Positions 1 to 64,000 of a DNA stretch of 64,000 bases are shown here, piece by piece. The stretch comes from an uncultured Candidatus Saccharibacteria bacterium (lineage in GTDB: Bacteria; Patescibacteriota; Saccharimonadia; Saccharimonadales; JBBQAJ01). The stretch spans positions 389,283 through 453,282 of the forward strand of contig CAZQHP010000001.1 of NCBI GenBank assembly GCA_964593805.1. The letters are read 5' to 3'. The notes beneath the pieces were generated by a model. That model was not told where the DNA came from and did not search any database. It saw only the letters and a list, made by a program, of their open reading frames with translations. Position numbers and translations under genes: made by a program. Numbering within the stretch: the first letter of the stretch is position 1; the number at the start of each line of letters is the position of its first letter.

Positions 1-153
1 ATTACAATACAAAACCACTTGGCTGTCTTTGGGTATCTCTTCCAAGCCCCGTGAATTATTCATTAGCCCGCTAAGCGGTATGTTCAGAGCCCCTTCCACG
101 TGTCCCAAAGCGTATTCACCAGCCTCCCGCACGTCAACAATAACTGTCCCCAT
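1..153 (-). CDS. Rhodanese-domain protein, N-terminal part (gene runs off the left edge)
   Basis: Minus-strand ATG at 153-151. My translation is MGTVIVDVREAGEYALGHVEGALNIPLSGLMNNSRGLEEIPKDSQVVLYCN, which fits the rhodanese pattern (DVRE..E...GH..GA.NIP...LYC). It is absent from the ORF track because it is truncated to 51 codons. A TATACT box (161-166, minus) lies 7 nt upstream of the ATG. Confidence 0.55.
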   Translation of the reverse strand, partial: MGTVIVDVREAGEYALGHVEGALNIPLSGLMNNSRGLEEIPKDSQVVLYCN

Positions 154-174
154 ATGAAAAAGTATAACAAATCG

Positions 175-197
175 TGGCTGGAGACGGGGGATTCGAA
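175..197 (-). repeat. 23-nt copy of the tRNA-Gln 3' end (att-like direct repeat)
   Basis: TGGCTGGAGACGGGGGATTCGAA (175-197) matches TGGCTGGGGAGGAGGGATTCGAA (1854-1876) at 20 of 23 positions in the same orientation. No matching 5' acceptor strand follows, so this is a fragment and not a gene. Confidence 0.6.
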
Positions 198-263
198 ACT
201 TTTCGTATGAATTTGCCGAAAGATACTTGCTGTTTATAATAAAAATGATATAGTATATTAATT

Positions 264-863
264 ATGTCACACTCTAGGCCGGGTGGAAGCTTGCAAGGAA
301 TCAACTGGTCTATTGAACGCGGCCTAGTTAAGCCAAGTCTTGCCGAAACGGCTGGGCTTGAAATATTAGGCGCAATTGCTACCGATCACCCTATGGTCAG
401 TTTTGACCATTCACAACCAGAGCATGGCTATACCGGCTATCTAATAGATGGGCTGGATGATATTAAGAAGAAAGATATTTCCGCCCCAGACTTTTGTTTT
501 AGTTCACTGATGGTAGTGAGGGGTGCGTTCACTCCGTTTAAAGATCCAGACTTGCTTGGGGATAAAGAGACATCGCACTACCACCAGGGCATGGTAAATG
601 TTCTTGAGCCCAGCGGCAGAGTGCCAGGCCATAGAGATAGTCAAACCTGGTCACTAGTTTTCGTAGCGCTGACGGCTAAAGCCAAAGCCAAGATAAAAGG
701 TCCGGGGGAAGGTGACTACACCGAAGAAATCCTTCGTCCAGGCGATGCGGTAGTAATTACGAATCCGAAGCAAAAAAGCCAACGTCCAAAACACGAAATT
801 ATAAATCTCTCTCGTTTACCGCGGGTATCTTACGGTGAATACACAACCCAACAAAGAAAATAA
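264..863 (+). CDS. Hypothetical protein, possible 2-oxoglutarate/Fe(II) oxygenase fold
   Basis: ORF track, 199 aa. Read by eye: H123-R-D125, then H177, then R187-V-S189. This is the HxD...H...RxS spacing of double-stranded beta-helix oxygenases. No other family recognised. Confidence 0.45.
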   Translation: MSHSRPGGSLQGINWSIERGLVKPSLAETAGLEILGAIATDHPMVSFDHSQPEHGYTGYLIDGLDDIKKKDISAPDFCFSSLMVVRGAFTPFKDPDLLGDKETSHYHQGMVNVLEPSGRVPGHRDSQTWSLVFVALTAKAKAKIKGPGEGDYTEEILRPGDAVVITNPKQKSQRPKHEIINLSRLPRVSYGEYTTQQRK

Positions 864-959
864 AAACACCAGCCAGGTTTAGAAATTACATACTGAAGGC
901 TTGGCTGGGGATCTAGCGAATGACTCTTGGCGAGGGATAGTTAACGAGGTGAGAATTGC

Positions 960-1838
960 TTAATCTGTAGGAGATGTCTTGACCGGTACATCTCCCAAAT
1001 TATGCCTCATCAATATATCTTTTGCTCTAGACTTTGCAGAGCCGGGCACATATACACCACTAGAGAGTTTAAGAACATGGTCTACGCTGAGGTTTTGAAG
1101 TATGTAACAGTTGTCCCTCACATTACATACCTGTCCGTTAACAGTGAATTTACCTTTTTTGAAGAACGAACTAATCCTACTAAGTTCCCTTTTTTCTGAT
1201 TCCGTAATTATTCGGGTATTTATTTTGTTTGTCATGTAGTTTTTGAAAGAGCTTGGTATTCTCCACTCATTCTGGTGGTAGTATGCAAGCTGCTTGTTGG
1301 TTTTTCCTGTAGGAGTAACCAATCTTATGAAGCCTTGTAAATTATCCGATAGAGTTTTAAAATTTACATTTTCTTGCCTGAATCGTATTAAATCAGGTTG
1401 ATGTTCATGCACGTACACAAGCACATCGTTTATATCCGCAAATGTTTTCATAAATAGACCGCTCATGGCTTCTGTGATGCTTGTACCTTGTGCGGTAAGT
1501 ACTGGTGATGGGGGTATGTAAATTGCTGGGAAAAGTCCAAGCTCATCTGTTGCCGTGGCATTGAACTCAATAGCAAATTCACCAAAAATTTTTGAATGTG
1601 CTTTTAGTTCAGATTTAGGGATACAGGTTAAACACAAGGTTGTTTCCAAATTCTCGACCGGGTTTCCGCGACTTCCGTCACGCAAAATCTGATAATACCT
1701 ATGTACTCGTGGTGTCAGTACAAAACCCAGCCGTGCCATAGAGTCCAGAACCTCAAGGCCTCTCTCAATTCTTCGTTCCTTGTTTAAGCCAGGCCTGCGG
1801 GGAAAATTATGATAAAAATACAATTTTGGTTGCGTCAT
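960..1838 (-). CDS. AbiGi-like abortive-infection family protein
   Basis: ORF track, 292 aa. Three blocks resemble the conserved blocks I recall for lactococcal AbiGi-type proteins (FCDIP......H...YG.YGI.....G..PV.Y and EREWR): FYHNFP near the N-terminus, LCLTCIPKSELKAHSKIFGEFAIEFN...GLFPAIYIP, and YYHQNEWRIP. Not verified by HMM. Confidence 0.5.
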   Translation of the reverse strand: MTQPKLYFYHNFPRRPGLNKERRIERGLEVLDSMARLGFVLTPRVHRYYQILRDGSRGNPVENLETTLCLTCIPKSELKAHSKIFGEFAIEFNATATDELGLFPAIYIPPSPVLTAQGTSITEAMSGLFMKTFADINDVLVYVHEHQPDLIRFRQENVNFKTLSDNLQGFIRLVTPTGKTNKQLAYYHQNEWRIPSSFKNYMTNKINTRIITESEKRELSRISSFFKKGKFTVNGQVCNVRDNCYILQNLSVDHVLKLSSGVYVPGSAKSRAKDILMRHNLGDVPVKTSPTD

Positions 1839-1853
1839 TTTAAATTGGCCTTA

Positions 1854-1927
1854 TGGCTGGGGAGGAGGGATTCGAACCCCCGATCGTGGAACCAGAATCC
1901 ACTGCCTTACCACTTGGCCACTCCCCA
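1854..1927 (-). tRNA. tRNA-Gln (anticodon CUG), CCA encoded
   Basis: The reverse complement is TGGGGAGTGGCCAAGTGGTAAGGCAGTGGATTCTGGTTCCACGATCGGGGGTTCGAATCCCTCCTCCCCAGCCA. It folds as a cloverleaf: acceptor TGGGGAG/CTCCCCA, anticodon stem GTGGA/TCCAC with loop TTCTGGT (anticodon CTG), T-loop TTCGAAT, discriminator G, then CCA. Confidence 0.9.
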
Positions 1928-2082
1928 ACGACTGCTACATTCTCTCAAATTATCGGGTTTTTCTCTAGTCTTGGCGCTGGGGCGGGCTGTGGTGTGAGGA
2001 AAATCACAGTGATTTGGTGCCAAGAAGCACGGATAAGTATTTTGAAATAGGTCACAATGTTGGGTAGGAAGGGAGAGTCATT

Positions 2083-2289
2083 ATGGCAGATTTAGAGAAT
2101 CAACAAACACCAGCCCAAGAACCTGAACTGGAATTGGCCAGCATTGCCGCGGCCGACACGCAGGCATCTTTTATTAGTGAATCTCCCGCGCTAGCGGCGC
2201 TTGAAGCCAAATTACTGCGGCGGCGCAAACGTGCCGAGCCCAACACTTACCGCCGGCCAGCCTACCTGCAATATATTGACTACGTTTAA
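2083..2289 (+). CDS. Small hypothetical protein (68 aa)
   Basis: ORF track only. GGGAGAG lies upstream of the ATG. No recognisable motif. Confidence 0.35.
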   Translation: MADLENQQTPAQEPELELASIAAADTQASFISESPALAALEAKLLRRRKRAEPNTYRRPAYLQYIDYV

Positions 2290-2303
2290 GCTACAATAGT
2301 GGC

Positions 2304-3197
2304 ATGCCCAAAAACGCTTCCAGGATTGCTGGCGCTGTCGGCACGGCCATATTCCTAGCCGTATTTATTCGTACGCCTAGTTTTCCCACGCCAGACAAAA
2401 TACTGGTGTTTGCCGCCCTGGCGGCTATGGCGTTTGGCCAGGCCAGGGAACTGCTCAAGCGATTTGTGCCGTTTGTGGCTTTACTGCTGGTATATGAATC
2501 ATTCAGGGGTCTGGCGCCTCAGCTGAACAGCTACGTCAACTACGGGTTTATGCCGGCGGCCGACAGGCTGCTGTTTTTTGGCCACTTGCCCACTACCCTG
2601 TTGCAAAATTTACTATGGCACGGGTACGTGCAATGGTATGACTTTGTGTTTTACGGCGCCTATACTCTGCATTTTGTACTGCCGTTTGCCCTGGCGGTGC
2701 TGATTTGGAAAACGCGCGAAAAACAATATTGGCGCTTTATCACTACCTTTTTGCTCGTTTCGTTCGCGGGGTTTCTAACTTTTCTGGCTTTCCCGGCCGC
2801 ACCGCCCTGGCTGGCCAGTGACAAGGGGCTGATAGAACCTATAGCCCATGTGTCATCCGCCATTTGGTACGCCTTTGGCATCCATGACTTTCCCAGCGTA
2901 TACAACAAAATTTCGCCAAATCCCGTGGCGGCCGTGCCATCCCTGCACGCCGCCTACTCCATGCTGTTCGCCTTGTTCCTGACCCGTATGTTCAAAACCA
3001 AATGGCGCTATTTGTCTTGGGTTTACCCGGCGCTCATCTGGATCGGCACCACCTATATGGGCGAACATTATGTGATAGACATAGTCATTGGAATCATCTA
3101 CGCGGTTTTGGGCTACTGGGCCGCCCCGTACGTACTGGCGCCAATCCAAAAAACCACCAAAAAACTTTTGCGTTTTAAAAATACCGTGCTACAGTAG
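2304..3197 (+). CDS. PAP2-superfamily integral membrane protein (AUR1/PAP2_3-like)
   Basis: 297 aa with multiple hydrophobic helices. PSLHAAYS and GEHYVIDIVIG match the PSGH and SRxxxxxHxxxD-type PAP2 motifs. TACAAT (2292-2297) lies 6 nt before the ATG. Confidence 0.7.
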   Translation: MPKNASRIAGAVGTAIFLAVFIRTPSFPTPDKILVFAALAAMAFGQARELLKRFVPFVALLLVYESFRGLAPQLNSYVNYGFMPAADRLLFFGHLPTTLLQNLLWHGYVQWYDFVFYGAYTLHFVLPFALAVLIWKTREKQYWRFITTFLLVSFAGFLTFLAFPAAPPWLASDKGLIEPIAHVSSAIWYAFGIHDFPSVYNKISPNPVAAVPSLHAAYSMLFALFLTRMFKTKWRYLSWVYPALIWIGTTYMGEHYVIDIVIGIIYAVLGYWAAPYVLAPIQKTTKKLLRFKNTVLQ

Positions 3198-3202
3198 GCG
3201 TA

Positions 3203-3380
3203 CTTTAACAACGTAAGAATATAAAGAGCGCAGCGAGAGATCTAGCTCAACGACCTGCCAGCAACCTATCTGAAAAGACAAGGTGCTCCATCTAGCCCGC
3301 CTGGCGGGAAAGATAAGTTTGCGCTGACATAAACGCATTATCAATCCTTTCCGCCGCTGTAGGCAGAAAGGATATTTTTT
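3203..3380 (+). promoter_or_regulatory. SAM-I-type (S-box-like) riboswitch, copy 1, upstream of split metE
   Basis: The core reads AAAGAGCGCAGCGAGAGATCTAGCTCAACGACCTGCCAGCAACC...AAGGTGCTCCATCTAGCCCGCCTGGCGGGAAAGATAAG. It aligns block by block with the S-box consensus AAGAG..GAGGGA.TGGCCC.ATGA....GCAACC...GGTGC.AATTCC.GC-hairpin-GAAAGATGAG. A second copy at 5434-5667 covaries in P2 and P4. A TGcTACAGT promoter at 3187-3195 overlaps the upstream stop codon. Confidence 0.7.
3344..3380 (+). terminator. Riboswitch expression-platform terminator
   Basis: ATCCTTTC (3344-3351) pairs with GAAAGGAT (3366-3373) and is followed by ATTTTTT and then the ATG at 3381. GGGAAAG at 3307-3313 can pair instead with CTTTCC as an antiterminator. 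Confidence 0.6.
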
Positions 3381-4295
3381 ATGTCAAACACTATTGAAGT
3401 GCTGAGCGCAGTCCACGGGATTGCGCCACGCAGCGACGAGCTGTTGCTGCTCGGCAGTGATCTGAGAAATGGTCGAGTTAGCCAATCAGCGTTCGACGAA
3501 CAAGTTGCTTTGGAGACAGAAGGCTGGCTGGCTTTGCAGGCCGAAGCTGGAATTAACCTCCGCGAAGACGGCAAATTGAGCTGGCAAGATCATTTGCGGC
3601 CGATAGTTAAAGCCACAAAGGGTTTTGCGCCACGTATTGATGACGCTCCCGTGACTCCATGGTACGAAGATAATCGATTTTATAGGCAGCCCACCGTCGT
3701 GAAAGAGCTGGATTTTGATGGCGAAGTGTTCGGCCGTTTGACGGGGCAACCAGGCGAATCGGTCAGCCTAATCGGGCCGCAAACGTTTTTCGAGCTTGTA
3801 AAAAGCAATCTATGGCCGGCCGAAACAGCCAAGGAAATAGAAAAACTGTACGTCCAACTCTGCGAGTACTATGCCGCCCAGGGGGTGCGCCATGTACTGT
3901 TCGAAGAGCCTGATGCTGGTTTGCAGCGGAAAAGCGCAGGAATTCAATTACACTCTTTCGTGCCCGTAGCTGAGGCACTCGGCATAGACATCGTAAAGAT
4001 ACCCTCTAGAATTTTTGAAACAGATGCGTCCGGACACGCCAAACGCACGCAGTGGAGCTACGGGCAAAAAAAGGCAGCGACGTGGCAGGCAACCACCATT
4101 GTCCGAGCGGTAGATGCTGGCAATACGGCTGAGGATGCACCGCTACAACCAACGATTGAAGTAGGCGGGCGCTATATACTTACGCACACTGTGGATTTGG
4201 AAAAAATACCGCTCAAACACGCACGTGACAAAGTAAAACGACTGGGTGAGTTTACCGCTAAGCTTCGTGGTGAGTTGGGGCAGCGCAATGACTGA
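3381..4295 (+). CDS. MetE N-terminal-domain homologue (Meth_synt_1-like) encoded as a separate polypeptide
   Basis: 304 aa. VTPWYEDNRFYRQPTVVKEL resembles the MTKWF.TNYHY.VPE block of the non-catalytic N-domain of cobalamin-independent methionine synthase. No zinc ligands. It sits directly behind a SAM riboswitch. Confidence 0.6.
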   Translation: MSNTIEVLSAVHGIAPRSDELLLLGSDLRNGRVSQSAFDEQVALETEGWLALQAEAGINLREDGKLSWQDHLRPIVKATKGFAPRIDDAPVTPWYEDNRFYRQPTVVKELDFDGEVFGRLTGQPGESVSLIGPQTFFELVKSNLWPAETAKEIEKLYVQLCEYYAAQGVRHVLFEEPDAGLQRKSAGIQLHSFVPVAEALGIDIVKIPSRIFETDASGHAKRTQWSYGQKKAATWQATTIVRAVDAGNTAEDAPLQPTIEVGGRYILTHTVDLEKIPLKHARDKVKRLGEFTAKLRGELGQRND

Positions 4296-5421
4296 AGCAT
4301 TACTAACGCAAGAAGTAGGAAGTCTGGCCAAACCAAATTGGCGGGTGGCAGCGGTTGCTGGACAAGAAATCACAGATGCCCACGTTGCTGAAGCGCTTGT
4401 TTGGGCAGAGCGTCTCGGTTTAGACAAGGATGAAATAGATTTTGCATTTAGCCGGATTCGCTCAGACGCTGATTGTTCTGAGGCGGAGTGTCGGGACTGG
4501 GCAAAGGAAAGCGCTCGGTTTTTGGCGGCTAGATTCGCGGTTAGACTACAGGAATCAGCTGGGCTGGACATCATATATGACGGAGAACAAGATCGCAGTG
4601 AAATGTATCAACACGCCGCCAGTCGGACTGAGGGATTTGAATGGCGTGGCCGGGTCCGAGTTTTTGACAATAATTCTTTCCGCAAGGCCGCGTGTACGGC
4701 ACAAGTAGGGATTTTGGAGCCGTGGCATACCGACGAAGTCGATCGTCTGGCAGAAATAGGAACCGATAAGCTCATAAAAGTGCCTGTTACCGGCGCTTAC
4801 ACACTGGCGGATTGGTCATATGACGAACATTACGGCAACCGGCGCGATTTTGTGCTGGACCTCGCCCGAAACGTAGTTCGGCCAAATGTAGCATCACTTT
4901 TAGAACAAGGTGTTTCGTGGGTACAGATTGATGAACCGGCAGCAACCACCAAGCCGGACGAAGTGCCGTTGTTTGTAGAAAGTTTCAACGAATCAGTTCG
5001 GGGTCTGCTGGGACAGTTTAGCGTGCATATCTGTTTTTCTGACTATTCTCTGCTCTTCCCGCATGTTGAGCAGCTAGAAAACTGTTCGCAGTTTTCGCTC
5101 GAATTTGCCAATCGCGACGACGCCCAGCTCGGCGTTGATGCCGCACATAGGCCGGCATACGAAATTCTTGCAGATCTGCGGCGGCATAACCCCGGTGCAG
5201 GTGTTGGACTTGGGGTTGTCAGCATTCACGAAGATAGTTTGGAATCCCCATTACTCGTGAGAGATCGCGTACTGCGGGCAGTTGATCTACTAGGCGATCC
5301 AGCCAAAGTTTTCCCTTCGCCGGACTGCGGTTTGCGCACCAGAAGCTGGGAGGTTACCTACGAAAAACTTGCCCGAACCGTGGCCGGAACTCAGCTTGCC
5401 CGCCAGGAACTTGGCGTGTGA
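4288..5421 (+). CDS. metE: Cobalamin-independent methionine synthase, catalytic (C-terminal) domain only
   Basis: Zinc-ligand motifs are VHICFSDY (HxC) and FPSPDCGLRTRSW (C). The GLDIIYDGEQDRSEMYQH block is also present. The ORF track starts at 4246. I prefer the ATG at 4288, which overlaps the upstream stop (ATGACTGA) and gives MTEALLTQEVGSLAKPNW. Confidence 0.8.
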   Translation: MTEALLTQEVGSLAKPNWRVAAVAGQEITDAHVAEALVWAERLGLDKDEIDFAFSRIRSDADCSEAECRDWAKESARFLAARFAVRLQESAGLDIIYDGEQDRSEMYQHAASRTEGFEWRGRVRVFDNNSFRKAACTAQVGILEPWHTDEVDRLAEIGTDKLIKVPVTGAYTLADWSYDEHYGNRRDFVLDLARNVVRPNVASLLEQGVSWVQIDEPAATTKPDEVPLFVESFNESVRGLLGQFSVHICFSDYSLLFPHVEQLENCSQFSLEFANRDDAQLGVDAAHRPAYEILADLRRHNPGAGVGLGVVSIHEDSLESPLLVRDRVLRAVDLLGDPAKVFPSPDCGLRTRSWEVTYEKLARTVAGTQLARQELGV

Positions 5422-5433
5422 TACAATGGGCTT

Positions 5434-5667
5434 ACTTAACAACTCAAAAGATATAAAGAGCGTGGGTTAGAGATCTAGCTCGATGCCTGTCCACCAAAGT
5501 ATTGGCGGCGGCGGAACCCACCAGCAACCCGTGGCAAGCAGCGTATCCCGAAAGGTTTACCCTGAGCTTGTCGAAGGGTGCTCCATCTAGTCCGCGTTAG
5601 CGGAGAAGATATTGACTCGCGATGAATATCCTTTCCGCTAGACATAAAGCTCAGAAAGGATTTTTTT
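5434..5667 (+). promoter_or_regulatory. SAM-I-type riboswitch, copy 2, upstream of metK
   Basis: It has the same core blocks as copy 1 (ATATAAAGAGCG, GAGATCTAGCTC, CCAGCAACC, GGTGCTCCATCTAG, AAGATA), with larger P2 and P3 insertions. P2 is GTGGGTT/AACCCAC (GCAG/CTGC in copy 1). P4 is TCCGC-GTTA-GCGGA (CCCGC-CTG-GCGGG in copy 1). A TGtgaTACAAT promoter at 5417-5427 overlaps the metE stop codon. Confidence 0.7.
5628..5667 (+). terminator. Riboswitch expression-platform terminator
   Basis: ATCCTTTC (5628-5635) pairs with GAAAGGAT (5654-5661). TTTTTT follows, then the metK ATG at 5668. Confidence 0.6.
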
Positions 5668-6783
5668 ATGACAAAAACAACTTTATTTACCAGCGAATCA
5701 GTCTGCGCCGGCCATCCGGACAAAATCTGCGACGCTATCAGCGACGCCCTGCTAGACGAAATTTTGCGGCAAGATCCACAGGGGCGTGCCGGGATTGAAT
5801 CGGTAGCCGGCGCCAATCAGATTTGCCTGTTTGGAGAAACAAAAACGACCGCAAAACTAGACAAAGAAGCCATTGTGCGCGAACTAGTCCAGCGGCTTGG
5901 CTATGCGGTGCCTGCCTGGGGGTTTTCCCAAGAATCCAGTTTTAGCGACGATATTCACCAGCAATCACCTGAAATTTCAATTGGGGTTGACCAAGAGGGC
6001 GCCGGCGACCAAGGCATGATGTTTGGCTACGCCTGCGACGAAACGCCGGAACTTATGCCGCTGCCAATCACGCTGGCTCACGCCCTGACTCGCCGTATAG
6101 ACGAAGTTCGCGAAAAGAAAATCCTAGACTACATTCGCCCCGACGGCAAAGCCCAAGTAACCATCCGTTATGAAGACGACAAACCAGTAGCAGTTGAAAA
6201 AGTTGTAATAGCAGTTGCTCATAGCGAAAACACCGACCCATCGACTGTGCACGCTGGAGTAGTCAAAGAAATCATCACGCCGGTTCTGGCCAAGTACAAA
6301 CTAGCCGTGCCAAGCGATGAAAACATCACCATAAATGGCACTGGTTTGTGGCACATCCCCGGGCCGGAATCAGACGCCGGACTAACTGGCCGCAAGATTG
6401 TGGTTGACGGCTACGGCGGCTACGCCCGCGTGGGCGGCGGCGCTTTTTCTGGCAAAGACCCGTCCAAAGTGGACCGTTCTGGCGCTTACGCCGCCCGCTA
6501 CATTGCCAAAAACATCGTAGCCGCGGGGCTGGCTACCAAGTGCGAAGTGGGACTGGCTTACGTAATTGGCCAGCCAAAACCGCTAATGCAAACCATAGAA
6601 ACCTTTGGCACCGCCACTGTTTCGGACGCGGAATTGCATGCTTTCAAAGACAAACTCATAGACACTTCCGTCAAAGGCATTATAGACACGCTAGACCTGC
6701 GCCGCCCCATCTATTCTCAAACGTCTGCCTATGGTCACTTTGGCAAAGACGGCTTGCCCTGGGAGAAGGTAGTAAAAGCTTAA
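5668..6783 (+). CDS. metK: S-adenosylmethionine synthetase
   Basis: 371 aa. FTSESVCAGHPDKICDAISDALLD, GAGDQGMMFGYA and GGGAFSGKDPSKVDRSGAYAARY are classic MetK signatures. Confidence 0.95.
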   Translation: MTKTTLFTSESVCAGHPDKICDAISDALLDEILRQDPQGRAGIESVAGANQICLFGETKTTAKLDKEAIVRELVQRLGYAVPAWGFSQESSFSDDIHQQSPEISIGVDQEGAGDQGMMFGYACDETPELMPLPITLAHALTRRIDEVREKKILDYIRPDGKAQVTIRYEDDKPVAVEKVVIAVAHSENTDPSTVHAGVVKEIITPVLAKYKLAVPSDENITINGTGLWHIPGPESDAGLTGRKIVVDGYGGYARVGGGAFSGKDPSKVDRSGAYAARYIAKNIVAAGLATKCEVGLAYVIGQPKPLMQTIETFGTATVSDAELHAFKDKLIDTSVKGIIDTLDLRRPIYSQTSAYGHFGKDGLPWEKVVKA

Positions 6784-6895
6784 ATTCTTTCCACGCCCGC
6801 AAAGAGGCTAAAACAGTTGTAGATATTTGACGCTTATGGTATAATGTTCCTTAGAATGTGAGAGCGCTTGCATAACGGGCGCTCTTTGAATTTAT

Positions 6896-8722
6896 ATGAC
6901 CCAAGATCCCAGCAAGATTAGAAACATCGCCATAATTGCCCACGTGGACCACGGTAAAACCACGCTGGTGGACGGTTTGCTCAAACAATCCCAAACTTTT
7001 CGCGACAACCAGGCCGAAATGAGCCAAGAACTTATCATGGACAGCGGCGACCAAGAGCGCGAACGCGGCATCACCATCACGGCCAAAGTCACGGCGGTAC
7101 AGCACGGCGACTACCGTATCAACATCATTGACACCCCTGGGCACGCCGACTTTAGCGGCGAAGTAGAGCGCACGCTCAACATGGCAGACGGCTGCATCCT
7201 GATAGTCGACGCCCAAGAAGGCCCGATGCCCCAGACCAAGTTTGTGCTCAGCAAAGCCCTGGCCAGCGAACTAAAACCAATCGTGATTATAAACAAAATA
7301 GACAAACCGGCCGCGCGAATTAAAGAAGTAGAAGACGAACTGGCCGACCTGTTCCTAGAACTGGCAGTCCACGCAGACCAGCTGCATTATCCGGTGTACT
7401 ACGCTGTGGGGCGCACCGGCAAAGCCTGGGTCAAGCCGCCTGAACACCCAGAAGCAGACGGCGACCTGGAAGCTATCTTCCAGGCTATCATCGAGCACGT
7501 GCCAGCGCCCCAGATTGAAGCCGACAAACCGTTCCAGATGCTAGTTACGGCACTGGCATGGGACAGCTTCAAAGGCAAATACGCCATCGGCCGCATCAGC
7601 CGCGGCAGCATTAAACCCGGAGACCCGATTACGTTGTGCAAAAAAGACGGCACACTGGCAAAGGGCAAAGTAGACAACGTCTACATGAGCCACGGGGTTA
7701 GCAAATTTGAAGTGCCGGGCGGAGTAGCTGGTGACATTGTCCAACTTACCGGTATCACTGAGGCGCAGATTGGTGAAACTGTTGCCGATGCCACAAACCC
7801 GGAAGCTTTGCCAGTGCTAGAAGTAGAAGCCCCTACGCTCAAAATCTATCTGGGTCCCAACACCAGCCCGTTCAAAGGCACAGAGGGCGAATTTACCACC
7901 AGCCGCCAGATTGGCGAGCGCCTGGCTAAAGAACTGGAAACCAACGTTGGCCTGCGCGTGGGCGAGCAAGGCATCGGCTTTTTGGTGTCCGGCCGCGGCG
8001 AACTGCACTTGAGCGTGCTGATAGAAACCATGCGCCGCGAAGGCTATGAATTTGAAGTTGGCCGCCCGCAAGTGGTTACGCGGGAGCACGAAGGCGTGAC
8101 CGAAGAGCCGTTGGAAGAACTTATCATTGAAGTGCCGGCCGAACACGTCGGCACAGTCCAGATGGAACTGGGCACTCGCCGAGCCGTGCTAAAAGAGCAA
8201 TTTGCCAGCCCCAAAGGCGTCACCAAACTGGTCTACGAACTACCCACTCGCGCTCTGCTTGGGTTGCGCAACATTTTGCTGACCAATACCAAAGGCACGG
8301 TTATTATGAACTCCCTAAGCATTGGCTACCAGCCGCTGGGCGCCGCCCTGCAACAGTTGCGAAACGGCGTGTTGATTGCGTTCGAAGCCGGTATCACCAC
8401 ACCGTATTCGCTGCAAACTGCCGAAGAGCGGGGCGTGGTATTCGCGGGCCCGGCCGAAAAAGTTTACGCCGGGCAAATAATCGGGCTCAACAAACGCCAG
8501 GAAGATATGGAAATCAACGTCTGCAAAGCCAAGCATCTGACCAATATGCGCAGCAGCTCCAGCGACGGCGTAGTCCAGCTGACCCCGCCAGTTATCTTTA
8601 GTCTGGAAGAGTGTCTGGACTTCATAGAAAACGACGAACTGCTGGAAGTCACCCCCAAATCGCTTAGACTCAGAAAAAAGGAACTGGACCCAAATAAAAG
8701 GAAAAGACAAAAGTCCGTATAA
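6896..8722 (+). CDS. typA: Translational GTPase TypA/BipA
   Basis: 608 aa. [27 protein letters not shown] and NKIDK are the GTPase motifs. Length and the C-terminal domain are typical of BipA. Confidence 0.95.
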
Positions 8723-8729
8723 TAAGCCT

Positions 8730-9113
8730 GTGATTGAAGTATCTGACGAACAATTTGACAAACTGATTGGGCAGTCCATGGACGAACTGCCGCAGGAATA
8801 CATAACGGGCATGAAAAACGTGGTGGTAACGTTTGAAAACAATCCCAGCCCCCAGCAGCGGCTCAAACAACAGCTGCGCCAAGACCAGACGCTGTTTGGT
8901 TTGTACGAAGGCATACCGCTGACCAGGCGCGGCGCCGGCTACAATCTAGTTTTGCCAGACAAAATTACTATCTTCAAAGGTCCTATTAGCCAGTCCAGCA
9001 CCGATATGCCGAGCCTCAAGCGGCAAGTCAAACACACGCTGTGGCATGAAATCGCTCATCACTTTGGGCTAGACCACGACCGGATTCATGAAATCGAACG
9101 CAACTGGCACTAG
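8730..9113 (+). CDS. Minimal zinc metallopeptidase-like protein (DUF1025/zincin-like)
   Basis: 127 aa with HEIAHHFGLDH (HExxHxxGxxH). GTG start. TATAAT (8718-8723) lies 6 nt upstream and overlaps the typA stop codon. Confidence 0.7.
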   Translation: MIEVSDEQFDKLIGQSMDELPQEYITGMKNVVVTFENNPSPQQRLKQQLRQDQTLFGLYEGIPLTRRGAGYNLVLPDKITIFKGPISQSSTDMPSLKRQVKHTLWHEIAHHFGLDHDRIHEIERNWH

Positions 9114-9132
9114 CTTTTGGTATCATAGATAG

Positions 9133-9546
9133 ATGTTTCATTACCGCAAAAACCTCAAAACCTACCGCAGCTATCCTAAGCCAGCGGTTTGTTCTTTTTG
9201 CGAAGCTGATTTAGCGGGCAGCAAGGTGCTAGAAACGGAGCATGCTTATGTGGTGCCAAACCGGACGTTTTACGACCTGTGGGAACTGCGAAGCGTAACC
9301 GACCACTTGCTGGTGGTACCCAAGCGTCACGTGGGCAGTCTTAAGCAATTGACCAAAAAAGAACGCACGAACGTCATGGATATTTTGTGCGATTACGAGG
9401 CTCGTAACTATAACGTCTATGCCCGGGCAGTAAACAGCAAACAGCGTTCTGTGGAGCACCAGCACACCCATCTAATCAAAACCCATGACAAACAAGCCCG
9501 CGGCACCATAACTATAAAAAAACCGTACCTACTTATAAAATTTTAA
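9133..9546 (+). CDS. HIT-family nucleotide hydrolase/transferase
   Basis: 137 aa with the histidine triad VEHQHTHLIK (HxHxHxx). Confidence 0.75.
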   Translation: MFHYRKNLKTYRSYPKPAVCSFCEADLAGSKVLETEHAYVVPNRTFYDLWELRSVTDHLLVVPKRHVGSLKQLTKKERTNVMDILCDYEARNYNVYARAVNSKQRSVEHQHTHLIKTHDKQARGTITIKKPYLLIKF

Positions 9547-9589
9547 CTAACAACTTGCAACATCTTGACACGTATGGTATAATATACAA

Positions 9590-10090
9590 ATGACAATACG
9601 TCTGCCTGACGGCAATAACCCAGAAAAACACCCGGCCAACTTTCCGGCAGAGGATAGTGCAGTAGCCCAAAAGCGGCTGCAATTGCTTTTAGAACTTAGC
9701 CAGCACGAAGGCAAACTAGATACCAGAAACTTGCACCCCTCGCACTTGCTGACAGTTGAAATAGTCGCCATAAAAGAAGGCGAGCTGCAGTTTGAGCAAG
9801 ACAGAACTGTAGTCACCCGGCTAGCAGACAAGCTGACTGGTACGATGGTGGTTGTTGGCGACAGCGCGGATGAGCATAATAGCTGGGTTGATTATCGCAT
9901 AAACCTAGGCTCATACCCCGCTTCCACGACCGGTCCGCTTAACAGGGTAGGCCTAGATCCAAACCAGCTGGTGCCAAACCAAGGCGTAGCCGTAGATACG
10001 GCGGGCGAGCGGTTTAAAAGCGACGTAGACACTTTATACTTGCACGCCAGATACGGCGAAATCTTCGTAAACGAAACTCAGGTATTCTAA
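9590..10090 (+). CDS. Hypothetical protein (166 aa)
   Basis: ORF track. It has its own promoter, TTGACA-7nt-TATAAT (9565-9583), with the ATG 6 nt after the -10 box. No recognisable motif. Confidence 0.5.
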   Translation: MTIRLPDGNNPEKHPANFPAEDSAVAQKRLQLLLELSQHEGKLDTRNLHPSHLLTVEIVAIKEGELQFEQDRTVVTRLADKLTGTMVVVGDSADEHNSWVDYRINLGSYPASTTGPLNRVGLDPNQLVPNQGVAVDTAGERFKSDVDTLYLHARYGEIFVNETQVF

Positions 10091-10189
10091 GCTCAAGCGC
10101 TAATCGGCTCCACAAAATCAACCGGGATTATCAGCAAGCAAACACTAGCACTTTTTGCAATATCCCCTAGATGTATAATGGGCAGGACT

Positions 10190-10642
10190 ATGACAGAGTT
10201 TTTCAAACCAACAGACGGGTTTTCAACGCCTAGATTTGTAACTATTTCAGCAGAAGCCCAAGCACTTACGCAAGAAGCGATGCGTCTGTTTAATTGTGTT
10301 TTGATAGACCCAAGCGCAGGGGTGCATGTTAGAAGCAAATTTATGGTAGAAAAACGCGTGCCCCATGCCAGGCAACAAGGAGTCACACTTCAAGTTATTC
10401 GAAGCAAATTTTCGTCTGTCGATGTGATCCCTGACGAATCAGCTCCTCCAGGATCCACCGTCTGCTACAGCGGCTTATACAGTGAGTTAGGCATATTTGA
10501 CCAAGACGGCGGCATGGTTCTGTTGCTGGAACACAGAAAACTGCCGGTGGTTGATCTAAGAAAAGATCCCTTCGCAGAACACATACTAGAGTCATTCCGC
10601 AGTCATCTAGACGCCGCAAGCCCCGCTCCACCAAACTCCTAA
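10190..10642 (+). CDS. Hypothetical protein (about 150 aa)
   Basis: The ORF-track start at 10178 overlaps the TATAAT box (10174-10179), so the in-frame ATG at 10190 (MTEFFKP..) is more plausible. No recognisable motif. Confidence 0.45.
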   Translation: MTEFFKPTDGFSTPRFVTISAEAQALTQEAMRLFNCVLIDPSAGVHVRSKFMVEKRVPHARQQGVTLQVIRSKFSSVDVIPDESAPPGSTVCYSGLYSELGIFDQDGGMVLLLEHRKLPVVDLRKDPFAEHILESFRSHLDAASPAPPNS

Positions 10643-10755
10643 CCCTACGAACTAAAGAAACTACCGAATATAATACGGGTTGACACTGCCTGTGCATAAC
10701 TGGGTTTACACTAGCGGTATAATGTACGTAGAGACAAAAGTAACAAAAGAAAACC

Positions 10756-11205
10756 ATGGCTCAACAAAAACCAGAACACTGGTTCCTCACGCCGGAAGAA
10801 CGCCAAGCAGCACGGCTGGCTGGCGTCCAGGCTTATTTGGCAGATAAAATTGGCGTAGAAACCTGCAAAGTACAGATACTAACCGCAAAAAACGAACACA
10901 TCGAAACCGCCGAAGGCCTGATTGGCCACATGACTGTAAGGATGGACTGGACTACTTCCGATGGCCACTGGCACATGCGCAATCTACGCTTCAACGGCGA
11001 ATTGCCTACGGGGCTAGAAGACATACCTAAACAATACGTTGATTTACTGGGCAGTTTTGCCATGGCCCGAGAAGTCCAATATAGAGATTACTCCTTTGAT
11101 CAAAACGGCTTGCCGCTGCCCGGCCGGATTTCAGACATGCCGGCCGATGTACAGGTAGACCACGCGCCCGAAACGCCGCCAGCACCAGTACTAGTAGCCG
11201 CGTAG
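10756..11205 (+). CDS. Hypothetical protein (149 aa)
   Basis: ORF track. Own promoter TTTACA-7nt-TATAAT at 10705-10723. No recognisable motif. Confidence 0.5.
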   Translation: MAQQKPEHWFLTPEERQAARLAGVQAYLADKIGVETCKVQILTAKNEHIETAEGLIGHMTVRMDWTTSDGHWHMRNLRFNGELPTGLEDIPKQYVDLLGSFAMAREVQYRDYSFDQNGLPLPGRISDMPADVQVDHAPETPPAPVLVAA

Positions 11206-11206
11206 A

Positions 11207-12016
11207 TTAGCGGAGCTGGAGGGATTTTAGGATGTCTTGGGCTTGTTTGTAGGCGTTGCTGGTTGCGATTAGATCAGGAGCCACGGGGTTGGTGGCTAAG
11301 TCGTCTTTGAGGTCTTTTGCAGAAAAGCCGCCGGTTATAATGTAGGTTTCTGCTTCTCTGCCATAGGCCGGCCCCAGCGTGTCGCCTTTGACCAGGTTAT
11401 AATTGCCGGCAATCAAGAAAAACGCAAAATTGTCTGGCGTGTCCAGGCCAAACAGCGACAGGTAAGTATCTGCCCGCTGGCCCGGCGCTGGCTGGGCATA
11501 TACCAGCTTTTCTGACGCCTGCATAGCGTAGCCGCGGCCAATGTATTTACCATCTACCTCCCGCGCCCCCTTGCGCACGTAGATGCGGAAATTGCCATTC
11601 ACGGTGGCATCGCTGGCGGCGGTGTAGCTAAAGTCTGGTGATTCCAGCCGCACGGCGTCTTTGTTTTCAGTTTCAGTGGCTGTCCAGTTAGATGGATAGG
11701 TTAGCTTAACACCCAAAAAACCGTTTTCATAAACTTTGGTGTCGGCGGTATCCGGCACGTCTTTTGCGGCCGGCACTACCGATGGCGACTGCGTATTTGA
11801 ACTGGCGGGTTTGGCAGTTGGCTTTCTGGAACCAATTTTGTATGACCCGTAGCCCAGGGCGGCCAGGAGCAAGATGAAAATAATAACAAAAGGGTATTTT
11901 TTGCGCTTTTTGACAGGATACACGTCTGTTAATTTCAGCGGCTGGTGCTGGTTGGTGTCTACTGGGCGCTCTGGAAGCGGTTCAGGGTTGGCTGGCTCCA
12001 TGCGTTCATTATGCAC
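11207..12016 (-). CDS. Membrane-anchored extracytoplasmic protein, unknown function
   Basis: 269 aa. It has a single N-terminal TM helix (YPFVIIFILLLAALGYGSY), a Pro/Ser/Thr linker and a beta-rich domain (LTYPSNWTATE). Confidence 0.55.
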   Translation of the reverse strand: MHNERMEPANPEPLPERPVDTNQHQPLKLTDVYPVKKRKKYPFVIIFILLLAALGYGSYKIGSRKPTAKPASSNTQSPSVVPAAKDVPDTADTKVYENGFLGVKLTYPSNWTATETENKDAVRLESPDFSYTAASDATVNGNFRIYVRKGAREVDGKYIGRGYAMQASEKLVYAQPAPGQRADTYLSLFGLDTPDNFAFFLIAGNYNLVKGDTLGPAYGREAETYIITGGFSAKDLKDDLATNPVAPDLIATSNAYKQAQDILKSLQLR

Positions 12017-12070
12017 CCTAAGCGATTTTTACAAAAGCAGTCACCCGTACTTGTAAAAATCCACCAATAG

Positions 12071-12820
12071 TTGTACGATATGCTTCATATGTCCGTAGAA
12101 GCCTCACCCGGTGTTTTAGATGTTGCCATAAATGGCGTAGTTCCCATACACGGCACGGTGGCGCCCGAAGCGTTTGATGAGGTAGTTGACATCTACAAAC
12201 ACCAAGCGCCTATTAAAAGCCCAAAAGACAGTTTGTATCTATTCGCAGTTTCGGGTTCACTTGGTCAAATACAGGAAGTTTTAGACGCAGAAAATTTGGA
12301 TCAACTATCGCCCGGCACCGAAACGTATAAAGGCGTGAGCCTCAGTACAGGGTGCGTAGCCTACGGCGGCTTAAAAATGTTTCGAGCTATGCGCCCCATG
12401 CTAGAAATAGTTGCTGATATTCCTGATATATCCGCCGACAGCCCCTGTTTGTTTGACGGTATGGTCTTGGGCAACTACACACGAACAGCATCTATCGCAA
12501 AGCTATGGCATATTGATGCTCTTGTGCCCAAAATACGCGAAGAGCACCAGAGAGAATTTTTATGCGGTTACCCTAACGGCGTTCGAACATATACTGGTTC
12601 GGAAATTGATACATCTGGCTACATAGACCAGTTTGGTGCGCTGCCTCTCGACGTGGCAATCAAACAGCTGCATAGTAGCGTAAAAGATTCTATACAACCA
12701 GAAGACACCATAACGCTTGGGCCTGGACAGGTTGGTGAAATTGACAAGTTTGTATTGCATAGTGCGCCCGCTAGCGCAGGTTTTCATGGGACAAGACCCG
12801 CCTTTAGGTTGTGCATCTAA
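12071..12820 (+). CDS. Hypothetical protein, possible DSBH oxygenase-like fold
   Basis: 249 aa. TTG start in the ORF track, so the true start is uncertain. Motifs are LWHIDAL (HxD), QPEDTITLGPG, FVLHSAP (H) and TRPAFRL (R). The arrangement parallels the product of 59754-60530. Confidence 0.45.
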   Translation: MYDMLHMSVEASPGVLDVAINGVVPIHGTVAPEAFDEVVDIYKHQAPIKSPKDSLYLFAVSGSLGQIQEVLDAENLDQLSPGTETYKGVSLSTGCVAYGGLKMFRAMRPMLEIVADIPDISADSPCLFDGMVLGNYTRTASIAKLWHIDALVPKIREEHQREFLCGYPNGVRTYTGSEIDTSGYIDQFGALPLDVAIKQLHSSVKDSIQPEDTITLGPGQVGEIDKFVLHSAPASAGFHGTRPAFRLCI

Positions 12821-12868
12821 CCATTTTTTCTGGCGTGTATAATGGTGGCATACTAAGCGGAGGGAGTT

Positions 12869-13270
12869 ATGAAGAATACAGGCGTAATTATTGCAATAAT
12901 CGCGGTCTTGGCATTAGCAGGTGGAGCTTTTGCTTTCACGAGAGGCGCCAACAAGCCAACTGACTCTAGCCCAACCCCAACCGCAAGTCCAGAAGCAACC
13001 AGTGCCACCGCTATCACTTACTCAAATGATGGTTTTAGCCCAAGCACTTTAACAGTCAAAGCCGGCACCACCGTGACAATCAAAAACAATTCGTCGCGCT
13101 TGCTTCAGTTAGACTCCAACCCGCACCCTGATCACACTGACAATCCGGAGCTAAACGTTGGTACGGTCAGCCCCGGCAAAAGCACTACCTTCGTAGTTAC
13201 AAAAACCGGCAGCCACGGCTACCACAACCATTTGAACACCGGCGACACCGGCACACTGATTGTGGAGTAG
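12869..13270 (+). CDS. Secreted or membrane-anchored cupredoxin-like protein
   Basis: 133 aa. It has an N-terminal TM/signal segment, LTVKAGTTVTIKNNS, and a C-terminal HGYHNHLNTGDTGTLIVE typical of small cupredoxin-fold domains. GGAGGGAG SD upstream. Confidence 0.65.
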   Translation: MKNTGVIIAIIAVLALAGGAFAFTRGANKPTDSSPTPTASPEATSATAITYSNDGFSPSTLTVKAGTTVTIKNNSSRLLQLDSNPHPDHTDNPELNVGTVSPGKSTTFVVTKTGSHGYHNHLNTGDTGTLIVE

Positions 13271-13291
13271 CCTCAATCTACAGGAGTACAG

Positions 13292-13393
13292 ATGAGAAAT
13301 CGTCACTTATCCACAGATTACAACAAAGTCGTTGTAGGTCGTACTACAGCAATTATTGACAAGTTTTTGCTACGGGCATATAGTTCTGGGTAG
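13292..13393 (+). CDS. Candidate micro-ORF (33 aa)
   Basis: Not in the ORF track because it is under 60 aa. AGGAG (13282-13286) lies 5 nt before the ATG. My translation is MRNRHLSTDYNKVVVGRTTAIIDKFLLRAYSSG. It lies directly after the cupredoxin gene. No family recognised. Confidence 0.25.
   Translation: MRNRHLSTDYNKVVVGRTTAIIDKFLLRAYSSG
13356..13384 (+). promoter_or_regulatory. Sigma-70-type promoter (TTGACA-17nt-TATAGT)
   Basis: TTGACA at 13356-13361, an exact 17-nt spacer, then TATAGT at 13379-13384. Confidence 0.6.
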
Positions 13394-13471
13394 TCACTGT
13401 GAGGTGATTAGTGATGATTCTAGCAATAGGATTATCACGGCAAAAGGAGACCCGTAAAAAGGTCTCTTTTT
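13391..13471 (+). ncRNA. Candidate small RNA or cis-regulatory leader (two hairpins plus an intrinsic terminator)
   Basis: It lies downstream of the promoter above. Hairpin 1 is AGTCAC/GTGATT (13392-13409). Hairpin 2 is GTGATGATTC/GGATTATCAC (13411-13438, 10 bp including 2 GU pairs). The terminator is GAGACC-cgtaaaaa-GGTCTC-TTTTT (13447-13471). No known riboswitch class recognised. Confidence 0.35.
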
Positions 13472-13772
13472 GTTATGCTATACCTACGTGAATTCAATAA
13501 AATCTATCGGCTCCTTAGTTTTTGGCAAACTATTTCGGGACAAAAACGGCCATGTTGCCGTGCTTCAGCTGCCTAACTTACCGTTAATAATATGGGGGGC
13601 GGCCACGGTGGGGACGCACTTTATGTCCGGGCGCTGGCAGGCCGCCAGCGGCTATGTGGCATTGGGCGCGATTATCATCTGGGCCGGCATGGAAATAATG
13701 GCGGGCAGCAGCCTGTTCCGGCGTCTGGTTGGAGCTGTGGTGCTAGCCGCCGTGTTATTTAACAGATTTTGA
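13470..13772 (+). CDS. Small hydrophobic membrane protein (about 95-100 aa)
   Basis: ORF track, 100 aa, with 2-3 predicted TM segments (LPLIIWGAATVG, YVALGAIIIWAGMEIMAG, LVGAVVLAAVLF). The start is TTG at 13470 or GTG at 13488; there is no in-frame ATG near the 5' end. Confidence 0.45.
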   Translation: MLCYTYVNSIKSIGSLVFGKLFRDKNGHVAVLQLPNLPLIIWGAATVGTHFMSGRWQAASGYVALGAIIIWAGMEIMAGSSLFRRLVGAVVLAAVLFNRF

Positions 13773-15011
13773 GTCGCTTACAATCATATCCGCGGAAGCG
13801 TGCTGGCGGCGAGCCAACAATATGAAGGGTAGAGCCAGCACTTGGACGCCTGCCCCCACTACATAAGACGCCCCATAGCCCCAGACATCGGCTACTTTAC
13901 CGAGCCCTGGCTGGATAACCACGCCACCAGATGACCCCAAAAGGTTATCGGACGACAATACCGTGGCACGCTGGGCAGAGGGGATTAGCTCGTTCAAATA
14001 AGCCTGCCGTATGGGGATACTAGCCGCGAACACAATTGCCCAGACTACCAAAAGCGCCAGCGCCAACCAGAAGCTGGCCAGCATGCCAATCGCGGCTAAG
14101 GCCAGGGAACTAAAGATCGCCCCCGTGAAAAGCACTGATGTGCGGCGTTTGAGGGCTCTGCGCACGTACGGTACGGTAAAGCCGCCAATAATTTGGGCGC
14201 AAGCTACAATCGCCGCCGCTAGCCCGGCAATAGCGTAGGAGTCGCTGCGCCCGTAGAGTTGTAACAGGTAGGGTTGCATGGCATAAAAAGCATAAAACCC
14301 CACACCAACGCTGAACGGCGCCGCCAGCATAACCCAGCGCACCGGTGGGTTGCGCAGGCCGTGGTCTAAAGAAGCTTTCAGGATGGCGCGCATTTCCTTG
14401 CCTATAGAGGCGCTTTTTCTAGGCGTGAAGCCGACATCTTTCATTAGAACATAAGCTACTACGAAGGTGATAGCCAGCATGACCGCCCGCAATATATATG
14501 GCACGCCCAAATTGGTAACTTGGGCAATCACTCCGCCGGTTACCGTACCGCTCAGCATGGCAATACCGCCGGCAATTTGGCCCTTGGCAAAAGCGGACTC
14601 CAACGTGCCTTTGTGTTTAGTGTGGTTCAGGCCGTCTACCAGCCAGGCTTCGGTAGCGCCAGAAAAAAACGTGAAACCCAGGCCTAGGAGCATGGATACG
14701 ACCGCCCAAGCCCAAAACGGCCCCTGAATCTGCCACAGGAACAAATACAACAGGGTAGACGCAAACAGCGTAGCCGAACCAAGCAGGTACGAAGTCCGCC
14801 GCCCCACCGTATCGGCTATGACGCCGGTCGGGACTTCAAACAGCACTTGCCCGACCGTGAAAAACGCGTTGGCGGCAAAAGCAGCCGTGATGCTGAGCCC
14901 GGCATCCAGCAAAAACAGCGTGTTGATACCCCATATAAATGATGAGGCAAAAGTGGATAGCAGCGTGAGCGTTACGTACGTTTTCAGAATCTGCTCGGCA
15001 GGCGTCTTCAT
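13755..15011 (-). CDS. MFS transporter
   Basis: 418 aa, about 12 TM helices. GVIADTVGRRTS matches the MFS loop 2-3 motif (G....D..GRR). Confidence 0.85.
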   Translation of the reverse strand: MKTPAEQILKTYVTLTLLSTFASSFIWGINTLFLLDAGLSITAAFAANAFFTVGQVLFEVPTGVIADTVGRRTSYLLGSATLFASTLLYLFLWQIQGPFWAWAVVSMLLGLGFTFFSGATEAWLVDGLNHTKHKGTLESAFAKGQIAGGIAMLSGTVTGGVIAQVTNLGVPYILRAVMLAITFVVAYVLMKDVGFTPRKSASIGKEMRAILKASLDHGLRNPPVRWVMLAAPFSVGVGFYAFYAMQPYLLQLYGRSDSYAIAGLAAAIVACAQIIGGFTVPYVRRALKRRTSVLFTGAIFSSLALAAIGMLASFWLALALLVVWAIVFAASIPIRQAYLNELIPSAQRATVLSSDNLLGSSGGVVIQPGLGKVADVWGYGASYVVGAGVQVLALPFILLARRQHASADMIVSDSKSVK

Positions 15012-15080
15012 TGGATTTATTGTACACCTAAGCGTCCTAGCACTAAAACAGGCTCGCGCCTAGCCCGCCAAAGGTGTGCT

Positions 15081-15656
15081 ATGCTTTATGTAAATAGGCA
15101 TAAGCGTCGCATGGTGAAGAAAAAGAATAGACTAAAGCTCAAACTCTCTAAGAAACAGCGCAAGCAGCTGATTCATTACGGCAAACCAGTGTTGGCCGGT
15201 TTTTTGGGTTTGCTGATTGGGATTGGTGCTACTAATCTGCTAGCCAGCCGCCGCGCACCGTCAAATTTGGTGTGGGCGGCCGATAGCACCGTAAAAGTCC
15301 CCAAAGATTTGCGGGCGTTTTTAGTGGCCAAAAATGATTGCAAAGCCTACCGCGGCGCGGGTTCGCCAACCGGCGTTGGTTTGTGGGGGGTGTATCAGGT
15401 TTCCAAAAACCAGTACGCCAAAATTGCCTACGGCTGTTCCTGGAATTTGTCCAGCTACGTTATGGCCGTCAAACAGAAAGGATCCTGGCAGCTGATTAAG
15501 CCTACGGAATACTTCGCGCCGTTCAAAAATGGCGTGGATCCCAGCAAAGGCGCTCTGCCGTTTTGCGCCGTTTTGGAAAAATATAAAATTCCCAAAGACA
15601 TTGAACCGTTTTGCGTAAAAGCCGATGGTGCGGCCCAGAGTAACGGAAGCGCCTAA
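15081..15656 (+). CDS. Membrane-anchored hypothetical protein
   Basis: 191 aa. It has a Lys/Arg-rich N-terminus, one TM helix (VLAGFLGLLIGIGATNLLA) and a Cys-containing extracytoplasmic domain. The start may be the ATG at 15111 (MVKKKNRL). Confidence 0.5.
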   Translation: MLYVNRHKRRMVKKKNRLKLKLSKKQRKQLIHYGKPVLAGFLGLLIGIGATNLLASRRAPSNLVWAADSTVKVPKDLRAFLVAKNDCKAYRGAGSPTGVGLWGVYQVSKNQYAKIAYGCSWNLSSYVMAVKQKGSWQLIKPTEYFAPFKNGVDPSKGALPFCAVLEKYKIPKDIEPFCVKADGAAQSNGSA

Positions 15657-16306
15657 TGCGATTAGCGCCTGAAGGCTCTAAAAAAACCGCCACGCCGTTT
15701 CTGGTGATTGCGGCCGCCAGCGCGGCGCTTTTGACCTGGTCGGCATACACGGCCGCGGCGCGCACTGTAACTGGCGCCGAGCTGGACGTGTTCAGGTATA
15801 TCAACAACTGGCCGGACGGGCTCAGGGGCGTATTTTTGGTTATCACCCAGCTGGGTAGCGCCTGGATGGTTTTTGCGGTCACGCTTGTTGCGGCTTGGAA
15901 GAAATACTACCGTATGAGTTTGCGTATTTTCAGCCTGGCTGCGACGGCGTTTGTAGTCACCGAACTGCTGAAGCAATGGATAGGGCGTCCCCGGCCCCCG
16001 CTGCTGCTGTCTGGCGTAGAGTTGCGCCAAACTTTGCCGCTTGGATACGGCTTTCCGTCGGGCCATAGCGCGCTGGCTACCGTGTTGTCGCTAGTACTTG
16101 TTCCGCTGTTGCCCAAAAAGTGGCGTTGGCTACCACTGATGGGAGTTGTACTGGTCGGCCTATCGCGTATTTATTTAGGAGTCCACGCGCCGCTTGACGT
16201 ATTGGCTGGTATTGCCATTGGCGCCGGCGTAGTCAGCGCCTCCCAGTTAGTTCGCGGCAAATTACGATTTGTGACAAAAATCACACGTCTGAAACTGGCT
16301 GATTAA
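15656..16306 (+). CDS. PAP2-family phosphatase (BcrC/PgpB-like)
   Basis: 216 aa. KQWIGRPRP, FPSGHSA and SRIYLGVHAPLDVLAG are the three PAP2 motifs. Confidence 0.75.
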   Translation: MRLAPEGSKKTATPFLVIAAASAALLTWSAYTAAARTVTGAELDVFRYINNWPDGLRGVFLVITQLGSAWMVFAVTLVAAWKKYYRMSLRIFSLAATAFVVTELLKQWIGRPRPPLLLSGVELRQTLPLGYGFPSGHSALATVLSLVLVPLLPKKWRWLPLMGVVLVGLSRIYLGVHAPLDVLAGIAIGAGVVSASQLVRGKLRFVTKITRLKLAD

Positions 16307-16387
16307 CAGATGTAATTCATACAATTTGGAGGCTTGCAAAACTGCCCACGCAGGCATAAGCTGAAAGTGGAAGTGTGAGGCTTCCAC

Positions 16388-16413
16388 AAGCCCCGGTTTT
16401 TTACCGGGGCTTT
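16388..16413 (+). terminator. Intrinsic terminator-like hairpin
   Basis: AAGCCCCGG-ttttta-CCGGGGCTT followed by TAT. A second hairpin, TGGAAG-tgtgag-gCTTCCA, precedes it. Confidence 0.55.
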
Positions 16414-16420
16414 ATGAATA

Positions 16421-16460
16421 TGATTAACCACAAAGCGGTAGGTATCGGCATTGTTAATCA
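16421..16460. promoter_or_regulatory. 8-bp inverted repeat abutting the ZIP-transporter promoter (possible metalloregulator site)
   Basis: TGATTAAC (16421-16428) and GTTAATCA (16453-16460) are perfect reverse complements. The right arm ends 2 nt before a TATACT -10 box (16463-16468). Confidence 0.35.
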
Positions 16461-16490
16461 GTTATACTGTATTTAACTAAAAGGACAGCA

Positions 16491-17249
16491 ATGGCAAATT
16501 ATTATCACGTTATATTTTTTTCACTGATTGGCGGCGTCGTTTCGCTGATTGGCGGTATTTTATTGCTCAGCCGTAAAAACAGCGCGCTGGCCATGGCCAA
16601 GTACGCCACGCCATTTGCGGCCGGCGCTCTGCTGGCAGCCGTCTTTCTGGACTTGCTTAAAGAAGGAATTCATGAAGCCGATGTGAACACGGTACTCATG
16701 TCCACGGTTATCGGTGTATTGATATTTTTCTTTGCCGAGCGGTTTTTGCACTGGTTTCACCACCACCATCAGCATCAGGGCGCTCCCGACCCAACAACAG
16801 GCTTAGTGGTTGCGGGTGATACGATTCATAACGCTTTGGATGGCGTGGCGATTGCTGCGGCATTTTTAATCAGCGTACCAACAGGCATTGTAACTACGTT
16901 TGCCGTAGCAGCCCACGAGATACCGCAAGAAATCGGCGATTTTGGCCTATTGCTGCATAAAGGCATGGCGCGGCGGAAGGTGTTGCTGGTAAACATAATT
17001 AGCGCGCTGGCAACTACTGTCATGGCGGTAATCACATTTGCACTCGGCAGTACCGAGAAATTGCCTATAGGCGTAGTACTAGGCTTAAGCGCCGGCTTTT
17101 TGCTGTATATCGCCATGAGCGACATTATCCCGGAAATTCACGAAAACTCATCAAAAAAGCGTCTGTTTGACTGGCAGCCAATAATGTTGCTGCTGGGTGT
17201 GGTTGTGGTCGCGCTGTCTATCCAGTTAGCCCAACGCCTAGCCGGTTAG
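16491..17249 (+). CDS. zupT: ZIP-family divalent metal transporter (ZupT-like)
   Basis: 252 aa. It has HHHHQHQ in the loop, and HNALDGVAIA and HEIPQEIGDFGLLL, which are ZIP signatures. Confidence 0.8.
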   Translation: MANYYHVIFFSLIGGVVSLIGGILLLSRKNSALAMAKYATPFAAGALLAAVFLDLLKEGIHEADVNTVLMSTVIGVLIFFFAERFLHWFHHHHQHQGAPDPTTGLVVAGDTIHNALDGVAIAAAFLISVPTGIVTTFAVAAHEIPQEIGDFGLLLHKGMARRKVLLVNIISALATTVMAVITFALGSTEKLPIGVVLGLSAGFLLYIAMSDIIPEIHENSSKKRLFDWQPIMLLLGVVVVALSIQLAQRLAG

Positions 17250-17265
17250 CTGATACAATATAGCC

Positions 17266-18327
17266 ATGCTTGCAGCCGTAATAATTTTGGGGATAGCCGT
17301 GGCCGTTTTGGCGGCGCTACTGCTGCGTAAAAATTCCACGCCAAACAGCGGCGATGCCGCCCTGTTGCTCAAACAAGACCTGACAACCCTGAGTGAAAAT
17401 TTGACGAGTTTTAAAGACGGCTTTCAAAAAGAGCTGAGCGACAGGCTAGAAAAAAACAGCGTACAGATGCAGCGGCAATCCACCGATACTCAAAATGTTA
17501 TCAAAAACATCACCGAAAAACTGACATCGCTTGAAAAAACTAACCAGCAAGTCGGTGATATTGCCGGCGAACTCAAATCGCTTCAGAACGTGCTGCAAAA
17601 CCCCAAACAGCGCGGCGTGCTGGGTGAGTTTTACCTGAAACAGATTCTGGAAAACATGCTGCCGCCGGGAGCGTTTGAACTGCAATACCGTATGAGCGAG
17701 GGGCTGATTGTGGACGCCATAATCCGGCTGGATGACAAAATACTGCCGATTGACAGCAAATTTAGCCTGGAAAATTACAATCGCCTGGTAGAAGCCAAGG
17801 CCGAAGCCCGCCCGGCGTTGGAAAAAGCTTTCAAAGAAGACCTCAAAAAACGCATAGATGAAACTGCCAAATACATCCAACCCAAAAAAGGTACATTGGA
17901 GCAGGCGCTGATGTTTATACCAAGCGAGGCCATTTACTACGACCTGCTGGCCAACAAAGTCGGCGCCGGCGGAGTCAACGGCCGCGATCTCATGCAATAC
18001 GCGGCGGTGGACAAGCGCGTTACGGTGGTAGGCCCCAGTACGCTTTCGGCCATGTTGCAGATTATTTCGCAAGGTTTGAGCAGCCTGGAAATTCAAAAAG
18101 ACACTGAAGTCATACGAAAAAATGTGGAACAGCTGGGTAAGCATTTGCGCGGTTTTGACGCTTTCATGCAGCGGCTGGGCAGCAGCCTGGGTGCCAGCGT
18201 GGGGCATTTCAATAACGCGCACAAAGAATTGGGCAAAGTAGACAAAGACGTGGTAAAAATAGCCGGCGGCAACGCCGAAATTGAACCGTTACTACTAGAC
18301 CGCCCAGCGGACACAGACGATAACTAA
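17266..18327 (+). CDS. rmuC: DNA recombination protein RmuC
   Basis: 353 aa. An N-terminal TM helix and coiled coil are followed by QRGVLGEFYLKQILENMLP, LPIDSKF and MFIPSEAIYYDL, typical of RmuC. Confidence 0.8.
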   Translation: MLAAVIILGIAVAVLAALLLRKNSTPNSGDAALLLKQDLTTLSENLTSFKDGFQKELSDRLEKNSVQMQRQSTDTQNVIKNITEKLTSLEKTNQQVGDIAGELKSLQNVLQNPKQRGVLGEFYLKQILENMLPPGAFELQYRMSEGLIVDAIIRLDDKILPIDSKFSLENYNRLVEAKAEARPALEKAFKEDLKKRIDETAKYIQPKKGTLEQALMFIPSEAIYYDLLANKVGAGGVNGRDLMQYAAVDKRVTVVGPSTLSAMLQIISQGLSSLEIQKDTEVIRKNVEQLGKHLRGFDAFMQRLGSSLGASVGHFNNAHKELGKVDKDVVKIAGGNAEIEPLLLDRPADTDDN

Positions 18328-19664
18328 CTTTTTAGCAAATCAATGGTGAGGGCGGCGGTCCAGCTGAAGTTGGCGGCGCCCGCCGGCGAGCCGTCAAGCG
18401 GGCTAAAGTACTCGTAACAGCCAGCCTGAGCGACCATGGCTACGGTTGATTCGGTTAAAGCGGTGGCGTGGTCGTTGTAACCCATGCGTTTAAGCCCGTC
18501 AATGATGAGCCAGTTGGTATTGACCCAAGACGGGCCTTGCCAGTAAGCGTGCGGCTGAAAAGACGAGGAATTTACGGGTACGCTTGGCACGGGGTAGTGC
18601 GCGCCAAAGACGTGCTGGTTTTCTAGCATGCGAACCAGCTGATCGGCGCGGTCTTTGCTGATGGTCCCGGCGTACAGCGGCATCAGCGTGGCAATGCTCG
18701 GCTCTTTGAGCAGGTTGTGCGTTACAAAATTACGCGAATAGTACTGCCCAGAATAAGGATCCCACAGTTGCTCCAGCGCTTTTTCGGTTTTGGCCATTGA
18801 TTGAGCCAGTTCTTCTGGCACGTCCTCTTTGAGCAGTTTGGCTATCTCTGCCAGGTGCTGGTTGGCGCGGATTAAAATACAGTTGAAAGTCAGGTCTTCT
18901 ATGGCAAACAACGAATGCGACAAAATTTTGTCTATGTCATAACTTTTGCGGCGCAGCCGCCGGAGCGCGCTATAAAAAGCCAAAGCTTCTATCGGGTCAA
19001 GCCGTTCCTCTGCCGGGACAATTTTGGTATCGCGTCGGAACAGGTTAAACAGCCAGCCTGCTTTGAGTTTTTTGAGTACGCTAATCCAGGCTGCCAGCTG
19101 GTGTTCGTGGAGTTCGTGCATCCACGGCGGCGTGTTGTCCAAGCCCGATTCCCAGGGGTGGATTTGTAGCACCAAGCCTTCGTTGTGCGGGTCGCGCTCG
19201 GCGTACAGCCAGCTATGATACGCCACAAGCGCCGGATAAACTTGCTTGTACCAGCTGCGGCGTTCGGCTTTTTTGAGCCGTTCGCCGACTCTGACCACGG
19301 CTTCTGCCAGCATGGGCGGCTGGGTGATACCGCTGGTAGCAACGTCATCCGGCGAACTGGCATTGAGCCAACTGCGCCAAAGGTTGCGGTCGCGAACGTA
19401 ACGGTCGCCTTTGGCAAAAATCATGTTTGGCAGCATGCCGTTGTGCCATTGGCCGCGTAGCAAACTAAGCAGTTCTGCCTGGGCGCGGTCAACGTCCAGA
19501 TGCCGCAGCCCAATAGCTATAAAACAACTATCCCAGAGCCACTGATGCGAATAAAATTCGGCAGGGCCTGTGTATTGTCCCTGGTCGTTCATCTCAAGTA
19601 CAGCCTTGGCCTGCTCCAAAATATCCGGTTTTGCGCCAAGCTCTTCGTCCAGCTGCTCATCCAT
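18324..19664 (-). CDS. (alpha/alpha)6-barrel glycoside hydrolase (GH63/GH37-like glucosidase/trehalase family)
   Basis: 446 aa. The blocks WLWDSCFIAIG, IHPWESGLDNTP and YWQGPSWVNTNWLIIDGL are typical of the GH63/trehalase-like clan. Confidence 0.65.
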   Translation of the reverse strand: MDEQLDEELGAKPDILEQAKAVLEMNDQGQYTGPAEFYSHQWLWDSCFIAIGLRHLDVDRAQAELLSLLRGQWHNGMLPNMIFAKGDRYVRDRNLWRSWLNASSPDDVATSGITQPPMLAEAVVRVGERLKKAERRSWYKQVYPALVAYHSWLYAERDPHNEGLVLQIHPWESGLDNTPPWMHELHEHQLAAWISVLKKLKAGWLFNLFRRDTKIVPAEERLDPIEALAFYSALRRLRRKSYDIDKILSHSLFAIEDLTFNCILIRANQHLAEIAKLLKEDVPEELAQSMAKTEKALEQLWDPYSGQYYSRNFVTHNLLKEPSIATLMPLYAGTISKDRADQLVRMLENQHVFGAHYPVPSVPVNSSSFQPHAYWQGPSWVNTNWLIIDGLKRMGYNDHATALTESTVAMVAQAGCYEYFSPLDGSPAGAANFSWTAALTIDLLKS

Positions 19665-19682
19665 GGCTGTTAGTATAAAGCG

Positions 19683-20180
19683 CTAGCGGTAGTTTGTGAA
19701 ACTTAAAGGGAAGTCAAAGTCTTGAGATTTGAGCAGCTGCATGACGGCTTGCAGGTCGTTTTTGCTACCGCTGGTCACGCGGACTTCTGCGCCCTGAATC
19801 TGGGTTTTCACTTTTGGATGGTTGTCTCTAATCAAGCTGGTGATTTTTTTGGCTTTTTCCTGGTCCAGGCCACGAACGAAAGGCACTTCTTTGGTGGTTT
19901 TTAGGTTGGCAACCACCGGTTCTTTGGACGTATCCAATACTTTTTGGGATTGTTCGCGGCTGGCCAGTTTCTTGCGCACAATGTCCAGGATAGAGTCTAT
20001 CTGCCAGTCGCCGCTGCCAGTCACTTTCAGGCCAGTTTTGTCGGTGTTTAGCCACTCAATCTCGGCCGGCGTACCCTTGAAGTCGTAGCGGTTGGCCATT
20101 TCACGCTGCGTCTGGTCAAAAACGTTGTTCATTTCCGCTACGCTGTAGTCGGATACAATATCAAATGAAAAGTTTGCCAT
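19683..20180 (-). CDS. yajQ: YajQ-family nucleotide-binding protein (UPF0234)
   Basis: 165 aa. MANFSFDIVSDYSVAEMNNVFDQTQREMANRYDFKG is the characteristic YajQ N-terminus. Confidence 0.85.
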   Translation of the reverse strand: MANFSFDIVSDYSVAEMNNVFDQTQREMANRYDFKGTPAEIEWLNTDKTGLKVTGSGDWQIDSILDIVRKKLASREQSQKVLDTSKEPVVANLKTTKEVPFVRGLDQEKAKKITSLIRDNHPKVKTQIQGAEVRVTSGSKNDLQAVMQLLKSQDFDFPLSFTNYR

Positions 20181-20209
20181 ACTCTCAACAGTATAACAAA
20201 ATCACATCC

Positions 20210-20243
20210 TTCTAAAAAACACGCTATAGCGTGAATTATAGAA
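20210..20243. promoter_or_regulatory. 34-bp palindrome, copy A (putative operator)
   Basis: TTCTAAAAAACACGCTA|TAGCGTGAATTATAGAA is symmetric about 20226/20227. It has a perfect ACGCTATAGCGT core and TTCTA/TAGAA outer arms exactly 17 nt from the centre. It lies upstream of yajQ on the minus strand. Confidence 0.55.
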
Positions 20244-20269
20244 ATATACTATTCAGTTCCAGGATTTGA

Positions 20270-20839
20270 TTAGGGTAGAAGATGTTTAAACTTTGTTACG
20301 TAAGCGTTATGTGCGTCTAATTCAGCATTGGGTATGTAAATAATATCGTGAGCGATAGTCGGGAAAATGTCTTTGAGCATTTCAACAAAATCGTCAACCG
20401 GATAAGGGAAGACAAATACACTTCGTTGAAGCTGCTGAAAGCCAAGTTTCTTCATGTGGCCTGCAACATAATCACGCGTTGTCTTATATTCTTCGGGAAT
20501 ATCAAACATAACAACACGCCATTTCCGATCCCATTTGCCAGTCGGTAGCACCAGCCGGTCAAAGTGTGCTCGATGCGCACGCTGTTTGCCTTTTTCGGTT
20601 GCAATGATCTGGTAGCTGCCGTCTTCGTTGCTTTTTACCTCAACCAGTTTTTGCTGTTTCAAATATTTTGCCAATCGATTCGCGTCACGGCGCTTTTCTT
20701 TTCCGCTCAATAACTTAAGCAGGGGCTTTTCCAGCGCAACCAGACTATTAGGCGCGACAATTACAGCCACTGCTAATCCCGAAGCAACAGCTGTCATGAG
20801 AAAAGAATCAAGCACAAACGTAGATGTTGTTCGTTTCAT
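20270..20839 (-). CDS. PaaX-like regulator (winged helix plus Cas2-like ferredoxin-fold domain) with a hydrophobic N-terminus
   Basis: 189 aa. The middle segment ANRLAKYLKQQKLVEVKSNEDGSYQIIATEKGKQR is wHTH-like. KWRVVMFDIPEEYKTTRDYVAGHMKKLGFQQLQRSVFVFP is the Cas2-like block seen in PaaX-type proteins. Confidence 0.5.
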   Translation of the reverse strand: MKRTTSTFVLDSFLMTAVASGLAVAVIVAPNSLVALEKPLLKLLSGKEKRRDANRLAKYLKQQKLVEVKSNEDGSYQIIATEKGKQRAHRAHFDRLVLPTGKWDRKWRVVMFDIPEEYKTTRDYVAGHMKKLGFQQLQRSVFVFPYPVDDFVEMLKDIFPTIAHDIIYIPNAELDAHNAYVTKFKHLLP

Positions 20840-20843
20840 TCCT

Positions 20844-20877
20844 TTCTAAATTATACGCTATAGCGGGATTTTTAGAA
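20844..20877. promoter_or_regulatory. 34-bp palindrome, copy B (putative auto-operator over the -10 box)
   Basis: TTCTAAATTATACGCTA|TAGCGGGATTTTTAGAA is symmetric about 20860/20861 and has the same architecture as copy A. On the minus strand it contains TATAAT and ends 5 nt before the regulator ATG (20839). Confidence 0.55.
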
Positions 20878-20924
20878 GAGGGTTCTGAGAGAATACTAAC
20901 AGATTTGGTATAATTGTCAGCAAG

Positions 20925-21956
20925 ATGAGTTACAAAATTCCGCGAATTGCTGAGGTTGCTGAGCTGCTTACAAAACGGGTGGCTAGGCTTGGTAATAAAT
21001 CTGAAATTCTGAAAGCTGCGGAATTGAAAGCGCTGTACGCTGAAATTCCTGACTTGCCGGTGAAAAATCGTGCCGGATTTGGCAAAGAAATCAATCTGTT
21101 GAAAGCAGAACTTGAAAAACTCGTTAAACAGACTCGGGACTCTCAGCCCTCAGTTCTCGGTTCGATTGACGTGACCGCCCCGTTTGACGTGAATGTTTCT
21201 GAACATCCTTCGCTTTTGCCAGCCGAACACGGCAGCCAGCACCCGCTCATGACTGAACTGGAAAAAATCTTGGATATCTATTACCGGATGGGCTTCAAGG
21301 CGCTGGAATCGCGGCAGATAGACGATGACTATCATATGTTTAGCAGCCTCAATTTTCCGGAAGACCACCCGGCTCGGGATGAGTACGACACGTTCATTAC
21401 CACTGAGGGCTTGATAGCCCCCGCCCATACCAGTGTCATGCAAACGCGCGTGATGTCGGCAGACAAAGGCGAGCTAGCAAAAGGCAAACCGATAGCTTAC
21501 GTGGTGCCTGGACGAGTTTTTCGCAACGAAGACTTAGATGCTCGCCACGAGCACACGTTTTACCAGCTGGAAGGCGTTTATGTGGGCGAGGGCATTCACG
21601 TCGGCAATTTGATAGCCGTGCTGCAGACGTTTTTTGAGGAATACTACGGCAAGAAAATGGAAGTCAAAATCCAGCCGTTCTACTTCCCTTTTACCGAACC
21701 AAGTTTTGAATTTGCCATTGCCTGCCCTTTTTGTGACAAAGCTGGCTGCCACGTGTGCGGCGAGGGCTGGCTGGAAATGCTGGGCTGCGGCATGATACAC
21801 CCCAACGTGCTGAAAATGGCCGGAATTGACCCCGTAAAATACAGCGGTTTTGCATGGGGCGGCGGGATTGACCGGCTGGTGATGATTAAATACGGGATAG
21901 ATGACGTACGCTATTTTGAATCCGGAAAATTGGAATTTCTGAGGCAGTTTTCATGA
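20925..21956 (+). CDS. pheS: Phenylalanine-tRNA ligase alpha subunit
   Basis: 343 aa. HPARDEYDTF, FRNEDLDARHEHTFYQLEG and GWLEMLGCGMIHPNVL are PheS class II motifs. Confidence 0.95.
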   Translation: MSYKIPRIAEVAELLTKRVARLGNKSEILKAAELKALYAEIPDLPVKNRAGFGKEINLLKAELEKLVKQTRDSQPSVLGSIDVTAPFDVNVSEHPSLLPAEHGSQHPLMTELEKILDIYYRMGFKALESRQIDDDYHMFSSLNFPEDHPARDEYDTFITTEGLIAPAHTSVMQTRVMSADKGELAKGKPIAYVVPGRVFRNEDLDARHEHTFYQLEGVYVGEGIHVGNLIAVLQTFFEEYYGKKMEVKIQPFYFPFTEPSFEFAIACPFCDKAGCHVCGEGWLEMLGCGMIHPNVLKMAGIDPVKYSGFAWGGGIDRLVMIKYGIDDVRYFESGKLEFLRQFS

Positions 21957-22123
21957 GTGATACAGAAACACTTTTTCAATGTCCAGTTTGCAAACTGCAT
22001 TATCGGAGCAGCGAACTAGCCAAACAGTGCCAAGACTTCTGCAGCGCCAATAAAGCTTGTAGTCTGGTAATCATCCAGCAATCAATTGAAAATGAAAAAG
22101 CGAGGCTGATTCATGAAAATTAG
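21953..22123 (+). CDS. Candidate 56-aa Cys-rich zinc-ribbon micro-protein between pheS and pheT
   Basis: Not in the ORF track because it is under 60 aa. The ATG overlaps the pheS stop (ATGA at 21953-21956). The stop TAG at 22121-22123 overlaps the pheT start by 11 nt. My translation is MSDTETLFQCPVCKLHYRSSELAKQCQDFCSANKACSLVIIQQSIENEKARLIHEN (CxxC-x12-CxxxC). Confidence 0.45.
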   Translation: MSDTETLFQCPVCKLHYRSSELAKQCQDFCSANKACSLVIIQQSIENEKARLIHEN

Positions 22124-24611
22124 CATAGACACGCTACGCTGGATGAATCATCACTACCAGTCCACGGGTGAAATTATGCCGGACGGCATTGACGCATTGG
22201 TGGACAAAATCGGTGCCCAGCTAGGTGCCGTTGAGGAAGTGATTAATCTTGGGCAGAAATACCAAGGCATTGTGATTGCCAAAGTCGTGTCTTGTGTCAA
22301 GCACCCCAATGCCGACAAACTCAGTCTCTGCACAATTGATGACGGTGGTGTGGTGAAAAAGGTTAAACGGGACAAAGACGGTTACGTACAAGTGGTCTGC
22401 GGCGCGCCAAATGTACGCGCTGGCCTGTTAGTCGCCTGGCTGCCGCCGGGCGCAACGGTGCCGAGCAGTTTTGGTAAGGAGCCATTTGTGCTGGAGGCGC
22501 GCGAGCTGCGGGGCAAGGTGAGCAACGGTATGATTGCCAGCGCCCAAGAACTAGCACTCAGCGATGACCATAGCGGGATATTGGAAATTACCGAAAACTT
22601 CAAACCTGGTGAGGATTTTGCCAAGGCTTATGGCCTGAACGGGCACGTCGTGGATATAGAGAACAAAATGTTCACTCACCGGCCGGACTGTTTTGGTTTT
22701 CTGGGCGTGGCGCGCGAACTGGCTGGGATTCAACAGATGTCATTCAAAAGCCCCAAGTGGTATGTTCAAAATCCTAAGTTCCCCAAGCCCGAAGCCGATG
22801 AGCTAAAATTCCAAGTCAAAAACAGTGTTCCTAAACTAGTGCCGCGCTTCACGGCGATGGCTATGACGGGCGTACGTGTTACTAAGAGCCCCGCGTGGCT
22901 ACAAGTAGAGTTAGCCAAAGTAGGCTCGCGTTCAATAAATAACATCGTGGATTACACCAATTTCTTCATGCTGGAAACTGGCCAGCCTCTCCACGCTTAT
23001 GATGCCGACAAGTTGCCAGCACCGAGCCTGGAAACACGCCTGTCGAAAAAAGGCGAAAAACTAAAGCTGCTAAACGGCAAAGAAATAACGTTCGAAGACA
23101 ACAGCACCGTACTGATAACTTCCGGTGGCAAGGCTGTGGGAATCGGTGGTGTCATGGGCGGGGCTGACACCGAAGTAGACGCTAACACCAAAAATATCAT
23201 CATAGAATGCGCAAATTTTGACATGTACAACATACGTCGTTCAAGCATGAAATACGGTTTATTTACAGATGCCGTTACGCGGTTCAACAAAGGCCAGAGC
23301 CCGCAGCAAACCCTGCCCGTGCTGGCCAAGATTGTGGCCGAGATTCGCAAAACAGGCAGCGGTAAAGTGGCGTCCAAAGTTATCGATCACAACCACGCTG
23401 ACAAGAAGCCGCCATTGGTGCGCGCCAGTGCCCAGTTTGTAAACGGCCGGCTTGGCCTGGACCTGCTGCCGGACGATATGCAAGCGTTGCTTACTAACGT
23501 GGAGTTCAAAGTCGAACGCACTGACAACAAAGACGAGCTAAAGGTAACACCGCCTTTTTGGCGCACCGACATAGAAATCCCGGAGGACATAGTTGAAGAG
23601 GTTGGCCGGCTGTACGGCTATGACCATGTGCCGCTCGAACTGCCAAGACGTAGTATCTCGCCAACCGCGCCAGATCCAATGCTCGGCCTAAAGCAAAAGC
23701 TGCGGGAAGTGTTGGCCAAAGCCGGCGCCAACGAACTGCTAACCTACAGTTTTGTGCACGGCAATTTACTGGACAAAGTCGGCCAGGACCGCAAACTGGC
23801 TTACGAACTCAGCAACGCTCTGAGTCCGGACTTGCAATACTACCGCCAAAGCCTAACGCCAAGCCTGCTGGACAAAGTGCACATGAATATCAAAGCCGGT
23901 TACGACCAGTTCGCTTTATTTGAAATCAATAAAACTCACATAAAAGGCAAAACCGACCCCAGCGAACCAAAAATTCCTAAAGAATTTGAAAACCTAGCCG
24001 TAGTAGTAGCCAGCTCTGACAAACTGAAACAGCGTGGCGCCGCCTATTTCCAAGCCCGGAGCTATTTGGATTATTTGGCCGATTCTTTTGGCATCACGGT
24101 GCGTTACGAGCCGCTTACCGAAGCGCCAGCCTACCCGGCGGCAGCGCCATATGATTACAAGCGCTCGGCTCGCGTCTATATAGGCGACAAGCTGATTGGT
24201 TTGGTTGGAGAATTTAAGCCGTCTGTCCATCAGCCGCTTAAATTGCCCGCTTACTGCGCCGGATTTGAGATAGGAATTGCGTCTCAATTCTTCAGCGCTT
24301 CTGCCGGGCGGTACCGGCCGATTTCCAAGTACCCAAGCGTGCAGCAAGACGTTTCGCTCAAAATCCCAGCCCAGCTGCCTTTTGCCGAGCTATACGGTTT
24401 TGTGCAAAAAAACCTGAACCCCCCAGACCATACCCAAGCGGCGCTCATGCCAATAGATATTTACCAAGGCTCTGACAAAAAGCACAAAAACGTCACCCTC
24501 CGGCTCGTAATTTCTTCGTTCCAGAAGACTTTGACCGATAGCGAAGTCAACAGTCTGCTGGACGATGTAGCCGCTGTAGCCCGTAAAAAACTTGGCGCTG
24601 AAAGGCTTTAA
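22113..24611 (+). CDS. pheT: Phenylalanine-tRNA ligase beta subunit
   Basis: 832 aa. It has an N-terminal tRNA-binding domain (VVSCVKHPNADKLSLCTID), B3/4 and B5 domains, and a C-terminal FDX-ACB-like domain. Confidence 0.95.
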   Translation: MKISIDTLRWMNHHYQSTGEIMPDGIDALVDKIGAQLGAVEEVINLGQKYQGIVIAKVVSCVKHPNADKLSLCTIDDGGVVKKVKRDKDGYVQVVCGAPNVRAGLLVAWLPPGATVPSSFGKEPFVLEARELRGKVSNGMIASAQELALSDDHSGILEITENFKPGEDFAKAYGLNGHVVDIENKMFTHRPDCFGFLGVARELAGIQQMSFKSPKWYVQNPKFPKPEADELKFQVKNSVPKLVPRFTAMAMTGVRVTKSPAWLQVELAKVGSRSINNIVDYTNFFMLETGQPLHAYDADKLPAPSLETRLSKKGEKLKLLNGKEITFEDNSTVLITSGGKAVGIGGVMGGADTEVDANTKNIIIECANFDMYNIRRSSMKYGLFTDAVTRFNKGQSPQQTLPVLAKIVAEIRKTGSGKVASKVIDHNHADKKPPLVRASAQFVNGRLGLDLLPDDMQALLTNVEFKVERTDNKDELKVTPPFWRTDIEIPEDIVEEVGRLYGYDHVPLELPRRSISPTAPDPMLGLKQKLREVLAKAGANELLTYSFVHGNLLDKVGQDRKLAYELSNALSPDLQYYRQSLTPSLLDKVHMNIKAGYDQFALFEINKTHIKGKTDPSEPKIPKEFENLAVVVASSDKLKQRGAAYFQARSYLDYLADSFGITVRYEPLTEAPAYPAAAPYDYKRSARVYIGDKLIGLVGEFKPSVHQPLKLPAYCAGFEIGIASQFFSASAGRYRPISKYPSVQQDVSLKIPAQLPFAELYGFVQKNLNPPDHTQAALMPIDIYQGSDKKHKNVTLRLVISSFQKTLTDSEVNSLLDDVAAVARKKLGAERL

Positions 24612-24612
24612 C

Positions 24613-26391
24613 ATGAAGCGGCTGTTACAAAGCATGCTTGGCGTAGGGATTGGGCTGTTTTTGCTAGCCGCGATAATCCCGCGTGCTCACGCCGGCGTAA
24701 ATGATTTTGTAGTAAACAGTTTCACAGCCGACTATAATCTGACTCGGGACGACCCACAAGGAAAGCTTCGTGTCGTTGAAAACATCGACCTGACGTTTTC
24801 TGACAACAACCACGGTATCTTGCGAGCCTTGCCAGACAGCTACAAAGGCAAATCGCTAAAGTTGAAAGTATTAAATGTTGCCTCTGACTCCGGCGCTCCT
24901 AGCCAGTACTCCACTTACGGTGACAGTGGTAACACCGTGCTGAAAATTGGCGACCCCAACCAAACCATCACTGGAAATCAGCATTATAAAATTGAATACA
25001 CCGTGCAGAACGTCGTTACTTTTTATGACGGCTACGATGAACTGTACTGGGACATAAACGGCGATCAATGGCCGCAACCCTTCACACGGGTAGAAGCCCG
25101 GTTTCATCTGCCGACGGAACTTATGCCAGAAGAGCAAAAATGTTTCGCGGGCAGCTTTGGCAGCACCAATCAAGAATGTGTAATTACCAGAGAAGAGAAT
25201 TTGGTGTCCACCAACACTGTTCAGCCAATGGGACCATACGAAACTCTGACTGCTGTGATTAAGCTGCCAACCGGCTACTTCGCCAAACCAACTATGGCTG
25301 ACTGGTGGAAGGACAACATCGGCAAAGTTCTGGCGGTTTTGCTGCCGCCGACGTTGATTGGTGGTTGGGGCTACTTTCGGTGGCGACGACTGGGCAAAGA
25401 CAGCAAAGGCCGCGGGACTATAATTGCCGAGTACGAACCGCCAGACGGCCTGAAGCCGCTAGAAGTCGGTGTGATTTTGGATTACCGGGCCGACAACCAG
25501 GACATAACGGCCACGATTGTCGACTTGGCCATACGAGGCTACCTGAAAATTATCGAGGAAAAGAAAGACAGGTTAATTGGAAAAGACAAAATTGAATACA
25601 GTCTGGAACTGAGGAACGCTGATTTTAGCAAGTTAACTGAATTTGAAAAATCGGTCATGGAAGGGATTTTTGTAGACATAGACTTGGTCGCTGCGGCCGG
25701 AAAACCAGGTTATTTGCCTGATAAAAAAGTAGTCACGCTCAAAAGTTTGAAAAATAAGTTTTATAAAACTATCACTACCGTGCGAACCGATGTGTTGAAG
25801 GGCTTGACCGAAAAAGGCTACTTTCCATCCGACCCAGCCAAGGCCGGAGCCGGTATGTGGGTCTTGGCTGTAGGGCTGTTTGTGATTAGCTTTTTCTTCC
25901 GTAGCTGGTTGACAGTTGGTTTGATTTTGGCGGCAATGTTGACGGCAGTTTTTGCGGCTCTCATGCCCAAACGGACTGAAAAGGGAGTTGCCGCTAAGGA
26001 AAAGATTGAGGGTTTGAAGCTGTACATGAACACGGCGGAAAAAGATAGATTGGCTATGCTGCAAAGTCCAACCTCGCCCTACGCGCAAAAATCAGAAGCA
26101 CCGTCGCAAACCGTCGAGTTGTTTGAAAAACTTCTGCCGTTCGCAATTGTCTTGGGTGTGGAGAACGATTGGGCTAAACAGTTCGAGCACATTTATAAAA
26201 CTCCGCCAGATTGGTACGGCGGCAACTGGACTACCTTCAACGCCATTTATCTTACGAACAGCCTGTCTGGCAGTGTCAATGCCATGGCCACCAACTTTGC
26301 CGCGCCTAGTAGCTCCGGCGGCAGCGGCTTTTCCGGTGGTGGTGGATTCTCCGGCGGCGGCGGAGGGGGCGGCGGAGGGGGCGGCTGGTGA
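24613..26391 (+). CDS. DUF2207-family membrane protein with a Gly-rich C-terminal tail
   Basis: The ORF track starts at 24592. The ATG at 24613 (MKRLLQSMLG, signal-like) lies just after the pheT stop. It has a large extracytoplasmic N-domain, 3 TM helices and a GGSGFSGGGGFSGGGGGGGGGGGW tail typical of DUF2207. Confidence 0.7.
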   Translation: MKRLLQSMLGVGIGLFLLAAIIPRAHAGVNDFVVNSFTADYNLTRDDPQGKLRVVENIDLTFSDNNHGILRALPDSYKGKSLKLKVLNVASDSGAPSQYSTYGDSGNTVLKIGDPNQTITGNQHYKIEYTVQNVVTFYDGYDELYWDINGDQWPQPFTRVEARFHLPTELMPEEQKCFAGSFGSTNQECVITREENLVSTNTVQPMGPYETLTAVIKLPTGYFAKPTMADWWKDNIGKVLAVLLPPTLIGGWGYFRWRRLGKDSKGRGTIIAEYEPPDGLKPLEVGVILDYRADNQDITATIVDLAIRGYLKIIEEKKDRLIGKDKIEYSLELRNADFSKLTEFEKSVMEGIFVDIDLVAAAGKPGYLPDKKVVTLKSLKNKFYKTITTVRTDVLKGLTEKGYFPSDPAKAGAGMWVLAVGLFVISFFFRSWLTVGLILAAMLTAVFAALMPKRTEKGVAAKEKIEGLKLYMNTAEKDRLAMLQSPTSPYAQKSEAPSQTVELFEKLLPFAIVLGVENDWAKQFEHIYKTPPDWYGGNWTTFNAIYLTNSLSGSVNAMATNFAAPSSSGGSGFSGGGGFSGGGGGGGGGGGW

Positions 26392-28172
26392 AACAAATTT
26401 GGCGCATTATCCGGTTCACTAGTTCTTTGAAGCGCTATTATGTAGCGATTTCTATCATGACCATTCTGCTGGCTACCATGAGCCAGCTGGTGCCTCTGCT
26501 CACCAAAGCCGCGATTGATCAGATTACCAAAACAGCCAGCGGCGGCCAGGCCAATGTGAGTCTGGTAGCGTTTTTTGCCTTCCTGATTTTTCTGACAGAC
26601 ATTGGGCAGACTTACCTCGGAAACATCAGCGGCTACTGGGGCGATATGCTGGCTATCAAGCTACGCAAATACCTGAGCAGCCGGTACTATGAGCACCTGC
26701 TCAGCCTGCCTCAGCGCTATTTTGATACCGAACTTACCGGTACCATCATCAACCGCATGCACCGCGGCATCCAAGACATTGGTGACTTTGTGCAAATGTT
26801 TAGCAACAACTTCCTACAATTTATCTTCAGCACTGTTTTCACCCTGGCAATCGTGGCCTATTATTCCTGGCCGGTGGCGCTTATGCTGGCAGCTCTGTAC
26901 CCCGTGTATATCTGGATGACCGCCAAAACCAGTACCAAGTGGCAGGATTATCAAAAACAGATTAATGAAGATCTGGACATTGCCAGCGGCCGCTTTGCCG
27001 AAAGCATCGGCCAGGTCAAAGTGGTCAAAAGCTTTATACAAGAAATTCGAGAGCTCAAAGTTTTTGACCATTATCTAGACAAGGCCGTTAAGAACGTTGA
27101 CCCTCAGAGCCGGTATTGGCACAAACAAGATAACCGTCGGCGTAGTGTGCTGGCGCTGATTTTTTTCGCGGTATTTATGTATATTTTTGTGGAAACCGCC
27201 CGCGGCTCTTATACAATCGGCACCATGGTTTTGCTGATACAATACGCTGCCTTAATACGGATACCAATTTTCAGCATTAGTTTTCTGGTGGACCGGACGC
27301 AGCGCGCAATTGCTAACAGCAAAGACTACTTTGAAGTTATGAATGAGCGTCCCGAAATCAGTGACAGAGCGGGTGCACCCGAGCTGGAAATCAGCCAAGG
27401 CGCCATAGGCTTTGACGGCGTTTCTTTTAGCTATGACAGCTCTCAGGCGGTGCTCAAAGACATTACGATAAACATTGAGCCAGATAGCAAAATTGCGCTG
27501 GTGGGCGAAAGCGGCGAAGGCAAAACCACGCTGACCAATCTGTTGCTCAGGCTGTATGAACCGGAAGAAGGCGTCATACGCATTGACGGCCAAGACATTA
27601 GCTCCGTAACCCAGCGCTCCTTGCGCGAAAACATCGGCGTGGTTTTCCAGGATCCGGCGCTGTTTAGCGGTACCATCCGTGAAAACATTGCCTACGCGCG
27701 GCCCGGAACTGGCAACAAGCAAATAATTGCCGCTGCCAAAGCAGCTAACGCTGACGAATTTATAGACAAGCTGGACAAAGGCTATCAAACCGAAATTGGC
27801 GAACGCGGGCTAAAACTCAGCGGCGGCCAAAAACAACGGATAGCAATTGCCCGGGCTCTGCTGAAAGACGCGCCTATTTTGATCCTAGACGAAGCCACCA
27901 GCAGTCTGGACAGCAAGTCTGAGGCTATGGTACAGGAAGCGTTGGAACACCTCATGAGAGGCCGGACTACCATAATCATCGCCCACCGGCTCAGCACCAT
28001 CCAAAATGTTGACCAAATCATTACCATCCGGGGCGGCAAGGTTGACGAAGTTGGCTCTCCCGAAGAACTAGCCCGTAGCGGCGGTATTTACGACCAGCTG
28101 CTCAAACTGCAGCATGGCAAAAACAAAGAACAAACTCAGAAAAAACTCCAGTCATACGATATTGCCAGCTAG
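26388..28172 (+). CDS. ABC exporter, fused permease/ATPase (MsbA/ABCB-type)
   Basis: 594 aa. Six TM helices are followed by Walker A GESGEGKTT, signature LSGGQKQRIAIARAL and Walker B ILILDEATS. The GTG start overlaps the upstream stop (GTGA). Confidence 0.9.
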   Translation: MKQIWRIIRFTSSLKRYYVAISIMTILLATMSQLVPLLTKAAIDQITKTASGGQANVSLVAFFAFLIFLTDIGQTYLGNISGYWGDMLAIKLRKYLSSRYYEHLLSLPQRYFDTELTGTIINRMHRGIQDIGDFVQMFSNNFLQFIFSTVFTLAIVAYYSWPVALMLAALYPVYIWMTAKTSTKWQDYQKQINEDLDIASGRFAESIGQVKVVKSFIQEIRELKVFDHYLDKAVKNVDPQSRYWHKQDNRRRSVLALIFFAVFMYIFVETARGSYTIGTMVLLIQYAALIRIPIFSISFLVDRTQRAIANSKDYFEVMNERPEISDRAGAPELEISQGAIGFDGVSFSYDSSQAVLKDITINIEPDSKIALVGESGEGKTTLTNLLLRLYEPEEGVIRIDGQDISSVTQRSLRENIGVVFQDPALFSGTIRENIAYARPGTGNKQIIAAAKAANADEFIDKLDKGYQTEIGERGLKLSGGQKQRIAIARALLKDAPILILDEATSSLDSKSEAMVQEALEHLMRGRTTIIIAHRLSTIQNVDQIITIRGGKVDEVGSPEELARSGGIYDQLLKLQHGKNKEQTQKKLQSYDIAS

Positions 28173-28249
28173 GGTTGTTGCGCAAAATACCTTGGCGGCG
28201 TATGTGCCAACGACGTATACTATGGCAAGTTTAAAAGGAGTGATTAATA

Positions 28250-28795
28250 ATGGCGAAAACGCACGAACGCGTCTTTGCGCTGGTGATGGCATTTCTGTTT
28301 TTTGGCACTACGGCCGCAGTCAGCGTAATAATATTTTTACAGGCTCGCGATCAGAGCCGGGCGGATAAAGCGGCCGAAACCACCCAGCAAGCAACAACAA
28401 ATCAACAACCAAAGGAGGGGGCATTGCAAGGAACTAAATTAGCGGATTTTGCACCGCTAGACAAGATTGAGAGCCTAAAGGCTATTGATATACAAGAAGG
28501 TACCGGCGATGTCGTTAAGGCAGGCGATACAATCACCGCCCATTATACTGGCGCGGTCGCTAAAGATGGCGTAATTTTTCAAAGCTCGCATGACACCGGT
28601 GAACCAGCAACCTTTCCATTGAGCGGCGTTATAAAGGGTTGGACTGATGGAGTGCCTGGGATGAAAGTTGGCGGCAAACGCCGTTTGCTCATCCCCGCAG
28701 ACTTGGCATATGGTGCCACCCCGCCCCAAGGTTCTGGCATTCCAGCCAACGCTGACCTCGTGTTTGACATAGAATTAGTCAAAATCGGCCAATAA
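28250..28795 (+). CDS. FKBP-type peptidyl-prolyl isomerase, membrane-anchored
   Basis: 181 aa. An N-terminal TM helix is followed by HYTGAVAKDGVIFQSSHDTGEPATFPLSGVIKGWTDGVPGMKVGGKRRLLIPADLAYG. Confidence 0.85.
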   Translation: MAKTHERVFALVMAFLFFGTTAAVSVIIFLQARDQSRADKAAETTQQATTNQQPKEGALQGTKLADFAPLDKIESLKAIDIQEGTGDVVKAGDTITAHYTGAVAKDGVIFQSSHDTGEPATFPLSGVIKGWTDGVPGMKVGGKRRLLIPADLAYGATPPQGSGIPANADLVFDIELVKIGQ

Positions 28796-28891
28796 AGGCA
28801 AAAAGCACAACATATAGGGTCTTTACAATTACCATAAACACTAGATATAATAGGTACGAATCGTTTAAAAATCACAAAAAAGGGGAAAATC

Positions 28892-29140
28892 ATGGTCAAA
28901 AACATCACTATTTTCACTACTAACACCTGTGCCTATTGCGGCATGGTCAAAAAATGGCTGGGGGCCAAAGGCTACCAGTACGAAGAGGTCAACTTGGACT
29001 TGAGCCCAGAGCGCCAAAAAGAAGCGTTTGAGCTCAGCGGCGCGCTGTCTGTGCCGGTGACGGTGGTTACTAAGACGGATGACAGCCAGGAAGTGGTGAT
29101 AGGCTACAACTTGGCTAAGTTGGCACCGGCGATAGCCTAG
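28892..29140 (+). CDS. Glutaredoxin-like protein (NrdH/YruB type)
   Basis: 82 aa. ITIFTTNTCAYCGMVKKWL (CxxC) and SVPVTVV. A TTACAA-17nt-TATAAT promoter lies at 28823-28851. Confidence 0.75.
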   Translation: MVKNITIFTTNTCAYCGMVKKWLGAKGYQYEEVNLDLSPERQKEAFELSGALSVPVTVVTKTDDSQEVVIGYNLAKLAPAIA

Positions 29141-29261
29141 GTAATTTAACATTTGACATTTGCCAATTCACAATTATTTTCCAGATAACATTTCCCAGAC
29201 AGAAATGCCTTAAATCTGTACAATGGTAAATGGCAAATAAATGAATAATGAGAATTGATAA

Positions 29262-30209
29262 ATGATAAATCGAGAAGTGCATGATTTGGTAATAGTCGGT
29301 GCAGGGCCGGCTTCATTGACAGCGGCTATCTATACTACACGGGAAGACATAGACACGGTTTTGTTTGAAAAAGGAGCGGTCGGCGGCTTGGCGGCAGTAA
29401 CTGATTGGGTAGACAATTATCCGGGCTTCCCAGACGGTATTGCCGGTCTGGAATTGGCCGACAACTTGCAAAAGCAAGCCGAACGCTTCGGCACGGATAT
29501 ACGCTACGGAGAAGTGCTGAGCGTAGCAGACGAAGGCAAGCTCAAAAAACTAACCACGACCGACGGCGACGTTTACGCCAAAACAGTACTGATTGCTACG
29601 GGCAGCGATTATAAAAAACTAGGCATACCAGGCGAACAAGAATATTACGCCAGAGGCGTACACTACTGCGCCACCTGTGACGGTGCTTTCTACCGCGACA
29701 AGCGACTGGTAGTCAGCGGCGGCGGCAATTCGGCCGTGCAGGAGGCTATATTTTTAACCAAGTTTGCCAGCCACATAGACTTGTTAGTGCGCAGCACCAT
29801 AAAAGCCAGTGAAATCCTGCAGCATGAACTAAAAAAGCACACAGACAAAATTACGGTGCACTTAGGTACTACTACCGATCAAATAATTGGCGCTGAAGTT
29901 GACGGCATCAACAAAGTCGTGAAAGTCACAGGCACCCGCGCCGGCAAAAAAGTAGAATTTGAAACGGACGGTATTTTTGTATTCATCGGCCTAATGCCCA
30001 ACACGCAGTTTCTAAAAAACGGGCCGGTTAAACTAGACGCGATCGGCATGGTGGAGACAACCCCAGACTTACGCACAAACGTCCCCGGCATCTTTGCTGC
30101 CGGCGATGTTCGTAGCGGTGCGAATATGCAGATTGCCAGCGCCACGGGCGAAGGCGCTACCGCCGCCATGATGATACGCAAGTATCTAGAAGATCTCGAA
30201 CGAAACTAG
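29262..30209 (+). CDS. trxB: Thioredoxin-disulfide reductase
   Basis: 315 aa. VIVGAGPASLTAA, the redox-active CATCDG, GGGNSAVQEA and the GIFAAGDV motif. Confidence 0.9.
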   Translation: MINREVHDLVIVGAGPASLTAAIYTTREDIDTVLFEKGAVGGLAAVTDWVDNYPGFPDGIAGLELADNLQKQAERFGTDIRYGEVLSVADEGKLKKLTTTDGDVYAKTVLIATGSDYKKLGIPGEQEYYARGVHYCATCDGAFYRDKRLVVSGGGNSAVQEAIFLTKFASHIDLLVRSTIKASEILQHELKKHTDKITVHLGTTTDQIIGAEVDGINKVVKVTGTRAGKKVEFETDGIFVFIGLMPNTQFLKNGPVKLDAIGMVETTPDLRTNVPGIFAAGDVRSGANMQIASATGEGATAAMMIRKYLEDLERN

Positions 30210-30277
30210 GATAAAACTTTACAACCTGAAGTTTTTTTGCAAAGCTGGGTATAATGGAAAAATTTGCTTCGCCAAGC

Positions 30278-30694
30278 ATGCATGAACTTTGTCTCATGCT
30301 CACCCGGTCCGACCGAGCTATGCGCGCAGTGGTTTCTAGTAAATTGGGAAAACAAAGGCTCACCATGATGGAATGGCTGGCGCTTGGCGTGGTGGCGCGC
30401 GGGGGCAAAGAAGGTTTGAGTATGACGCGGATTGCTAATAGCCTGGACGTTACTTTACCGCAAGTTACGGCGCTTGTAACTGGTCTATTGGAGCGTAAAT
30501 TTATAAAGCAAAAGGTGTTATCTAGCGATCATCGCGGCCGCCAAGTCATGATTACTCTCAAGGGCAAACGGGTTTTGGGTAAGCTGGAGACTGCGATTGC
30601 TAGTTCCATACGAACTTTGGCAAAAGACGTGCCCAGCAGGCGATGGCAGGCATATATCCGCACGGTCGAACAGCTTTCGGCGCAGGCTGATTAG
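30278..30694 (+). CDS. MarR-family transcriptional regulator
   Basis: The ORF-track ATG at 30254 lies inside the TATAAT box (30250-30255), so the in-frame ATG at 30278 is preferred. The wHTH reads LSMTRIANSLDVTLPQVTALVTGLLERKFIKQKV..DHRGRQVMITLKG. Confidence 0.7.
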   Translation: MHELCLMLTRSDRAMRAVVSSKLGKQRLTMMEWLALGVVARGGKEGLSMTRIANSLDVTLPQVTALVTGLLERKFIKQKVLSSDHRGRQVMITLKGKRVLGKLETAIASSIRTLAKDVPSRRWQAYIRTVEQLSAQAD

Positions 30695-31395
30695 ACTGGC
30701 GGGTAGCCCGGGAAAAAATCCAGCACCAGTTTTTCTTTGGCAACTCCGCTTGCCAGCAATCCAGCTTCTAGAGCTTCGGTCATAGGTTCCGGCCCGGAAA
30801 CATAAACCAGCTGCTCAGAACTAGAGCCAGCCAGCTCCAGGATGAGTTGGCTGCTAAGATGCCCCGTCCGTCCGGACCAGCCCAAAGATGGCTCTGACAC
30901 CACTGTGTCCATTTTGGCTCCATAAGCTTCAAACAAATCAACAAAAGCCGCTTCTTCCGGGGTCTTAACACCGTACACGAGCCGTATCGGGCGCTTTTCG
31001 CCGCTATCTAACAACCACTTTGTCATACTGCGCATGGGCGTAATTCCAATTCCGCCGGCTACAAAAACAAGCGGGATGGCAGTGTCTTTTGGCAGCACGA
31101 AATCACCCATTGGTTCGCTCACCGTTATGATTGCGCCGGGTTCCAGGCCGAACAGGCGCTGTTTGAACGTACTAACTCTATCTGTGGCATGTTTGGTTGT
31201 GACGCTTATGAGCTTTTCTGTTGGAGACGAAGACAGCGTGAACCAATGTTTCTGGCCGCGTGCGTCAGCCTTATCATGAGGCAGGTACATTTCAATAAAT
31301 TGCCCGGCCACGTAGTCCACAGGTTTTTCTGGTTCAAACCAAAAAGTTTGAATGTTTTTGGCAACTACTTCAGTGTGGTCAAGCTTAATTTGCAT
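30691..31395 (-). CDS. FNR-family FAD/NAD(P)-binding oxidoreductase
   Basis: 234 aa. HWFTLSSSP (RxYS-type FAD motif), VFVAGGIGITPM (NAD(P) motif) and VYVSGPEPM. Confidence 0.75.
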   Translation of the reverse strand: MQIKLDHTEVVAKNIQTFWFEPEKPVDYVAGQFIEMYLPHDKADARGQKHWFTLSSSPTEKLISVTTKHATDRVSTFKQRLFGLEPGAIITVSEPMGDFVLPKDTAIPLVFVAGGIGITPMRSMTKWLLDSGEKRPIRLVYGVKTPEEAAFVDLFEAYGAKMDTVVSEPSLGWSGRTGHLSSQLILELAGSSSEQLVYVSGPEPMTEALEAGLLASGVAKEKLVLDFFPGYPPV

Positions 31396-31404
31396 TGGTG
31401 CTAA

Positions 31405-32097
31405 TTATAACGCTTTAGGCCTTCTATGCCGCCCGGCGATAAATCGCTCGGGATAGTCGGTGCAAATAGCAACGTCAGGGTAGAGTTTGCCTAAAAAGGC
31501 GGCCTGAAAAGGGCGGTTTACCGTGTAGACGTATAAACCTAAGCCGGCCCGTTTACTCAGCCAGTACGTCAACGGGTTTAGCAGCCAATAGTTTAGGCCA
31601 ACTCCATCCAAACGAAGCTGCTTAGCCAGGTGGATAATGTCAAACGGTTTTGTGCGCTCCAAACCATAGAGGATTAAGCTGGGCGCTTGTTCGCGCAACG
31701 CGGCCAGTTCGTCTAAGTCAAAAGAAGCAATCTGGACGCGAGCTTTGGGAAAATCTGCCAGCACCGCCAAAAGCAACTGGCCGCAGCCGCCGTCTTTGAG
31801 CTCTATAAAAACGGGTTTTTCCCCGATAACTTCCAAAGCCTCGGCCAAAGTAGGGACATTTGCGCCGCTCAACAGTGGAATTTTTTGTATTGCTTTCAGA
31901 GACAGATCGGCAATCCGGCGCTTGTCATCGGCAATCCGCCCCAGGTCGGCGTCATGGCAGACAACCAGCTGGTTGTCTTTGGTTTTGCGGACATCAAGCT
32001 CAATTGCGTAAACGCCCATATCTATAGCAGTCTGCAGGCTGGCCAACGTGTTTTCTAACTCCGTGCCAGCCGCACCGCGGTGTCCGATAATTTTCAT
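31405..32097 (-). CDS. Glycerophosphodiester phosphodiesterase
   Basis: 230 aa. IIGHRGAAGTELENTL, IELDVRKTKDNQLVVCHD and the VYVYTVN block are GDPD signatures. Confidence 0.8.
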   Translation of the reverse strand: MKIIGHRGAAGTELENTLASLQTAIDMGVYAIELDVRKTKDNQLVVCHDADLGRIADDKRRIADLSLKAIQKIPLLSGANVPTLAEALEVIGEKPVFIELKDGGCGQLLLAVLADFPKARVQIASFDLDELAALREQAPSLILYGLERTKPFDIIHLAKQLRLDGVGLNYWLLNPLTYWLSKRAGLGLYVYTVNRPFQAAFLGKLYPDVAICTDYPERFIAGRHRRPKAL

Positions 32098-32144
32098 ACT
32101 TGCTAATAGTGTACAATATCAGAGAAGTAAATGGAGAATAGTAA

Positions 32145-32678
32145 ATGGCAGATTTCAATCAAATCCTAGACGCCGGTGACGTGGCTGGAGGTATCATCAA
32201 TACGGTTATTGAAATTCCAAAGTGGTCAACACTAAAGATTGAGTGGAATCGCAAGCTGGCAGTTTTTGAGCTGGACCGGGTAGAGCCGAGTATTTTTGCC
32301 AAACCGTGCAACTACGGCTTTATTCCCCAGACGCTTGACGAAGACGGCGACGAACTAGATACTCTGGTGCTTACCAACGACCCTATACCTATGGGCGTGT
32401 ACCTGAAAGGCCGCGTGATTGGCGTACTGAACTTTGAGGACGACGGCGAAATGGATCACAAAATTGTGGTTGTGCCGGCAGATGACCGCAACACCGGCGA
32501 TGCAATTGCTTCGCTGGATGATTTGCACGACCAATGGAAGCAAAAGATCGAACATCATTTCAACCACTACAAAGACCTCAAAAAACCCGGCAGCACCAAA
32601 GTGCTCGGTTGGGGCAACGCCAACGACGCCAAAAAAATCATCCAGGAATGCATAGAGCGCTATAAAAAAGAAGCCTAG
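32145..32678 (+). CDS. ppa: Inorganic pyrophosphatase (family I)
   Basis: 177 aa. NYGFIPQTLDEDGDELDTLVL and DHKIVVVPADD. Confidence 0.9.
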   Translation: MADFNQILDAGDVAGGIINTVIEIPKWSTLKIEWNRKLAVFELDRVEPSIFAKPCNYGFIPQTLDEDGDELDTLVLTNDPIPMGVYLKGRVIGVLNFEDDGEMDHKIVVVPADDRNTGDAIASLDDLHDQWKQKIEHHFNHYKDLKKPGSTKVLGWGNANDAKKIIQECIERYKKEA

Positions 32679-33266
32679 ATGAAAAAAATTGTTCCCGATG
32701 ACGCCGTATTAATACCCGACAAAGCGCAGCAAGTTTTTTCAGGCCAGATTTTTGATGTTTATCAGTGGCCACAAGAGATGTTTGATGGCAGCCAAGCGAC
32801 GTTTGAGATGCTAAAACGACCCGATACCGTAACCGTAATTGGTGTGGCGGACGATAAAATTATCGTGATTGACGACGAACAGCCTCATAGTGGTTTGCGC
32901 AAAAGTTTCCCCGGCGGCCGAGTAGATGAGGGCGAAGCAACTTTACCTGCGGCAAAAAGAGAAGTGTTGGAAGAAACGGGTTATGAATTTCAGGACTGGA
33001 AGCTTGTCAGGGTTTGGCAGCCACACCCTAAGCTAGAGTGGTTTATTTATCTTTACATAGCTCAGAATGGACAAAAAATTAGTGAACCACATGTTGACGC
33101 TGGTGAAAAGATAGACGTTGAGCTACTGGATTTCAACACCGTTAAAAATCTGAGTATCACTAAGTCGGGTTATTTGGGCGAAAGCAAAGAAATCTTTGAA
33201 GATATAGAAAACCTGAACGAGCTGGTGTCATTGTCAGAATTCCGTGGACGAGAAGTCGATAGATAA
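32679..33266 (+). CDS. NUDIX hydrolase
   Basis: 195 aa. The Nudix box is GGRVDEGEATLPAAKREVLEETGY. Confidence 0.8.
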   Translation: MKKIVPDDAVLIPDKAQQVFSGQIFDVYQWPQEMFDGSQATFEMLKRPDTVTVIGVADDKIIVIDDEQPHSGLRKSFPGGRVDEGEATLPAAKREVLEETGYEFQDWKLVRVWQPHPKLEWFIYLYIAQNGQKISEPHVDAGEKIDVELLDFNTVKNLSITKSGYLGESKEIFEDIENLNELVSLSEFRGREVDR

Positions 33267-33338
33267 ATATTGCACTTCTGTAGGCCACCTCGTACAATAG
33301 CTCCTGAATATGCTAATGCTAAAAGAGTGGGATAAAAC

Positions 33339-34379
33339 ATGAAAACACGAGTGGCGATTAATGGTTTTGGGCGGATTGGGCGCAATGCGTTCAAGGTGGC
33401 GTTTGACAGAACGGATTGCGAAATTGTGGCCATAAACGACCTGACAGACACCAAGACACTCGCTCATTTGCTCAAACATGACAGCAATTACGGGGCTTAT
33501 GAACACGAAGTTGGTTTTGATGAAACCAGCATAATTGTCAAAGGCAAACACATCAAAGTATTGGCAGAAAAAGACCCCGCCGCATTGCCGTGGGCTGAAC
33601 TGAAGATTGACGTAGTTATAGAATCAACCGGATTTTTTGTGGATCCGGCCAAGGCGAAGGCGCACATTACTGCCGGAGCGCATAAAGTCGTCATCAGCGC
33701 TCCAGCCAAAGGCGAAGGCGCGACTACGGTTGTGCTGGGGGTCAACGAAGATGCCCTGGATGAGTCGGAAGACGTCGTCAGTAACGCGTCATGCACCACC
33801 AACTGCATTACGCCCGTTGCGGCCGTGATTGAAAGCCATTTTGGAATAGAAAAAGCCATGATGACCACCATCCACAGTTATACCGCCAGCCAGAAGCTGC
33901 AGGACGCGCCTGCCAAAGATTTGCGCGAAGCCCGCAATGCGGCCGAAAACATCGTACCCACAACCACTGGCGCGTCTATTGCCGCCGCCCAGGCATTGCC
34001 GGCTCTGCAAGGCATATTTGGCGGCTTGAGCGTGCGCGTGCCCACGCCCGTGGTTTCGCTGAGCGATTTTGTCATCATCACCAAGAAAAACGTCACCGTA
34101 GACGAAGTAAATGACGCTTTCCGAAAAGCAGCCAAAGAGCCGTTTTATCAGGGAATTCTGGCCGTTACGGACGAGGAACTGGTTAGCAGCGACTTCATAG
34201 GCAACAGCCACTCGGCAATCGTGGACACGCACCTAACGGCCGTGGTGGATGGAAACATGCTCAAAGTAGTGGCCTGGTACGACAACGAATGGGGCTACAG
34301 CAACCGTTTGGTAGAAGTGGTTGCAGACCTGGGCCGGATTTTGCACGGAAAAGTTGACCACACCGCCCACCACGACTGA
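33339..34379 (+). CDS. gap: Glyceraldehyde-3-phosphate dehydrogenase
   Basis: 346 aa. VAINGFGRIGRN, the catalytic SNASCTTNC and the WYDNEWGYSNR tail. Confidence 0.95.
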   Translation: MKTRVAINGFGRIGRNAFKVAFDRTDCEIVAINDLTDTKTLAHLLKHDSNYGAYEHEVGFDETSIIVKGKHIKVLAEKDPAALPWAELKIDVVIESTGFFVDPAKAKAHITAGAHKVVISAPAKGEGATTVVLGVNEDALDESEDVVSNASCTTNCITPVAAVIESHFGIEKAMMTTIHSYTASQKLQDAPAKDLREARNAAENIVPTTTGASIAAAQALPALQGIFGGLSVRVPTPVVSLSDFVIITKKNVTVDEVNDAFRKAAKEPFYQGILAVTDEELVSSDFIGNSHSAIVDTHLTAVVDGNMLKVVAWYDNEWGYSNRLVEVVADLGRILHGKVDHTAHHD

Positions 34380-34400
34380 GGCGTGTGATAAAGTTAGTGT

Positions 34401-34895
34401 ATGAAAATTGCCCTAAGTACTGACCACGCGGGTTTTGAAGCACTAAAGACACTTAAAGACTTCTTAGTATCGAAGGGCCATGAAGTTTTAGATTTTGGTC
34501 CAAAAGCGTTTGAGCCTGATGACGACTATCCAGACCTAATATTACCGGCAGCCAGAGCTGTTGCGAGTGGTGAGGCCGAAAGAGGAATTATTATGGGCAG
34601 CAGCGGTCAAGGCGAAGCCATGATAGCCAACCGGGTAAAGGGAGTTCGCTGCGCGCTGTACTATGGTCCGGCAACACCGCCAGGAGCTGTTGATGTTGAC
34701 GGCAAAGCTGCCGAAGATGAGTTTGAAATCCTGCGCCTCAGCCGGGAGCACAACAATGCCAACATGCTCAGCCTAGCCGCCCGATTTTTAAGCCCTGCGG
34801 ACATAGAAAACGCTGTTTCGATTTGGCTTGATGCGCCATTTGCGGGCGTAGAACGTCATGCTCGCCGTATCAAAAAACTTGACGAGTTGAGTTAA
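34401..34895 (+). CDS. rpiB: Ribose-5-phosphate isomerase B (RpiB/LacAB family)
   Basis: 164 aa. MKIALSTDHAGFE, GIIMGSSGQGEAMIANR and REHNNANMLSL. Confidence 0.8.
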   Translation: MKIALSTDHAGFEALKTLKDFLVSKGHEVLDFGPKAFEPDDDYPDLILPAARAVASGEAERGIIMGSSGQGEAMIANRVKGVRCALYYGPATPPGAVDVDGKAAEDEFEILRLSREHNNANMLSLAARFLSPADIENAVSIWLDAPFAGVERHARRIKKLDELS

Positions 34896-35524
34896 TGGCT
34901 ATCATCTGTCCCACAGTCACGGCTTTTGACGCGCATGCCTACCGGGAGCAAATGGAACGGGTCGCGCCATTTGCGACACGCGTCCATATAGACCTGATGG
35001 ACGGAGAGTTTGCGCCTACAAAATCGCCTGATCTTGCGCAGATTTGGTGGCCGCATTACGTTCACGCCGACATACACCTCATGTACCAAAAGCCAATGGA
35101 TTACCTAGGCCAGCTCATAAAACTCAACCCGCGCATGGTAATCATCCATAGCGAAGCCGACGTGGATCATATGCGTTTTGCGGAGGAGCTGCACAAAGAA
35201 AACATTTTGGCAGGACTTGCTATCCTGCAAGATACGACTACCGAGAAAATCTATGAAATTGTGCACAGCTTTGACCAGATACTGGTCTTTAGCGGCAGCC
35301 TAGGCCGTCATGGCGGCGTAGCCAACCTAGACTTGCTGGCTAAAGTCCAAAAAATAAAAGAGCATTATCCAGACGCGGAAATTGCCTGGGACGGCGGCAT
35401 CAGCGACCAAAATGCCAAGCAACTGGTAGAAGGCGGCGTGGATGTGCTGAATGCGGGCGGATTTATCCAGAAATCCGAAAACCCCAAAAGTGCTTATGAT
35501 AAACTGTTATCAGTAATTACTTAA
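34895..35524 (+). CDS. rpe: Ribulose-phosphate 3-epimerase-like protein (divergent)
   Basis: 209 aa. VHIDLMDGEFAP, IIHSEA and WDGGIS blocks on a TIM-barrel-sized protein. The start overlaps the rpiB stop (TAATG). Confidence 0.65.
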   Translation: MAIICPTVTAFDAHAYREQMERVAPFATRVHIDLMDGEFAPTKSPDLAQIWWPHYVHADIHLMYQKPMDYLGQLIKLNPRMVIIHSEADVDHMRFAEELHKENILAGLAILQDTTTEKIYEIVHSFDQILVFSGSLGRHGGVANLDLLAKVQKIKEHYPDAEIAWDGGISDQNAKQLVEGGVDVLNAGGFIQKSENPKSAYDKLLSVIT

Positions 35525-35535
35525 GAAGTAGGGGC

Positions 35536-36399
35536 ATGGGCAAAAAACTGACGATTGAAGAGCTTGAGCTCAAAGCTAATGCCATTCGCGAAGACATCAT
35601 TCGCATGCTTGAGCATGCCGGCAGCGGGCATAGTGCCGGGCCGCTTGGTTTAGCTGACGTTTTTACAGCGCTTTATTTCGACATAATGAAACACGATCCC
35701 AAAAAACCAGATTGGGACGAGCGAGATATATTTCTGCTCAGCAACGGCCACTGCGTGCCGGTGCAGTATGCCACCATGGCTCACGCCGGCTATTTTGACC
35801 GCCAAGAACTCATAACATTACGCCAGTTTGGCTCGCGTTTGCAAGGCCACCCTGAGCGCACCAAATTACCCGGTCTGGAAACAACCAGCGGTCCGCTCGG
35901 TTGTGGGTTGAGCCAGGCCTGCGGTATGGCGCTGGCGATGCGCATGAACAAAGATATGCACCGCTGGGTATACGTAGTCATGGGCGACGGCGAACAAGAC
36001 GAAGGCAACGTCTGGGAAGCCGCCATGCTGGCTAGCAAATATAAACTCAGCAACATAATTGCTATCACCGACCGCAACAACATCCAAATCGACGGCCCTA
36101 CAGAAACAGTTATGCCGCTAGAAGACTTTAAGTCTAAATGGGAAGCCTTTGGCTGGCACGTTATAGAAATTGACGGCAATAACATGGAAGCCATAATCGA
36201 TGCTTGTGCTATGGGCAAGGCAATTGTAGAAAAGCCGGTAATGATAATTGCCCACACGGTTCCGGGCAAGGGCGTGGACTTTATGGAATATGACTTTCAC
36301 TGGCACGGTGTTCCGCCAAATCATGAGCAAGCAGTCAAGGCGTTGCACGAACTTAGAACACTTGGCGGCAAAATCAGGAGCGAACATGAGCAAGACTAG
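35536..36399 (+). CDS. Transketolase, N-terminal (PP-binding) subunit
   Basis: 287 aa. GSGHSAGPLGLADV, SNGHCVP and VVMGDGEQDEGNVWEA (TPP motif). Confidence 0.9.
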   Translation: MGKKLTIEELELKANAIREDIIRMLEHAGSGHSAGPLGLADVFTALYFDIMKHDPKKPDWDERDIFLLSNGHCVPVQYATMAHAGYFDRQELITLRQFGSRLQGHPERTKLPGLETTSGPLGCGLSQACGMALAMRMNKDMHRWVYVVMGDGEQDEGNVWEAAMLASKYKLSNIIAITDRNNIQIDGPTETVMPLEDFKSKWEAFGWHVIEIDGNNMEAIIDACAMGKAIVEKPVMIIAHTVPGKGVDFMEYDFHWHGVPPNHEQAVKALHELRTLGGKIRSEHEQD

Positions 36400-36532
36400 A
36401 AACAAATACTCACAGAAAACCTGGCTCGTATCGTTTGTTGTTGCTTTCGTTGCCATCGGGCTAATAATTTTTGGTTTTTTATATTTTCAAGCCCTTGTTC
36501 TACAAGACACCTTTAAGGACATAACTTTTTAG
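36386..36532 (+). CDS. Candidate 48-aa single-pass membrane micro-protein between the transketolase subunit genes
   Basis: This is an internal ATG of ORF-track entry 36248-36532. It overlaps the tktN end by 14 nt, and its stop lies 3 nt before the tktC ATG. Translation: MSKTRNKYSQKTWLVSFVVAFVAIGLIIFGFLYFQALVLQDTFKDITF. Confidence 0.4.
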   Translation: MSKTRNKYSQKTWLVSFVVAFVAIGLIIFGFLYFQALVLQDTFKDITF

Positions 36533-36535
36533 ATT

Positions 36536-37516
36536 ATGATTAATTTGCATCTCGTAGCAGAAATACTTGCCAAAGACATTGCCAAAGAGCCGATTCGCAA
36601 AGGCTTTGGCAAAGGATTGTTGGAAGCTGGCAAAAGAGACGAGCAAGTCGTGGCTGCCTGCGCTGATTTGACCGGCTCAACCAACATGAATCTGTTTGCC
36701 GAAGCCTTTCCCGAACGGTTTGTGCAGGTTGGCGTGGCCGAACAAAACCTGGTAACCATGGCTTCCGGCATGGCGGCAATGGGCAAAATACCTTTCGTCA
36801 GCAGCTACGCGGCCTTCAGCCCGGGACGCAACTGGGAACAGATCCGCACAACAATTTGCATTAATGACCGACCGGTTAAAATAATTGGTTCGCACGCTGG
36901 CGTTTCGGTTGGACCGGACGGCGCGACGCACCAAATGCTAGAAGATGTTGCGCTTATGCGCAGTCTGCCAAACATGGTGGTGATTGCCCCGGGCGATTCA
37001 GTAGAGGCCGCCAAAGCCACGCTTGCTATGGCAGCAGATAGCCGCCCAACTTACATGCGGCTGGCCCGCGAAGAGACGCCGATTATTACCACCGCCGGTA
37101 CGCCGTTTGAAATTGGCAAAGCCTATGTATTCGAACCCGGCACAGATGTGACCATCATCGCCACCGGCACCATGACATATCAGGCGCTGGTTGCGGCCGA
37201 GCGGCTGTTTAAAACCGGCATAGACGCGGAAGTAATCCACTGCCCAACCATCAAACCGCTTGACAGTGAAACCATTCTAAAAAGCGTGCGCAAAACCGGA
37301 GCGGTCGTAACCGCCGAAGAGGGTCAGATTATTGGCGGGCTTGGAGGCGCAGTCTCTGAACTTCTAAGCGAGCAACTGCCGGTGTATGTCAGCAGGGTAG
37401 GCATGAAAGACCGATTTGGCGAATCGGGCAAGCCAGACGAATTGCTGGAACACTTCGGTTTGACCGCCAAACACATTATGATGGCCGCGCATAGCGTGGT
37501 GGATAAAAAGAAATAA
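36536..37516 (+). CDS. Transketolase, C-terminal (Pyr-binding) subunit
   Basis: 326 aa. FVQVGVAEQNLVTMASGMA, GPDGATHQMLEDVALMR and PTIKPLD. Confidence 0.9.
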   Translation: MINLHLVAEILAKDIAKEPIRKGFGKGLLEAGKRDEQVVAACADLTGSTNMNLFAEAFPERFVQVGVAEQNLVTMASGMAAMGKIPFVSSYAAFSPGRNWEQIRTTICINDRPVKIIGSHAGVSVGPDGATHQMLEDVALMRSLPNMVVIAPGDSVEAAKATLAMAADSRPTYMRLAREETPIITTAGTPFEIGKAYVFEPGTDVTIIATGTMTYQALVAAERLFKTGIDAEVIHCPTIKPLDSETILKSVRKTGAVVTAEEGQIIGGLGGAVSELLSEQLPVYVSRVGMKDRFGESGKPDELLEHFGLTAKHIMMAAHSVVDKKK

Positions 37517-37526
37517 GGAAAACAAT

Positions 37527-38441
37527 ATGCCCCTAACGCTAGAACAAATCAGGGAAAATTGCCGGCTGGCTCGAAAGGCCATGGATAGGGCCCGCAGCCA
37601 GCATTTTGCAATCGGAGCGTTCAACATAGACAACCAAGAAACCTTGGTTGCTGTCGCCAGAGCTGCCGGCAAAAAGAAAGCGCCCGTCATGGTAGAAGTC
37701 AGCCGGGGCGAAGTCGATGCCCTGGGACTCGAGAACGTCCGAGACATGGTTGATAATTATAAACAACAGTACGGCATTGAAATCTACATAAACCTGGACC
37801 ATAGTCCAACAGTCGCCGGCGCGATAGCTGGTATTGAGGCCGGTTTTGAGTTCGTCCACATTGACATCAGCCAAGCGCGTCCAGGCGCGTCCTTAGACGA
37901 AATCATTACCGAAACCAGACAGGTTGTAGATTACGCCCGCCTAACGGGCGCATTAGTAGAAAGTGAGCCGCACTATTTTGGCGGCAGCAGCAATCTGCAC
38001 ACCGAAAAGATTGATTATGATGAAATACGCAAAACTTTTAGCACGCCTGAAGCCACGCAGTCTTTCGTAGAAGCAACTGGGATTGATACGTTTGCCGCCG
38101 CCGTAGGTAATTTGCATGGCAAGTATCCTGTGCCTAAAAAACTTGACTTGAAACTACTAAAGGAAATTCGTAATGCGGTTGACTGCAACATTTCGCTGCA
38201 CGGCGGCAGCGGTACGCCAGGTCACTATTTTGTTGAGGCGGTGAAAATCGGCGTGAGCAAAATCAATATCAATTCAGATATGCGGGTAGCCTATCGCCGT
38301 ACCCTAGAACAAGTACTCGACGATAACCCCACCGAATACGCGGTGGTAAAACTCATGGACAACGTGATTGATGCGGTTCAAGCAGTCGTAGAAGAAAAAA
38401 TTGATATGTTTAATGCGAGCGGCAAGGCCATGATAGACTAA
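37527..38441 (+). CDS. fba: Class II fructose-bisphosphate aldolase
   Basis: 304 aa. AIGAFNIDN, NLDHS, AAAVGNLHG and ISLHGGSG. Confidence 0.85.
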   Translation: MPLTLEQIRENCRLARKAMDRARSQHFAIGAFNIDNQETLVAVARAAGKKKAPVMVEVSRGEVDALGLENVRDMVDNYKQQYGIEIYINLDHSPTVAGAIAGIEAGFEFVHIDISQARPGASLDEIITETRQVVDYARLTGALVESEPHYFGGSSNLHTEKIDYDEIRKTFSTPEATQSFVEATGIDTFAAAVGNLHGKYPVPKKLDLKLLKEIRNAVDCNISLHGGSGTPGHYFVEAVKIGVSKININSDMRVAYRRTLEQVLDDNPTEYAVVKLMDNVIDAVQAVVEEKIDMFNASGKAMID

Positions 38442-38463
38442 ACATAAGCATGGGTGGAACAAA

Positions 38464-39465
38464 ATGAGTGAAATTGAAGTACTAGCTATAGGGGACGTAG
38501 TAACTGATGCGTTCATAAAGCTACTCGACGACCGGGCTAGTACGTTCGAAAATGAACATGGCAAATTTTTGGCCATGCCGTTCGGCATGAAAGTGCCCTT
38601 TGACTACGCAGAAGTGGTGGAAGCTGTCGGCAACGCGGCCAACGCGGCTGTCAGTTTTGCCAAACTTGGCATAAGTAGCGGCTTGATATCTAACGTTGGC
38701 GGCGACTCGCACGGGCGCGACATCCTGAAGTCGCTCCATGACAAAAAAGTAGATAGCCGCTTTGTCATAATCAACCCGAACAAGCGAACTAACTACCATT
38801 ACGTGCTGTGGTACAAAGAAGAACGTACTATTTTAATCAAGCACGAAGAGTACGATTACCATTGGCCGCGGTTTCGCGCTATTGACATACCAAAATGGGT
38901 GTACTTTAGTTCGATTAGTAAAAATGCCCTGGAGCATTATCACGATCTGGTATCTGACTGGCTGGAAGAAAATCCTGAAGTCAAACTGGCTTTTCAGCCG
39001 GGTACTTATCAATTGGAGGCTGGCGTGGAGCGGCTCAAGCAGCTATACAAGCGCACCGAGGTGCTAGTATTTAACCGCGAAGAGGCCGTAAAAGTAACTG
39101 GCGGGGATTATGACAATGTTCACGAGCTGCTGGACAAACTGCACGGCTACGGGCCAAAAATTGTCTGCATAACGGACGGCCCCGCGGGGGCGTACGCCTC
39201 TGATGGCACTATGCGCCTAAAGATGCCGCCGTACCCCGATCCGGCGCCGCCTTTTGAACGTACCGGCGCCGGCGATGCTTTTGCCAGCACGTTCGTAGCC
39301 GCCCTAATCCAGGGCAACAATATTGAAGGAGCATTGCAATGGGCGCCGATTAATTCCATGAACGTCGTCCAGCACATGGGCGCACAAGCAGGCCTGTTAT
39401 CCGAGTCCGAAATAGAGGAACTGCTCAAAAAAGCCCCCGAATGGTACAAACCCGAAAAATTCTAA
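38464..39465 (+). CDS. PfkB-family carbohydrate kinase
   Basis: 333 aa. The N-terminal GDVVTDAF, a diglycine region, and the C-terminal TGAGDAFASTFVAAL (PfkB signature 2). Confidence 0.8.
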   Translation: MSEIEVLAIGDVVTDAFIKLLDDRASTFENEHGKFLAMPFGMKVPFDYAEVVEAVGNAANAAVSFAKLGISSGLISNVGGDSHGRDILKSLHDKKVDSRFVIINPNKRTNYHYVLWYKEERTILIKHEEYDYHWPRFRAIDIPKWVYFSSISKNALEHYHDLVSDWLEENPEVKLAFQPGTYQLEAGVERLKQLYKRTEVLVFNREEAVKVTGGDYDNVHELLDKLHGYGPKIVCITDGPAGAYASDGTMRLKMPPYPDPAPPFERTGAGDAFASTFVAALIQGNNIEGALQWAPINSMNVVQHMGAQAGLLSESEIEELLKKAPEWYKPEKF

Positions 39466-40145
39466 TTTTTATGGTTGGCGGCCGATAGTTGCTCTACGTT
39501 TCGCGTAAAGGCACGTTCGCCCAGCAGTCCGCTCACGGTTCCTAAAGTTGTAAGCGCTAAACCAGCCAAACGCACTTCTCGACGTCTTGACAGCGGGCTT
39601 ACAAGTGCCAATTTACCGCCTACTTGCAGTATCATCTTGACCTTATTCAACCTGTTCGCTTTCAGGGCGTCAGCGTCCAGCCCTTCGTCTTTTATTCTTT
39701 CGCGAAGCGCATCCATCCTGCTATCGCGCATGCGTGAAACAATCCCGTTTGCTGCCAGAATGGTAGTGCTCGTAATGTCTCCGTTTCGCAAATAACGCAC
39801 CGCCAAACCGGCGAACATGGCCTGTGTAAGTTTATGATCAGCGCGAGGGTCGTCTTCGGCGCCAGTCGTCTGTTTATGATAGCCCCGGATAGCATCGGCT
39901 TTTCGGACGGGTATGCCCTCCATATCCGTTGCGACCACCGCGGCCGTCAAAGCAAATACTGGCCAATTTTCAGAAGTAGTGGCAATTGTAGCTCCAACAA
40001 ATGGGGCCGCGTTTTCTCTAAAGTGCGTTAGCCTATCTGCAAAATCCTGCAAGCGATCAGCTTTGACTTCTGCTAGGTATTGTTTTGATTCTGCTACTGA
40101 CATCTGTGTCACTCTAGCTATGCCTACTGAAAATTGCAAGCACAA
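39462..40145 (-). CDS. Hypothetical membrane protein with a degenerate CDP-alcohol phosphatidyltransferase-like motif
   Basis: 227 aa; the start may be the ATG at 40103 (MSVAESKQ). TDMEGIPVRKADAIRGYHKQTTGAEDDPRADH loosely fits DxxDGxxAR...GxxxDxxxD, with E in place of the second D. Several hydrophobic segments. Weak call. Confidence 0.3.
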   Translation of the reverse strand: MCLQFSVGIARVTQMSVAESKQYLAEVKADRLQDFADRLTHFRENAAPFVGATIATTSENWPVFALTAAVVATDMEGIPVRKADAIRGYHKQTTGAEDDPRADHKLTQAMFAGLAVRYLRNGDITSTTILAANGIVSRMRDSRMDALRERIKDEGLDADALKANRLNKVKMILQVGGKLALVSPLSRRREVRLAGLALTTLGTVSGLLGERAFTRNVEQLSAANHKN

Positions 40146-40171
40146 GCTTTACCAGAGAACTCACTAGTGTT

Positions 40172-41461
40172 ATGCTTATGGTAGAAATAAGGATAACCAA
40201 AAAAGTGTGTAAACTAGTTGCCGAGCTGGTGGGTGCAGATAAACAAGTCGTTCGCGAGATGTTTGCGCGGCTTGAGCTGCAATCGGGCAACCCAGATGTT
40301 GATTTACGACTAACTGGGGAGATTTACGGCAAACTCCATATGAAAATGCGCGCCTTGGGTCTGGACCCTGGCGACACGACCCCGCGAGAGCTCTATCAGG
40401 CGCTTGTGAACCTTGCGGCTCGCCATGACCTGTTTCTTGCCACCCGGCTGGGCATAGACCATCCTCAAGATGCCAAAGAAGTTGCCGGCGCTGTTGTCAA
40501 ACTTGTAGGGCGCATGCGTTTGCCCAAACACTCCTGGGCGCTGAAACCGAGCGCCGCGCGGCGTTTGCTCAAGGCGACCCCCCCAAAAGGTCTGATGAAG
40601 CTGCTGCATTACCGGTCGCTAGATTCAATGCTCAAGCGCGAATCAGCCACCACGCTTCTGGCGGTCGCGCGCCATAGCGAACCTGCGCAGTGGCAAGAAC
40701 GTTTTGTGCATACTTATAAAAAACTGCAAGCTAATGACTTTGAAGTTCGGGACATTGAAGTGGCTTTTTTGTCAGAAAAACGCTGGGAAGCGGTGGGGCG
40801 CATATTTGGCGGTACTAAGCACAACAACATCGTCCACACCCCCGAAGCCGGCGCGATTGTTTTGCTGCCCGTGCAGGTCGAAAACCGCCAAGGGCTGACT
40901 TTGACCAGCCTATTGCTCACGCTCCACTACATCAATGAAATCAGGGCGTTTAGCACCTATGGCAAGTTTGTACACATGCGCCCGGATTTTGGCAGCTTGC
41001 TGGTAGAGCACCTGTTGCACCAAAAGCAAGATCACGTGTCTGTGGCAGGGCAGCCAGTCCATTGGCGGATTGTCCATAGATACTACGGTACGACCGACCG
41101 CGTTAACCATCCGGAAATTTTTGAACCGCATGTCCAGCCGGAAGATTTGGCTTATCGCAAAGCCGAAGCGGTTCTATATCATTTGGAGCCCGCGCTTCAT
41201 TTTTGGCACGACACAGACTATGTTGGGCTGCCCAGGACAGATGGCCCCATCAGCTTTAGCCTGACCGACGCGGCCATGAACTTGGTCAACGGCCTGCCGT
41301 ACGAAAAGCGCGCGTACTACCATATGCAAGACGCCCTATGGAACGAAGTCTATAGCCGCTACGTTGGCCAGCGTAATTTTGAAAAGCAAATTCTTCAGCA
41401 ATTGGACGAACACGCTGTACTGGAAACCCAGCCCGTGCAGGACATGGAATTCGTATGGTAA
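40172..41461 (+). CDS. Hypothetical protein (429 aa), no family recognised
   Basis: ORF track. The stop overlaps the start of the next gene (ATGGTAA at 41455-41461). His-rich C-terminal half (HWRIVHRYY, HPEIFEPH, HFWHDTDY). Confidence 0.55.
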   Translation: MLMVEIRITKKVCKLVAELVGADKQVVREMFARLELQSGNPDVDLRLTGEIYGKLHMKMRALGLDPGDTTPRELYQALVNLAARHDLFLATRLGIDHPQDAKEVAGAVVKLVGRMRLPKHSWALKPSAARRLLKATPPKGLMKLLHYRSLDSMLKRESATTLLAVARHSEPAQWQERFVHTYKKLQANDFEVRDIEVAFLSEKRWEAVGRIFGGTKHNNIVHTPEAGAIVLLPVQVENRQGLTLTSLLLTLHYINEIRAFSTYGKFVHMRPDFGSLLVEHLLHQKQDHVSVAGQPVHWRIVHRYYGTTDRVNHPEIFEPHVQPEDLAYRKAEAVLYHLEPALHFWHDTDYVGLPRTDGPISFSLTDAAMNLVNGLPYEKRAYYHMQDALWNEVYSRYVGQRNFEKQILQQLDEHAVLETQPVQDMEFVW

Positions 41462-42078
41462 AAAAAGGGATACCGCTGCAATACTCAATTTGTGTTTCAG
41501 GAGCCGCCAGCGGATCTACCGTGGAAGAAAATGAGCGGCTGGCAATGCGCCTGGGCGCGGCAATCGCTAAACGCGGCCACGTAACTACTACCGGCGCCAC
41601 TGTGGGGTTGCCATTTTTTGCCGCCAAGGGCGCTCAGGAGGCAGGCGGAGTGAGTGTTGGCTTTTCGCCCGCCGCTAACGTACGCGAGCATATGCGCAAA
41701 TACCGCTTGCCGCGCGAACACTTTGATTTTATCAACTACACCGGCATGCAGTATGTTGGACGAGACTTTCAGTTGATTCAGTCGGCTGACGCGGTGGTGA
41801 CAATAGGCGGGCGTTTCGGCAGTTTGCACGAGTTCGTGACCGCGCTAGAGGCTCACAAACCGTGCGGTATTTTGACAAATAGCGAGGGTGCCGCCGACAT
41901 TATCCCGGAACTCATGAAGGTGCTGGAACCGCCGCGCGAACACCTGGTTATTTACGATGAAAACCCCGAAAATCTAATTGAACGCATTGTAAGCGTGCTG
42001 GACGAAGAATACGCCGATGTACTCAAACAGTTAAAGCACGACGAACACTGGTTTTTGAAAGGCGAGCATAAAGGCTAG
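41455..42078 (+). CDS. TIGR00725/LOG-like (SLOG Rossmann) protein
   Basis: 207 aa. [37 protein letters not shown] and [19 protein letters not shown] match the GGxxGxM...GG..IG..P and GGxGTxxE pattern of the LOG/TIGR00725 family. Confidence 0.65.
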
Positions 42079-42128
42079 AGAACTCGCCCAGCCAACAGCG
42101 GTTGCGGAATAGTTGGTACAATAGACAG

Positions 42129-44093
42129 ATGGCTAAGTTTCGGATTACATCGGATTATAAGCCCACAGGCGATCAGCCGGGGGCTATTGCCCAGTTAACC
42201 CAGGGACTGCAAAAAGGCGTTCGGGAACAGACTTTGCTTGGGGTTACCGGTTCTGGCAAAACGTTTACCATGGCAAATGTCATCCAAAACGTGCAAAAGC
42301 CCACGCTGGTACTCAGCCACAACAAAACCCTGGCGGCTCAGCTATACAATGAGTTCAAAAGCTTTTTCCCAGACAACGCGGTGCATTATTTTGTGAGTTA
42401 TTTTGACTACTACCAGCCGGAAGCTTACATCCCGCGCAGTGACACTTACATAGAAAAAGACAGCCAGATAAATGAAGAAATCGACAGGCTGCGCCACGCG
42501 GCGACCGATTCGCTGCTGACGCGCCGCGACGTAATTATCGTGGCCAGCGTCAGCTGTATTTATGGCATTGGCTCTGTGGAAGACTACGGCAATCTAGCCG
42601 TGGTGGTAAAAAAGGGCGAACGCCGAGTGCGGGACAAGCTGTTGCGCCAACTGACGGACATCCAGTACCAACGCAACGACGTAGACTTTCACCGCGGTAC
42701 CTTCCGGGTGCGCGGCGACGTGCTGGATGTATTCCCCGCCGGCGAAGAAGTTGCCTATAGAATTGAACTGTTTGGCGACGAAATAGATCGGATTACCCGG
42801 ATTGATCCGCTAACAGGGGAAATTTTGGCAAATTTGGAAGAACTAAAGGTTTTCCCCAGCAGCCACTACGTCACGCCGCAAGATAAGCTTAAAGGAGCGT
42901 TAGGGCAGATTGAGCGCGAACTCGATGAACGCCTGGCATACTTTAACAAGCACGGGTTATTGCTGGAAGCGCAGCGTTTGCAGCAGCGCACGCGGTTTGA
43001 CCTGGAAATGCTGGCAGAAACAGGTTTTGTTAAAGGCATCGAAAACTACAGCCGCTACCTGACCAATCGCGAACCGGGCGAACAGCCAGCCACACTGCTG
43101 GATTATTTTCCAGACGACTACTTGCTTCTGGTGGACGAATCGCACATGAGCCTGCCGCAGGTGCGCGGTATGTACAACGGCGATCGCGCCCGCAAAGAAG
43201 TTCTGGTAGAGCACGGGTTTCGCCTGCCAAGCGCGCTAGACAATCGCCCTCTCACTTTCACGGAGTTTGAAAAGCACATAAATAAAGTTATATACGTTAG
43301 CGCTACCCCGGCGGAATATGAACTGTCGCGCAGCCCGGAGCCGGCCCAGCAAGTAATCCGCCCCACCGGACTAACCGACCCGGAGATTGAAGTCCGACCC
43401 ATAGAAGGCCAGATTGACGATCTGCTGAATGAAATCAAAGCAACCGTAGACAAACACCAGCGCGTGCTGGTCACAACGCTTACCAAGCGGATGTCAGAGG
43501 ACTTGACCGATTACCTGAAAGACCTCAACATCAAAGTTACCTATCTGCACAGCGACGTAGATACGCTGGACCGCACCGATATATTGCGGGATTTGCGGCT
43601 GGGCGTTTACGACGTGGTTGTGGGGATTAATCTGCTCCGCGAAGGTTTGGATCTGCCAGAAGTGAGCCTGGTCGCCATTTTGGACGCCGACAAAGAAGGA
43701 TTTTTGCGCAGCGAACAAGCCTTGGTTCAGACCGTGGGGAGGGCTGCTAGACACATCGAGGGCCACGTAATTATGTATGCTGACCACATGACCAAGAGCA
43801 TGCAGCGAACAATTGCCGAAACCAGCCGCCGCCGCAAAATCCAGGAAGACTACAACAAAAAACACGGTATCACACCCGCCGGTATATCACGCTCGGTAGG
43901 AAAAGGCATGCGCCCAGACCTGCCGGAAGAAGCCAAAAAAGCCAAACTTGACCTCAAGAAAATACCCAAAGACGAATACGGCCACCTAATCCGCGACCTG
44001 ACCGCTCAAATGGAACTAGCTAGCGCCAACCTAGAATTCGAAAAAGCCGCCGAACTCCGCGACATAATCGCCGACATAAAATCCAAACTCTAA
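42129..44093 (+). CDS. uvrB: Excinuclease ABC subunit B
   Basis: The ORF track starts at 42102. The ATG at 42129 ([20 protein letters not shown]) is the conserved UvrB N-terminus and lies 6 nt after TGgTACAAT. It has [12 protein letters not shown] and a C-terminal UVR domain. Confidence 0.95.
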
Positions 44094-45232
44094 GCGGCGT
44101 TGTTCTGTTGTTCTTCGAATCGTAGATCTTCGCGAGCACTTAATACGGCTTGAGCAGTCAGATCGGCACGGACTTGTGGCATAAGATGACCGTATTTAGG
44201 GAACAACACGTATTTGTCAACATATGCTTTAAAATCAAATGCAAATGCGACAAGTGGATCCCGTCCGGCCTCAATGCCAATGCGTTTGGTGCCTTGATCG
44301 CCAATTGTAGACAGTGACTCGCGAGTATTGGCAAATAGACATGATAAACCCTCGCCAATTGCTCTCGTTGGACGTCTATCGTTCATGATGGGCCAGCCGA
44401 CACCCAGATACCTTGCCATTCGAGCAACATTTTTCCAGTTAAGTTCAATCTCACCACTTTTTAGATAGGGAATTAGTTCGTGCCTGCCTGCGCCAACTGC
44501 GGTGCCGTCAAGCGCGGATTTAATAATATGCAGGAGAATGGGTTTGTTCACACCAACCGTTTTCAGAAGTGCGAGTGTTTCAGCCTCGTCTGGATGAGCT
44601 TCTACGAAGCGAGTAGACCCAAGTCCTCCCATCGAGTGTGCGCTGACCAGCCATTGCTCCTCCACGGCTTGTTGTCCATCTGGCATTTTATGGGTGATTT
44701 CACGGTTATGCCCTAAATCTGAAAACACGGCTTCCGCTGTTGCTACGTGAAGGGCTTGAGCATCTGTTATGTCCTCGTATGCCGAGGCACTTAAATGTGA
44801 TTGGTCTACGACTACGTTTGCCAAACCCGCTCGTGCTAAAGCTCTTCCGTAAGGCTCTGAGGACTTTAAAAATCCCATATACCCATGGAACAAATATCCG
44901 ATACCGTTGTGATTTCTTTCTTCCGGGAAAAATGCTTTGTAATGTGTTGTTCCTAAGCCTACAGCAACTTCGCCATGTGCTTCATAGATTTTAGGTTCTT
45001 CATCTGAAAGATCGAGCTCAGCGATAATTTCAACTTCTTCATCGAGCTCCCCTATGGGCTCATCTGTCAAATCTAAATGCTCAACAACACGTATATTGGG
45101 AGGAGAATTGGCTTCTCTGTCCGCGGATTGGGGCGGATCAAAAACACCCCCGTTTTCACGAGGGTGTTGGCTGCCTGGCTCAATGGCGGTTTGGAAACCG
45201 CCGGTTTCTCCAAGTGTTTCTGCTATAGACAT
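44090..45232 (-). CDS. Alpha/beta-hydrolase-like protein with an acidic N-terminal extension
   Basis: 380 aa. The nucleophile elbow is VSAHSMGG (GxSxG). The N-terminal roughly 90 aa are Asp/Glu-rich. The 3' end overlaps the uvrB stop by 4 nt (convergent). Confidence 0.5.
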
Positions 45233-45336
45233 TTTGGTGTGCTATTTTCCGCTTTATTTTACACTTATGCTTATCGTAGCCCTCAACCCAGGGTTTGTAA
45301 AGCATAATCTTGCGACCTTTGTTATACTAGTATGAA

Positions 45337-45630
45337 ATGGCAAAACTATCGCGCGAGGACGTCTTAAAATTGGCTCGGTTATCACGGCTTCATTTGACCG
45401 ACGAAGAAATTGAACAATTTACCTCTGAAATTAGCGCCATATTGGGCTATGTGGAGCAGCTACACGGCGTTGATTTAAAAGATATGGAGCCTACACATCA
45501 AGTTACCGGCCTGACAAACGTGACGCGCAAAGATGAAGTTCATGATTATGGCGCCTCGCCAGCAGAACTACTTAAAAACGCCCCCGCGACTCATGGCGGC
45601 CATATAAAAGTCAAAAGAGTACTGCAGTGA
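45337..45630 (+). CDS. gatC: Glu/Asp-tRNA amidotransferase subunit C
   Basis: 97 aa. LSREDVLKLARLSRLHLTDEEIEQFTSEISAILGYVEQL. Confidence 0.9.
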   Translation: MAKLSREDVLKLARLSRLHLTDEEIEQFTSEISAILGYVEQLHGVDLKDMEPTHQVTGLTNVTRKDEVHDYGASPAELLKNAPATHGGHIKVKRVLQ

Positions 45631-47051
45631 GTAGTTGGCCAAGCATCCAGACACTTGCCAAAGACGTCCAAGCTGGAAAGGTTACAGCCAACGAGTTGGT
45701 TGATAAAGCTCTGAGAACAATCGAAAAACATAAAGAATTCAATGCAGTCATCGCCACCGTAGATAAACGAGCCCACGAGCGCGCCAAAGAAATCGACACC
45801 CGTGTCAAAAAGGGAGAAAAAGTCGGCAGACTGGCCGGAGTGCCGTTTATAGCCAAGGATAATTTTCTGACGTTCGGTTCGGAAACCACGGCCGCCAGCA
45901 ACATCCTCAAAGGCTTCAACGCCCCATATCAGGCAACGGCGATAGAACTGCTGGAAGGTGAGGGCGCTATCTGCGTAGCCAAAGCCAACCTTGACGCTTT
46001 TGCCCACGGTTCCAGCACTGAAAACAGTGATTTTATGACCACCAAAAACCCGCACGACGTCACACGGGTCCCCGGCGGGTCATCTGGCGGCTCGGCGGCA
46101 GCGGTGATACTGGACATGGTGCCGTTTGCTCTGGGAACAGATACGGGTGGGTCAATCCGCCTACCTGCGGCTTTTTGCGGGGCGGTGGGCTACAAACCAA
46201 CTTATGGCTTAGTTTCTCGCAGCGGCGTAGTGGCCATGGCCAGTAGTACGGATGTAATCGGCCCGCTCGCGCGCACGGTGCAGGACGCGGCCGCTGTACT
46301 GGACGTAATATCAGGCAAGGACGCGCTAGACAGCACCACGATTGACAGGGCTAAGACCCCGTATACCGATCTAGAGTTTGACATTAAAGGTAAAAAAATC
46401 GGTGTTATCAAAGAGTACATGGGCAGCGGTCTGGACGCTGGCGTTAAGCGGCAAATAGAACAATCGCTAGACGTGCTTAAAGAGGCCGGAGCACAGGTTA
46501 GTGAAGTCAGCCTGCCCTCGCTGCCATTGGCGCTGGCCTGTTATTACATTATTTGCCCGGCCGAAGTAAGTAGCAACTTAAGCCGCTACGATGGCCAGCG
46601 CTACGGTTTTTCACATCCCGATGCCAAGAATCTTGAAGACAGCTATAACTGGTCCAGAAGCGAGGGTTTTGGCAAAGAAGCCAAACGCCGCATTATGATT
46701 GGCGCCTATGTGCTGAGCAGCGGCTACTACGACGCCTATTATAAAAAAGCCCAGCAGCTGCGTACCAAACTAATCAAAGAGTTTGAAGGCGCCTTTACTA
46801 AAGTGGACTTTTTGTTAGGGCCAACGGCCCCAACGACGGCTTTTGAGATCGGCGCCCACAGTGACGATCCCCTGCAGATGTATCTGACGGATATTATGAC
46901 TGTTGCTGTTAATTTGGTTGGCGTACCAGCTATCAGCATACCAGCCGGCAAAGTAGGCGGTTTGCCGGTTGGCTTGCAGCTTATGGCGCCTCAGCACCAT
47001 GACCGGGCCCTGCTGGCTCTGGCTCAAAAAACCGAGGAGCTGCTGAGATGA
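45627..47051 (+). CDS. gatA: Glu/Asp-tRNA amidotransferase subunit A
   Basis: 474 aa. The amidase signature is GGSSGGSAAAV...GTDTGGSIRLPAAFCG. Confidence 0.95.
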   Translation: MSSWPSIQTLAKDVQAGKVTANELVDKALRTIEKHKEFNAVIATVDKRAHERAKEIDTRVKKGEKVGRLAGVPFIAKDNFLTFGSETTAASNILKGFNAPYQATAIELLEGEGAICVAKANLDAFAHGSSTENSDFMTTKNPHDVTRVPGGSSGGSAAAVILDMVPFALGTDTGGSIRLPAAFCGAVGYKPTYGLVSRSGVVAMASSTDVIGPLARTVQDAAAVLDVISGKDALDSTTIDRAKTPYTDLEFDIKGKKIGVIKEYMGSGLDAGVKRQIEQSLDVLKEAGAQVSEVSLPSLPLALACYYIICPAEVSSNLSRYDGQRYGFSHPDAKNLEDSYNWSRSEGFGKEAKRRIMIGAYVLSSGYYDAYYKKAQQLRTKLIKEFEGAFTKVDFLLGPTAPTTAFEIGAHSDDPLQMYLTDIMTVAVNLVGVPAISIPAGKVGGLPVGLQLMAPQHHDRALLALAQKTEELLR

Positions 47052-47488
47052 GCTTTGAACTTCTACTCAGCCTGGCTGGAGGCGTGCTCCTGCTCGTTGT
47101 GTTGCTTACGACATTTGTAATTAAGCGTCCCAAAAAACTCAAAGTCAGCCGCTTTGTAGCCAGCTGGCGGGAACTACAAGGTTTTTGCCGAGACAAAGCC
47201 ACCTGGCCGCAAGCCATTACCCAAGCCGATAAACTGTTAGACGCGGCGCTCAAAAAACGCAAACTCAAAGGCAAAACCATGGGCGAGCGCTTGGTATCGG
47301 CACAAAGGCTTTTTACGGACAATGACGACACGTGGTTTGCCCACAACTTGGCCAAAAAAATTACTGCCCAGGCGGATTTAAACCTCAAAGAATCGGACGT
47401 CAAAGACGCCCTGATGGGATTTCGCCAAGCCCTAAAAGACATTGGAGCATTGCCAGACACCGGCAAAGAGGCAACAGATGATAAGTAA
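47048..47488 (+). CDS. Membrane-anchored hypothetical protein inserted between gatA and gatB
   Basis: 146 aa. An N-terminal TM helix (LLLSLAGGVLLLVVLLTTFVI) is followed by a helical soluble domain. The start overlaps the gatA stop (ATGA). The stop overlaps the gatB start by 11 nt. Confidence 0.5.
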   Translation: MSFELLLSLAGGVLLLVVLLTTFVIKRPKKLKVSRFVASWRELQGFCRDKATWPQAITQADKLLDAALKKRKLKGKTMGERLVSAQRLFTDNDDTWFAHNLAKKITAQADLNLKESDVKDALMGFRQALKDIGALPDTGKEATDDK

Positions 47489-48932
47489 AGAAACGCTGGC
47501 CAAGTACGCCGCGACTATTGGCATAGAATGCCATGTGCAGCTTAAAACCAAGACAAAGCTGTTTTCTGCGGTGGGAAACGACGCCCGCGAAGCCCCGCCT
47601 AACACGCTCATCAGCCACATAGACCTAGGTATGCCCGGCGCTCTGCCAGTCCTGAACGAACAGGCTGTGGAACTTGCCATGAAAGCATCATTCGCCCTGG
47701 GCGTGCCGCCGCAGAAATTTAGCAAATTTGACCGCAAGCACTACTTTTACCCCGACTTGCCAAAAGGTTATCAGATTACCCAGTTTGACGAGCCAATCAT
47801 TGTTGGCGGCCACGTAGATATTTTGGTTGACGGCAAGGCAAAAAGAATTAATCTCACGCGGGCTCATCTGGAAGAAGACGCCGGCAAAAGCACTCATCCG
47901 GCCGGCAAAGACTACAGTTTGGTAGATCTAAACCGGGCTGGCACGCCGCTGCTGGAAATTGTGTCGGAACCAGAAATGCACAGCGCCCAGGAAGCCAAAG
48001 CCTTTGCCCGCGAACTGTATCTGCTGATGCGCTACGCCGATGTGTCTGATGCCAACCTGTACTATGGCAACATGCGTTTTGACGTCAATGTCAGCGTTAG
48101 CAAAACCAAAGAACTAGGAACGCGCAGCGAGACCAAAAACCTGAATTCTTTCAAGAGCGTAGAAAAAGCCGTTGAGTATGAGATTAAACGGCAAATCGAA
48201 CTGCTTGAAAAGGGGCAGAAAATTGTCCAAGAAACGCGCGGCTGGGACGATGCCAAACAAAAAACGTTCAGCCAGCGCAGCAAAGAAGACGCCCACGACT
48301 ACCGCTACTTCCCCGACCCAGACATCCCGCCTATTGAGCTGAGCGACGCGGCAATAGAGCGTGTCAAATCCGCCATGCCGGTTTTGCCAAATCAACTTCG
48401 GACGCGCCTGGAAGATTTACGCCTGGGCAAATCCACCATAGAAACACTGGCCGAAGAAATACCAGCGGGCAAACTGATACACAATTTGCTTGAAACGGAG
48501 TCTTCGCCCGGGCTCGTTAAGCGGGTGGCTAATTGGCTGGTCAGTGATGTGCAGGCCGTACTAGCGGATGGCAACACGGACTGGGGAGACCTGAAACTCG
48601 ATCCAGGAAACCTGATAGAGCTGGCACATTTGGCTGAAGCCAACAAAATCAGCTCTACTGGCGCCAAAACCGTACTGCTGGAAATGATCAAAACTGGCGC
48701 CAGCCCGCTCAAAATTGCCGAAGCCAAAAACGTCCTGCAGGTTTCAGATGAAGGTGAAATTGCCAAAATAGTCCAGCAAGTACTGAAAGACAATCCCCAG
48801 GCTGCAAGCGACGTAAAAAACGGTGAAATCAAAGCCATCGGCTTTTTGGTGGGCCAAGTTATGCAAGCTAGCAAGGGCAAAGCCAACCCCGGCCTAGCCC
48901 AAAAGCTCATAAAAAAACAACTCAATCAGTAA
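47478..48932 (+). CDS. gatB: Glu/Asp-tRNA amidotransferase subunit B
   Basis: The ORF track starts at 47442. The ATG at 47478 (MISKETLAKYAATIGIECHVQLKT) matches the conserved GatB N-terminus. It has a C-terminal YqeY-like domain. Confidence 0.95.
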   Translation: MISKETLAKYAATIGIECHVQLKTKTKLFSAVGNDAREAPPNTLISHIDLGMPGALPVLNEQAVELAMKASFALGVPPQKFSKFDRKHYFYPDLPKGYQITQFDEPIIVGGHVDILVDGKAKRINLTRAHLEEDAGKSTHPAGKDYSLVDLNRAGTPLLEIVSEPEMHSAQEAKAFARELYLLMRYADVSDANLYYGNMRFDVNVSVSKTKELGTRSETKNLNSFKSVEKAVEYEIKRQIELLEKGQKIVQETRGWDDAKQKTFSQRSKEDAHDYRYFPDPDIPPIELSDAAIERVKSAMPVLPNQLRTRLEDLRLGKSTIETLAEEIPAGKLIHNLLETESSPGLVKRVANWLVSDVQAVLADGNTDWGDLKLDPGNLIELAHLAEANKISSTGAKTVLLEMIKTGASPLKIAEAKNVLQVSDEGEIAKIVQQVLKDNPQAASDVKNGEIKAIGFLVGQVMQASKGKANPGLAQKLIKKQLNQ

Positions 48933-48962
48933 ACCGCAAACAGCCATGTTACAATTTAGGCG

Positions 48963-49853
48963 ATGGATAGGCCAAAAGTAAGAAAAGCAGTGATTGCGGC
49001 TGCGGGGTTTGGAACGCGGTTTTTGCCGCAAACCAAAGCCATGCCCAAAGAAATGCTGCCGCTGGTGGACAAGCCCATAATCCAATACATCGTGGAAGAG
49101 CTGGTAGAAGCGGGCATAGAGGACGTCGTGATTGTTACCGGCTACCATAAACGTTCAGTCGAAGACCACTTTGACAACATGAGCGCCGACCTGAAAGCAA
49201 ACCTAAAACAAGGTGGCAAAGAGGAATTGCTAGAAGAAACTCAGCGTATTTCCAATCTGGCCAATTTTGCTTATGTGCGCCAAAAAGGCCCGTATGGTAA
49301 CGGAACGCCGCTAATTAATGTTGAACATTTGATTGGCGATGAACCTTTTATATATACGTGGAGCGATGACTTTTTTGTGGCCTCGCCGGTTCGGTTTAAG
49401 CAGATGATTGATGTTTATAACGAATTTGGCTGTGCCGTAGTCGGTACCGTAAAAGCCACAGAAAAAAAGGATTATGATAGGTATGGGTATGCATCCGGTG
49501 ACCCAATTAGAGATGGTCTGATTGATGCAAAAAGCATAATTGAGAAACCTGGTGTAGAAAATGCCCCCTCCAATCAAGCGACTAACGGTGGTTTTCTGTT
49601 GACGTCAGAAATTTTCAAACACTTACACGATGTAGAAAAAAATCTAGATCCAAGCAAAGAACTTTATGCAAATGACGCGCTTATGAAAATGCTAAGTAGC
49701 GGCGGACGAGTAATTGCAGCGGAAATTCAAAACGCAAAATATTATGATGCTGGCAACAAACTGGAATATCTCAAGACAGTTGTTGACTTTGCCCTCAATC
49801 GTGACGAAATCAAAGACGAGTTTCTTGACTATTTACGTACAGTGGTACAATAG
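48963..49853 (+). CDS. galU: UTP-glucose-1-phosphate uridylyltransferase
   Basis: 296 aa. KAVIAAAGFGTRFLPQTKAMPKEMLPLVDKPIIQYIVEE. Confidence 0.85.
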   Translation: MDRPKVRKAVIAAAGFGTRFLPQTKAMPKEMLPLVDKPIIQYIVEELVEAGIEDVVIVTGYHKRSVEDHFDNMSADLKANLKQGGKEELLEETQRISNLANFAYVRQKGPYGNGTPLINVEHLIGDEPFIYTWSDDFFVASPVRFKQMIDVYNEFGCAVVGTVKATEKKDYDRYGYASGDPIRDGLIDAKSIIEKPGVENAPSNQATNGGFLLTSEIFKHLHDVEKNLDPSKELYANDALMKMLSSGGRVIAAEIQNAKYYDAGNKLEYLKTVVDFALNRDEIKDEFLDYLRTVVQ

Positions 49854-49862
49854 TAATCACAT

Positions 49863-50135
49863 ATGGGAAACGCCGAACAGACTCTAGTTGTTTTTTTGTC
49901 AGCCGCCTTGGCCGTTTTTCTCTTGCTTTCTATCATTGCCGCCGTAAAACTTATCCAAGTCCTAAATCACCTCAAGAACATTTCTGAAAAAGCCGAAAAA
50001 CTGGCCAATACCGCCGAAACCGTCGGCGAGTTTTTTAAATACACCGCCGGCCCTGCCGCTCTGGGCAAGCTGGTGTCCAACATAAGCGAAGCGGTTTTCA
50101 AGCACCATAAAAAAACCAAAGGAGACAAGTCATGA
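49863..50135 (+). CDS. DUF948-like small membrane protein
   Basis: 90 aa. It has one N-terminal TM helix and a helical tail, and is coupled to the next gene (ATGA). Confidence 0.5.
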   Translation: MGNAEQTLVVFLSAALAVFLLLSIIAAVKLIQVLNHLKNISEKAEKLANTAETVGEFFKYTAGPAALGKLVSNISEAVFKHHKKTKGDKS

Positions 50136-50536
50136 CCAAAAAAAGCACAGCGGCAATTGGAACAGTCCTGGTAGCGGCCGCGGGTTACGTCGCCGGCTTG
50201 CTGACCGCGCCCAAAAGCGGACGCGAAACACGCAAAGACATACGCAAAGCCGCCCAAAAAGCCAAAAGCGAAGCCGAGCGAAAGCTCAAGCAAGCCCATA
50301 GCGAACTCAACAACCTTTTAGACGAAGCATCCGCTCTGGCCAGCAAATCAAAGGGCAAGGCGAGTGATGAATTTGAAAAAGCCCGCGCCCAGGCCGAAAA
50401 AATCCGCCAAAAAACCCGAGAGCTTTTGTCGGCGGTACATGAGGGAGAAGCCGAAGACCGGGATCTGCAAAAAGCCATTGACGACATAAAGAAAGCCTCC
50501 AGCCACCTAAAAAAGTTTGTCGCTAAAAAGAGCTAA
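50132..50536 (+). CDS. YtxH-domain protein
   Basis: 134 aa. GLLTAPKSGRETRKDI followed by a Lys/Glu/Ala-rich helical region. Confidence 0.65.
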   Translation: MTKKSTAAIGTVLVAAAGYVAGLLTAPKSGRETRKDIRKAAQKAKSEAERKLKQAHSELNNLLDEASALASKSKGKASDEFEKARAQAEKIRQKTRELLSAVHEGEAEDRDLQKAIDDIKKASSHLKKFVAKKS

Positions 50537-53500
50537 ATGGCCAAAGACAGCTCACTGATAGCTGCGGACTACGTGCACTTGCACAACCATACGCAGTACA
50601 GCCTGCTGGACGGGTTGACACGCGTTGATCAGCTGATGGATTATGTGGTCGAACAGGGCATGTCCGCGGTCGCCATGACTGATCACGGCACGCTATCGGG
50701 TACGATTGAATTCTACAAAGAAGCAGTCAATCACGAAGTAAAGCCTATTATAGGTATTGAAACGTACGTGGCGGCGCGCGGGCATACAGACAAAGACCCG
50801 GCCAAAGACAAAACCCGCTTTCACCTAATTTTGCTGGCCATGAACGAAGCGGGCTATCAGAATCTAATGCAGTTGAGTACAATCGCCAATCTGGACGGTT
50901 TTTACTATTTCCCGCGCATAGACCATGAACTGCTGGAAAAGCACAACGAAGGTTTGCTGGTACTAAGTGCTTGTATGGGCGGAGAAATTGGCAATGCACT
51001 CAAAGAAAATCAATACGAAAAAGCCAAAGAAATTGCCAAATGGTATAAAAATGTTTTTGGCGACCGTTACTATCTGGAAATTCAAGACCATGGCCATCCA
51101 AAAAATCCCATGCATAATGCCGAGCAGCAGGCAATCAATGAGCAAATTCTCAAACTTGGCAAAGAGCTGGCAATCGAAGTGGTTGTGACGTGCGACGCTC
51201 ACTATTTGCGCCATGAAGACCAAGACGCCCACGAAATATTGCTGTGCGTTGGCACCGGGTCGTTCCTGGCAGACGAAAAACGCATGTCTCTCAAGGAATT
51301 TCCCCTCCACGTTACGCCTCCTGGCGAAATCATCAAACGCTGGGGCGCCACCCACCCCCAAGTTATAACCAACACCAAAGCCATAGCCAACCGCTGTAGT
51401 TTGGAGATAGATCTTGGCAAAATTCTGATTCCAAAGTTTGAGGTACCGAAGGGCAAAACCGAAAAAAGCTACCTGCAGGAACTGGTCTACCAAGGCTTGG
51501 CTTGGCGCTACGGCAACGTAAAGCGCGAAGCCGCCGCAAAACTCAGCCAGGATGCCGCCGTAAAAGGTTTGCCCCCAGAAGTCAAAAAGCGCGCTGAATA
51601 CGAACTGGGCGTGATTGGACAAATGGGTTTCAACGGCTACTTTCTGATTATCCAGGACTTCATAAACTGGGGAAAAAATAATGGCATCGTGTTTGGCCCG
51701 GGCCGCGGTTCGGCGGCCGGCTCTATTATTTCTTACGCCTTGAATATCACCGAACTTGACCCGCTCAAATACGACCTGCTGTTTGAGCGTTTTCTGAACC
51801 CCGACCGAATTTCCATGCCGGATATTGACATAGACATTCAAGACACGCGCCGGGATGAAGTAATCCAGTATTGCGTACAAAAATACGGCAGCGACCGTGT
51901 TGCCAACATCGTAACCTTCGGGCGGATGCAGGCCCGCAATGCCGTGCGAGACGTTGCCAGGGTCTTGCAAATGCCGTACGCCGATGCCGATCGCTTGGCC
52001 AAAATGATTCCGCCGCCCATCCAGGGCCGGCACATCCCGCTGGAAGCGTCTCTGCGCGAAAACAGCGAACTAAAAACGGAGTATGAAACCAACGAGGCTT
52101 CCAAACAGGTGCTTGATCAGGCGGTTCGGCTGGAAGGCACGATTCGAAGCCATGGCGTCCATGCCGCGGGCGTGGTCATAGCTCCAGATAAATTAGTCAA
52201 ATTCGCGCCGCTGGAAATGGCCCAAAAAGGCGTAGTAGCTACCCAATACTCAATGGGCCCAATCGAGGAACTAGGACTGCTCAAAATGGACTTTTTGGGC
52301 TTGTCAAACCTCACCATCATCAAAAACGCCCTGCGCATTGTGAAAAAAGTCTACGGCAACGACCTCGCGGTCAAAGATATACCGCTAGATGATGCCAAAA
52401 CGTTCAAACTGTTCCAGAGCGGCGACACAACCGGCTTGTTCCAGTTTGAATCGGCTGGCATGAAGCGTTATCTCAAACAACTTAAACCAACGGTTTTTGA
52501 AGACCTGATTGCCATGAACGCGCTGTACCGTCCCGGCCCAATGCAGTGGATAGAAGATTTTATTGCCCGCAAACATGGCGAAAAAGAAATCAGTTTTTTG
52601 CACCCGGCCATGGAACCGGCGCTTAAAAACACCTACGGCATTATCGTCTACCAGGAACAAGTTATGCAGATTAGCAAGGAAATGTGCGGCTTCACCGGCG
52701 GCCAGGCCGACAGCCTACGCAAAGGAATTGGCAAAAAAATTCCAGCCGTTTTGGCCAAATTCAAAACCGAGTTCATAGAAGGCGCCGTAAACACCGTTGG
52801 CGCGGATCGGGCGCTCATGGAAAAGTTTTGGAAACAACTGGAGGCCTTTGCTTCGTACGCCTTTCCCAAAGCGCACTCTTCTTGCTATGCTCTAATCGCC
52901 TACTGGACGGCTTACTTAAAGGCCAACTATCCAGACGTTTTTATGGCGGCTCTCATGACCAGCGATTATGACGACATTGACCGCCTGGCAATCGAAATCA
53001 CAGAGTGCAAGCACATGGGTATTGAAGTTTTGGCTCCAGATATCAACGAATCTTTTAACGAATTTGCCGTGGTTCCCAGAAAAAAACAAATTCGGTTCGG
53101 GCTTAGGGCGGTCAAAAACGTCGGCAGCAACGCGGTCGATGAAATTCTGCGCGCCCGCGATCAAATCGGCAGCTTCAAATCGTTGGAGGACTTTTTTGGC
53201 AGTGTCAATGTGCGGACGGTTAATCGCAAGTCTTTAGAAAGCCTCATGAAAGCCGGCGCGTTCGACAGCCTGGGCGAACGGTCGGTCTTGCTCGGCAACA
53301 TAGACGTACTGCTGGCCTACGCCAACAAGACTCAGAAAGATGCCGCCAGCGGACAAACTGATTTGTTTGGCAAGCTTGCCGGCCACGTTAAGCCGCGGCT
53401 GGCGCTAAATACAGCCGTCCCAGAAATTAACCAGCACGAACAGTTGCTTTGGGAGCGCGAACTATTGGGGCTGTATCTTAGCCAACACCCGTTGTCGCAG

Positions 53501-54145
53501 TACGACGCCGTGCTTTCCGAGCAGGCGGTGGCTCTCAATACGCTCAAACCCGAACACGACGGCAAAACGGCACAAATAGGCGGCGCGATTACTGACATGC
53601 GCGAAATCACCACCAAAAATGGCCAAAAAATGGCTTTTGTCAAAATGGCTGACCAGTTCGGAGAAATCGAACTGGTGCTTTTCCCGAGTATTTACCAGCA
53701 AACTACCGGAATTTGGCAGCGCGACAGAGTGGTGATTGCCAAAGGCAAAGTTACCACCAAAGACAAAGAAGGCAACGCCACAGAGGATATAAAATTACTG
53801 GTAGACGATGCCCGCGAAATCACCCATGACCAAGCAGTCGCCTACCAGGCAACAGGCAAAAAACCCAAAGCCATCAAAGCTTCTAAACCAGTAAAGGGCA
53901 AAGGCGCTAAGGCTACGGTAGCAATCTCCGCCCGGGTCTACGTGCGTTTGCAAAACAGCGGCAACCCTAAAGAATTACTGTCTTTGAAACAAGCCATAGA
54001 CGCGCACCCTGGCGAGACTGAGGTGGTGCTGGTGATTGGCGAAGCAGACAAACAAATCATCCGGCTGCCAAATCGTATTGCCCACGAAACCGGTTTGGCG
54101 GAACTGCAATCAGTAATTGGCCACGACCACGTAAAGCTTCAATAG
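50537..54145 (+). CDS. dnaE: DNA polymerase III alpha subunit
   Basis: 1202 aa. It has the PHP domain (HLHNHTQYSLLDG), the palm (GPGRGSAAGS, MPDIDIDI), and HhH and OB-fold regions. Confidence 0.95.
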   Translation: MAKDSSLIAADYVHLHNHTQYSLLDGLTRVDQLMDYVVEQGMSAVAMTDHGTLSGTIEFYKEAVNHEVKPIIGIETYVAARGHTDKDPAKDKTRFHLILLAMNEAGYQNLMQLSTIANLDGFYYFPRIDHELLEKHNEGLLVLSACMGGEIGNALKENQYEKAKEIAKWYKNVFGDRYYLEIQDHGHPKNPMHNAEQQAINEQILKLGKELAIEVVVTCDAHYLRHEDQDAHEILLCVGTGSFLADEKRMSLKEFPLHVTPPGEIIKRWGATHPQVITNTKAIANRCSLEIDLGKILIPKFEVPKGKTEKSYLQELVYQGLAWRYGNVKREAAAKLSQDAAVKGLPPEVKKRAEYELGVIGQMGFNGYFLIIQDFINWGKNNGIVFGPGRGSAAGSIISYALNITELDPLKYDLLFERFLNPDRISMPDIDIDIQDTRRDEVIQYCVQKYGSDRVANIVTFGRMQARNAVRDVARVLQMPYADADRLAKMIPPPIQGRHIPLEASLRENSELKTEYETNEASKQVLDQAVRLEGTIRSHGVHAAGVVIAPDKLVKFAPLEMAQKGVVATQYSMGPIEELGLLKMDFLGLSNLTIIKNALRIVKKVYGNDLAVKDIPLDDAKTFKLFQSGDTTGLFQFESAGMKRYLKQLKPTVFEDLIAMNALYRPGPMQWIEDFIARKHGEKEISFLHPAMEPALKNTYGIIVYQEQVMQISKEMCGFTGGQADSLRKGIGKKIPAVLAKFKTEFIEGAVNTVGADRALMEKFWKQLEAFASYAFPKAHSSCYALIAYWTAYLKANYPDVFMAALMTSDYDDIDRLAIEITECKHMGIEVLAPDINESFNEFAVVPRKKQIRFGLRAVKNVGSNAVDEILRARDQIGSFKSLEDFFGSVNVRTVNRKSLESLMKAGAFDSLGERSVLLGNIDVLLAYANKTQKDAASGQTDLFGKLAGHVKPRLALNTAVPEINQHEQLLWERELLGLYLSQHPLSQYDAVLSEQAVALNTLKPEHDGKTAQIGGAITDMREITTKNGQKMAFVKMADQFGEIELVLFPSIYQQTTGIWQRDRVVIAKGKVTTKDKEGNATEDIKLLVDDAREITHDQAVAYQATGKKPKAIKASKPVKGKGAKATVAISARVYVRLQNSGNPKELLSLKQAIDAHPGETEVVLVIGEADKQIIRLPNRIAHETGLAELQSVIGHDHVKLQ

Positions 54146-54238
54146 CCCAAGGCGGCAAGATAGGGAAAAGAGCAGCCCGCCAAAATGTATTCCATTTTGC
54201 CGGCGCGATGAGAAAAACCGTAGGTTTGTCTCATGGTT

Positions 54239-55219
54239 TTAGCGGATGAAACCGGTGGTTTGGCTCAGGAAGCTGCCCGCTAGTACCAGGCTTACCAGCA
54301 CGCTGTCCAGCAGTGGGTGGTGCAGTACAAACCGTTCGCTGTCTCTTATGAGATGGCGCAATCCGGCGGCGTGTTTGATAAGCAGTATGGCCACGGCCAA
54401 GCCCGTTATGAGTCCGACTCCAAACAGTGCCCAGGGGGCTTGGCCGTTTGTCAGCGTTTGGATACGGGCTACCGCCGTTGTAGCCGGTTCGGTCACGACT
54501 GCAAGATCACTTGTAACGGGGGTGGACTGGCTTGGTTCGGCAGTACTGGCTACCGGTTGTGCGGCCGGGGTCTGTGCTACTTTGGTCTGAGCTGGCGCGG
54601 GAGCCGCCGCTATGGGAGCTGGGGCGCTTGCCGCCAGGACTTGCGGCTTGGCGTACATGGCCACTACCACAGTTTCCTCGCCGTCATTGTTGAAGTTTTC
54701 GCCATTGGCAAAACCGAACCCTACCTCTGTATACGTGGCGTCAAGCATATTGGCGCGGTGGGATGCGCTGTTCATCCAGCCTGTTACCGTGTCGTCGCTC
54801 GTTAGGAAGCCGTAAGCTAGGTTTTCGCCCGCCTTTTGGTATTTGTAGCCGGTATTGTCCACAAAAACCCAAGGCTGTTGGCCGTCAGGGGTGGTGTGCG
54901 ACCAGTAGTTGCGCGTAACCATATCATTGGCTTTGGCTTGGGCCGCCGATGACAAGCTGGTATTGAGTTGCAGGCTACCCGCACCGTTCTGGGTTCGTTG
55001 GCCGTTAGTGGCTTGCAGCAGCCCGCTGCCGCTCACACTGGTAGCATAAGCCAGCACGCCGCGCCTTTGGATTGGCTGGGCTATGTTTAAGAAAAAGGTT
55101 CCAATTACCAGCAAAAGCAGCGGCATATACGGCCAGTAGTGCCGATATTCGTTTTTACGGAGTTGTTTTGGTTTGCTGAGCGCACGAAAATTGTGCGGCC
55201 GGCCCAGCTTTTGCGCCAT
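54239..55219 (-). CDS. CAP/SCP/PR1-domain protein with N- and C-terminal TM helices
   Basis: NYWSHTTPDG, GENLAYGF and WMNSASHRANML are CAP-domain blocks, followed by an Ala/Pro-rich linker. The ORF track starts at 55225. The ATG at 55219 lies 6 nt after TGgTAGAAT (minus strand). Confidence 0.75.
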   Translation of the reverse strand: MAQKLGRPHNFRALSKPKQLRKNEYRHYWPYMPLLLLVIGTFFLNIAQPIQRRGVLAYATSVSGSGLLQATNGQRTQNGAGSLQLNTSLSSAAQAKANDMVTRNYWSHTTPDGQQPWVFVDNTGYKYQKAGENLAYGFLTSDDTVTGWMNSASHRANMLDATYTEVGFGFANGENFNNDGEETVVVAMYAKPQVLAASAPAPIAAAPAPAQTKVAQTPAAQPVASTAEPSQSTPVTSDLAVVTEPATTAVARIQTLTNGQAPWALFGVGLITGLAVAILLIKHAAGLRHLIRDSERFVLHHPLLDSVLVSLVLAGSFLSQTTGFIR

Positions 55220-55231
55220 AAGCATATTCTA

Positions 55232-55400
55232 CCACATCTTCGCACCGGTCACCCGGCCTATTGGCAGAGCCAAAAGCCCCGCTGACCTCTTGGCACCGGG
55301 CACAATTTTCCTCTGCGATGCTCGCAAGTAGTACTTTTCGTACAACTTGCTCCGCTTCTCGAGAAGAAATTACGCCCGGCACTCAAGTGCGAAGATGTGG
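55232..55400. other. 169-nt structured intergenic element closed by a perfect 14-bp inverted repeat
   Basis: CCACATCTTCGCAC (55232-55245) pairs with GTGCGAAGATGTGG (55387-55400). Internal hairpins include GCAAGT-a-GTAC-ttttc-GTAC-a-ACTTGC (55334-55360), CCGGGC/GCCCGG, TTGGC/GCCAA/TTGGC alternatives, and the palindrome CTTCTCGAGAAG (55365-55376). Confidence 0.5.
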
Positions 55401-55407
55401 GTCCGTC

Positions 55408-55902
55408 TTAGCGGAAGCGGCAATGATACAAGCCCATAGCCGCGGCCTGAACCACGTTGAAAGATTCTTTTTTGCCGAGCATGGGTATTTCTAGTGCTAA
55501 GTCGCAAGCTTTAAGCACTTCTGGTTCAATTCCTTCGGTTTCGCGGCCAACAACCAAGGCTATTTTTGGCGTAGGAGACCACTTGGTCAAATCAACCGAT
55601 TCAGGAGTTTGCTCGAGCCCGGCAACAGTGTATGCGCCAGCCCGCAACGCTTCTATAACGTTCATAATATCTGGGTCATGCGCCCAGGCGACCGTTTCCT
55701 CGGCGCCAAGTGCTGTTTTTTGAATTTGCTTGTGTATTTTGGTGGCAATATGCGGCAGCCGAACGTCATCTTTTTGCTTGGGATAAGGCGTGTATCCAGT
55801 CAAATAGACTTTGGTCACTCCCAGCCCATCAGCAGTCCGCAACAAAGACCCCACATTGTGGCAACTCCGTAAATTATGAGCAATCAGTACAATATCCCGC
55901 AT
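55408..55902 (-). CDS. SpoU/TrmH-family RNA 2'-O-methyltransferase
   Basis: IVLIAHNLRSCHNVGSLLRTADGLGV, LVVGRETEGI and IPMLGKKESFNVVQAAAMGLY are the SPOUT motifs. The ORF track starts at 55968. The ATG at 55902 (MRDIVLIA) is preferred because TTTACA-16nt-TACACT-6nt precedes it. Confidence 0.8.
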   Translation of the reverse strand: MRDIVLIAHNLRSCHNVGSLLRTADGLGVTKVYLTGYTPYPKQKDDVRLPHIATKIHKQIQKTALGAEETVAWAHDPDIMNVIEALRAGAYTVAGLEQTPESVDLTKWSPTPKIALVVGRETEGIEPEVLKACDLALEIPMLGKKESFNVVQAAAMGLYHCRFR

Positions 55903-55961
55903 AACCCCAGTGTATAAACTTCCCAAACTTTGTAAAGCTCTATAATCTCCCTCGTCTACAG
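55817..55961. repeat. Direct repeat copy 1 (trmH promoter plus the first 30 or so codons)
   Basis: About 145 bp, matching 57276-57421 in the same orientation. By hand alignment I counted about 18 differences including 1 indel. Confidence 0.75.
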
Positions 55962-56006
55962 TAACCAATCTTTACATGGTTAAGTATTGGAATATACTCA
56001 TTAACG

Positions 56007-56585
56007 ATGAGTGGCGAAACTATTCCAAAAGCAACACCAAGACAAAGAGTCTTTGCGGGAGTTGCCGTACTTGGTCTGTTCGGAAGCCCCTTTGCAGCCC
56101 ATGCGCTTGAGCACAAACTTGACTCTCAGTATCGGCCTCCCGAGACGGTTGCTAAAGAGCATGCCATGCAAGAGGCTGTTAGACGGGGCGACTGTTATCA
56201 AGTACTCAGAGATAATTATGATAGCAATCGAGGAGCTTCGGTCATCAGATTAGCGAGCATGACTGACCAAGAACGAACGGCATGCGGTGTCAGGGTCACT
56301 AGAGACACACTTGGAAACCTAAATGTCGATGTGGAATTAGGAGGGCAACAGCTTGAGCGTAACTCTAACCCATTGTTGCAGCTTCCCGATGAGCAACAAG
56401 TATCAGCTGCAAATAATGAGGTATACGAAAGGATCCAATCTGGTTACTGGGACGGTACGCCCTATCAACAGAGGAGCTGGGAGCTCTACGCGTTCATTGC
56501 AAGCTTCGTATTCGCTGGAGCCACAGGCGCTGGAATAGAAATAATAAACATGAGAAAAGGGCAGAAGCCAGTACCCAGCTACTAG
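56007..56585 (+). CDS. Hypothetical exported protein with a C-terminal TM anchor
   Basis: 192 aa. Signal-like N-terminus (VFAGVAVLGLFGSPFAAHA) and C-terminal TM helix (LYAFIASFVFAGATGAGIEI). It lies inside the repeat-bracketed insertion and is AT-richer by eye. Confidence 0.5.
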   Translation: MSGETIPKATPRQRVFAGVAVLGLFGSPFAAHALEHKLDSQYRPPETVAKEHAMQEAVRRGDCYQVLRDNYDSNRGASVIRLASMTDQERTACGVRVTRDTLGNLNVDVELGGQQLERNSNPLLQLPDEQQVSAANNEVYERIQSGYWDGTPYQQRSWELYAFIASFVFAGATGAGIEIINMRKGQKPVPSY

Positions 56586-56661
56586 CTCAATAACTTTTGC
56601 ATTCCAGACACGAATCTCCCATCCCCAGCTAATTTTTAATCGTATGCATTATACTTAGGCA

Positions 56662-57189
56662 ATGGATTACAGACTGCCGCTAATACTGTCGGCTTTGTTG
56701 ATAAATGGAGTGCACGGTTCGTTACTTGTATTTCATAAAACTAAGCGAAAATGGACTATCAGCGAACACGCAATTTTGGGTAAAAAATCCTTCCTTGTTT
56801 ACGTTATCGGCCACTTGCTGAACGGTATATTGTTTTTAATCTTTGCTAGAAACTATTTCCTAGGCGTTGTGAGCATGAAAGGTATATTTGCTTTGAGCGT
56901 CTGGACCGTGGCATTTGAATATATACAGGCCTTGCTGCCAGCAAAGGGTAAAACAAACGTGCCTCACACAATCGCAGCTTTAACTATGTGGGTTTCGTTT
57001 CTGTCATTAGGGTTGCTCTGTATAGCTTTCCTGCCTGTGGGAGCTTCCAGAAAAATATTAGCGTCGGTGACGTATTCTTGCATACTTGCTGTTTTGGTTT
57101 ATGCCAACAGCCATAGGCAAGAAACATATTCATGTCAGATGCTCATGGTTTTATTGTTCTATGCAGCAATGCTAGTACTTGTGGCTTAA
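56662..57189 (+). CDS. Hypothetical polytopic membrane protein
   Basis: 175 aa with about 5 hydrophobic helices. It lies inside the repeat-bracketed insertion. Confidence 0.5.
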   Translation: MDYRLPLILSALLINGVHGSLLVFHKTKRKWTISEHAILGKKSFLVYVIGHLLNGILFLIFARNYFLGVVSMKGIFALSVWTVAFEYIQALLPAKGKTNVPHTIAALTMWVSFLSLGLLCIAFLPVGASRKILASVTYSCILAVLVYANSHRQETYSCQMLMVLLFYAAMLVLVA

Positions 57190-57247
57190 CCAAAAATCCC
57201 AACCTCGTTAACTGCCCCCAGCCAATCTATTTTGCACAAAATAACAC

Positions 57248-57361
57248 CTACAGAGGAACGTCCACTTTTTTGCCCACGCCCAGCCCGTCTGCGGTCCGCA
57301 GCAAAGACCCCACATTGTGGCAACTCCGCAAATTATGAGCAATCAACACAATCTTTCGCAT
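57248..57361 (-). pseudogene. Truncated 5' fragment of a trmH paralogue (37 codons, then stop)
   Basis: My translation is MRKIVLIAHNLRSCHNVGSLLRTADGLGVGKKVDVPL*. The intact gene reads MRDIVLIAHNLRSCHNVGSLLRTADGLGVTKVYL. The upstream promoter copy has a degraded -10 box (CACACT). Confidence 0.65.
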
Positions 57362-57421
57362 AACCCCAGTGTGTAAACTTCCCGCACTTTGTAAAGCTCT
57401 ATAATCGTCCCTTATCTCCAG
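57276..57421. repeat. Direct repeat copy 2
   Basis: See 55817-55961. Confidence 0.75.
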
Positions 57422-57429
57422 CCAGTTTT

Positions 57430-57909
57430 TTAAAAAGTCTCAGACTCCCCTACAGGAACTGGCTTACAATATTCCACTACGTTACTAGAAATAACGTCGT
57501 GTACCGATACGAAGGCTGGATACCACGTTTCGTAGCCTTCGTCGCCAGTGAGTTCAACGTAGTCATCAAGAATATCATGTAGATTGGTGGCAAACTTTAC
57601 TTGATCCTCGGAAGCTAATGCTGGTCCGAAAGCAAATTCCACAGTGTACTGCCCACCACCAACATCCGTCACTAGAATATCCGACTGGCTACAAGCAAAG
57701 TACCCAGCAGCAAAACTGAGCTTTGCCCATGTTTCCGCATCCGGGAGCGCTCGCATCATCTCAGCGATACCAGCGTCTGAAGGTTCAAAATGTTGAGCTA
57801 TTTCAGGAAAAGTATCTTTCGGGGGGAGTTCGGCCTCTTCTCTTGAGCTACAAGACCCAGCAACCAAACCAAGAGCAGCGCCTACCACTAGACTTCTTAA
57901 ATATTTCAT
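57430..57909 (-). CDS. Putative lipoprotein, unknown function
   Basis: 159 aa. Signal peptide with the lipobox-like LVAGSC. Acidic mature domain. Confidence 0.5.
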   Translation of the reverse strand: MKYLRSLVVGAALGLVAGSCSSREEAELPPKDTFPEIAQHFEPSDAGIAEMMRALPDAETWAKLSFAAGYFACSQSDILVTDVGGGQYTVEFAFGPALASEDQVKFATNLHDILDDYVELTGDEGYETWYPAFVSVHDVISSNVVEYCKPVPVGESETF

Positions 57910-57967
57910 TGACTTTATTTATATCATTTATTATGCGCCTAGACTAATCACAACATTTTGATAACGT

Positions 57968-57991
57968 GGTTCGAATCCTGCACCCCCAGCC
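57968..57991 (+). repeat. Orphan tRNA 3'-end fragment (T-loop plus acceptor strand), possible att remnant
   Basis: GGTTCGAATCCTGCACCCCCAGCC consists of a T-loop, 3' T-stem, 3' acceptor ACCCCCA, discriminator G and CC. No complementary TGGGGGT or 5' T-stem lies in the preceding 75 nt. Confidence 0.5.
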
Positions 57992-58036
57992 TGGAACACT
58001 TAGCTTTATGAACTAGCTATGGTTATAATAGGCGCT

Positions 58037-59635
58037 ATGAGTCAAGATGCTAGGGCGGACGAAGAAGCCAATACGCTGCGGCGAGCGCAGATTCTGAATC
58101 TTCAGTATTCTGATACCTCTGCCAGCCAGAAACAGCTGTACAAAGACCTGCTGCCACTGCCGGATATGTACAATTTGCGTGTGGTTCCGCTTGTGGCGGA
58201 TGATCACAATGTAACTTTTGGCGTCACCAACACGACTTCACAGCAAACCATGACCCGGATGCGCCAGCAATTTTTGGATCAGCGAGTTACTTTCATGCTG
58301 ATTTCTGACACCGGCTACCGTGAATACATGAAGCTTTACGACCCGCCAAAAGCCGTAGAATACCATAACATTTCGCTGGCGCGGAGCGGCAATGATGACC
58401 GATCTGCCCAGGTATCGGCCACGCTTGAACAAGTCCGCGCCGACGATATGTTGGCTTATTTGGTACAGCAAGCGCACGGACTGAACGCTTCAGACATACA
58501 CCTAGAAACTCAAAAAGATTTTACCCGCGTGCGGTTTCGAGTAGACGGCGTACTGCACGCTGTGGCACGGCTCAGCGCTGAAAAATACCGCGTCCTAATC
58601 GCGGCCATTGCCAGCGCCGGCAACATATCCACTTCTGCCGCCGATGCCCAGCAGGGGCACATAGCCCAAAAAGTCAAAATGGCCGACGGAGCGGAAGTAG
58701 ACGTAAATGTTCGCCTGGAAACCGTGCCTACCATCAACGGCATAGATGTGGTCATGCGCCTGTTTAACATGGACCAGGCCATGTACAGCCTGGACCGGCT
58801 TGGCCTGTCGCCGCCCGAACGGCAAGTAGTGGACGATATTATTGCCAAACCCAGCGGCCTGGTGCTGGCGGTGGGTCCGACTGGTTCGGGCAAGACGACC
58901 ACCCTGTACTCTATGCTGAACAGCCTGAACATAGAAGAACGCAAAATTATCACCATTGAGGACCCGGTGGAATACCAGTTTGCCGGCATCACGCAGATTT
59001 CGGTAACGTCTCAAAATTCTCAGGAAACCAACTTTGCGGACAAATTGCGCGCGGTACTGCGCCTGGATCCGGATATTGTGATGGTGGGCGAGATTCGCGA
59101 TGGCGACACGGCCAAAACGGCCCTGCAAGCGGCTCTAACTGGCCACCTAGTGCTTTCTACCTTTCACGCCAGCTCTGCCGCCGCGGCGCTTACCAGGATG
59201 ATGGACGTGATTGGGCAAAACCCGCTGTTTGTGTCCGCCATACGCCTGGTGATGGCCCAGCGCTTGGTGCGTCGTTTGGATGACCAAACCAAGCAAGCCT
59301 ACCAGCCAGACCAAGCCGCGCTAGGCAAAATTCGCGAAGTTTTGGATACTTTGCCGGCTGGCGTCCAAAAACCAGCGCTCGAAGGGTTACAGCTTTACAA
59401 ACCCGGTTCATCAGATGAAAACCCCTATGGTTTTAAAGGCCAGTTGGCTCTCCGCGAACAGTTTATGATGAAAGGCAAGGTAGCTGAATTGCTAAGCGAA
59501 GGCCACAGCCCTACTACGCAGGACATAGAAGCCGCGGCCATCGCCAGCGGGATGACTACCATGCTGCAAGACGGTATCCTGAAAGTCGTAGCCGGCCAAA
59601 CGACCCTAGAAGAACTCTACCGCGTCATCGGATAA
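58037..59635 (+). CDS. pilB: Type IV pilus / type II secretion ATPase (PilB/GspE family)
   Basis: Walker A GPTGSGKTTT, the Asp box and Walker B (IVMVGEIRD), the His box (LVLSTFHA) and an N-terminal GspE_N-like domain. The ORF track starts at 58019. The ATG at 58037 lies 7 nt after TATAAT. Confidence 0.85.
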   Translation: MSQDARADEEANTLRRAQILNLQYSDTSASQKQLYKDLLPLPDMYNLRVVPLVADDHNVTFGVTNTTSQQTMTRMRQQFLDQRVTFMLISDTGYREYMKLYDPPKAVEYHNISLARSGNDDRSAQVSATLEQVRADDMLAYLVQQAHGLNASDIHLETQKDFTRVRFRVDGVLHAVARLSAEKYRVLIAAIASAGNISTSAADAQQGHIAQKVKMADGAEVDVNVRLETVPTINGIDVVMRLFNMDQAMYSLDRLGLSPPERQVVDDIIAKPSGLVLAVGPTGSGKTTTLYSMLNSLNIEERKIITIEDPVEYQFAGITQISVTSQNSQETNFADKLRAVLRLDPDIVMVGEIRDGDTAKTALQAALTGHLVLSTFHASSAAAALTRMMDVIGQNPLFVSAIRLVMAQRLVRRLDDQTKQAYQPDQAALGKIREVLDTLPAGVQKPALEGLQLYKPGSSDENPYGFKGQLALREQFMMKGKVAELLSEGHSPTTQDIEAAAIASGMTTMLQDGILKVVAGQTTLEELYRVIG

Positions 59636-59753
59636 GTTAAACACACTAAATACTTACCAAATAATACTCGGACACATTCCCGACTTTTAGAGGTCCGCCC
59701 ATTATGTTCCATAAACGCTTGTATTAGCAATGCAATTGTTGTATAATATAACT

Positions 59754-60530
59754 ATGGCAACCCCTGAGCGCTTCGTGCGTGACCCCGGCCAACCCGTAAA
59801 TGCAGTGGATTTTGCAGCATATTCACGTGGTACGAAAGAACCTCTTTGGGAAGATCGCAAAATTTTATCGTACCCAGTTGCTGACTTGGGCGTTATCCCA
59901 CTGTTACATGTTGTTAAGGCGCTCCCTTACGGCATTATAGATTTTAAAACTATGGTTTCTGGTAATGGAGAAGTTGGTGGAGTAAAAACAAGTTACGACG
60001 ATTGGGCGCCTGATGGCAGACAACCACAGAAAGACGAAAAGCTTGGCGAACAAATTGAAGAAAGACTAGCCTACGCAAGACTAGCGCACGCTGCATTAAC
60101 GCCGAGTATTGCAATTGTTGCTAATGATTATCGAGAACGACTTGAGCTAAACGGCTGGGATATAAGCGTAGATATTCAAGGTGCTAAGCACCAAGTAACT
60201 GAGGCTACTGATTTGACAGACCCTAACCTTGATAATGCTCAGTGGCCGCATCTAGACATACGAGGTTTATGGTACTTTGCTTCAATCGGTAAATCTACTC
60301 GCTATTGGCCGGGTGCGTTTAATGTAAGCCTGAAAGATATTGAAGACGACCACCCATTTTACGAACAACAAATTGCCGCCCAACAATCGCCTGAATGCTC
60401 ACTGCCAGAAGATAGCATTGTTTGCGTAGACCGACATCTACTCCATGCAATACCGGTATTCACACCAGAAGAGGTTCCTGCCGATCGGCTAATGGTTTCA
60501 CTTAGCCCAAATCACTCAACCCCACTATAG
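59754..60530 (+). CDS. Hypothetical protein, possible DSBH oxygenase-like fold
   Basis: The ORF track starts at 59730. The ATG at 59754 lies 6 nt after TATAAT. Motifs are WPHLDIR (HxD), LPEDSIVCVD, LLHAIP (H) and DRLMVSL (R). Confidence 0.45.
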   Translation: MATPERFVRDPGQPVNAVDFAAYSRGTKEPLWEDRKILSYPVADLGVIPLLHVVKALPYGIIDFKTMVSGNGEVGGVKTSYDDWAPDGRQPQKDEKLGEQIEERLAYARLAHAALTPSIAIVANDYRERLELNGWDISVDIQGAKHQVTEATDLTDPNLDNAQWPHLDIRGLWYFASIGKSTRYWPGAFNVSLKDIEDDHPFYEQQIAAQQSPECSLPEDSIVCVDRHLLHAIPVFTPEEVPADRLMVSLSPNHSTPL

Positions 60531-60650
60531 TTCTTTATTCCAAGAGTTACCCTTGGGAAGTCGCTTGGATGGGGCAAAGATAAAAGTATTTTAAGATTTG
60601 TAGGACTGCACGAGTACGCTACGTTGCATCTAGCGCAAAAATAAGCCTGC

Positions 60651-61784
60651 TTAGGTTATGATTTTGGCGATTTCGGGGACTAGGCGTGGGTCTAGTAGGC
60701 TGGGTATTATATTTTCTGCAGTTGGGTTTTCGACCAGACCGGCGATTACTTCGGCGGCGGCCACTTTGTGTTTGTCGGTGATTTTGCTGACTTTATTGTC
60801 CAGTGCTCCCCGGAAAATACCGGGGAAGGCCAGGGCGTTGTTGACCTGATTTGGAAAATCGCTGCGGCCGGTGGCTATTACGGCCACGCCGGCCAGCTTG
60901 GCTTCGGTGGGCATGATTTCCGGCACCGGATTCGCCATGGCAAAAATCACTGGATTTTTTGCCATTTTTTGGATCATTTTGGCCGTCAACAAGCCGCCTT
61001 TTGAAACCCCTATAAAAACATCAGCATCTACCAACGCGTCTTCTAAACTGCCATCCAAACCCATTGAATTCGTAAAGCTCAGCAATTCCCGCTTTTCCAA
61101 AGTCAGTCCTTCGCGGTTGCGGCTCACAATCCCCTGGCTATCCACTGCCAGAATCATCGGCTTGGCGTACACGTCAAGCAGCTTCATGACCGCGGTGCCG
61201 GCCGCGCCAGCGCCCACCACCACAATACGGCAGTCATGCAAGTTTTTGCCAACCACTTTCATGGCGTTGATCAGTCCTGCCAAAACCACTACCGCCGTAC
61301 CGTGCTGGTCGTCATGCATAACAGGTATGTTTAGCGCGGAAATAAGCTCAGCTTCAATCGAAAAACACTGCGGGGCAGCAATATCTTCTAGGTTAATCGC
61401 CCCAAAACTAGGGGCAATGGCTTTCACGGCGGCCACAATTTCGTCCACTTTGTGGACGTCCAGCACAATCGGCACGGCGTCTATGCCCGCAAAATGCTTA
61501 AACAGCATGGCTTTGCCTTCCATGACGGGCAGTGCACCATACGGACCGATGTCTCCCAGCCCCAGCACGGCCGAGCCATCAGAGACGACAGCCACGGAAT
61601 TGTTCAGCCAAGTATATTCACGAGCCTCGTCGGGGTGCTCCGCCACGTATGACGATACGGCGGCTACGCCGGGCGTGTAGTAAGTGCTCAGCTTTGCCTG
61701 CGTGTCCAAAGTATCTTTGAGCGTAACCTCAATCTTGCCCTTCAGCTCTTTGTGCTTTTTTAGCGCTTCTTCCGCAAAATCCAT
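60651..61784 (-). CDS. NAD(P)-dependent malic enzyme (short bacterial form)
   Basis: LSTYYTPGVAAVS, VVSDGSAVLGLGDIGP and VVVGAGAAGTA. The ORF-track start (61802) is a TTG. The ATG at 61784 (MDFAEEALKKH) lies 6 nt after TATGAT on the minus strand. Confidence 0.9.
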   Translation of the reverse strand: MDFAEEALKKHKELKGKIEVTLKDTLDTQAKLSTYYTPGVAAVSSYVAEHPDEAREYTWLNNSVAVVSDGSAVLGLGDIGPYGALPVMEGKAMLFKHFAGIDAVPIVLDVHKVDEIVAAVKAIAPSFGAINLEDIAAPQCFSIEAELISALNIPVMHDDQHGTAVVVLAGLINAMKVVGKNLHDCRIVVVGAGAAGTAVMKLLDVYAKPMILAVDSQGIVSRNREGLTLEKRELLSFTNSMGLDGSLEDALVDADVFIGVSKGGLLTAKMIQKMAKNPVIFAMANPVPEIMPTEAKLAGVAVIATGRSDFPNQVNNALAFPGIFRGALDNKVSKITDKHKVAAAEVIAGLVENPTAENIIPSLLDPRLVPEIAKIIT

Positions 61785-61870
61785 GCACCTATCATACTTC
61801 AAACTACCCAGGGCTTAAAGTGTTGCAAAAGACTATAATATAGTATATTGTAAGTCACAATGGAGAATTT

Positions 61871-62470
61871 ATGAGTACATTCCAAGATGGTGGTTATGAG
61901 CGGGAGCTTGATGAAGTATTTTCTAGACGTCAAGCCGAACACCTTGAAGGTCTGGATAGTATATGGGCTGTAGCTGACAGTAGACTGGCTCAATATGCGT
62001 TAAATAGCGGCCTGTCCGCTGATGCTGTTGGAGGAGAAGCGCGCTATGATGAAAAAAGTGCAGCTCTTGCTTTTGCCAACGAAATGAAAGAAGTCCAAGG
62101 AATCATACGAAGCATAGACGATGAAGATTCAGGCGACGCAACAGCAAAGTCCGAACTTGTATATTCAAAAATGAACAGATTGGCACAGCTTGGGCCGCTT
62201 GTTGAGGGTGTTATGGTTTCTGGTTCAAGGTGGCGACAACTTTACTTTGCTAAAGACGAAGCTGATGAATTTGTCAGCAAAGGAAGCCCCTTTAGTAACA
62301 TGCCATTTCACGGATCACTTGCTGGTGCCGAAGTTGTCATAAAAGGAGACGCTCCATACGTATGCTTGGTTGTTGATTTGTCAGCCAACAATCCTCATAT
62401 GCATAACCGTACCAGTCCTGGCCAGAGAGTTTGGATACCGGTGGGTGGTCTTGAATTTCGCGTAGATTGA
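61871..62470 (+). CDS. Hypothetical protein (199 aa)
   Basis: ORF track only. No recognisable motif. AT-richer by eye. Confidence 0.45.
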   Translation: MSTFQDGGYERELDEVFSRRQAEHLEGLDSIWAVADSRLAQYALNSGLSADAVGGEARYDEKSAALAFANEMKEVQGIIRSIDDEDSGDATAKSELVYSKMNRLAQLGPLVEGVMVSGSRWRQLYFAKDEADEFVSKGSPFSNMPFHGSLAGAEVVIKGDAPYVCLVVDLSANNPHMHNRTSPGQRVWIPVGGLEFRVD

Positions 62471-62527
62471 CAACTTGTCATATAGGCGTTGCAAAAATTA
62501 ACAGAGTGGTGTAAGCTATTTTGGTCT

Positions 62528-63067
62528 ATGGAATCCGTAATTCGCAAAATTGAAGCAAAGTATAAAAAGGCACAAGTCGTTGACGTGCGGTCTGGCGATA
62601 CCGTAAAAGTGCACCAGAAAATCCGCGAAGGCAACAAAGAGCGGGTTCAGATTTTTCAGGGCCTGGTTATCCGAACCGACCGCAAAGGCAGCCACACCAG
62701 CCGCATCACCGTTCGCCGCATTGCTAGCGGCGTGGGGGTAGAAAAGGCCTTTATGCTGCACAGCCCGCTGGTTGTGAAGATTGAAGTTACCAAACGTAGC
62801 AAAGTCCGCCGCAACTACCTGACATATATGCGTGAGCGTACCGGCAAATCAGCTCGCCTGACAGGTATGAATTTTGACAAAGACGCTGTAAACACCGTGC
62901 AGGATGACACTGCCGAAGTCGTTGAAAAACTAACCAAAGAAGAAGCTACCAAGCAGCACGAAGCTGAAGCCGCTGAAAAAGCCGCCGAAGCCGCCAAAGA
63001 AGAAGCCAAAGTAGCGGCGGCACTCAAAGCGCACGAAGCCGCAGCCGAAGAAGCCAAAACAGAATAA
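62528..63067 (+). CDS. rplS: Ribosomal protein L19 with an Ala/Glu/Lys-rich C-terminal extension of about 65 aa
   Basis: The ORF track starts at 62489. The ATG at 62528 gives MESVIRKIEAKYKK...GDTVKVHQKIREGNKERVQIFQGLVI...VRRNYLTYMRERTGKSARL (L19 core). The extension reads AEAAEKAAEAAKEEAKVAAALKAHEAAAEEAKTE. Confidence 0.9.
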   Translation: MESVIRKIEAKYKKAQVVDVRSGDTVKVHQKIREGNKERVQIFQGLVIRTDRKGSHTSRITVRRIASGVGVEKAFMLHSPLVVKIEVTKRSKVRRNYLTYMRERTGKSARLTGMNFDKDAVNTVQDDTAEVVEKLTKEEATKQHEAEAAEKAAEAAKEEAKVAAALKAHEAAAEEAKTE

Positions 63068-63092
63068 AGCACTTGGCATTATTGTAAAATTT

Positions 63093-63121
63093 AACCATCC
63101 GCGGCGGCGGATGGTTTTTTT
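63093..63121 (+). terminator. Intrinsic terminator after rplS
   Basis: AACCATCCGC-ggcg-GCGGATGGTT followed by TTTTT. Confidence 0.8.
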
Positions 63122-63135
63122 GATACTATAAATAC

Positions 63136-63702
63136 ATGAGTTTGCTTGTTGGGATTGACGAAGTAGGCAGGGGTTGTTGGGCAGGGCCATTACTGGTCGT
63201 GGCGGCACGGGCAAAGCGCGATTTGCCTGATGGCCTGGCAGACTCCAAGACGCTGACCAAAAACAAACGAGAGGCATTGCTAGGGGCAATCGTGGATGCC
63301 TGCGACTTGGGCGAAGGCTGGGTGCAGCCGCATGAAATTGACCAGATAGGACTTACGAGAGCCATGCGCCTAGGGGTAAGCCGGGCGCTGATGGAACTTG
63401 GCGCCATGCTGGACGACCGCATCATCATGGACGGCCTTATAAACTACTGCCCCGCTGAGTTTATCAATGTTGAAACATTGGCAAAGGCCGACAGCCTGAG
63501 CCCAATTGTCGGTGCCGCCAGTATTTACGCCAAAGTCATGCGAGACCGTCACATGGCGCGGGCGGCGCGGTTCTACCCAGAGTACAGTTTTGAAAAGCAT
63601 GTTGGATACGGCACAAAATTACATCTGGACATGTTAAAACGATACGGCGTGACGCAAATCCACAGGTTTTCCTACAAACCCATTCAAGCACTCCTGGCGT
63701 GA
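63136..63702 (+). CDS. rnhB: Ribonuclease HII
   Basis: 188 aa. VGIDEVGRGCWAGPLLVVA, DSKTLT and the ADSLSPIVGAASIYAK blocks. Confidence 0.9.
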   Translation: MSLLVGIDEVGRGCWAGPLLVVAARAKRDLPDGLADSKTLTKNKREALLGAIVDACDLGEGWVQPHEIDQIGLTRAMRLGVSRALMELGAMLDDRIIMDGLINYCPAEFINVETLAKADSLSPIVGAASIYAKVMRDRHMARAARFYPEYSFEKHVGYGTKLHLDMLKRYGVTQIHRFSYKPIQALLA

Positions 63703-64000
63703 CCAATTTTCAGACAGGCCATGACGCCGAAAAACAGGCCGCTGAATTTATCAAACAACAGGGCTATAAAATTTTAGAGTTAAACTGGCGCACAAAATAC
63801 TGCGAAATAGACATAGTGGCCAGCAAAGGCCAGACAATCTACTTCACAGAGGTAAAATACCGCAAATCAGCCGCGTACGGCGGCGGCATGGAGTACATAA
63901 CGCCCAAAAAACTGAACCAAATGAAATTTGCCGCCGAAATGTGGGTCAGCAATAATAAGTGGCCCGGCGAATACCAACTGGCCGCCATAGAACTAACCGG
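63699..64000 (+). CDS. yraN: YraN-family (UPF0102) endonuclease-like protein, 3' end beyond the window
   Basis: The GTG start overlaps the rnhB stop (GTGA). My translation is VTNFQTGHDAEKQAAEFIKQQGYKILELNWRTKYCEIDIVASKGQTIYFTEVKYRKS, which is the YraN pattern (E.D.V......vFvEVK.R). Confidence 0.8.
   Translation, partial: MTNFQTGHDAEKQAAEFIKQQGYKILELNWRTKYCEIDIVASKGQTIYFTEVKYRKSAAYGGGMEYITPKKLNQMKFAAEMWVSNNKWPGEYQLAAIELT

What the first reader, a model, noticed from the sequence alone, without database searches (positions are those of the whole stretch)
175..1927. Integrase-less 1.7-kb islet inserted at the 3' end of tRNA-Gln, bracketed by a 23-nt copy of the tRNA end
Seen directly:
- The last 23 nt of tRNA-Gln (1854-1876, TGGCTGGGGAGGAGGGATTCGAA) recur at 175-197 (TGGCTGGAGACGGGGGATTCGAA) with 20 of 23 identical, in the same orientation.
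- The second copy is not part of a foldable tRNA.
- The bracketed segment holds two convergent genes (264-863 and 960-1838) that look AT-richer than the flanking rhodanese and PAP2 genes.
- A third 10-nt core match (TGGCTGGGGA, 902-911) sits exactly between the two genes. This hints at two successive insertions at the same site, although a single 10-mer match could be chance.

Established knowledge: tyrosine-integrase elements target tRNA 3' ends and leave exactly this direct-repeat geometry.

Inference: this is a decayed or satellite-type island, since no integrase is present, in a lineage where such elements are poorly described.
Basis: partly seen in the sequence, partly recalled or inferred. 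Interest (0 to 1): 0.7.

Follow-up and report, generated by a model that had tools for sequence, protein, structure and literature searches.

The report
Integrase-less two-gene islet at tRNA-Gln
A 1.7-kb stretch of foreign DNA, carrying a phage-defence-like gene and an AlkB-like repair-enzyme gene, sits at the end of a glutamine tRNA gene in a small-genome Saccharibacteria bacterium and is bounded by leftover copies of the tRNA end; the pattern is a familiar one, but here it comes as compact one-gene modules that recur in related genomes.

Summary
tRNA-Gln(CTG) lies at 1854-1927 (-). Its last 23 nt (T-loop to CCA) recur at 175-197 with 20 of 23 identical and in the same orientation. These are the only two such matches in 64 kb; about 1e-4 are expected by chance.

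The bracketed 198-1853 has the lowest GC (0.42 against 0.50) of any equal-sized stretch of the window. It holds an AbiGi-family gene with no other detectable relative and a rare AlkB-fold dioxygenase gene.

The internal 10-mer is real. It matches the clade's tRNA end over 11-13 nt. An 80%-identical copy of the dioxygenase gene on another contig is flanked by tRNA-Gln-end copies at both ends. The islet is therefore two one-gene modules.

Relatives (Saccharimonadales) keep tRNA-Gln-p68-PAP2 but carry different DNA downstream of the tRNA. One has three stacked modules. Two IMG/VR phage contigs carry a tyrosine integrase next to a 31-32-nt copy of this tRNA's 3' part (int-attP). No relative of those two integrases lies within about 74 kb here; other recombinase types were not screened.

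Verdict: an integrase-less islet built by tandem accretion (CIME-like), a known kind newly seen in this lineage. A dedicated cassette-like system is not excluded.

The parts
1..154 (-). 5' part of the chromosomal rhodanese gene (left flank; it runs off the window). Its start codon is only 20 nt from the distal repeat.
   Evidence: The full gene is at L003 9630-9890 and matches PF00581 at E 5e-17.
175..197 (-). Distal direct repeat: a 23-nt copy of the tRNA-Gln 3' end (T-loop to CCA), 20 of 23 identical. It is the outer att-like boundary.
   Evidence: It is not part of a tRNA.
213..240 (+). Sigma-70-like promoter match (TTGCCG-16-TATAAT, 10 of 12) upstream of the dioxygenase gene.
   Evidence: Consensus scan only, so weak evidence. 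L096 has TTGCGA-17-TATAAT at the equivalent place (read from the sequence).
264..863 (+). Module B cargo: a 199-aa AlkB-fold Fe(II)/2-oxoglutarate dioxygenase-like protein (the module spans 198-901).
   Evidence: - Invariant H123-x-D125...H177...R187 across 24 family members.
- AlphaFold2 model with pLDDT 93.8.
- Foldseek top hits are AlkB, E 2e-9, TM about 0.55.
- Weak 2OG-FeII_Oxy Pfam hits in family members.
- Only 20 cluster representatives among 1.84e9.
899..911 (-). Internal partial copy of the tRNA-Gln 3' end (CTTGGCTGGGGAT). It is the boundary between the two modules.
   Evidence: An equivalent copy lies 40 nt after the stop codon of the homologous gene in L096.
960..1838 (-). Module A cargo: a 292-aa AbiGi-family protein (the module spans 912-1853). 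It starts 15 nt after the tRNA 3' end and runs in the same direction.
   Evidence: - Pfam PF10899: 35.7 bits against a cut-off of 22.4, E 1e-8.
- PADLOC AbiGi, E 0.002.
- Only itself found among 5.8e9 protein clusters.
- GC 0.398.
1854..1927 (-). tRNA-Gln(CTG), intact. Its 3' 23 nt (1854-1876) form the proximal repeat / attB-derived junction.
   Evidence: ARAGORN. Rfam tRNA, 62.2 bits.

Best explanation
The stretch 198-1853 is horizontally acquired DNA. It was inserted by site-specific (tyrosine-integrase type) recombination into the T-loop-to-CCA segment of tRNA-Gln(CTG) in a Candidatus Saccharimonadales genome.

Two insertions happened in succession at the same attB.
- The older one is now distal: the AlkB-like dioxygenase module, 198-901.
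- The younger one lies next to the tRNA: the AbiGi-like module, 912-1853.

Each insertion duplicated the tRNA 3' end. The copies that remain are 175-197 (20 of 23) and 899-911 (13 nt).

No integrase is kept. The recombinase came in trans or was lost, so the islet is now a CIME-like, tandemly accreted remnant. Because its att copies are degenerate, it is probably immobile, or at best excisable only as one unit.

Expression (inferred):
- The AbiGi-like gene has no room for its own promoter, so it is read through from the tRNA-Gln promoter.
- The dioxygenase gene uses its own promoter in the AT-rich 198-263.

Function (inferred from family membership only):
- The AbiGi-like product acts in abortive infection or toxin-antitoxin type phage defence.
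- The dioxygenase acts as an AlkB-type oxidative demethylase of nucleic acid, or performs a related hydroxylation.
For: **Shown here**
- The repeat geometry is highly improbable by chance and ends exactly at the tRNA's 3' terminus and at the T-loop.
- GC and tetranucleotide usage are the most deviant in the window. GC is 0.398 for the proximal gene and 0.47 for the distal gene, which fits younger and older arrivals.
- The cargo genes have no relatives, or very few. Neither is found in any of about 100 related loci.
- Relatives with 73-89% identical PAP2 keep tRNA-Gln-p68-PAP2 but have unrelated DNA downstream of the tRNA.
- Relative L088 carries three further tRNA-end copies (21 nt, 19 of 23, and 15 nt) that bound three stacked modules holding an 82-aa ORF, a P450 gene, and a 138-aa ORF with a GIY-YIG fragment.
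- L099/L103 has one module with a GNAT gene at tRNA-Gln(TTG).
- All 7 extra free copies of a tRNA-Gln 3' 15-mer in the loci held are downstream of and co-oriented with the tRNA; none is upstream or on the other strand.
- The dioxygenase gene recurs at 80% aa identity in L096 with a tRNA-Gln-end copy on each side and different neighbours.
- Phage contigs L093 and L091 carry a 32-nt or 31-nt identity block to the tRNA-Gln(CTG) 3' part, not a tRNA, 127 nt and about 1 kb from tyrosine-integrase genes. The L093 gene matches PF00589 at E 3e-39, and the two integrases are 39.5% identical.
- More distant relatives of that integrase sit 100-200 nt from the 3' ends of other tRNAs, in convergent orientation.

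**Established knowledge**
- Decayed elements that keep attL and attR are called CIMEs, and they accrete in tandem at the 3' ends of tRNA genes (PMC5704250).
Against: - No empty site with the same flanks was found, because synteny downstream of the tRNA differs in every relative.
- No relative of the two phage integrases lies in the window or in 9.7 kb to its left. The rest of the 776-kb contig could not be read, and other recombinase types were not screened.
- The islet shares nothing with phages L091 and L093 apart from the att block, nor with the INPHARED phage collection.
- The phage identity blocks are 31-32 nt long but the repeat is 23 nt. The element that inserted here was therefore of another type, or the inner 9 nt have drifted.
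- The present tRNA 3' strand pairs perfectly with its 5' strand, including a lineage-specific 7-66 G-C pair. It is therefore unclear which copy is native.
- The modules are very compact, with 15-66 nt of flank. Random deletion from a 20-30-kb element does not obviously predict this.
Confidence: 0.6

Rival explanations
1. A dedicated cassette system. The modules are born small: one gene plus one tRNA-Gln-end-like att site. An integrase acting in trans inserts and excises them at the tRNA-Gln 3' end. Arrays grow from the tRNA outward, and proximal, co-oriented cassettes are expressed from the tRNA promoter. This would be analogous to integron cassettes at attI/Pc, or to recombinase-less pseudo-SCC elements at rlmH.
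For: - The modules are very compact. Non-coding flanks are 15 and 48 nt (AbiGi), 66 and 38 nt (dioxygenase), and 47 and 23 nt (the L088 P450 module).
- The same gene is bounded by att-like copies in two genomes with different neighbours.
- A 41-42-nt hairpin-bearing variant of the tRNA end is 95-100% identical across contigs of GC 0.32-0.47, and its stem covaries.
- Five of eight module genes are co-oriented with the tRNA.
- The AbiGi-like gene has no room for a promoter.
Against: - In the window the att copies are degenerate (20 of 23, and 13 nt), so the modules cannot now be excised separately.
- No integrase was found next to any array.
- Only one cassette was seen twice, and a 50%-identical homologue (L106) has no repeats in its short flanks.
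- The hairpin variant is absent from the window.
- A strong deletion bias in a 0.8-Mb genome could produce the compactness on its own.
Confidence: 0.25
2. Acquisition by natural transformation. Foreign DNA entered by homology-facilitated illegitimate recombination, with the conserved tRNA-Gln gene serving as the one-sided homology anchor. No site-specific recombinase was involved.
For: - Type IV pilus genes (PilB-like at 58019-59635, PilS-like in the left flank) are present.
- Saccharibacteria are known to be naturally competent (own knowledge, not tested here).
- The tRNA is nearly identical across relatives.
Against: - That mechanism does not produce a direct repeat of the anchor's 3' end at the far boundary.
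- It does not produce repeats that always start at CCA and end at or near the T-loop in several genomes.
- int-attP modules for exactly this site exist.
Confidence: 0.07
3. No mobile element is involved. The copies are decayed remnants of tandem tRNA-Gln gene duplications, and the two genes are fast-evolving lineage-specific genes.
For: - Some relatives carry longer tRNA-Gln-derived pseudo-copies with internal tRNA pieces (L097; upstream of the tRNA in L088).
- The distal copy would give a perfect GGGGG/CCCCC T-stem.
Against: - Only the 3'-terminal segment survives, always anchored at CCA, always downstream and co-oriented.
- Composition is the most foreign in the window.
- The gene plus both repeats recur in another genome.
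- Phage attP sites match the same segment.
Confidence: 0.05
4. The similarity is due to chance.
For: None beyond the fact that three of the 23 positions differ.
Against: - 0 of 100 shuffles give a second hit, and the analytic expectation is about 9e-5.
- The repeat boundaries coincide with tRNA landmarks.
- The same pattern recurs in other genomes.
Confidence: 0.01

Closest known systems
Genomic islands and prophages integrated by tyrosine integrases into the 3' end of tRNA genes (P4/lambda-type; T-loop-to-3'-end sublocation; own knowledge of Williams 2002, not read here)
   Same: - An intact tRNA at one end.
- A direct repeat of the tRNA's T-loop-to-CCA segment at the other end.
- Atypical composition and variable occupancy among relatives.
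- Phages in the same clade with int-attP for this tRNA.
   Different: - No integrase, and no excisionase, replication or structural genes.
- Only 1.66 kb and two genes.
- The slot next to the tRNA, where relatives of the integrase normally sit in convergent orientation, is taken by a co-directional AbiGi-like gene.
CIMEs (cis-mobilizable elements) and tandem accretion at att sites (Streptococcus ICESt1/ICESt3 family; review PMC5704250)
   Same: - The element lacks integration and transfer genes but keeps attL and attR.
- Two units are stacked at one attB with a chimeric internal att.
- The location is the 3' end of a conserved gene.
   Different: - Derivation from a larger element is not shown.
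- The units are single genes.
- The att copies are degenerate.
- The host is a Patescibacteria episymbiont lineage, and no conjugative partner is known.
Integron gene-cassette arrays
   Same: - One-gene units, each bounded by a recombination-site copy.
- The newest unit is nearest the insertion site.
- The first cassette is promoterless and read from an upstream promoter (here the tRNA promoter, which is inferred).
   Different: - No intI next to the array.
- The sites are tRNA 3'-end copies, not attC.
- Orientation is mixed.
- In the window the sites are decayed.
SCC / pseudo-SCC composite islands at the 3' end of rlmH in staphylococci (own knowledge)
   Same: - Tandem units at the 3' end of a conserved gene, separated by direct repeats of that gene's end.
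- Some units lack recombinases and depend on recombinases supplied in trans.
   Different: - SCC uses serine recombinases (Ccr), and its units are kilobases long with many genes.
- No recombinase is identified here.
AbiGi (PF10899) of the lactococcal AbiG abortive-infection pair, and AlkB-family dioxygenases
   Same: - The AbiGi-like protein passes Pfam's own threshold.
- The dioxygenase has the HxD...H...RxS motif and an AlkB-like fold.
   Different: - No AbiGii partner gene, and the AbiGi-like protein has extra N- and C-terminal regions.
- The dioxygenase does not reach any Pfam gathering score and has about 15% identity to AlkB.

Membership tests
tRNA-integrated genomic island (tyrosine-integrase type) | Intact tRNA gene at one boundary | tested here: met
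   tRNA-Gln(CTG) at 1854-1927; ARAGORN and Rfam, 62 bits.
tRNA-integrated genomic island (tyrosine-integrase type) | Direct repeat of the tRNA 3' segment at the other boundary | tested here: met
   175-197, 20 of 23 identical, same strand, 0 of 100 shuffles.
tRNA-integrated genomic island (tyrosine-integrase type) | Integrase gene inside the element, usually next to the tRNA | tested here: not met
   - The only two ORFs of at least 60 aa without a larger overlapping ORF are the AbiGi-like and AlkB-like genes.
- No relative of the two clade phage integrases was found in the six-frame ORFs of the window or of 9.7 kb of left flank (phmmer and hmmsearch).
- Distant or other recombinase types were not screened.
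tRNA-integrated genomic island (tyrosine-integrase type) | Composition distinct from the host genome | tested here: met
   Lowest GC of all equal-sized windows; tetranucleotide distance in the top 0.6%.
tRNA-integrated genomic island (tyrosine-integrase type) | Absent from related genomes (an empty site exists) | tested here: inconclusive
   - The islet genes are absent from all relatives, and the tRNA's 5' side is conserved.
- The distal flank differs in every relative, so no exact empty junction was recovered.
- The Logan contigs break inside the tRNA for another reason.
tRNA-integrated genomic island (tyrosine-integrase type) | Excision / circular form | not testable with these tools
   Needs reads or an experiment.
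CIME (cis-mobilizable element) | Retains attL and attR | tested here: met
   The outer pair is 20 of 23 identical; the internal site is reduced to 13 nt.
CIME (cis-mobilizable element) | [quoted passage not shown] | tested here: met
   Only two cargo genes are present.
CIME (cis-mobilizable element) | Derived by deletion from an autonomous integrative element | tested here: inconclusive
   No similarity to the tRNA-Gln-targeting phages L091 and L093 beyond the att block, nor to the INPHARED phage collection.
CIME (cis-mobilizable element) | Mobilised in cis after accretion with an incoming element | not testable with these tools
   Experimental.
Integron cassette array | intI integrase with an adjacent attI and Pc | tested here: not met
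   No relative of the two clade phage integrases within about 74 kb; IntI itself was not specifically searched for. The insertion site is a tRNA 3' end.
Integron cassette array | attC-type imperfect palindromes bounding each cassette | tested here: not met
   In the window the boundaries are plain tRNA-end copies. A hairpin-bearing variant exists only in other genomes.
Phage satellite (P4-like, PICI and similar) | Own integrase, replication and helper-hijacking genes | tested here: not met
   Two genes only. PHROGs gives one weak hit of unknown function.
AbiGi family (PF10899) | Score above Pfam's gathering threshold | tested here: met
   35.7 bits against 22.4, E 1.1e-8, residues 68-218. PADLOC AbiGi E 0.002.
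AbiGi family (PF10899) | Adjacent AbiGii partner gene (two-gene AbiG system) | tested here: not met
   The neighbour is convergent and has an AlkB fold, not AbiGii.
AlkB-like Fe(II)/2OG dioxygenase | HxD...H iron triad plus RxS 2OG-binding motif | tested here: met
   H123, D125, H177 and R187 are invariant or nearly so in 24 sequences.
AlkB-like Fe(II)/2OG dioxygenase | Double-stranded beta-helix fold similar to AlkB | tested here: met
   pLDDT 93.8. Foldseek top 50 hits are mostly AlkB/ALKBH, E down to 2e-9, TM about 0.55.
AlkB-like Fe(II)/2OG dioxygenase | Sequence-profile membership (Pfam gathering score) | tested here: not met
   Only sub-threshold hits (E 0.005-0.09) in a few family members. 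The family profile against PDB hits AlkB at E 0.05.

The most novel reading that the evidence does not exclude
Saccharimonadales, and possibly other Patescibacteria, may use the 3' end of tRNA-Gln genes as a platform for arrays of compact one-gene cassettes.

- Each cassette carries a tRNA-Gln-end-like recombination site. In some genomes this is a conserved 41-nt version with a GC hairpin inserted in the T-stem.
- A Xer-like tyrosine integrase supplied in trans, for example by phages of the L093/L091 type, inserts and excises the cassettes.
- Proximal cassettes are expressed by read-through from the tRNA promoter.

Functionally this would be an integron-like gene-capture system in bacteria with genomes of about 0.8 Mb. 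The window's islet would be a two-cassette array, and 56.6-58.0 kb would be a second array that has become detached.
Probability: 0.25. Interest if true: 0.75.

Novelty: new member of a known kind. Interest (0 to 1): 0.45.

Why it matters
Saccharibacteria are obligate episymbionts with genomes of about 0.8 Mb. How they gain accessory and defence genes is poorly documented.

Prophages have been predicted in them in bulk: 120 in one survey (PMC10746230). Two full-text searches found no description of att sites or tRNA-linked islets in this lineage.

This case shows four things:
- tRNA-Gln is a recurrent integration hotspot in the clade.
- Matching phage int-attP modules exist.
- A defence-type gene and a nucleic-acid-repair-type gene were kept as minimal modules.
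- Such modules stack.

If the modules prove to be mobile as single-gene units, that would be a new route of gene capture in reduced genomes. It would also give a natural, defined insertion site for genetic tools in Patescibacteria.

Tried and rejected
**Searches for an empty site**
- A genome-contig scan with the neighbouring Ddl protein found no relative.
- An exact-protein look-up of p68, meant to find strain variants, returned only the same sample. The two Logan contigs break inside a 29-nt stretch of the tRNA 3' part. A second tRNA-Gln sharing that stretch probably explains the break, so it says nothing about heterogeneity.
- Contigs of PAP2 relatives at 83-89% identity gave no matching distal flank.

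**Searches for relatives of the cargo**
- The AbiGi-like protein found only itself.
- tblastn of both cargo proteins against INPHARED phages gave no match. The plasmid collection was not searched.
- tblastx and tblastn of the islet against phage loci and all other loci gave only the att block.

**Structure**
- The AlphaFold2 model of the AbiGi-like protein, made without an alignment, was useless (pLDDT 35), so no fold search was run on it.

**RNA checks**
- Rfam at E<=1-5 on both repeat clusters and on relatives' modules found only the tRNAs.

**Readings considered and rejected**
- The 23-mer as a dispersed genomic repeat: it occurs only in two clusters.
- The 175-197 copy as part of a pseudo-tRNA: rejected.
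- The AbiGi-like or dioxygenase genes as split or disguised integrases: no support.

**Not done**
- I did not build a covariance model of the hairpin-rich modules. Too few and too heterogeneous sequences were in hand.
- A whole-window Pfam annotation was prepared but replaced by a targeted integrase search.
Full report
**Source and setting.** The window comes from a 776,748-bp metagenome contig (ena:ERZ27284378:k139_508325). The same locus is also present in a Logan assembly of SRR8863434. PAP2 homologues are named by their sources as Candidatus Saccharimonadales / Saccharibacteria, of the Patescibacteria group. Locus L003 extends the window 9.7 kb to the left. There the gene order is Ddl(+), a 115-aa cupin-like gene(-), rhodanese(-), then the islet.

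**Observation.** The only tRNA in the window is tRNA-Gln(CTG) at 1854-1927 on the - strand.
- Its 3' 23 nt read TGGCTGGGGAGGAGGGATTCGAA on the + strand. They recur at 175-197 as TGGCTGGAGACGGGGGATTCGAA, 20 of 23 identical, on the same strand.
- At up to 3 mismatches these are the only two hits on either strand. No shuffle gave any hit. I compute an expectation of about 9e-5.
- In tRNA terms the repeat is the T-loop, the T-stem 3' strand, the acceptor 3' strand, the discriminator G and CCA. Identity ends at CCA on one side and at the T-loop on the other.
- The distal copy is not part of a tRNA.
- The bracketed 198-1853 holds two convergent ORFs, 264-863(+) and 960-1838(-).
- Its GC is 0.42 against a window mean of 0.503, the lowest of all 1656-nt windows. 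Its tetranucleotide distance is in the top 0.6%.

**The internal copy is real.** TGGCTGGGGA at 902-911 is one of two exact occurrences in the window, with 0.15 expected.
- Relatives' tRNA-Gln(CTG) ends in ...ATCCCCAGCCA, whereas the window's ends in ...CTCCCCAGCCA with a compensating 7-66 G-C pair.
- The 902 copy matches the relatives' form over 11 nt. It matches CTTGGCTGGGGAT over 13 nt with phage locus L091.
- The decisive evidence is the 199-aa protein's homologue P0143 (80% identical) on Logan contig L096.
  - There the gene is preceded by TGGCTGGGGAGGAGGGA, which ends 50 nt before the start codon.
  - It is followed, 40 nt after the stop codon, by TGGCTGGGGAGGAGG + a GC hairpin + GGGATTCG.
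  - DNA homology to the window covers the gene and its 3' tail up to that repeat. The neighbours are different: an LNT gene and a CAP gene, not rhodanese.
- The islet is therefore two one-gene modules:
  - 198-901, the dioxygenase module.
  - 912-1853, the AbiGi-like module.

**Cargo.**
- The 292-aa protein passes Pfam's threshold for AbiGi (35.7 against 22.4 bits) and hits PADLOC AbiGi weakly. It has no other relative among 5.8e9 protein clusters in the word-indexed search. There is no AbiGii partner.
- The 199-aa protein has no Pfam family of its own.
  - It belongs to a rare family of 20 representatives among 1.84e9, with an invariant H-x-D...H...R motif.
  - Its AlphaFold2 model is confident (pLDDT 93.8).
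  - The model's best structural matches are AlkB and ALKBH enzymes (E 2e-9, TM about 0.55). Weak sequence support agrees.
- The AbiGi-like start codon lies 15 nt after the tRNA's CCA, with an AAGG 11 nt upstream. It has no room for its own promoter, so I infer co-transcription with the tRNA.
- The dioxygenase gene has a TTGCCG-16-TATAAT match at 213-240.

**Relatives.** An alignment of PAP2 homologues retrieved 80 loci from species-representative genomes. Exact-protein look-ups gave the closest contigs.
- tRNA-Gln(CTG)-p68-PAP2 is conserved in L005, L085/L086 and L088.
- Downstream of the tRNA every relative is different, and none has the islet genes.
- L088 (PAP2 84% identical) has three further copies of the tRNA 3' end: at 6211 (21 nt), 4801 (19 of 23) and 3556 (15 nt, then a hairpin). 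They bound three stacked modules:
  - an 82-aa ORF;
  - a P450 gene with only 47 and 23 nt of flank;
  - a 138-aa ORF with a GIY-YIG fragment.
- L085 has a gene-less 221-nt module between the tRNA and a 15-nt copy.
- A metagenome scan for the hairpin variant found it 209-854 nt downstream of tRNA-Gln(CTG or TTG) genes on every hit contig that held a tRNA. One of these modules carries a GNAT gene.
- Across all loci held, the 7 free extra copies of a tRNA-Gln 3' 15-mer are all downstream and co-oriented. Only L085 and L088 come from an unbiased sample, which is 2 of 13 tRNA-Gln loci.

**Who could insert them.** A scan of IMG/VR for the tRNA-end 23-mers found two phage contigs, L093 and L091, of GC 0.47. 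They carry GATCGGGGGTTCGAATCCCTCATCCCCAGCCA (32 nt, or 31 nt) with no tRNA around it.
- In L093 the block lies 127 nt beyond a 280-aa tyrosine integrase (PF00589, E 3e-39). The contig also carries M23/holin, SLT and YqaJ genes.
- In L091 an integrase 39.5% identical to that one starts about 1 kb from the block.
- More distant relatives of this integrase in IMG/VR sit 100-200 nt from the 3' ends of tRNA-Leu, -Ala and -Ser genes or fragments, in convergent orientation.
- tRNA-Gln(CTG) is therefore a phage attB in this clade.
- No relative of these integrases is found in the six-frame ORFs of the window, its left flank or the relatives' loci.

**Mechanism.**
- Shown: the repeat geometry, the foreign composition, the modular structure, the recurrence, and the existence of matching int-attP modules.
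- Inferred: two successive integrase-mediated insertions at the tRNA's T-loop-to-CCA attB, with the newest nearest the tRNA. GC of 0.398 (proximal) against 0.47 (distal) fits this order.
- Also inferred: the integrase was lost or never present. That makes the islet a tandemly accreted, CIME-like remnant in the sense of PMC5704250.
- Which repeat copy is native cannot be decided.
  - The tRNA's present 3' strand pairs perfectly with its 5' strand.
  - The distal copy would give a better T-stem but a worse acceptor stem.

**What does not fit simple decay.**
- The modules are tightly trimmed to one intact gene.
- One module recurs elsewhere with both of its boundaries.
- A 41-42-nt hairpin-bearing version of the tRNA end is nearly identical across distant contigs.

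These points keep alive a cassette-like, trans-mobilised system. I rate that at about 0.25.

**Literature.** Prophages in Saccharibacteria have been predicted in bulk (PMC10746230). Two full-text searches found no description of att sites or tRNA-linked islets in Patescibacteria.

**Verdict.** The islet is a new member of a known kind (an integrase-less, att-bounded islet at a tRNA gene) in a lineage where such elements had not been described. Interest is moderate, and would be higher if the cassette reading holds.

Noticed in passing
window 56609-57992 (+ strand sense): A second cluster of tRNA-Gln-3'-end-like fragments, inverted relative to the first and with no tRNA nearby.
- 56609-56631: CACGAATCTCCCATCCCCAGCTA (18 of 23).
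- 57216-57224: CCCCAGCCA.
- 57416-57424: CTCCAGCCA.
- 57968-57992: GGTTCGAATCCTGCACCCCCAGCCT (19 of 23).

The fragments separate single genes: a 192-aa ORF, a 175-aa membrane protein and a 159-aa lipoprotein-like ORF. They end 26 nt before a PilB-like gene.

This region is the second most deviant in the window by tetranucleotide usage. It may be a detached array.
   Followed up: partly
L088 3556-6850: A relative (PAP2 84% identical) has an array of three modules downstream of tRNA-Gln. They are bounded by tRNA 3'-end copies at 6211, 4801 and 3556. The cargo is an 82-aa ORF, a P450 gene, and a 138-aa ORF with a GIY-YIG fragment.
   Followed up: yes
L088 3556-3600; L096 4403-4450; L098/L100; L101; also L085 7322-7542 and L097: A conserved 41-42-nt 'hairpin-att', TCGAATCCCTGCCTACCGGCAGGCAGGCCTC(C/A)TCCCCAGCCA. 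It is the tRNA-Gln 3' end with a GC hairpin inserted in the T-stem.
- It is 95-100% identical across contigs of GC 0.32-0.47.
- The hairpin stem covaries (CCTGCC/GGCAGG against CCCGCC/GGCGGG).
- It closes gene-less, hairpin-rich modules of about 210-230 nt directly downstream of tRNA-Gln genes. The L085 module folds at -69.3 kcal/mol, z -4.3.
- No Rfam family matches.

Whether it is an RNA gene, a single-stranded-DNA recombination site or a scar is unresolved.
   Followed up: partly
L088 6860-6965: Upstream of the L088 tRNA-Gln lies a degenerate copy of the tRNA's 5' two-thirds. Its D-loop and anticodon loop are replaced by small hairpins. It ends in ...GATCGGGG|TGAGAAATGCC, the same junction motif seen in the L085 and L098 modules.
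   Followed up: no
L093 8393-9394; L091 1125-2930: Two IMG/VR phage contigs carry Xer-like tyrosine integrases next to a 31-32-nt copy of the Saccharimonadales tRNA-Gln(CTG) 3' part. These are probable attP sites of Saccharibacteria phages. L091 has about 1 kb without ORFs between att and int.
   Followed up: yes
window 1854-1927: The window's tRNA-Gln(CTG) differs from those of all close relatives by a compensatory 7-66 pair (U-A to G-C). This gives it the acceptor stem seen in tRNA-Gln(TTG) genes of relatives. Gene conversion between the two tRNA-Gln genes, or replacement of the 3' end by an element, are possible explanations.
   Followed up: no
L089 1-1172 (and the JGI contig of P0004): In the two closest PAP2 relatives (85-89% identical) a Crp-family regulator gene lies between the 5' side of tRNA-Gln and p68. 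The window has only 155 nt there. The upstream side of the tRNA is therefore also variable.
   Followed up: no
window 152-197: The rhodanese start codon is 20 nt from the distal repeat. Before the insertions the rhodanese gene would have sat about 20 nt downstream of tRNA-Gln in the same direction, just as the AbiGi-like gene does now (15 nt). Its present promoter must lie inside the islet's AT-rich 198-263.
   Followed up: no
L002 / L107 (Logan SRR8863434): The Logan assembly breaks on both sides of the 29-nt stretch GGCTGGGGAGGAGGGATTCGAACCCCC of the tRNA. This points to another sequence in that sample sharing the stretch, probably tRNA-Gln(TTG).
   Followed up: partly
L044 11875-12660 against L003 7319-9890: The PilS-like/rhodanese block lies on the opposite side of tRNA-Gln-PAP2, and in the opposite orientation, in relative L044. 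This suggests inversions with an endpoint near the tRNA-Gln array.
   Followed up: no
L085 8928-9030: A SAM riboswitch (47 bits) lies downstream of PAP2 in a relative, ahead of the gene that follows PAP2 there (a MetE-like pair occupies that position in the window). The equivalent window region, about 3198-3380, was not checked.
   Followed up: no

What the first reader, a model, noticed from the sequence alone, without database searches (positions are those of the whole stretch)
3203..5667. Two covarying SAM-I-type riboswitches control split metE and metK
Both leaders (3203-3380 and 5434-5667) share the blocks ATATAAAGAGCG, GAGATCTAGCTC, CCAGCAACC, GGTGCTCCATCTAG and AAGATA, in the order of the S-box core (AAGAG..GAGGGA.TGGCCC....GCAACC...GGTGC.AATTCC.GC..GAAAGATGAG).

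The helices covary between the two copies:
- P2 is GCAG/CTGC in copy 1 and GTGGGTT/AACCCAC in copy 2.
- P4 is CCCGC-CTG-GCGGG in copy 1 and TCCGC-GTTA-GCGGA in copy 2.
- Copy 2 carries extra hairpins inserted in P2 and P3.

The loop sequence that is CTGGC in the classical consensus is CTAGC in both copies, and the J3/4 partner is also CTAG. This looks like a lineage-specific variant of the pseudoknot.

Both riboswitch promoters (TACAGT 3190-3195 and TACAAT 5422-5427) overlap the stop codon of the preceding gene. The downstream genes (methionine synthase and SAM synthetase) are the textbook SAM regulon.
Basis: partly seen in the sequence, partly recalled or inferred. Interest (0 to 1): 0.6.

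Follow-up and report, generated by a model that had tools for sequence, protein, structure and literature searches.

The report
Two SAM riboswitches before methionine genes
Two RNA leaders in this uncultured Saccharibacteria genome are ordinary class-I SAM riboswitches in front of a split methionine synthase and SAM synthetase; the only unusual point is that the second one has a hairpin inserted where its kink-turn should be.

Summary

- **Copy 1 (3216-3319)** passes Rfam's SAM-I model, with 49.5 bits against a gathering score of 44.4.
- **Copy 2 (5448-5615)** scores only 16.6 bits on the Rfam model. The cause is a 30-nt insert in P2 and a P3 extended by about 35 nt. A covariance model built from 92 homologous leaders of related Saccharimonadales, none from the window, scores it at 57 bits (E 8e-14). 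That model finds no third copy in the window.
- **Covariation** supports P1-P4 and the pseudoknot. CUAG/CUAG is a compensatory, lineage-wide form of the usual CAGG/CCUG pairing.
- **Expression platform.** Each leader has a conserved extended -10 box. Each ends in a terminator whose 3' arm holds the ribosome-binding site, followed by a U-tract that runs straight into the ATG. Each also has an antiterminator built from the P4 and P1 3' strands.
- **Downstream genes** in homologous leaders are metK (59 of 94), homocysteine methyltransferase and Cys/Met PLP enzymes.
- **Split metE.** The 304-aa protein has a MetE-like predicted fold, so "split metE" holds.

Both inserts of copy 2 are missing from its three closest relatives. 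Whether copy 2 still senses SAM is untested.

Overall this is a new member of a known kind, of low to moderate interest.

The parts
3187..3195 (+). Promoter 1: extended -10 box TGcTACAGT. It overlaps the TAG stop (3195-3197) of the upstream PAP2-family gene.
   Evidence: Sequence. In 93 homologous leaders, 80 have a TAnnnT hexamer 2-10 nt upstream of the TTAACAA box, at 7-9 nt in 63 of them, and 63 of those 80 also have an upstream TG. The generic sigma-70 scan did not call it because no -35 box matches.
3205..3212 (+). Conserved TTAACAAC box at about the transcription start of leader 1. Its function is unknown.
3216..3319 (+). SAM-I aptamer, copy 1.
- P1: 3220-3222 with 3313-3315, plus a distal extension (3212-3217 with 3318-3323).
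- P2a: 3230-3233 with 3255-3258.
- Kink-turn: CGA (3234-3236) opposite AAC-GA-C (3249-3254).
- P2b: 3237-3239 with 3246-3248.
- P3: 3261-3266 with 3282-3286.
- P4: 3296-3300 with 3304-3308.
   Evidence: Rfam RF00162 gives 49.5 bits against a gathering score of 44.4. The lineage model gives 108.7 bits.
3242..3245 (+). Pseudoknot strand CUAG in the P2 loop of copy 1. It pairs with CUAG at 3292-3295 in J3/4.
3302..3356 (+). Antiterminator of leader 1. GGCGGGAAAGAU (the P4 3' strand, J4/1 and the P1 3' strand) pairs with AUCCUUUCCGCC (the terminator 5' arm).
   Evidence: Predicted energy -18.8 kcal/mol. Across 75 homologues, each leader's own partners pair better than permuted partners (-12.94 against -10.93 +/- 0.23, 0 of 5000 permutations).
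3344..3380 (+). Terminator and sequestering hairpin of leader 1 (stem 3344-3373). The Shine-Dalgarno AAAGGA (3367-3372) lies in its 3' arm. The U-tract (3375-3380) runs directly into the ATG at 3381.
   Evidence: Predicted energy -16.7 kcal/mol. The same platform is found in at least 75 of 94 homologues.
3381..4295 (+). MetE N-terminal-like protein (304 aa), the first half of the split methionine synthase. Its stop overlaps the next start in the sequence ATGACTGA.
   Evidence: - Pfam Meth_synt_1: E 1e-3, below the family cut-off.
- NCBIfam: weak matches to PRK06438, PRK08575 and residues 107-207 of MetE.
- AlphaFold model: pLDDT 80.7.
- Foldseek against the PDB: top 31 matches are all cobalamin-independent methionine synthases, best E 5e-9.
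4288..5421 (+). MetE catalytic-domain protein (377 aa).
   Evidence: Pfam Meth_synt_2 at E 5.9e-27. NCBIfam PRK04326 methionine synthase at 254.8 bits.
5419..5427 (+). Promoter 2: extended -10 box TGaTACAAT. The TG belongs to the TGA stop of metE-C.
   Evidence: Identical in the three closest relatives. Lineage-wide conservation.
5436..5443 (+). Conserved TTAACAAC box of leader 2.
5448..5615 (+). SAM-I aptamer, copy 2.
- P1: 5450-5454 with 5609-5613.
- P2a: 5462-5468 with 5515-5521.
- P2b: 5470-5472 with 5479-5481.
- Pseudoknot: 5475-5478 with 5587-5590.
- P3 base: 5524-5529 with 5577-5581.
- P4: 5591-5595 with 5600-5604.
   Evidence: Rfam SAM gives only 16.6 bits (E 0.45). The lineage model gives 57.0 bits (E 7.8e-14). 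Alignment with relatives.
5486..5515 (+). A 30-nt insert in the bulged strand of the P2 kink-turn, after G5485 (the 1b position). It forms a hairpin, here called P2c, and turns P2 into a three-way junction. On the opposite strand CGA has become GUUA (5466-5469), so P2a is now a 7-bp Watson-Crick helix.
   Evidence: - Absent from L210, L211 and L089.
- Absent from the other 92 lineage leaders and from about 39 leaders of other phyla.
- Occurs only once in the window, and in no fetched locus except L081, which is the same contig.
- Three-way junction predicted.
5530..5576 (+). Extended P3 hairpin capped by a GAAA loop. Its 3' strand (5554-5576) is the 23-nt module GGTTTACCCTGAGCTTGTCGAAG.
   Evidence: Fold. 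The module is identical in L086/L087 and L097, and L105 shares its last 22 nt; the opposite strands differ. The closest relatives have a short P3.
5598..5640 (+). Antiterminator of leader 2. UAGCGGAGAAGAUAUU pairs with AAUAUCCUUUCCGCUA.
   Evidence: Predicted energy -17.6 kcal/mol. Partner-specific complementarity.
5628..5667 (+). Terminator and sequestering hairpin of leader 2 (stem 5628-5661). The Shine-Dalgarno AAAGGA lies at 5655-5660. The U-tract (5661-5667) runs into the ATG at 5668.
   Evidence: Predicted energy -11.3 kcal/mol. Platform conserved in relatives.
5668..6783 (+). metK, encoding S-adenosylmethionine synthetase (371 aa).
   Evidence: All three Pfam S-AdoMet_synt domains match. 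Relatives are 78-93% identical and are labelled Saccharimonadales or Patescibacteria.

Best explanation
Both leaders are class-I SAM (S-box) riboswitches of a Saccharimonadales-specific flavour.

**Layout (shown or predicted from sequence).** Each leader is transcribed from its own extended -10 promoter, placed at the stop codon of the preceding gene. The aptamer is the usual four-helix junction, with a P2-loop/J3/4 pseudoknot made here of CUAG pairing with CUAG.

**SAM bound (inferred).** P1 and P4 are held shut. The downstream AUAUCCUUUCCGC segment is then free to pair with GAAAGGAU. This forms a terminator hairpin followed by U5-7. The same hairpin buries the Shine-Dalgarno sequence, 7-8 nt before the ATG. 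Expression is therefore shut off by transcription termination, and by blocked ribosome binding on any read-through RNA.

**SAM low (inferred).** The 3' strands of P4 and P1 (GCGGGAAAGAU) pair with the same AUCCUUUCCGC segment. This antiterminator frees the ribosome-binding site.

**Targets.** Leader 1 controls a translationally coupled split methionine synthase: a MetE N-like barrel plus the MetE catalytic barrel. Leader 2 controls SAM synthetase.

**Copy 2.** It is a recently remodelled version of the lineage's metK leader. A hairpin was inserted into the bulged strand of the kink-turn and P3 was lengthened. I judge it more likely than not to be still functional, because a three-way junction could replace the kink. 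This is inferred, not shown.
For: **Identity of the aptamers**
- Copy 1 passes the Rfam RF00162 threshold.
- A lineage model that excludes the window scores both copies (108.7 and 57.0 bits) and nothing else in the 64 kb.

**Covariation**
- All helices are supported.
- So is the known tertiary U-A/C-G pair next to the pseudoknot (UA 80, CG 10).
- Three of the four pseudoknot pairs change on both sides.

**Gene context**
- First genes after 94 homologous leaders: MetK in 59 and MetE-N in 1.
- The rest include homocysteine S-methyltransferase, Cys/Met PLP enzymes and a PAPS-reductase-domain protein.

**Expression platform**
- Present in at least 75 of 94 leaders.
- Each leader's own antiterminator partners pair better than permuted partners (0 of 5000 permutations).
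- Two homologues (L094, L176) lack the hairpin and use the P1 3' strand itself as the ribosome-binding site. Barrick & Breaker 2007 (PMC2258182) describe this mode for SAM-I.

**Copy 2 still under selection?**
- Every invariant core block, the promoter and the platform are unchanged relative to three relatives, while the linkers have diverged.
- Three changes on the 5' strand (CGA to GUUA) create three new Watson-Crick pairs opposite the insert. P2a, P2b and P2c fold as a three-way junction both with and without constraints.
- Lilley's group showed that the SAM-I kink-turn can be swapped for a different kinking element and still bind SAM (PMC3672288; PMC5061560).
Against: - No experiment shows SAM binding or regulation by either leader.
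- Copy 2 fails the Rfam gathering score.
- Copy 2 has lost G at kink-turn position 2n and carries 30 extra nucleotides after G1b.
- No other sequence with this insert was found, so there is no comparative support for the P2c hairpin.
- The terminator of leader 2 is modest (-11.3 kcal/mol).
- The generic terminator and promoter scan found neither hairpin nor promoter.
- The permutation tests do not correct for relatedness among the sequences.
Confidence: 0.8

Rival explanations
1. Copy 2 is a crippled relic. The insert destroyed the kink-turn, so the P2 loop can no longer reach J3/4 and SAM is not bound. The antiterminator then forms by default and metK is expressed constitutively. Only copy 1 is a working switch.
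For: - G2n is replaced by U, and a 30-nt hairpin interrupts the G1b-A2b step.
- The insert is unique to this genome among about 130 SAM-I leaders examined and has no comparative support.
- Rfam scores copy 2 at 16.6 bits.
- A dead aptamer in front of metK would not be lethal.
- In Kt-7, a G2nU change blocks ion-induced folding (PMC5061560).
Against: - All other core positions, the pseudoknot strands, P1, P4 and the platform are intact, while the linkers have diverged from relatives.
- The three 5'-strand changes look compensatory.
- A1n and G1b, the most critical kink-turn positions, are kept.
- 2n = U is the commonest state in the natural kink-turn Kt-23, and a pk-turn can replace the SAM-I kink-turn.
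Confidence: 0.3
2. The hairpins before the start codons act mainly or only as translational sequestering stems, not as transcription terminators.
For: - The 3' arm contains AAAGGA, 7-8 nt before the ATG, in both leaders and in most homologues.
- Homologues L094 and L176 have purely P1-embedded ribosome-binding sites.
- Outside Firmicutes, translation control is the commoner riboswitch mechanism (PMC2258182).
Against: A run of 5-7 U immediately follows a GC-containing stem in nearly all homologues. That is the signature of an intrinsic terminator. The two modes are not exclusive.
Confidence: 0.3
3. The two leaders are not riboswitches. They would instead be copies of a repeated DNA element or another leader type, such as a T-box or a protein-binding site, that happens to resemble the S-box core.
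For: The two copies share long identical blocks. A conserved TTAACAA box of unknown function sits upstream of each.
Against: - Rfam assigns SAM-I and no other family.
- There are compensatory changes in every helix and in the pseudoknot.
- Association with methionine and SAM genes is strict across about 90 metagenomic homologues.
- The blocks occur nowhere else in the window.
Confidence: 0.02

Closest known systems
SAM-I riboswitch / S-box leader (Rfam RF00162; e.g. B. subtilis metE, metK and yitJ leaders, T. tengcongensis metF)
   Same: - Four-way junction P1-P4 with conserved J1/2 AAGAG, GCAACC/GGUGC in P3, and J4/1 GAAAGAU.
- Kink-turn in P2 (copy 1).
- Pseudoknot between the P2 loop and J3/4, with the adjacent U-A tertiary pair.
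- Terminator/antiterminator platform.
- Genes of the SAM and methionine regulon.
   Different: - The pseudoknot is the palindromic CUAG/CUAG instead of CAGG/CCUG-type pairing.
- There is one extra loop nucleotide.
- P1 is made almost only of A-U pairs.
- The kink-turn 3b.3n pair is mostly C.C.
- A conserved TTAACAA box sits at the transcript start.
- The terminator 3' arm doubles as the ribosome-binding site, and the U-tract serves as the spacer to the AUG.
k-junction and complex k-turns (Wang, Daldrop, Huang, Lilley 2014, PMC4005666; Huang & Lilley 2016, PMC5061560)
   Same: - Copy 2's P2 is a three-helix junction built on kink-turn remnants: the C helix GAG/CUC, the loop GAU, and G1b opposite A1n.
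- In the TPP k-junction one extra nucleotide between G1b and A2b is tolerated.
   Different: [quoted passage not shown]
- Here the hairpin sits in the bulged strand after G1b.
- Here 2n is U, and the former non-canonical stem can form plain Watson-Crick pairs.
- No structure or homologue supports the arrangement.
SAM-IV (RF00634) and SAM-I/IV (RF01725) variants
   Same: Same clan and a similar ligand-binding core.
   Different: From my own knowledge of these families, not tested here, those variants lack the P2 kink-turn, have a reduced or missing P4 and use a second pseudoknot. Both window copies keep a normal P4. In the clan-filtered low-threshold scan only RF00162 was reported for copy 2.
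Two-gene archaeal-type MetE (NCBIfam PRK04326 methionine synthase next to PRK08575/PRK06438-type proteins); full-length bacterial MetE (TIGR01371)
   Same: The catalytic Meth_synt_2 barrel and a second, MetE-N-like barrel are encoded by adjacent, overlapping genes.
   Different: - Both proteins score far below the NCBIfam equivalog cut-offs.
- The methyl donor is unknown.
- The 304-aa family was found only in Saccharibacteria-type contigs.

Membership tests
SAM-I riboswitch (RF00162) | Score at or above Rfam's gathering threshold (44.4 bits) | tested here: met
   Copy 1 scores 49.5 bits. Copy 2 does not reach the threshold (16.6 bits), so this row is met for copy 1 only.
SAM-I riboswitch (RF00162) | Four-helix junction P1-P4 with the conserved core, supported by covariation | tested here: met
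   The core aligns in both copies. Paired cells are 87.8% and 92.4%, against 34-47% in slid controls. 17 and 26 pairs change on both sides.
SAM-I riboswitch (RF00162) | Pseudoknot between the P2 loop and J3/4 | tested here: met
   CUAG pairs with CUAG in both copies and in 92 of 92 lineage homologues, where the loop half was fixed by the search pattern. Across phyla, 3 of the 4 pairs show changes on both sides.
SAM-I riboswitch (RF00162) | Standard kink-turn in P2 (3-nt bulge, then G.A and A.G pairs) | tested here: inconclusive
   Copy 1 meets it by sequence: CGA opposite AAC-GA-C. Copy 2 does not. Its 2n position is U, and 30 nt are inserted after G1b. A kinked three-way junction is possible there but unproven.
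SAM-I riboswitch (RF00162) | Alternative terminator and antiterminator (or sequestering) structures linked to P1 | tested here: met
   Predicted for both leaders. Conserved in at least 75 of 94 homologues. Partner-specific complementarity. These are predictions only.
SAM-I riboswitch (RF00162) | Location upstream of sulfur, methionine or SAM metabolism genes | tested here: met
   Split metE and metK in the window. In homologues: MetK, S-methyl_trans, Cys_Met_Meta_PP and PAPS_reduct.
SAM-I riboswitch (RF00162) | Selective binding of S-adenosylmethionine | not testable with these tools
   Needs in-line probing, ITC or equilibrium dialysis.
k-junction (elaborated kink-turn three-way junction) | [quoted passage not shown] | tested here: not met
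   In copy 2 the extra hairpin lies in the bulged strand (5486-5515) and 2n is U. Definition taken from PMC4005666.
Cobalamin-independent methionine synthase (MetE), split form | Catalytic Meth_synt_2 barrel | tested here: met
   Pfam PF01717 at E 5.9e-27, 95.3 bits against a cut-off of 21. I did not check the zinc ligands individually.
Cobalamin-independent methionine synthase (MetE), split form | Second, N-terminal-type barrel | tested here: met
   Sequence matches are weak. The predicted fold (pLDDT 80.7) matches MetE structures with Foldseek E of about 5e-9 and TM-score (query-normalised) 0.6-0.69. The fold-search output does not say which MetE barrel it superposes on.

The most novel reading that the evidence does not exclude
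Copy 2 may be a working SAM-I aptamer in which the kink-turn has been naturally replaced by a three-way junction.

A 30-nt hairpin is inserted in the bulged strand between G1b and A2b. Three changes on the opposite strand convert the non-canonical stem into Watson-Crick pairs. This kink substitute would differ from both the k-junction and the pk-turn.

Separately, these Saccharimonadales leaders carry two conserved sequence modules that the SAM-I model does not explain: the TTAACAA box at the transcript start and a 23-nt P3 strand. These could be binding sites for something else.
Probability: 0.4. Interest if true: 0.5.

Novelty: new member of a known kind. Interest (0 to 1): 0.3.

Why it matters
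The finding gives a correct annotation of two regulatory RNAs in an uncultured, genome-reduced epibiont. It shows that Saccharimonadales keep the SAM cycle (metK, a split MetE, homocysteine methyltransferase) under riboswitch control.

I found no paper in the searched library that discusses native riboswitches of this group, although Rfam-based annotation would pick up copy 1. One perspective article proposes riboswitches as candidate tools for inducible expression in Patescibacteria (PMC11665869). A native, compact SAM-responsive leader is a possible starting point for that.

For RNA structure work, copy 2 is a natural test of how much the SAM-I kink-turn can be altered. It rests on a single sequence.

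Tried and rejected
1. **Other leaders with a P2 insert.** I scanned metagenomes for AGAGATCTAGCT, a gap of 11-41 nt, then CAGCAACC. Every hit with a gap above 13 nt was a chance match without the rest of the riboswitch.
2. **P2 insert as a dispersed repeat.** It occurs once in the window, and in no fetched locus other than the same contig.
3. **The 23-nt P3 module as a genome-wide repeat.** There is one copy in the window. In the fetched loci it occurs only inside riboswitch P3 stems.
4. **The TTAACAA box pairing with the expression platform.** Each leader's own partner pairs no better than permuted partners (-3.70 against -3.90 kcal/mol).
5. **The TTAACAA box as a general promoter feature.** In the window, the -10 plus box combination occurs only at the two leaders, apart from one intragenic match.
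6. **Generic promoter and terminator scan.** It missed both promoters and both terminators because there is no -35 match and the loops exceed 8 nt.
7. **Sequence search of the 304-aa protein against the PDB.** No hit; the fold search was needed.
8. **Unconstrained minimum-energy folds of the whole leaders.** They do not reproduce P1 or the junction, which is expected for a fold stabilised by tertiary contacts and ligand.
9. **Close relatives sharing copy 2's inserts.** The three nearest (L210, L211, L089) have compact leaders. L088 has a different long P3, and the contig starts inside the leader before P2.


Full report
**What is there.** The region holds two leaders of the same design, each in front of a methionine or SAM gene.
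- ORF 3381-4295 (304 aa) has only a weak Meth_synt_1 match.
- ORF 4288-5421 (377 aa) has the MetE catalytic domain.
- ORF 5668-6783 is a complete SAM synthetase.
- The window is part of a 777-kb metagenomic contig (ENA ERZ27284378).
- The closest MetK and MetE relatives are labelled Candidatus Saccharimonadales, Saccharibacteria or Patescibacteria.

**Checking the observation.** Rfam's SAM-I model (RF00162) matches 3216-3319 at 49.5 bits, above its gathering score of 44.4. A low-threshold scan of the second leader matches the same family end to end. The score is only 16.6 bits, because 50 nt in P2 and 45 nt in P3 are treated as insertions. The only corrections concern the promoters:
- TACAGT overlaps the TAG stop by one base.
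- TACAAT abuts the TGA stop. The TG of an extended -10 box lies inside that stop codon.

**Bringing in relatives.** A MetK-based scan of species-representative genomes gave one Saccharibacteria locus (L001) with the same kind of leader. Look-ups of closer MetK, MetE-C and MetE-N homologues gave more. A DNA pattern built on the P2b hairpin and the P3 strand recovered further leaders from metagenomes.

Together with the two window copies, this made 94 distinct leaders. I aligned the 92 non-window aptamers (A1).
- On the SAM-I structure, 87.8% of cells form pairs, against 34-44% when the 3' partners are slid by 1-3 columns.
- 17 pairs show changes on both sides. One P2a pair, for example, is A-U in 61 sequences and G-C in 31.
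- The tertiary pair next to the pseudoknot is U-A in 80 and C-G in 10. Barrick & Breaker 2007 predicted such a long-range pair (PMC2258182).

A covariance model built from A1, without the window, scores copy 1 at 108.7 bits and copy 2 at 57.0 bits. It finds nothing else in the 64 kb.

Because the search pattern fixed the P2 loop, I also aligned 48 metK-linked SAM-I leaders from Saccharimonadales, Firmicutes and other phyla with the model (A3).
- There, 92.4% of cells pair, against 40-47% slid.
- Three of the four pseudoknot pairs change on both sides: A-U 10 against U-A 10, and G-C 24 against A-U 9.

**Expression platform and mechanism.**
- In both leaders the segment AUAUCCUUUCCGC can pair downstream with GAAAGGAU. 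This gives a hairpin followed by U6-7, at -16.7 and -11.3 kcal/mol.
- The same segment can instead pair upstream with the 3' strands of P4 and P1 (GCGGGAAAGAU or GCGGAGAAGAUAU), at -18.8 and -17.6 kcal/mol.
- The 3' arm of the hairpin contains AAAGGA, and the U-tract runs straight into the ATG. One hairpin can thus both terminate transcription and hide the ribosome-binding site.
- At least 75 of 94 homologues have this layout.
- Across 75 of them, each aptamer's 3' end pairs better with its own terminator arm than with those of other leaders (-12.94 against -10.93 +/- 0.23 kcal/mol, 0 of 5000 permutations). This test does not correct for relatedness.
- Two homologues (L094, L176) have no hairpin and use the P1 3' strand itself as the ribosome-binding site. 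That is a known SAM-I mode.
- Upstream, 80 of 93 leaders have a TAnnnT hexamer 2-10 nt before a conserved TTAACAA box, at 7-9 nt in 63 of them, and 63 of those 80 have an extended TG.
- The steps from SAM binding to termination or sequestration are inferred from the S-box paradigm. They are not shown here.

**Regulon.** The first gene after the 94 leaders is MetK in 59 and MetE-N in 1. Among the rest, the ones I scanned are homocysteine S-methyltransferase, Cys/Met PLP-dependent enzymes and a PAPS-reductase-domain protein. This fits a SAM sensor.

**Split metE.**
- The two ORFs overlap by 8 nt (ATGACTGA).
- The 377-aa protein matches archaeal-type short methionine synthase models (PRK04326, 254.8 bits, below the equivalog cut-off).
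- The 304-aa protein has only weak sequence matches to the N-terminal region of MetE and to PRK06438 and PRK08575, and none to PDB sequences.
- With an alignment of 23 homologues, AlphaFold gave a confident model (pLDDT 80.7, pTM 0.82).
- Its top 31 Foldseek matches in the PDB are all cobalamin-independent methionine synthases (best E 5e-9).
- NCBI labels two homologues "MetE-like protein".
- The gene pair, and the order PAP2 gene, metE-N, metE-C, metK, is kept in the closest relatives.

**Copy 2 in detail.** The three closest relatives are L210 (MetE-C 91% identical), L211 (MetE-N 84% identical) and L089 (MetK and MetE-C 88% identical). All three have compact metK leaders with a canonical kink-turn, for example GUGG-CGA-GAG...CUC-AUU-GA-C-CCAC, and a short P3.

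Against them the window differs in three ways:
- It has a 30-nt insert after G5485.
- CGA is replaced by GUUA on the opposite strand.
- It has a long P3.

Everything else is unchanged, including the promoter, the box, the core, the pseudoknot strands, P4 and the platform. The linker regions, by contrast, have diverged.

The new 5'-strand bases pair with AAC on the 3' side. P2a becomes a 7-bp helix, and P2a, P2b and the new hairpin fold as a three-way junction, both with and without constraints. A1n and G1b are kept, and G2n is lost.

Published work bears on whether this can still function:
- A1n is essential for SAM binding.
- 2n = U occurs naturally in the kink-turn Kt-23.
- One nucleotide between G1b and A2b is tolerated in the TPP k-junction.
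- A pk-turn can substitute for the SAM-I kink-turn.
- The described k-junction, however, has its third helix on the other strand, so copy 2 is not a member of that motif.

No second example of the insert was found among about 130 leaders. Its function therefore rests on the compensatory look of the changes and on the conserved core. I put the chance that copy 2 still responds to SAM at roughly 60%.

**Side observations.**
- P3 is a hot spot for lineage-specific extensions (L082, L088, L125, L201, and the metE leader of L211).
- The 3' strand of the window's long P3 is the 23-nt module GGTTTACCCTGAGCTTGTCGAAG. It is identical in two other metK leaders, and its last 22 nt recur in a homocysteine-methyltransferase leader. 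The opposite strands differ, and the closest relatives lack the module.
- In a more distant Patescibacteria metK leader (L002), the reverse complement of the module's last 17 nt, with one mismatch, forms the other strand of P3.
- The TTAACAA box shows no co-varying partner in the platform.

Both the module and the box remain unexplained.

**Verdict.** This is a correct identification of a textbook regulatory RNA class in a little-studied lineage, so it is a new member of a known kind. The remodelled kink-turn of copy 2 and the two unexplained conserved modules are the only points that go beyond routine annotation.

Noticed in passing
window 3205-3212 and 5436-5443; same position in 87 of 93 homologous leaders: A conserved TTAACAA(T/C) box lies 7-9 nt downstream of the extended -10 in most leaders, at about the transcript start, and about 10 nt before P1. 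In the window it accompanies a -10 box only at the two riboswitches. It shows no partner-specific pairing with the expression platform. It is not part of the SAM-I model, and its function is unknown.
   Followed up: partly
window 5554-5576; L086 and L087 about 3892-3914; L097 about 1777-1799; L105 (minus strand); L002 5763-5779: The 23-nt module GGTTTACCCTGAGCTTGTCGAAG forms the 3' strand of an extended P3. It is identical in the window, L086/L087 and L097, and L105 shares its last 22 nt. These are leaders of different genes and organisms, their opposite strands differ, and the closest relatives lack the module. In L002 the reverse complement of the module's last 17 nt, with one mismatch, is the 5' strand of P3, and a second CUUGUCGAAGGG lies downstream of the aptamer. 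This is either a constrained element or one that is exchanged between leaders.
   Followed up: partly
L094 (minus strand, about 4657-4774) and L176 397-514: These homologous metK leaders have no terminator hairpin. The P1 3' strand GGAAGGAUAUUUUUAUG is itself the ribosome-binding site and runs into the start codon, which implies purely translational control by P1.
   Followed up: no
L002 5700-5900: The metK leader of a more distant Patescibacteria MAG looks like a SAM-clan aptamer without a kink-turn and with a reduced P4, resembling SAM-I/IV. It did not reach any Rfam gathering score.
   Followed up: no
L088 1-176: This metK leader comes from a 91%-identical MetK relative. It has more than 83 nt of unrelated sequence where P3 should be, and the contig starts inside the leader. 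P3 length is hypervariable among close relatives.
   Followed up: no
L210 2941-2952 and L211 33-44: In the closest relatives' metE leaders, the P2 loop nucleotide just before CUAG varies: U in the window, A in L210 and C in L211. The four pseudoknot bases stay fixed.
   Followed up: yes
alignment A1, columns 45 and 68 (window 3234 and 3254): The kink-turn 3b.3n position is C.C in 50 of 92 lineage leaders. In SAM-I overall, A.G is reported as the majority (60%; PMC5061560). Barrick & Breaker 2007 noted G-A to C-C variation at this position.
   Followed up: partly
window 960-1838 (-) and 1857-1927 (-): An AbiGi-like gene (putative abortive-infection antitoxin family, Pfam E 1e-8) lies next to a tRNA gene, just upstream of the PAP2 gene.
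   Followed up: no
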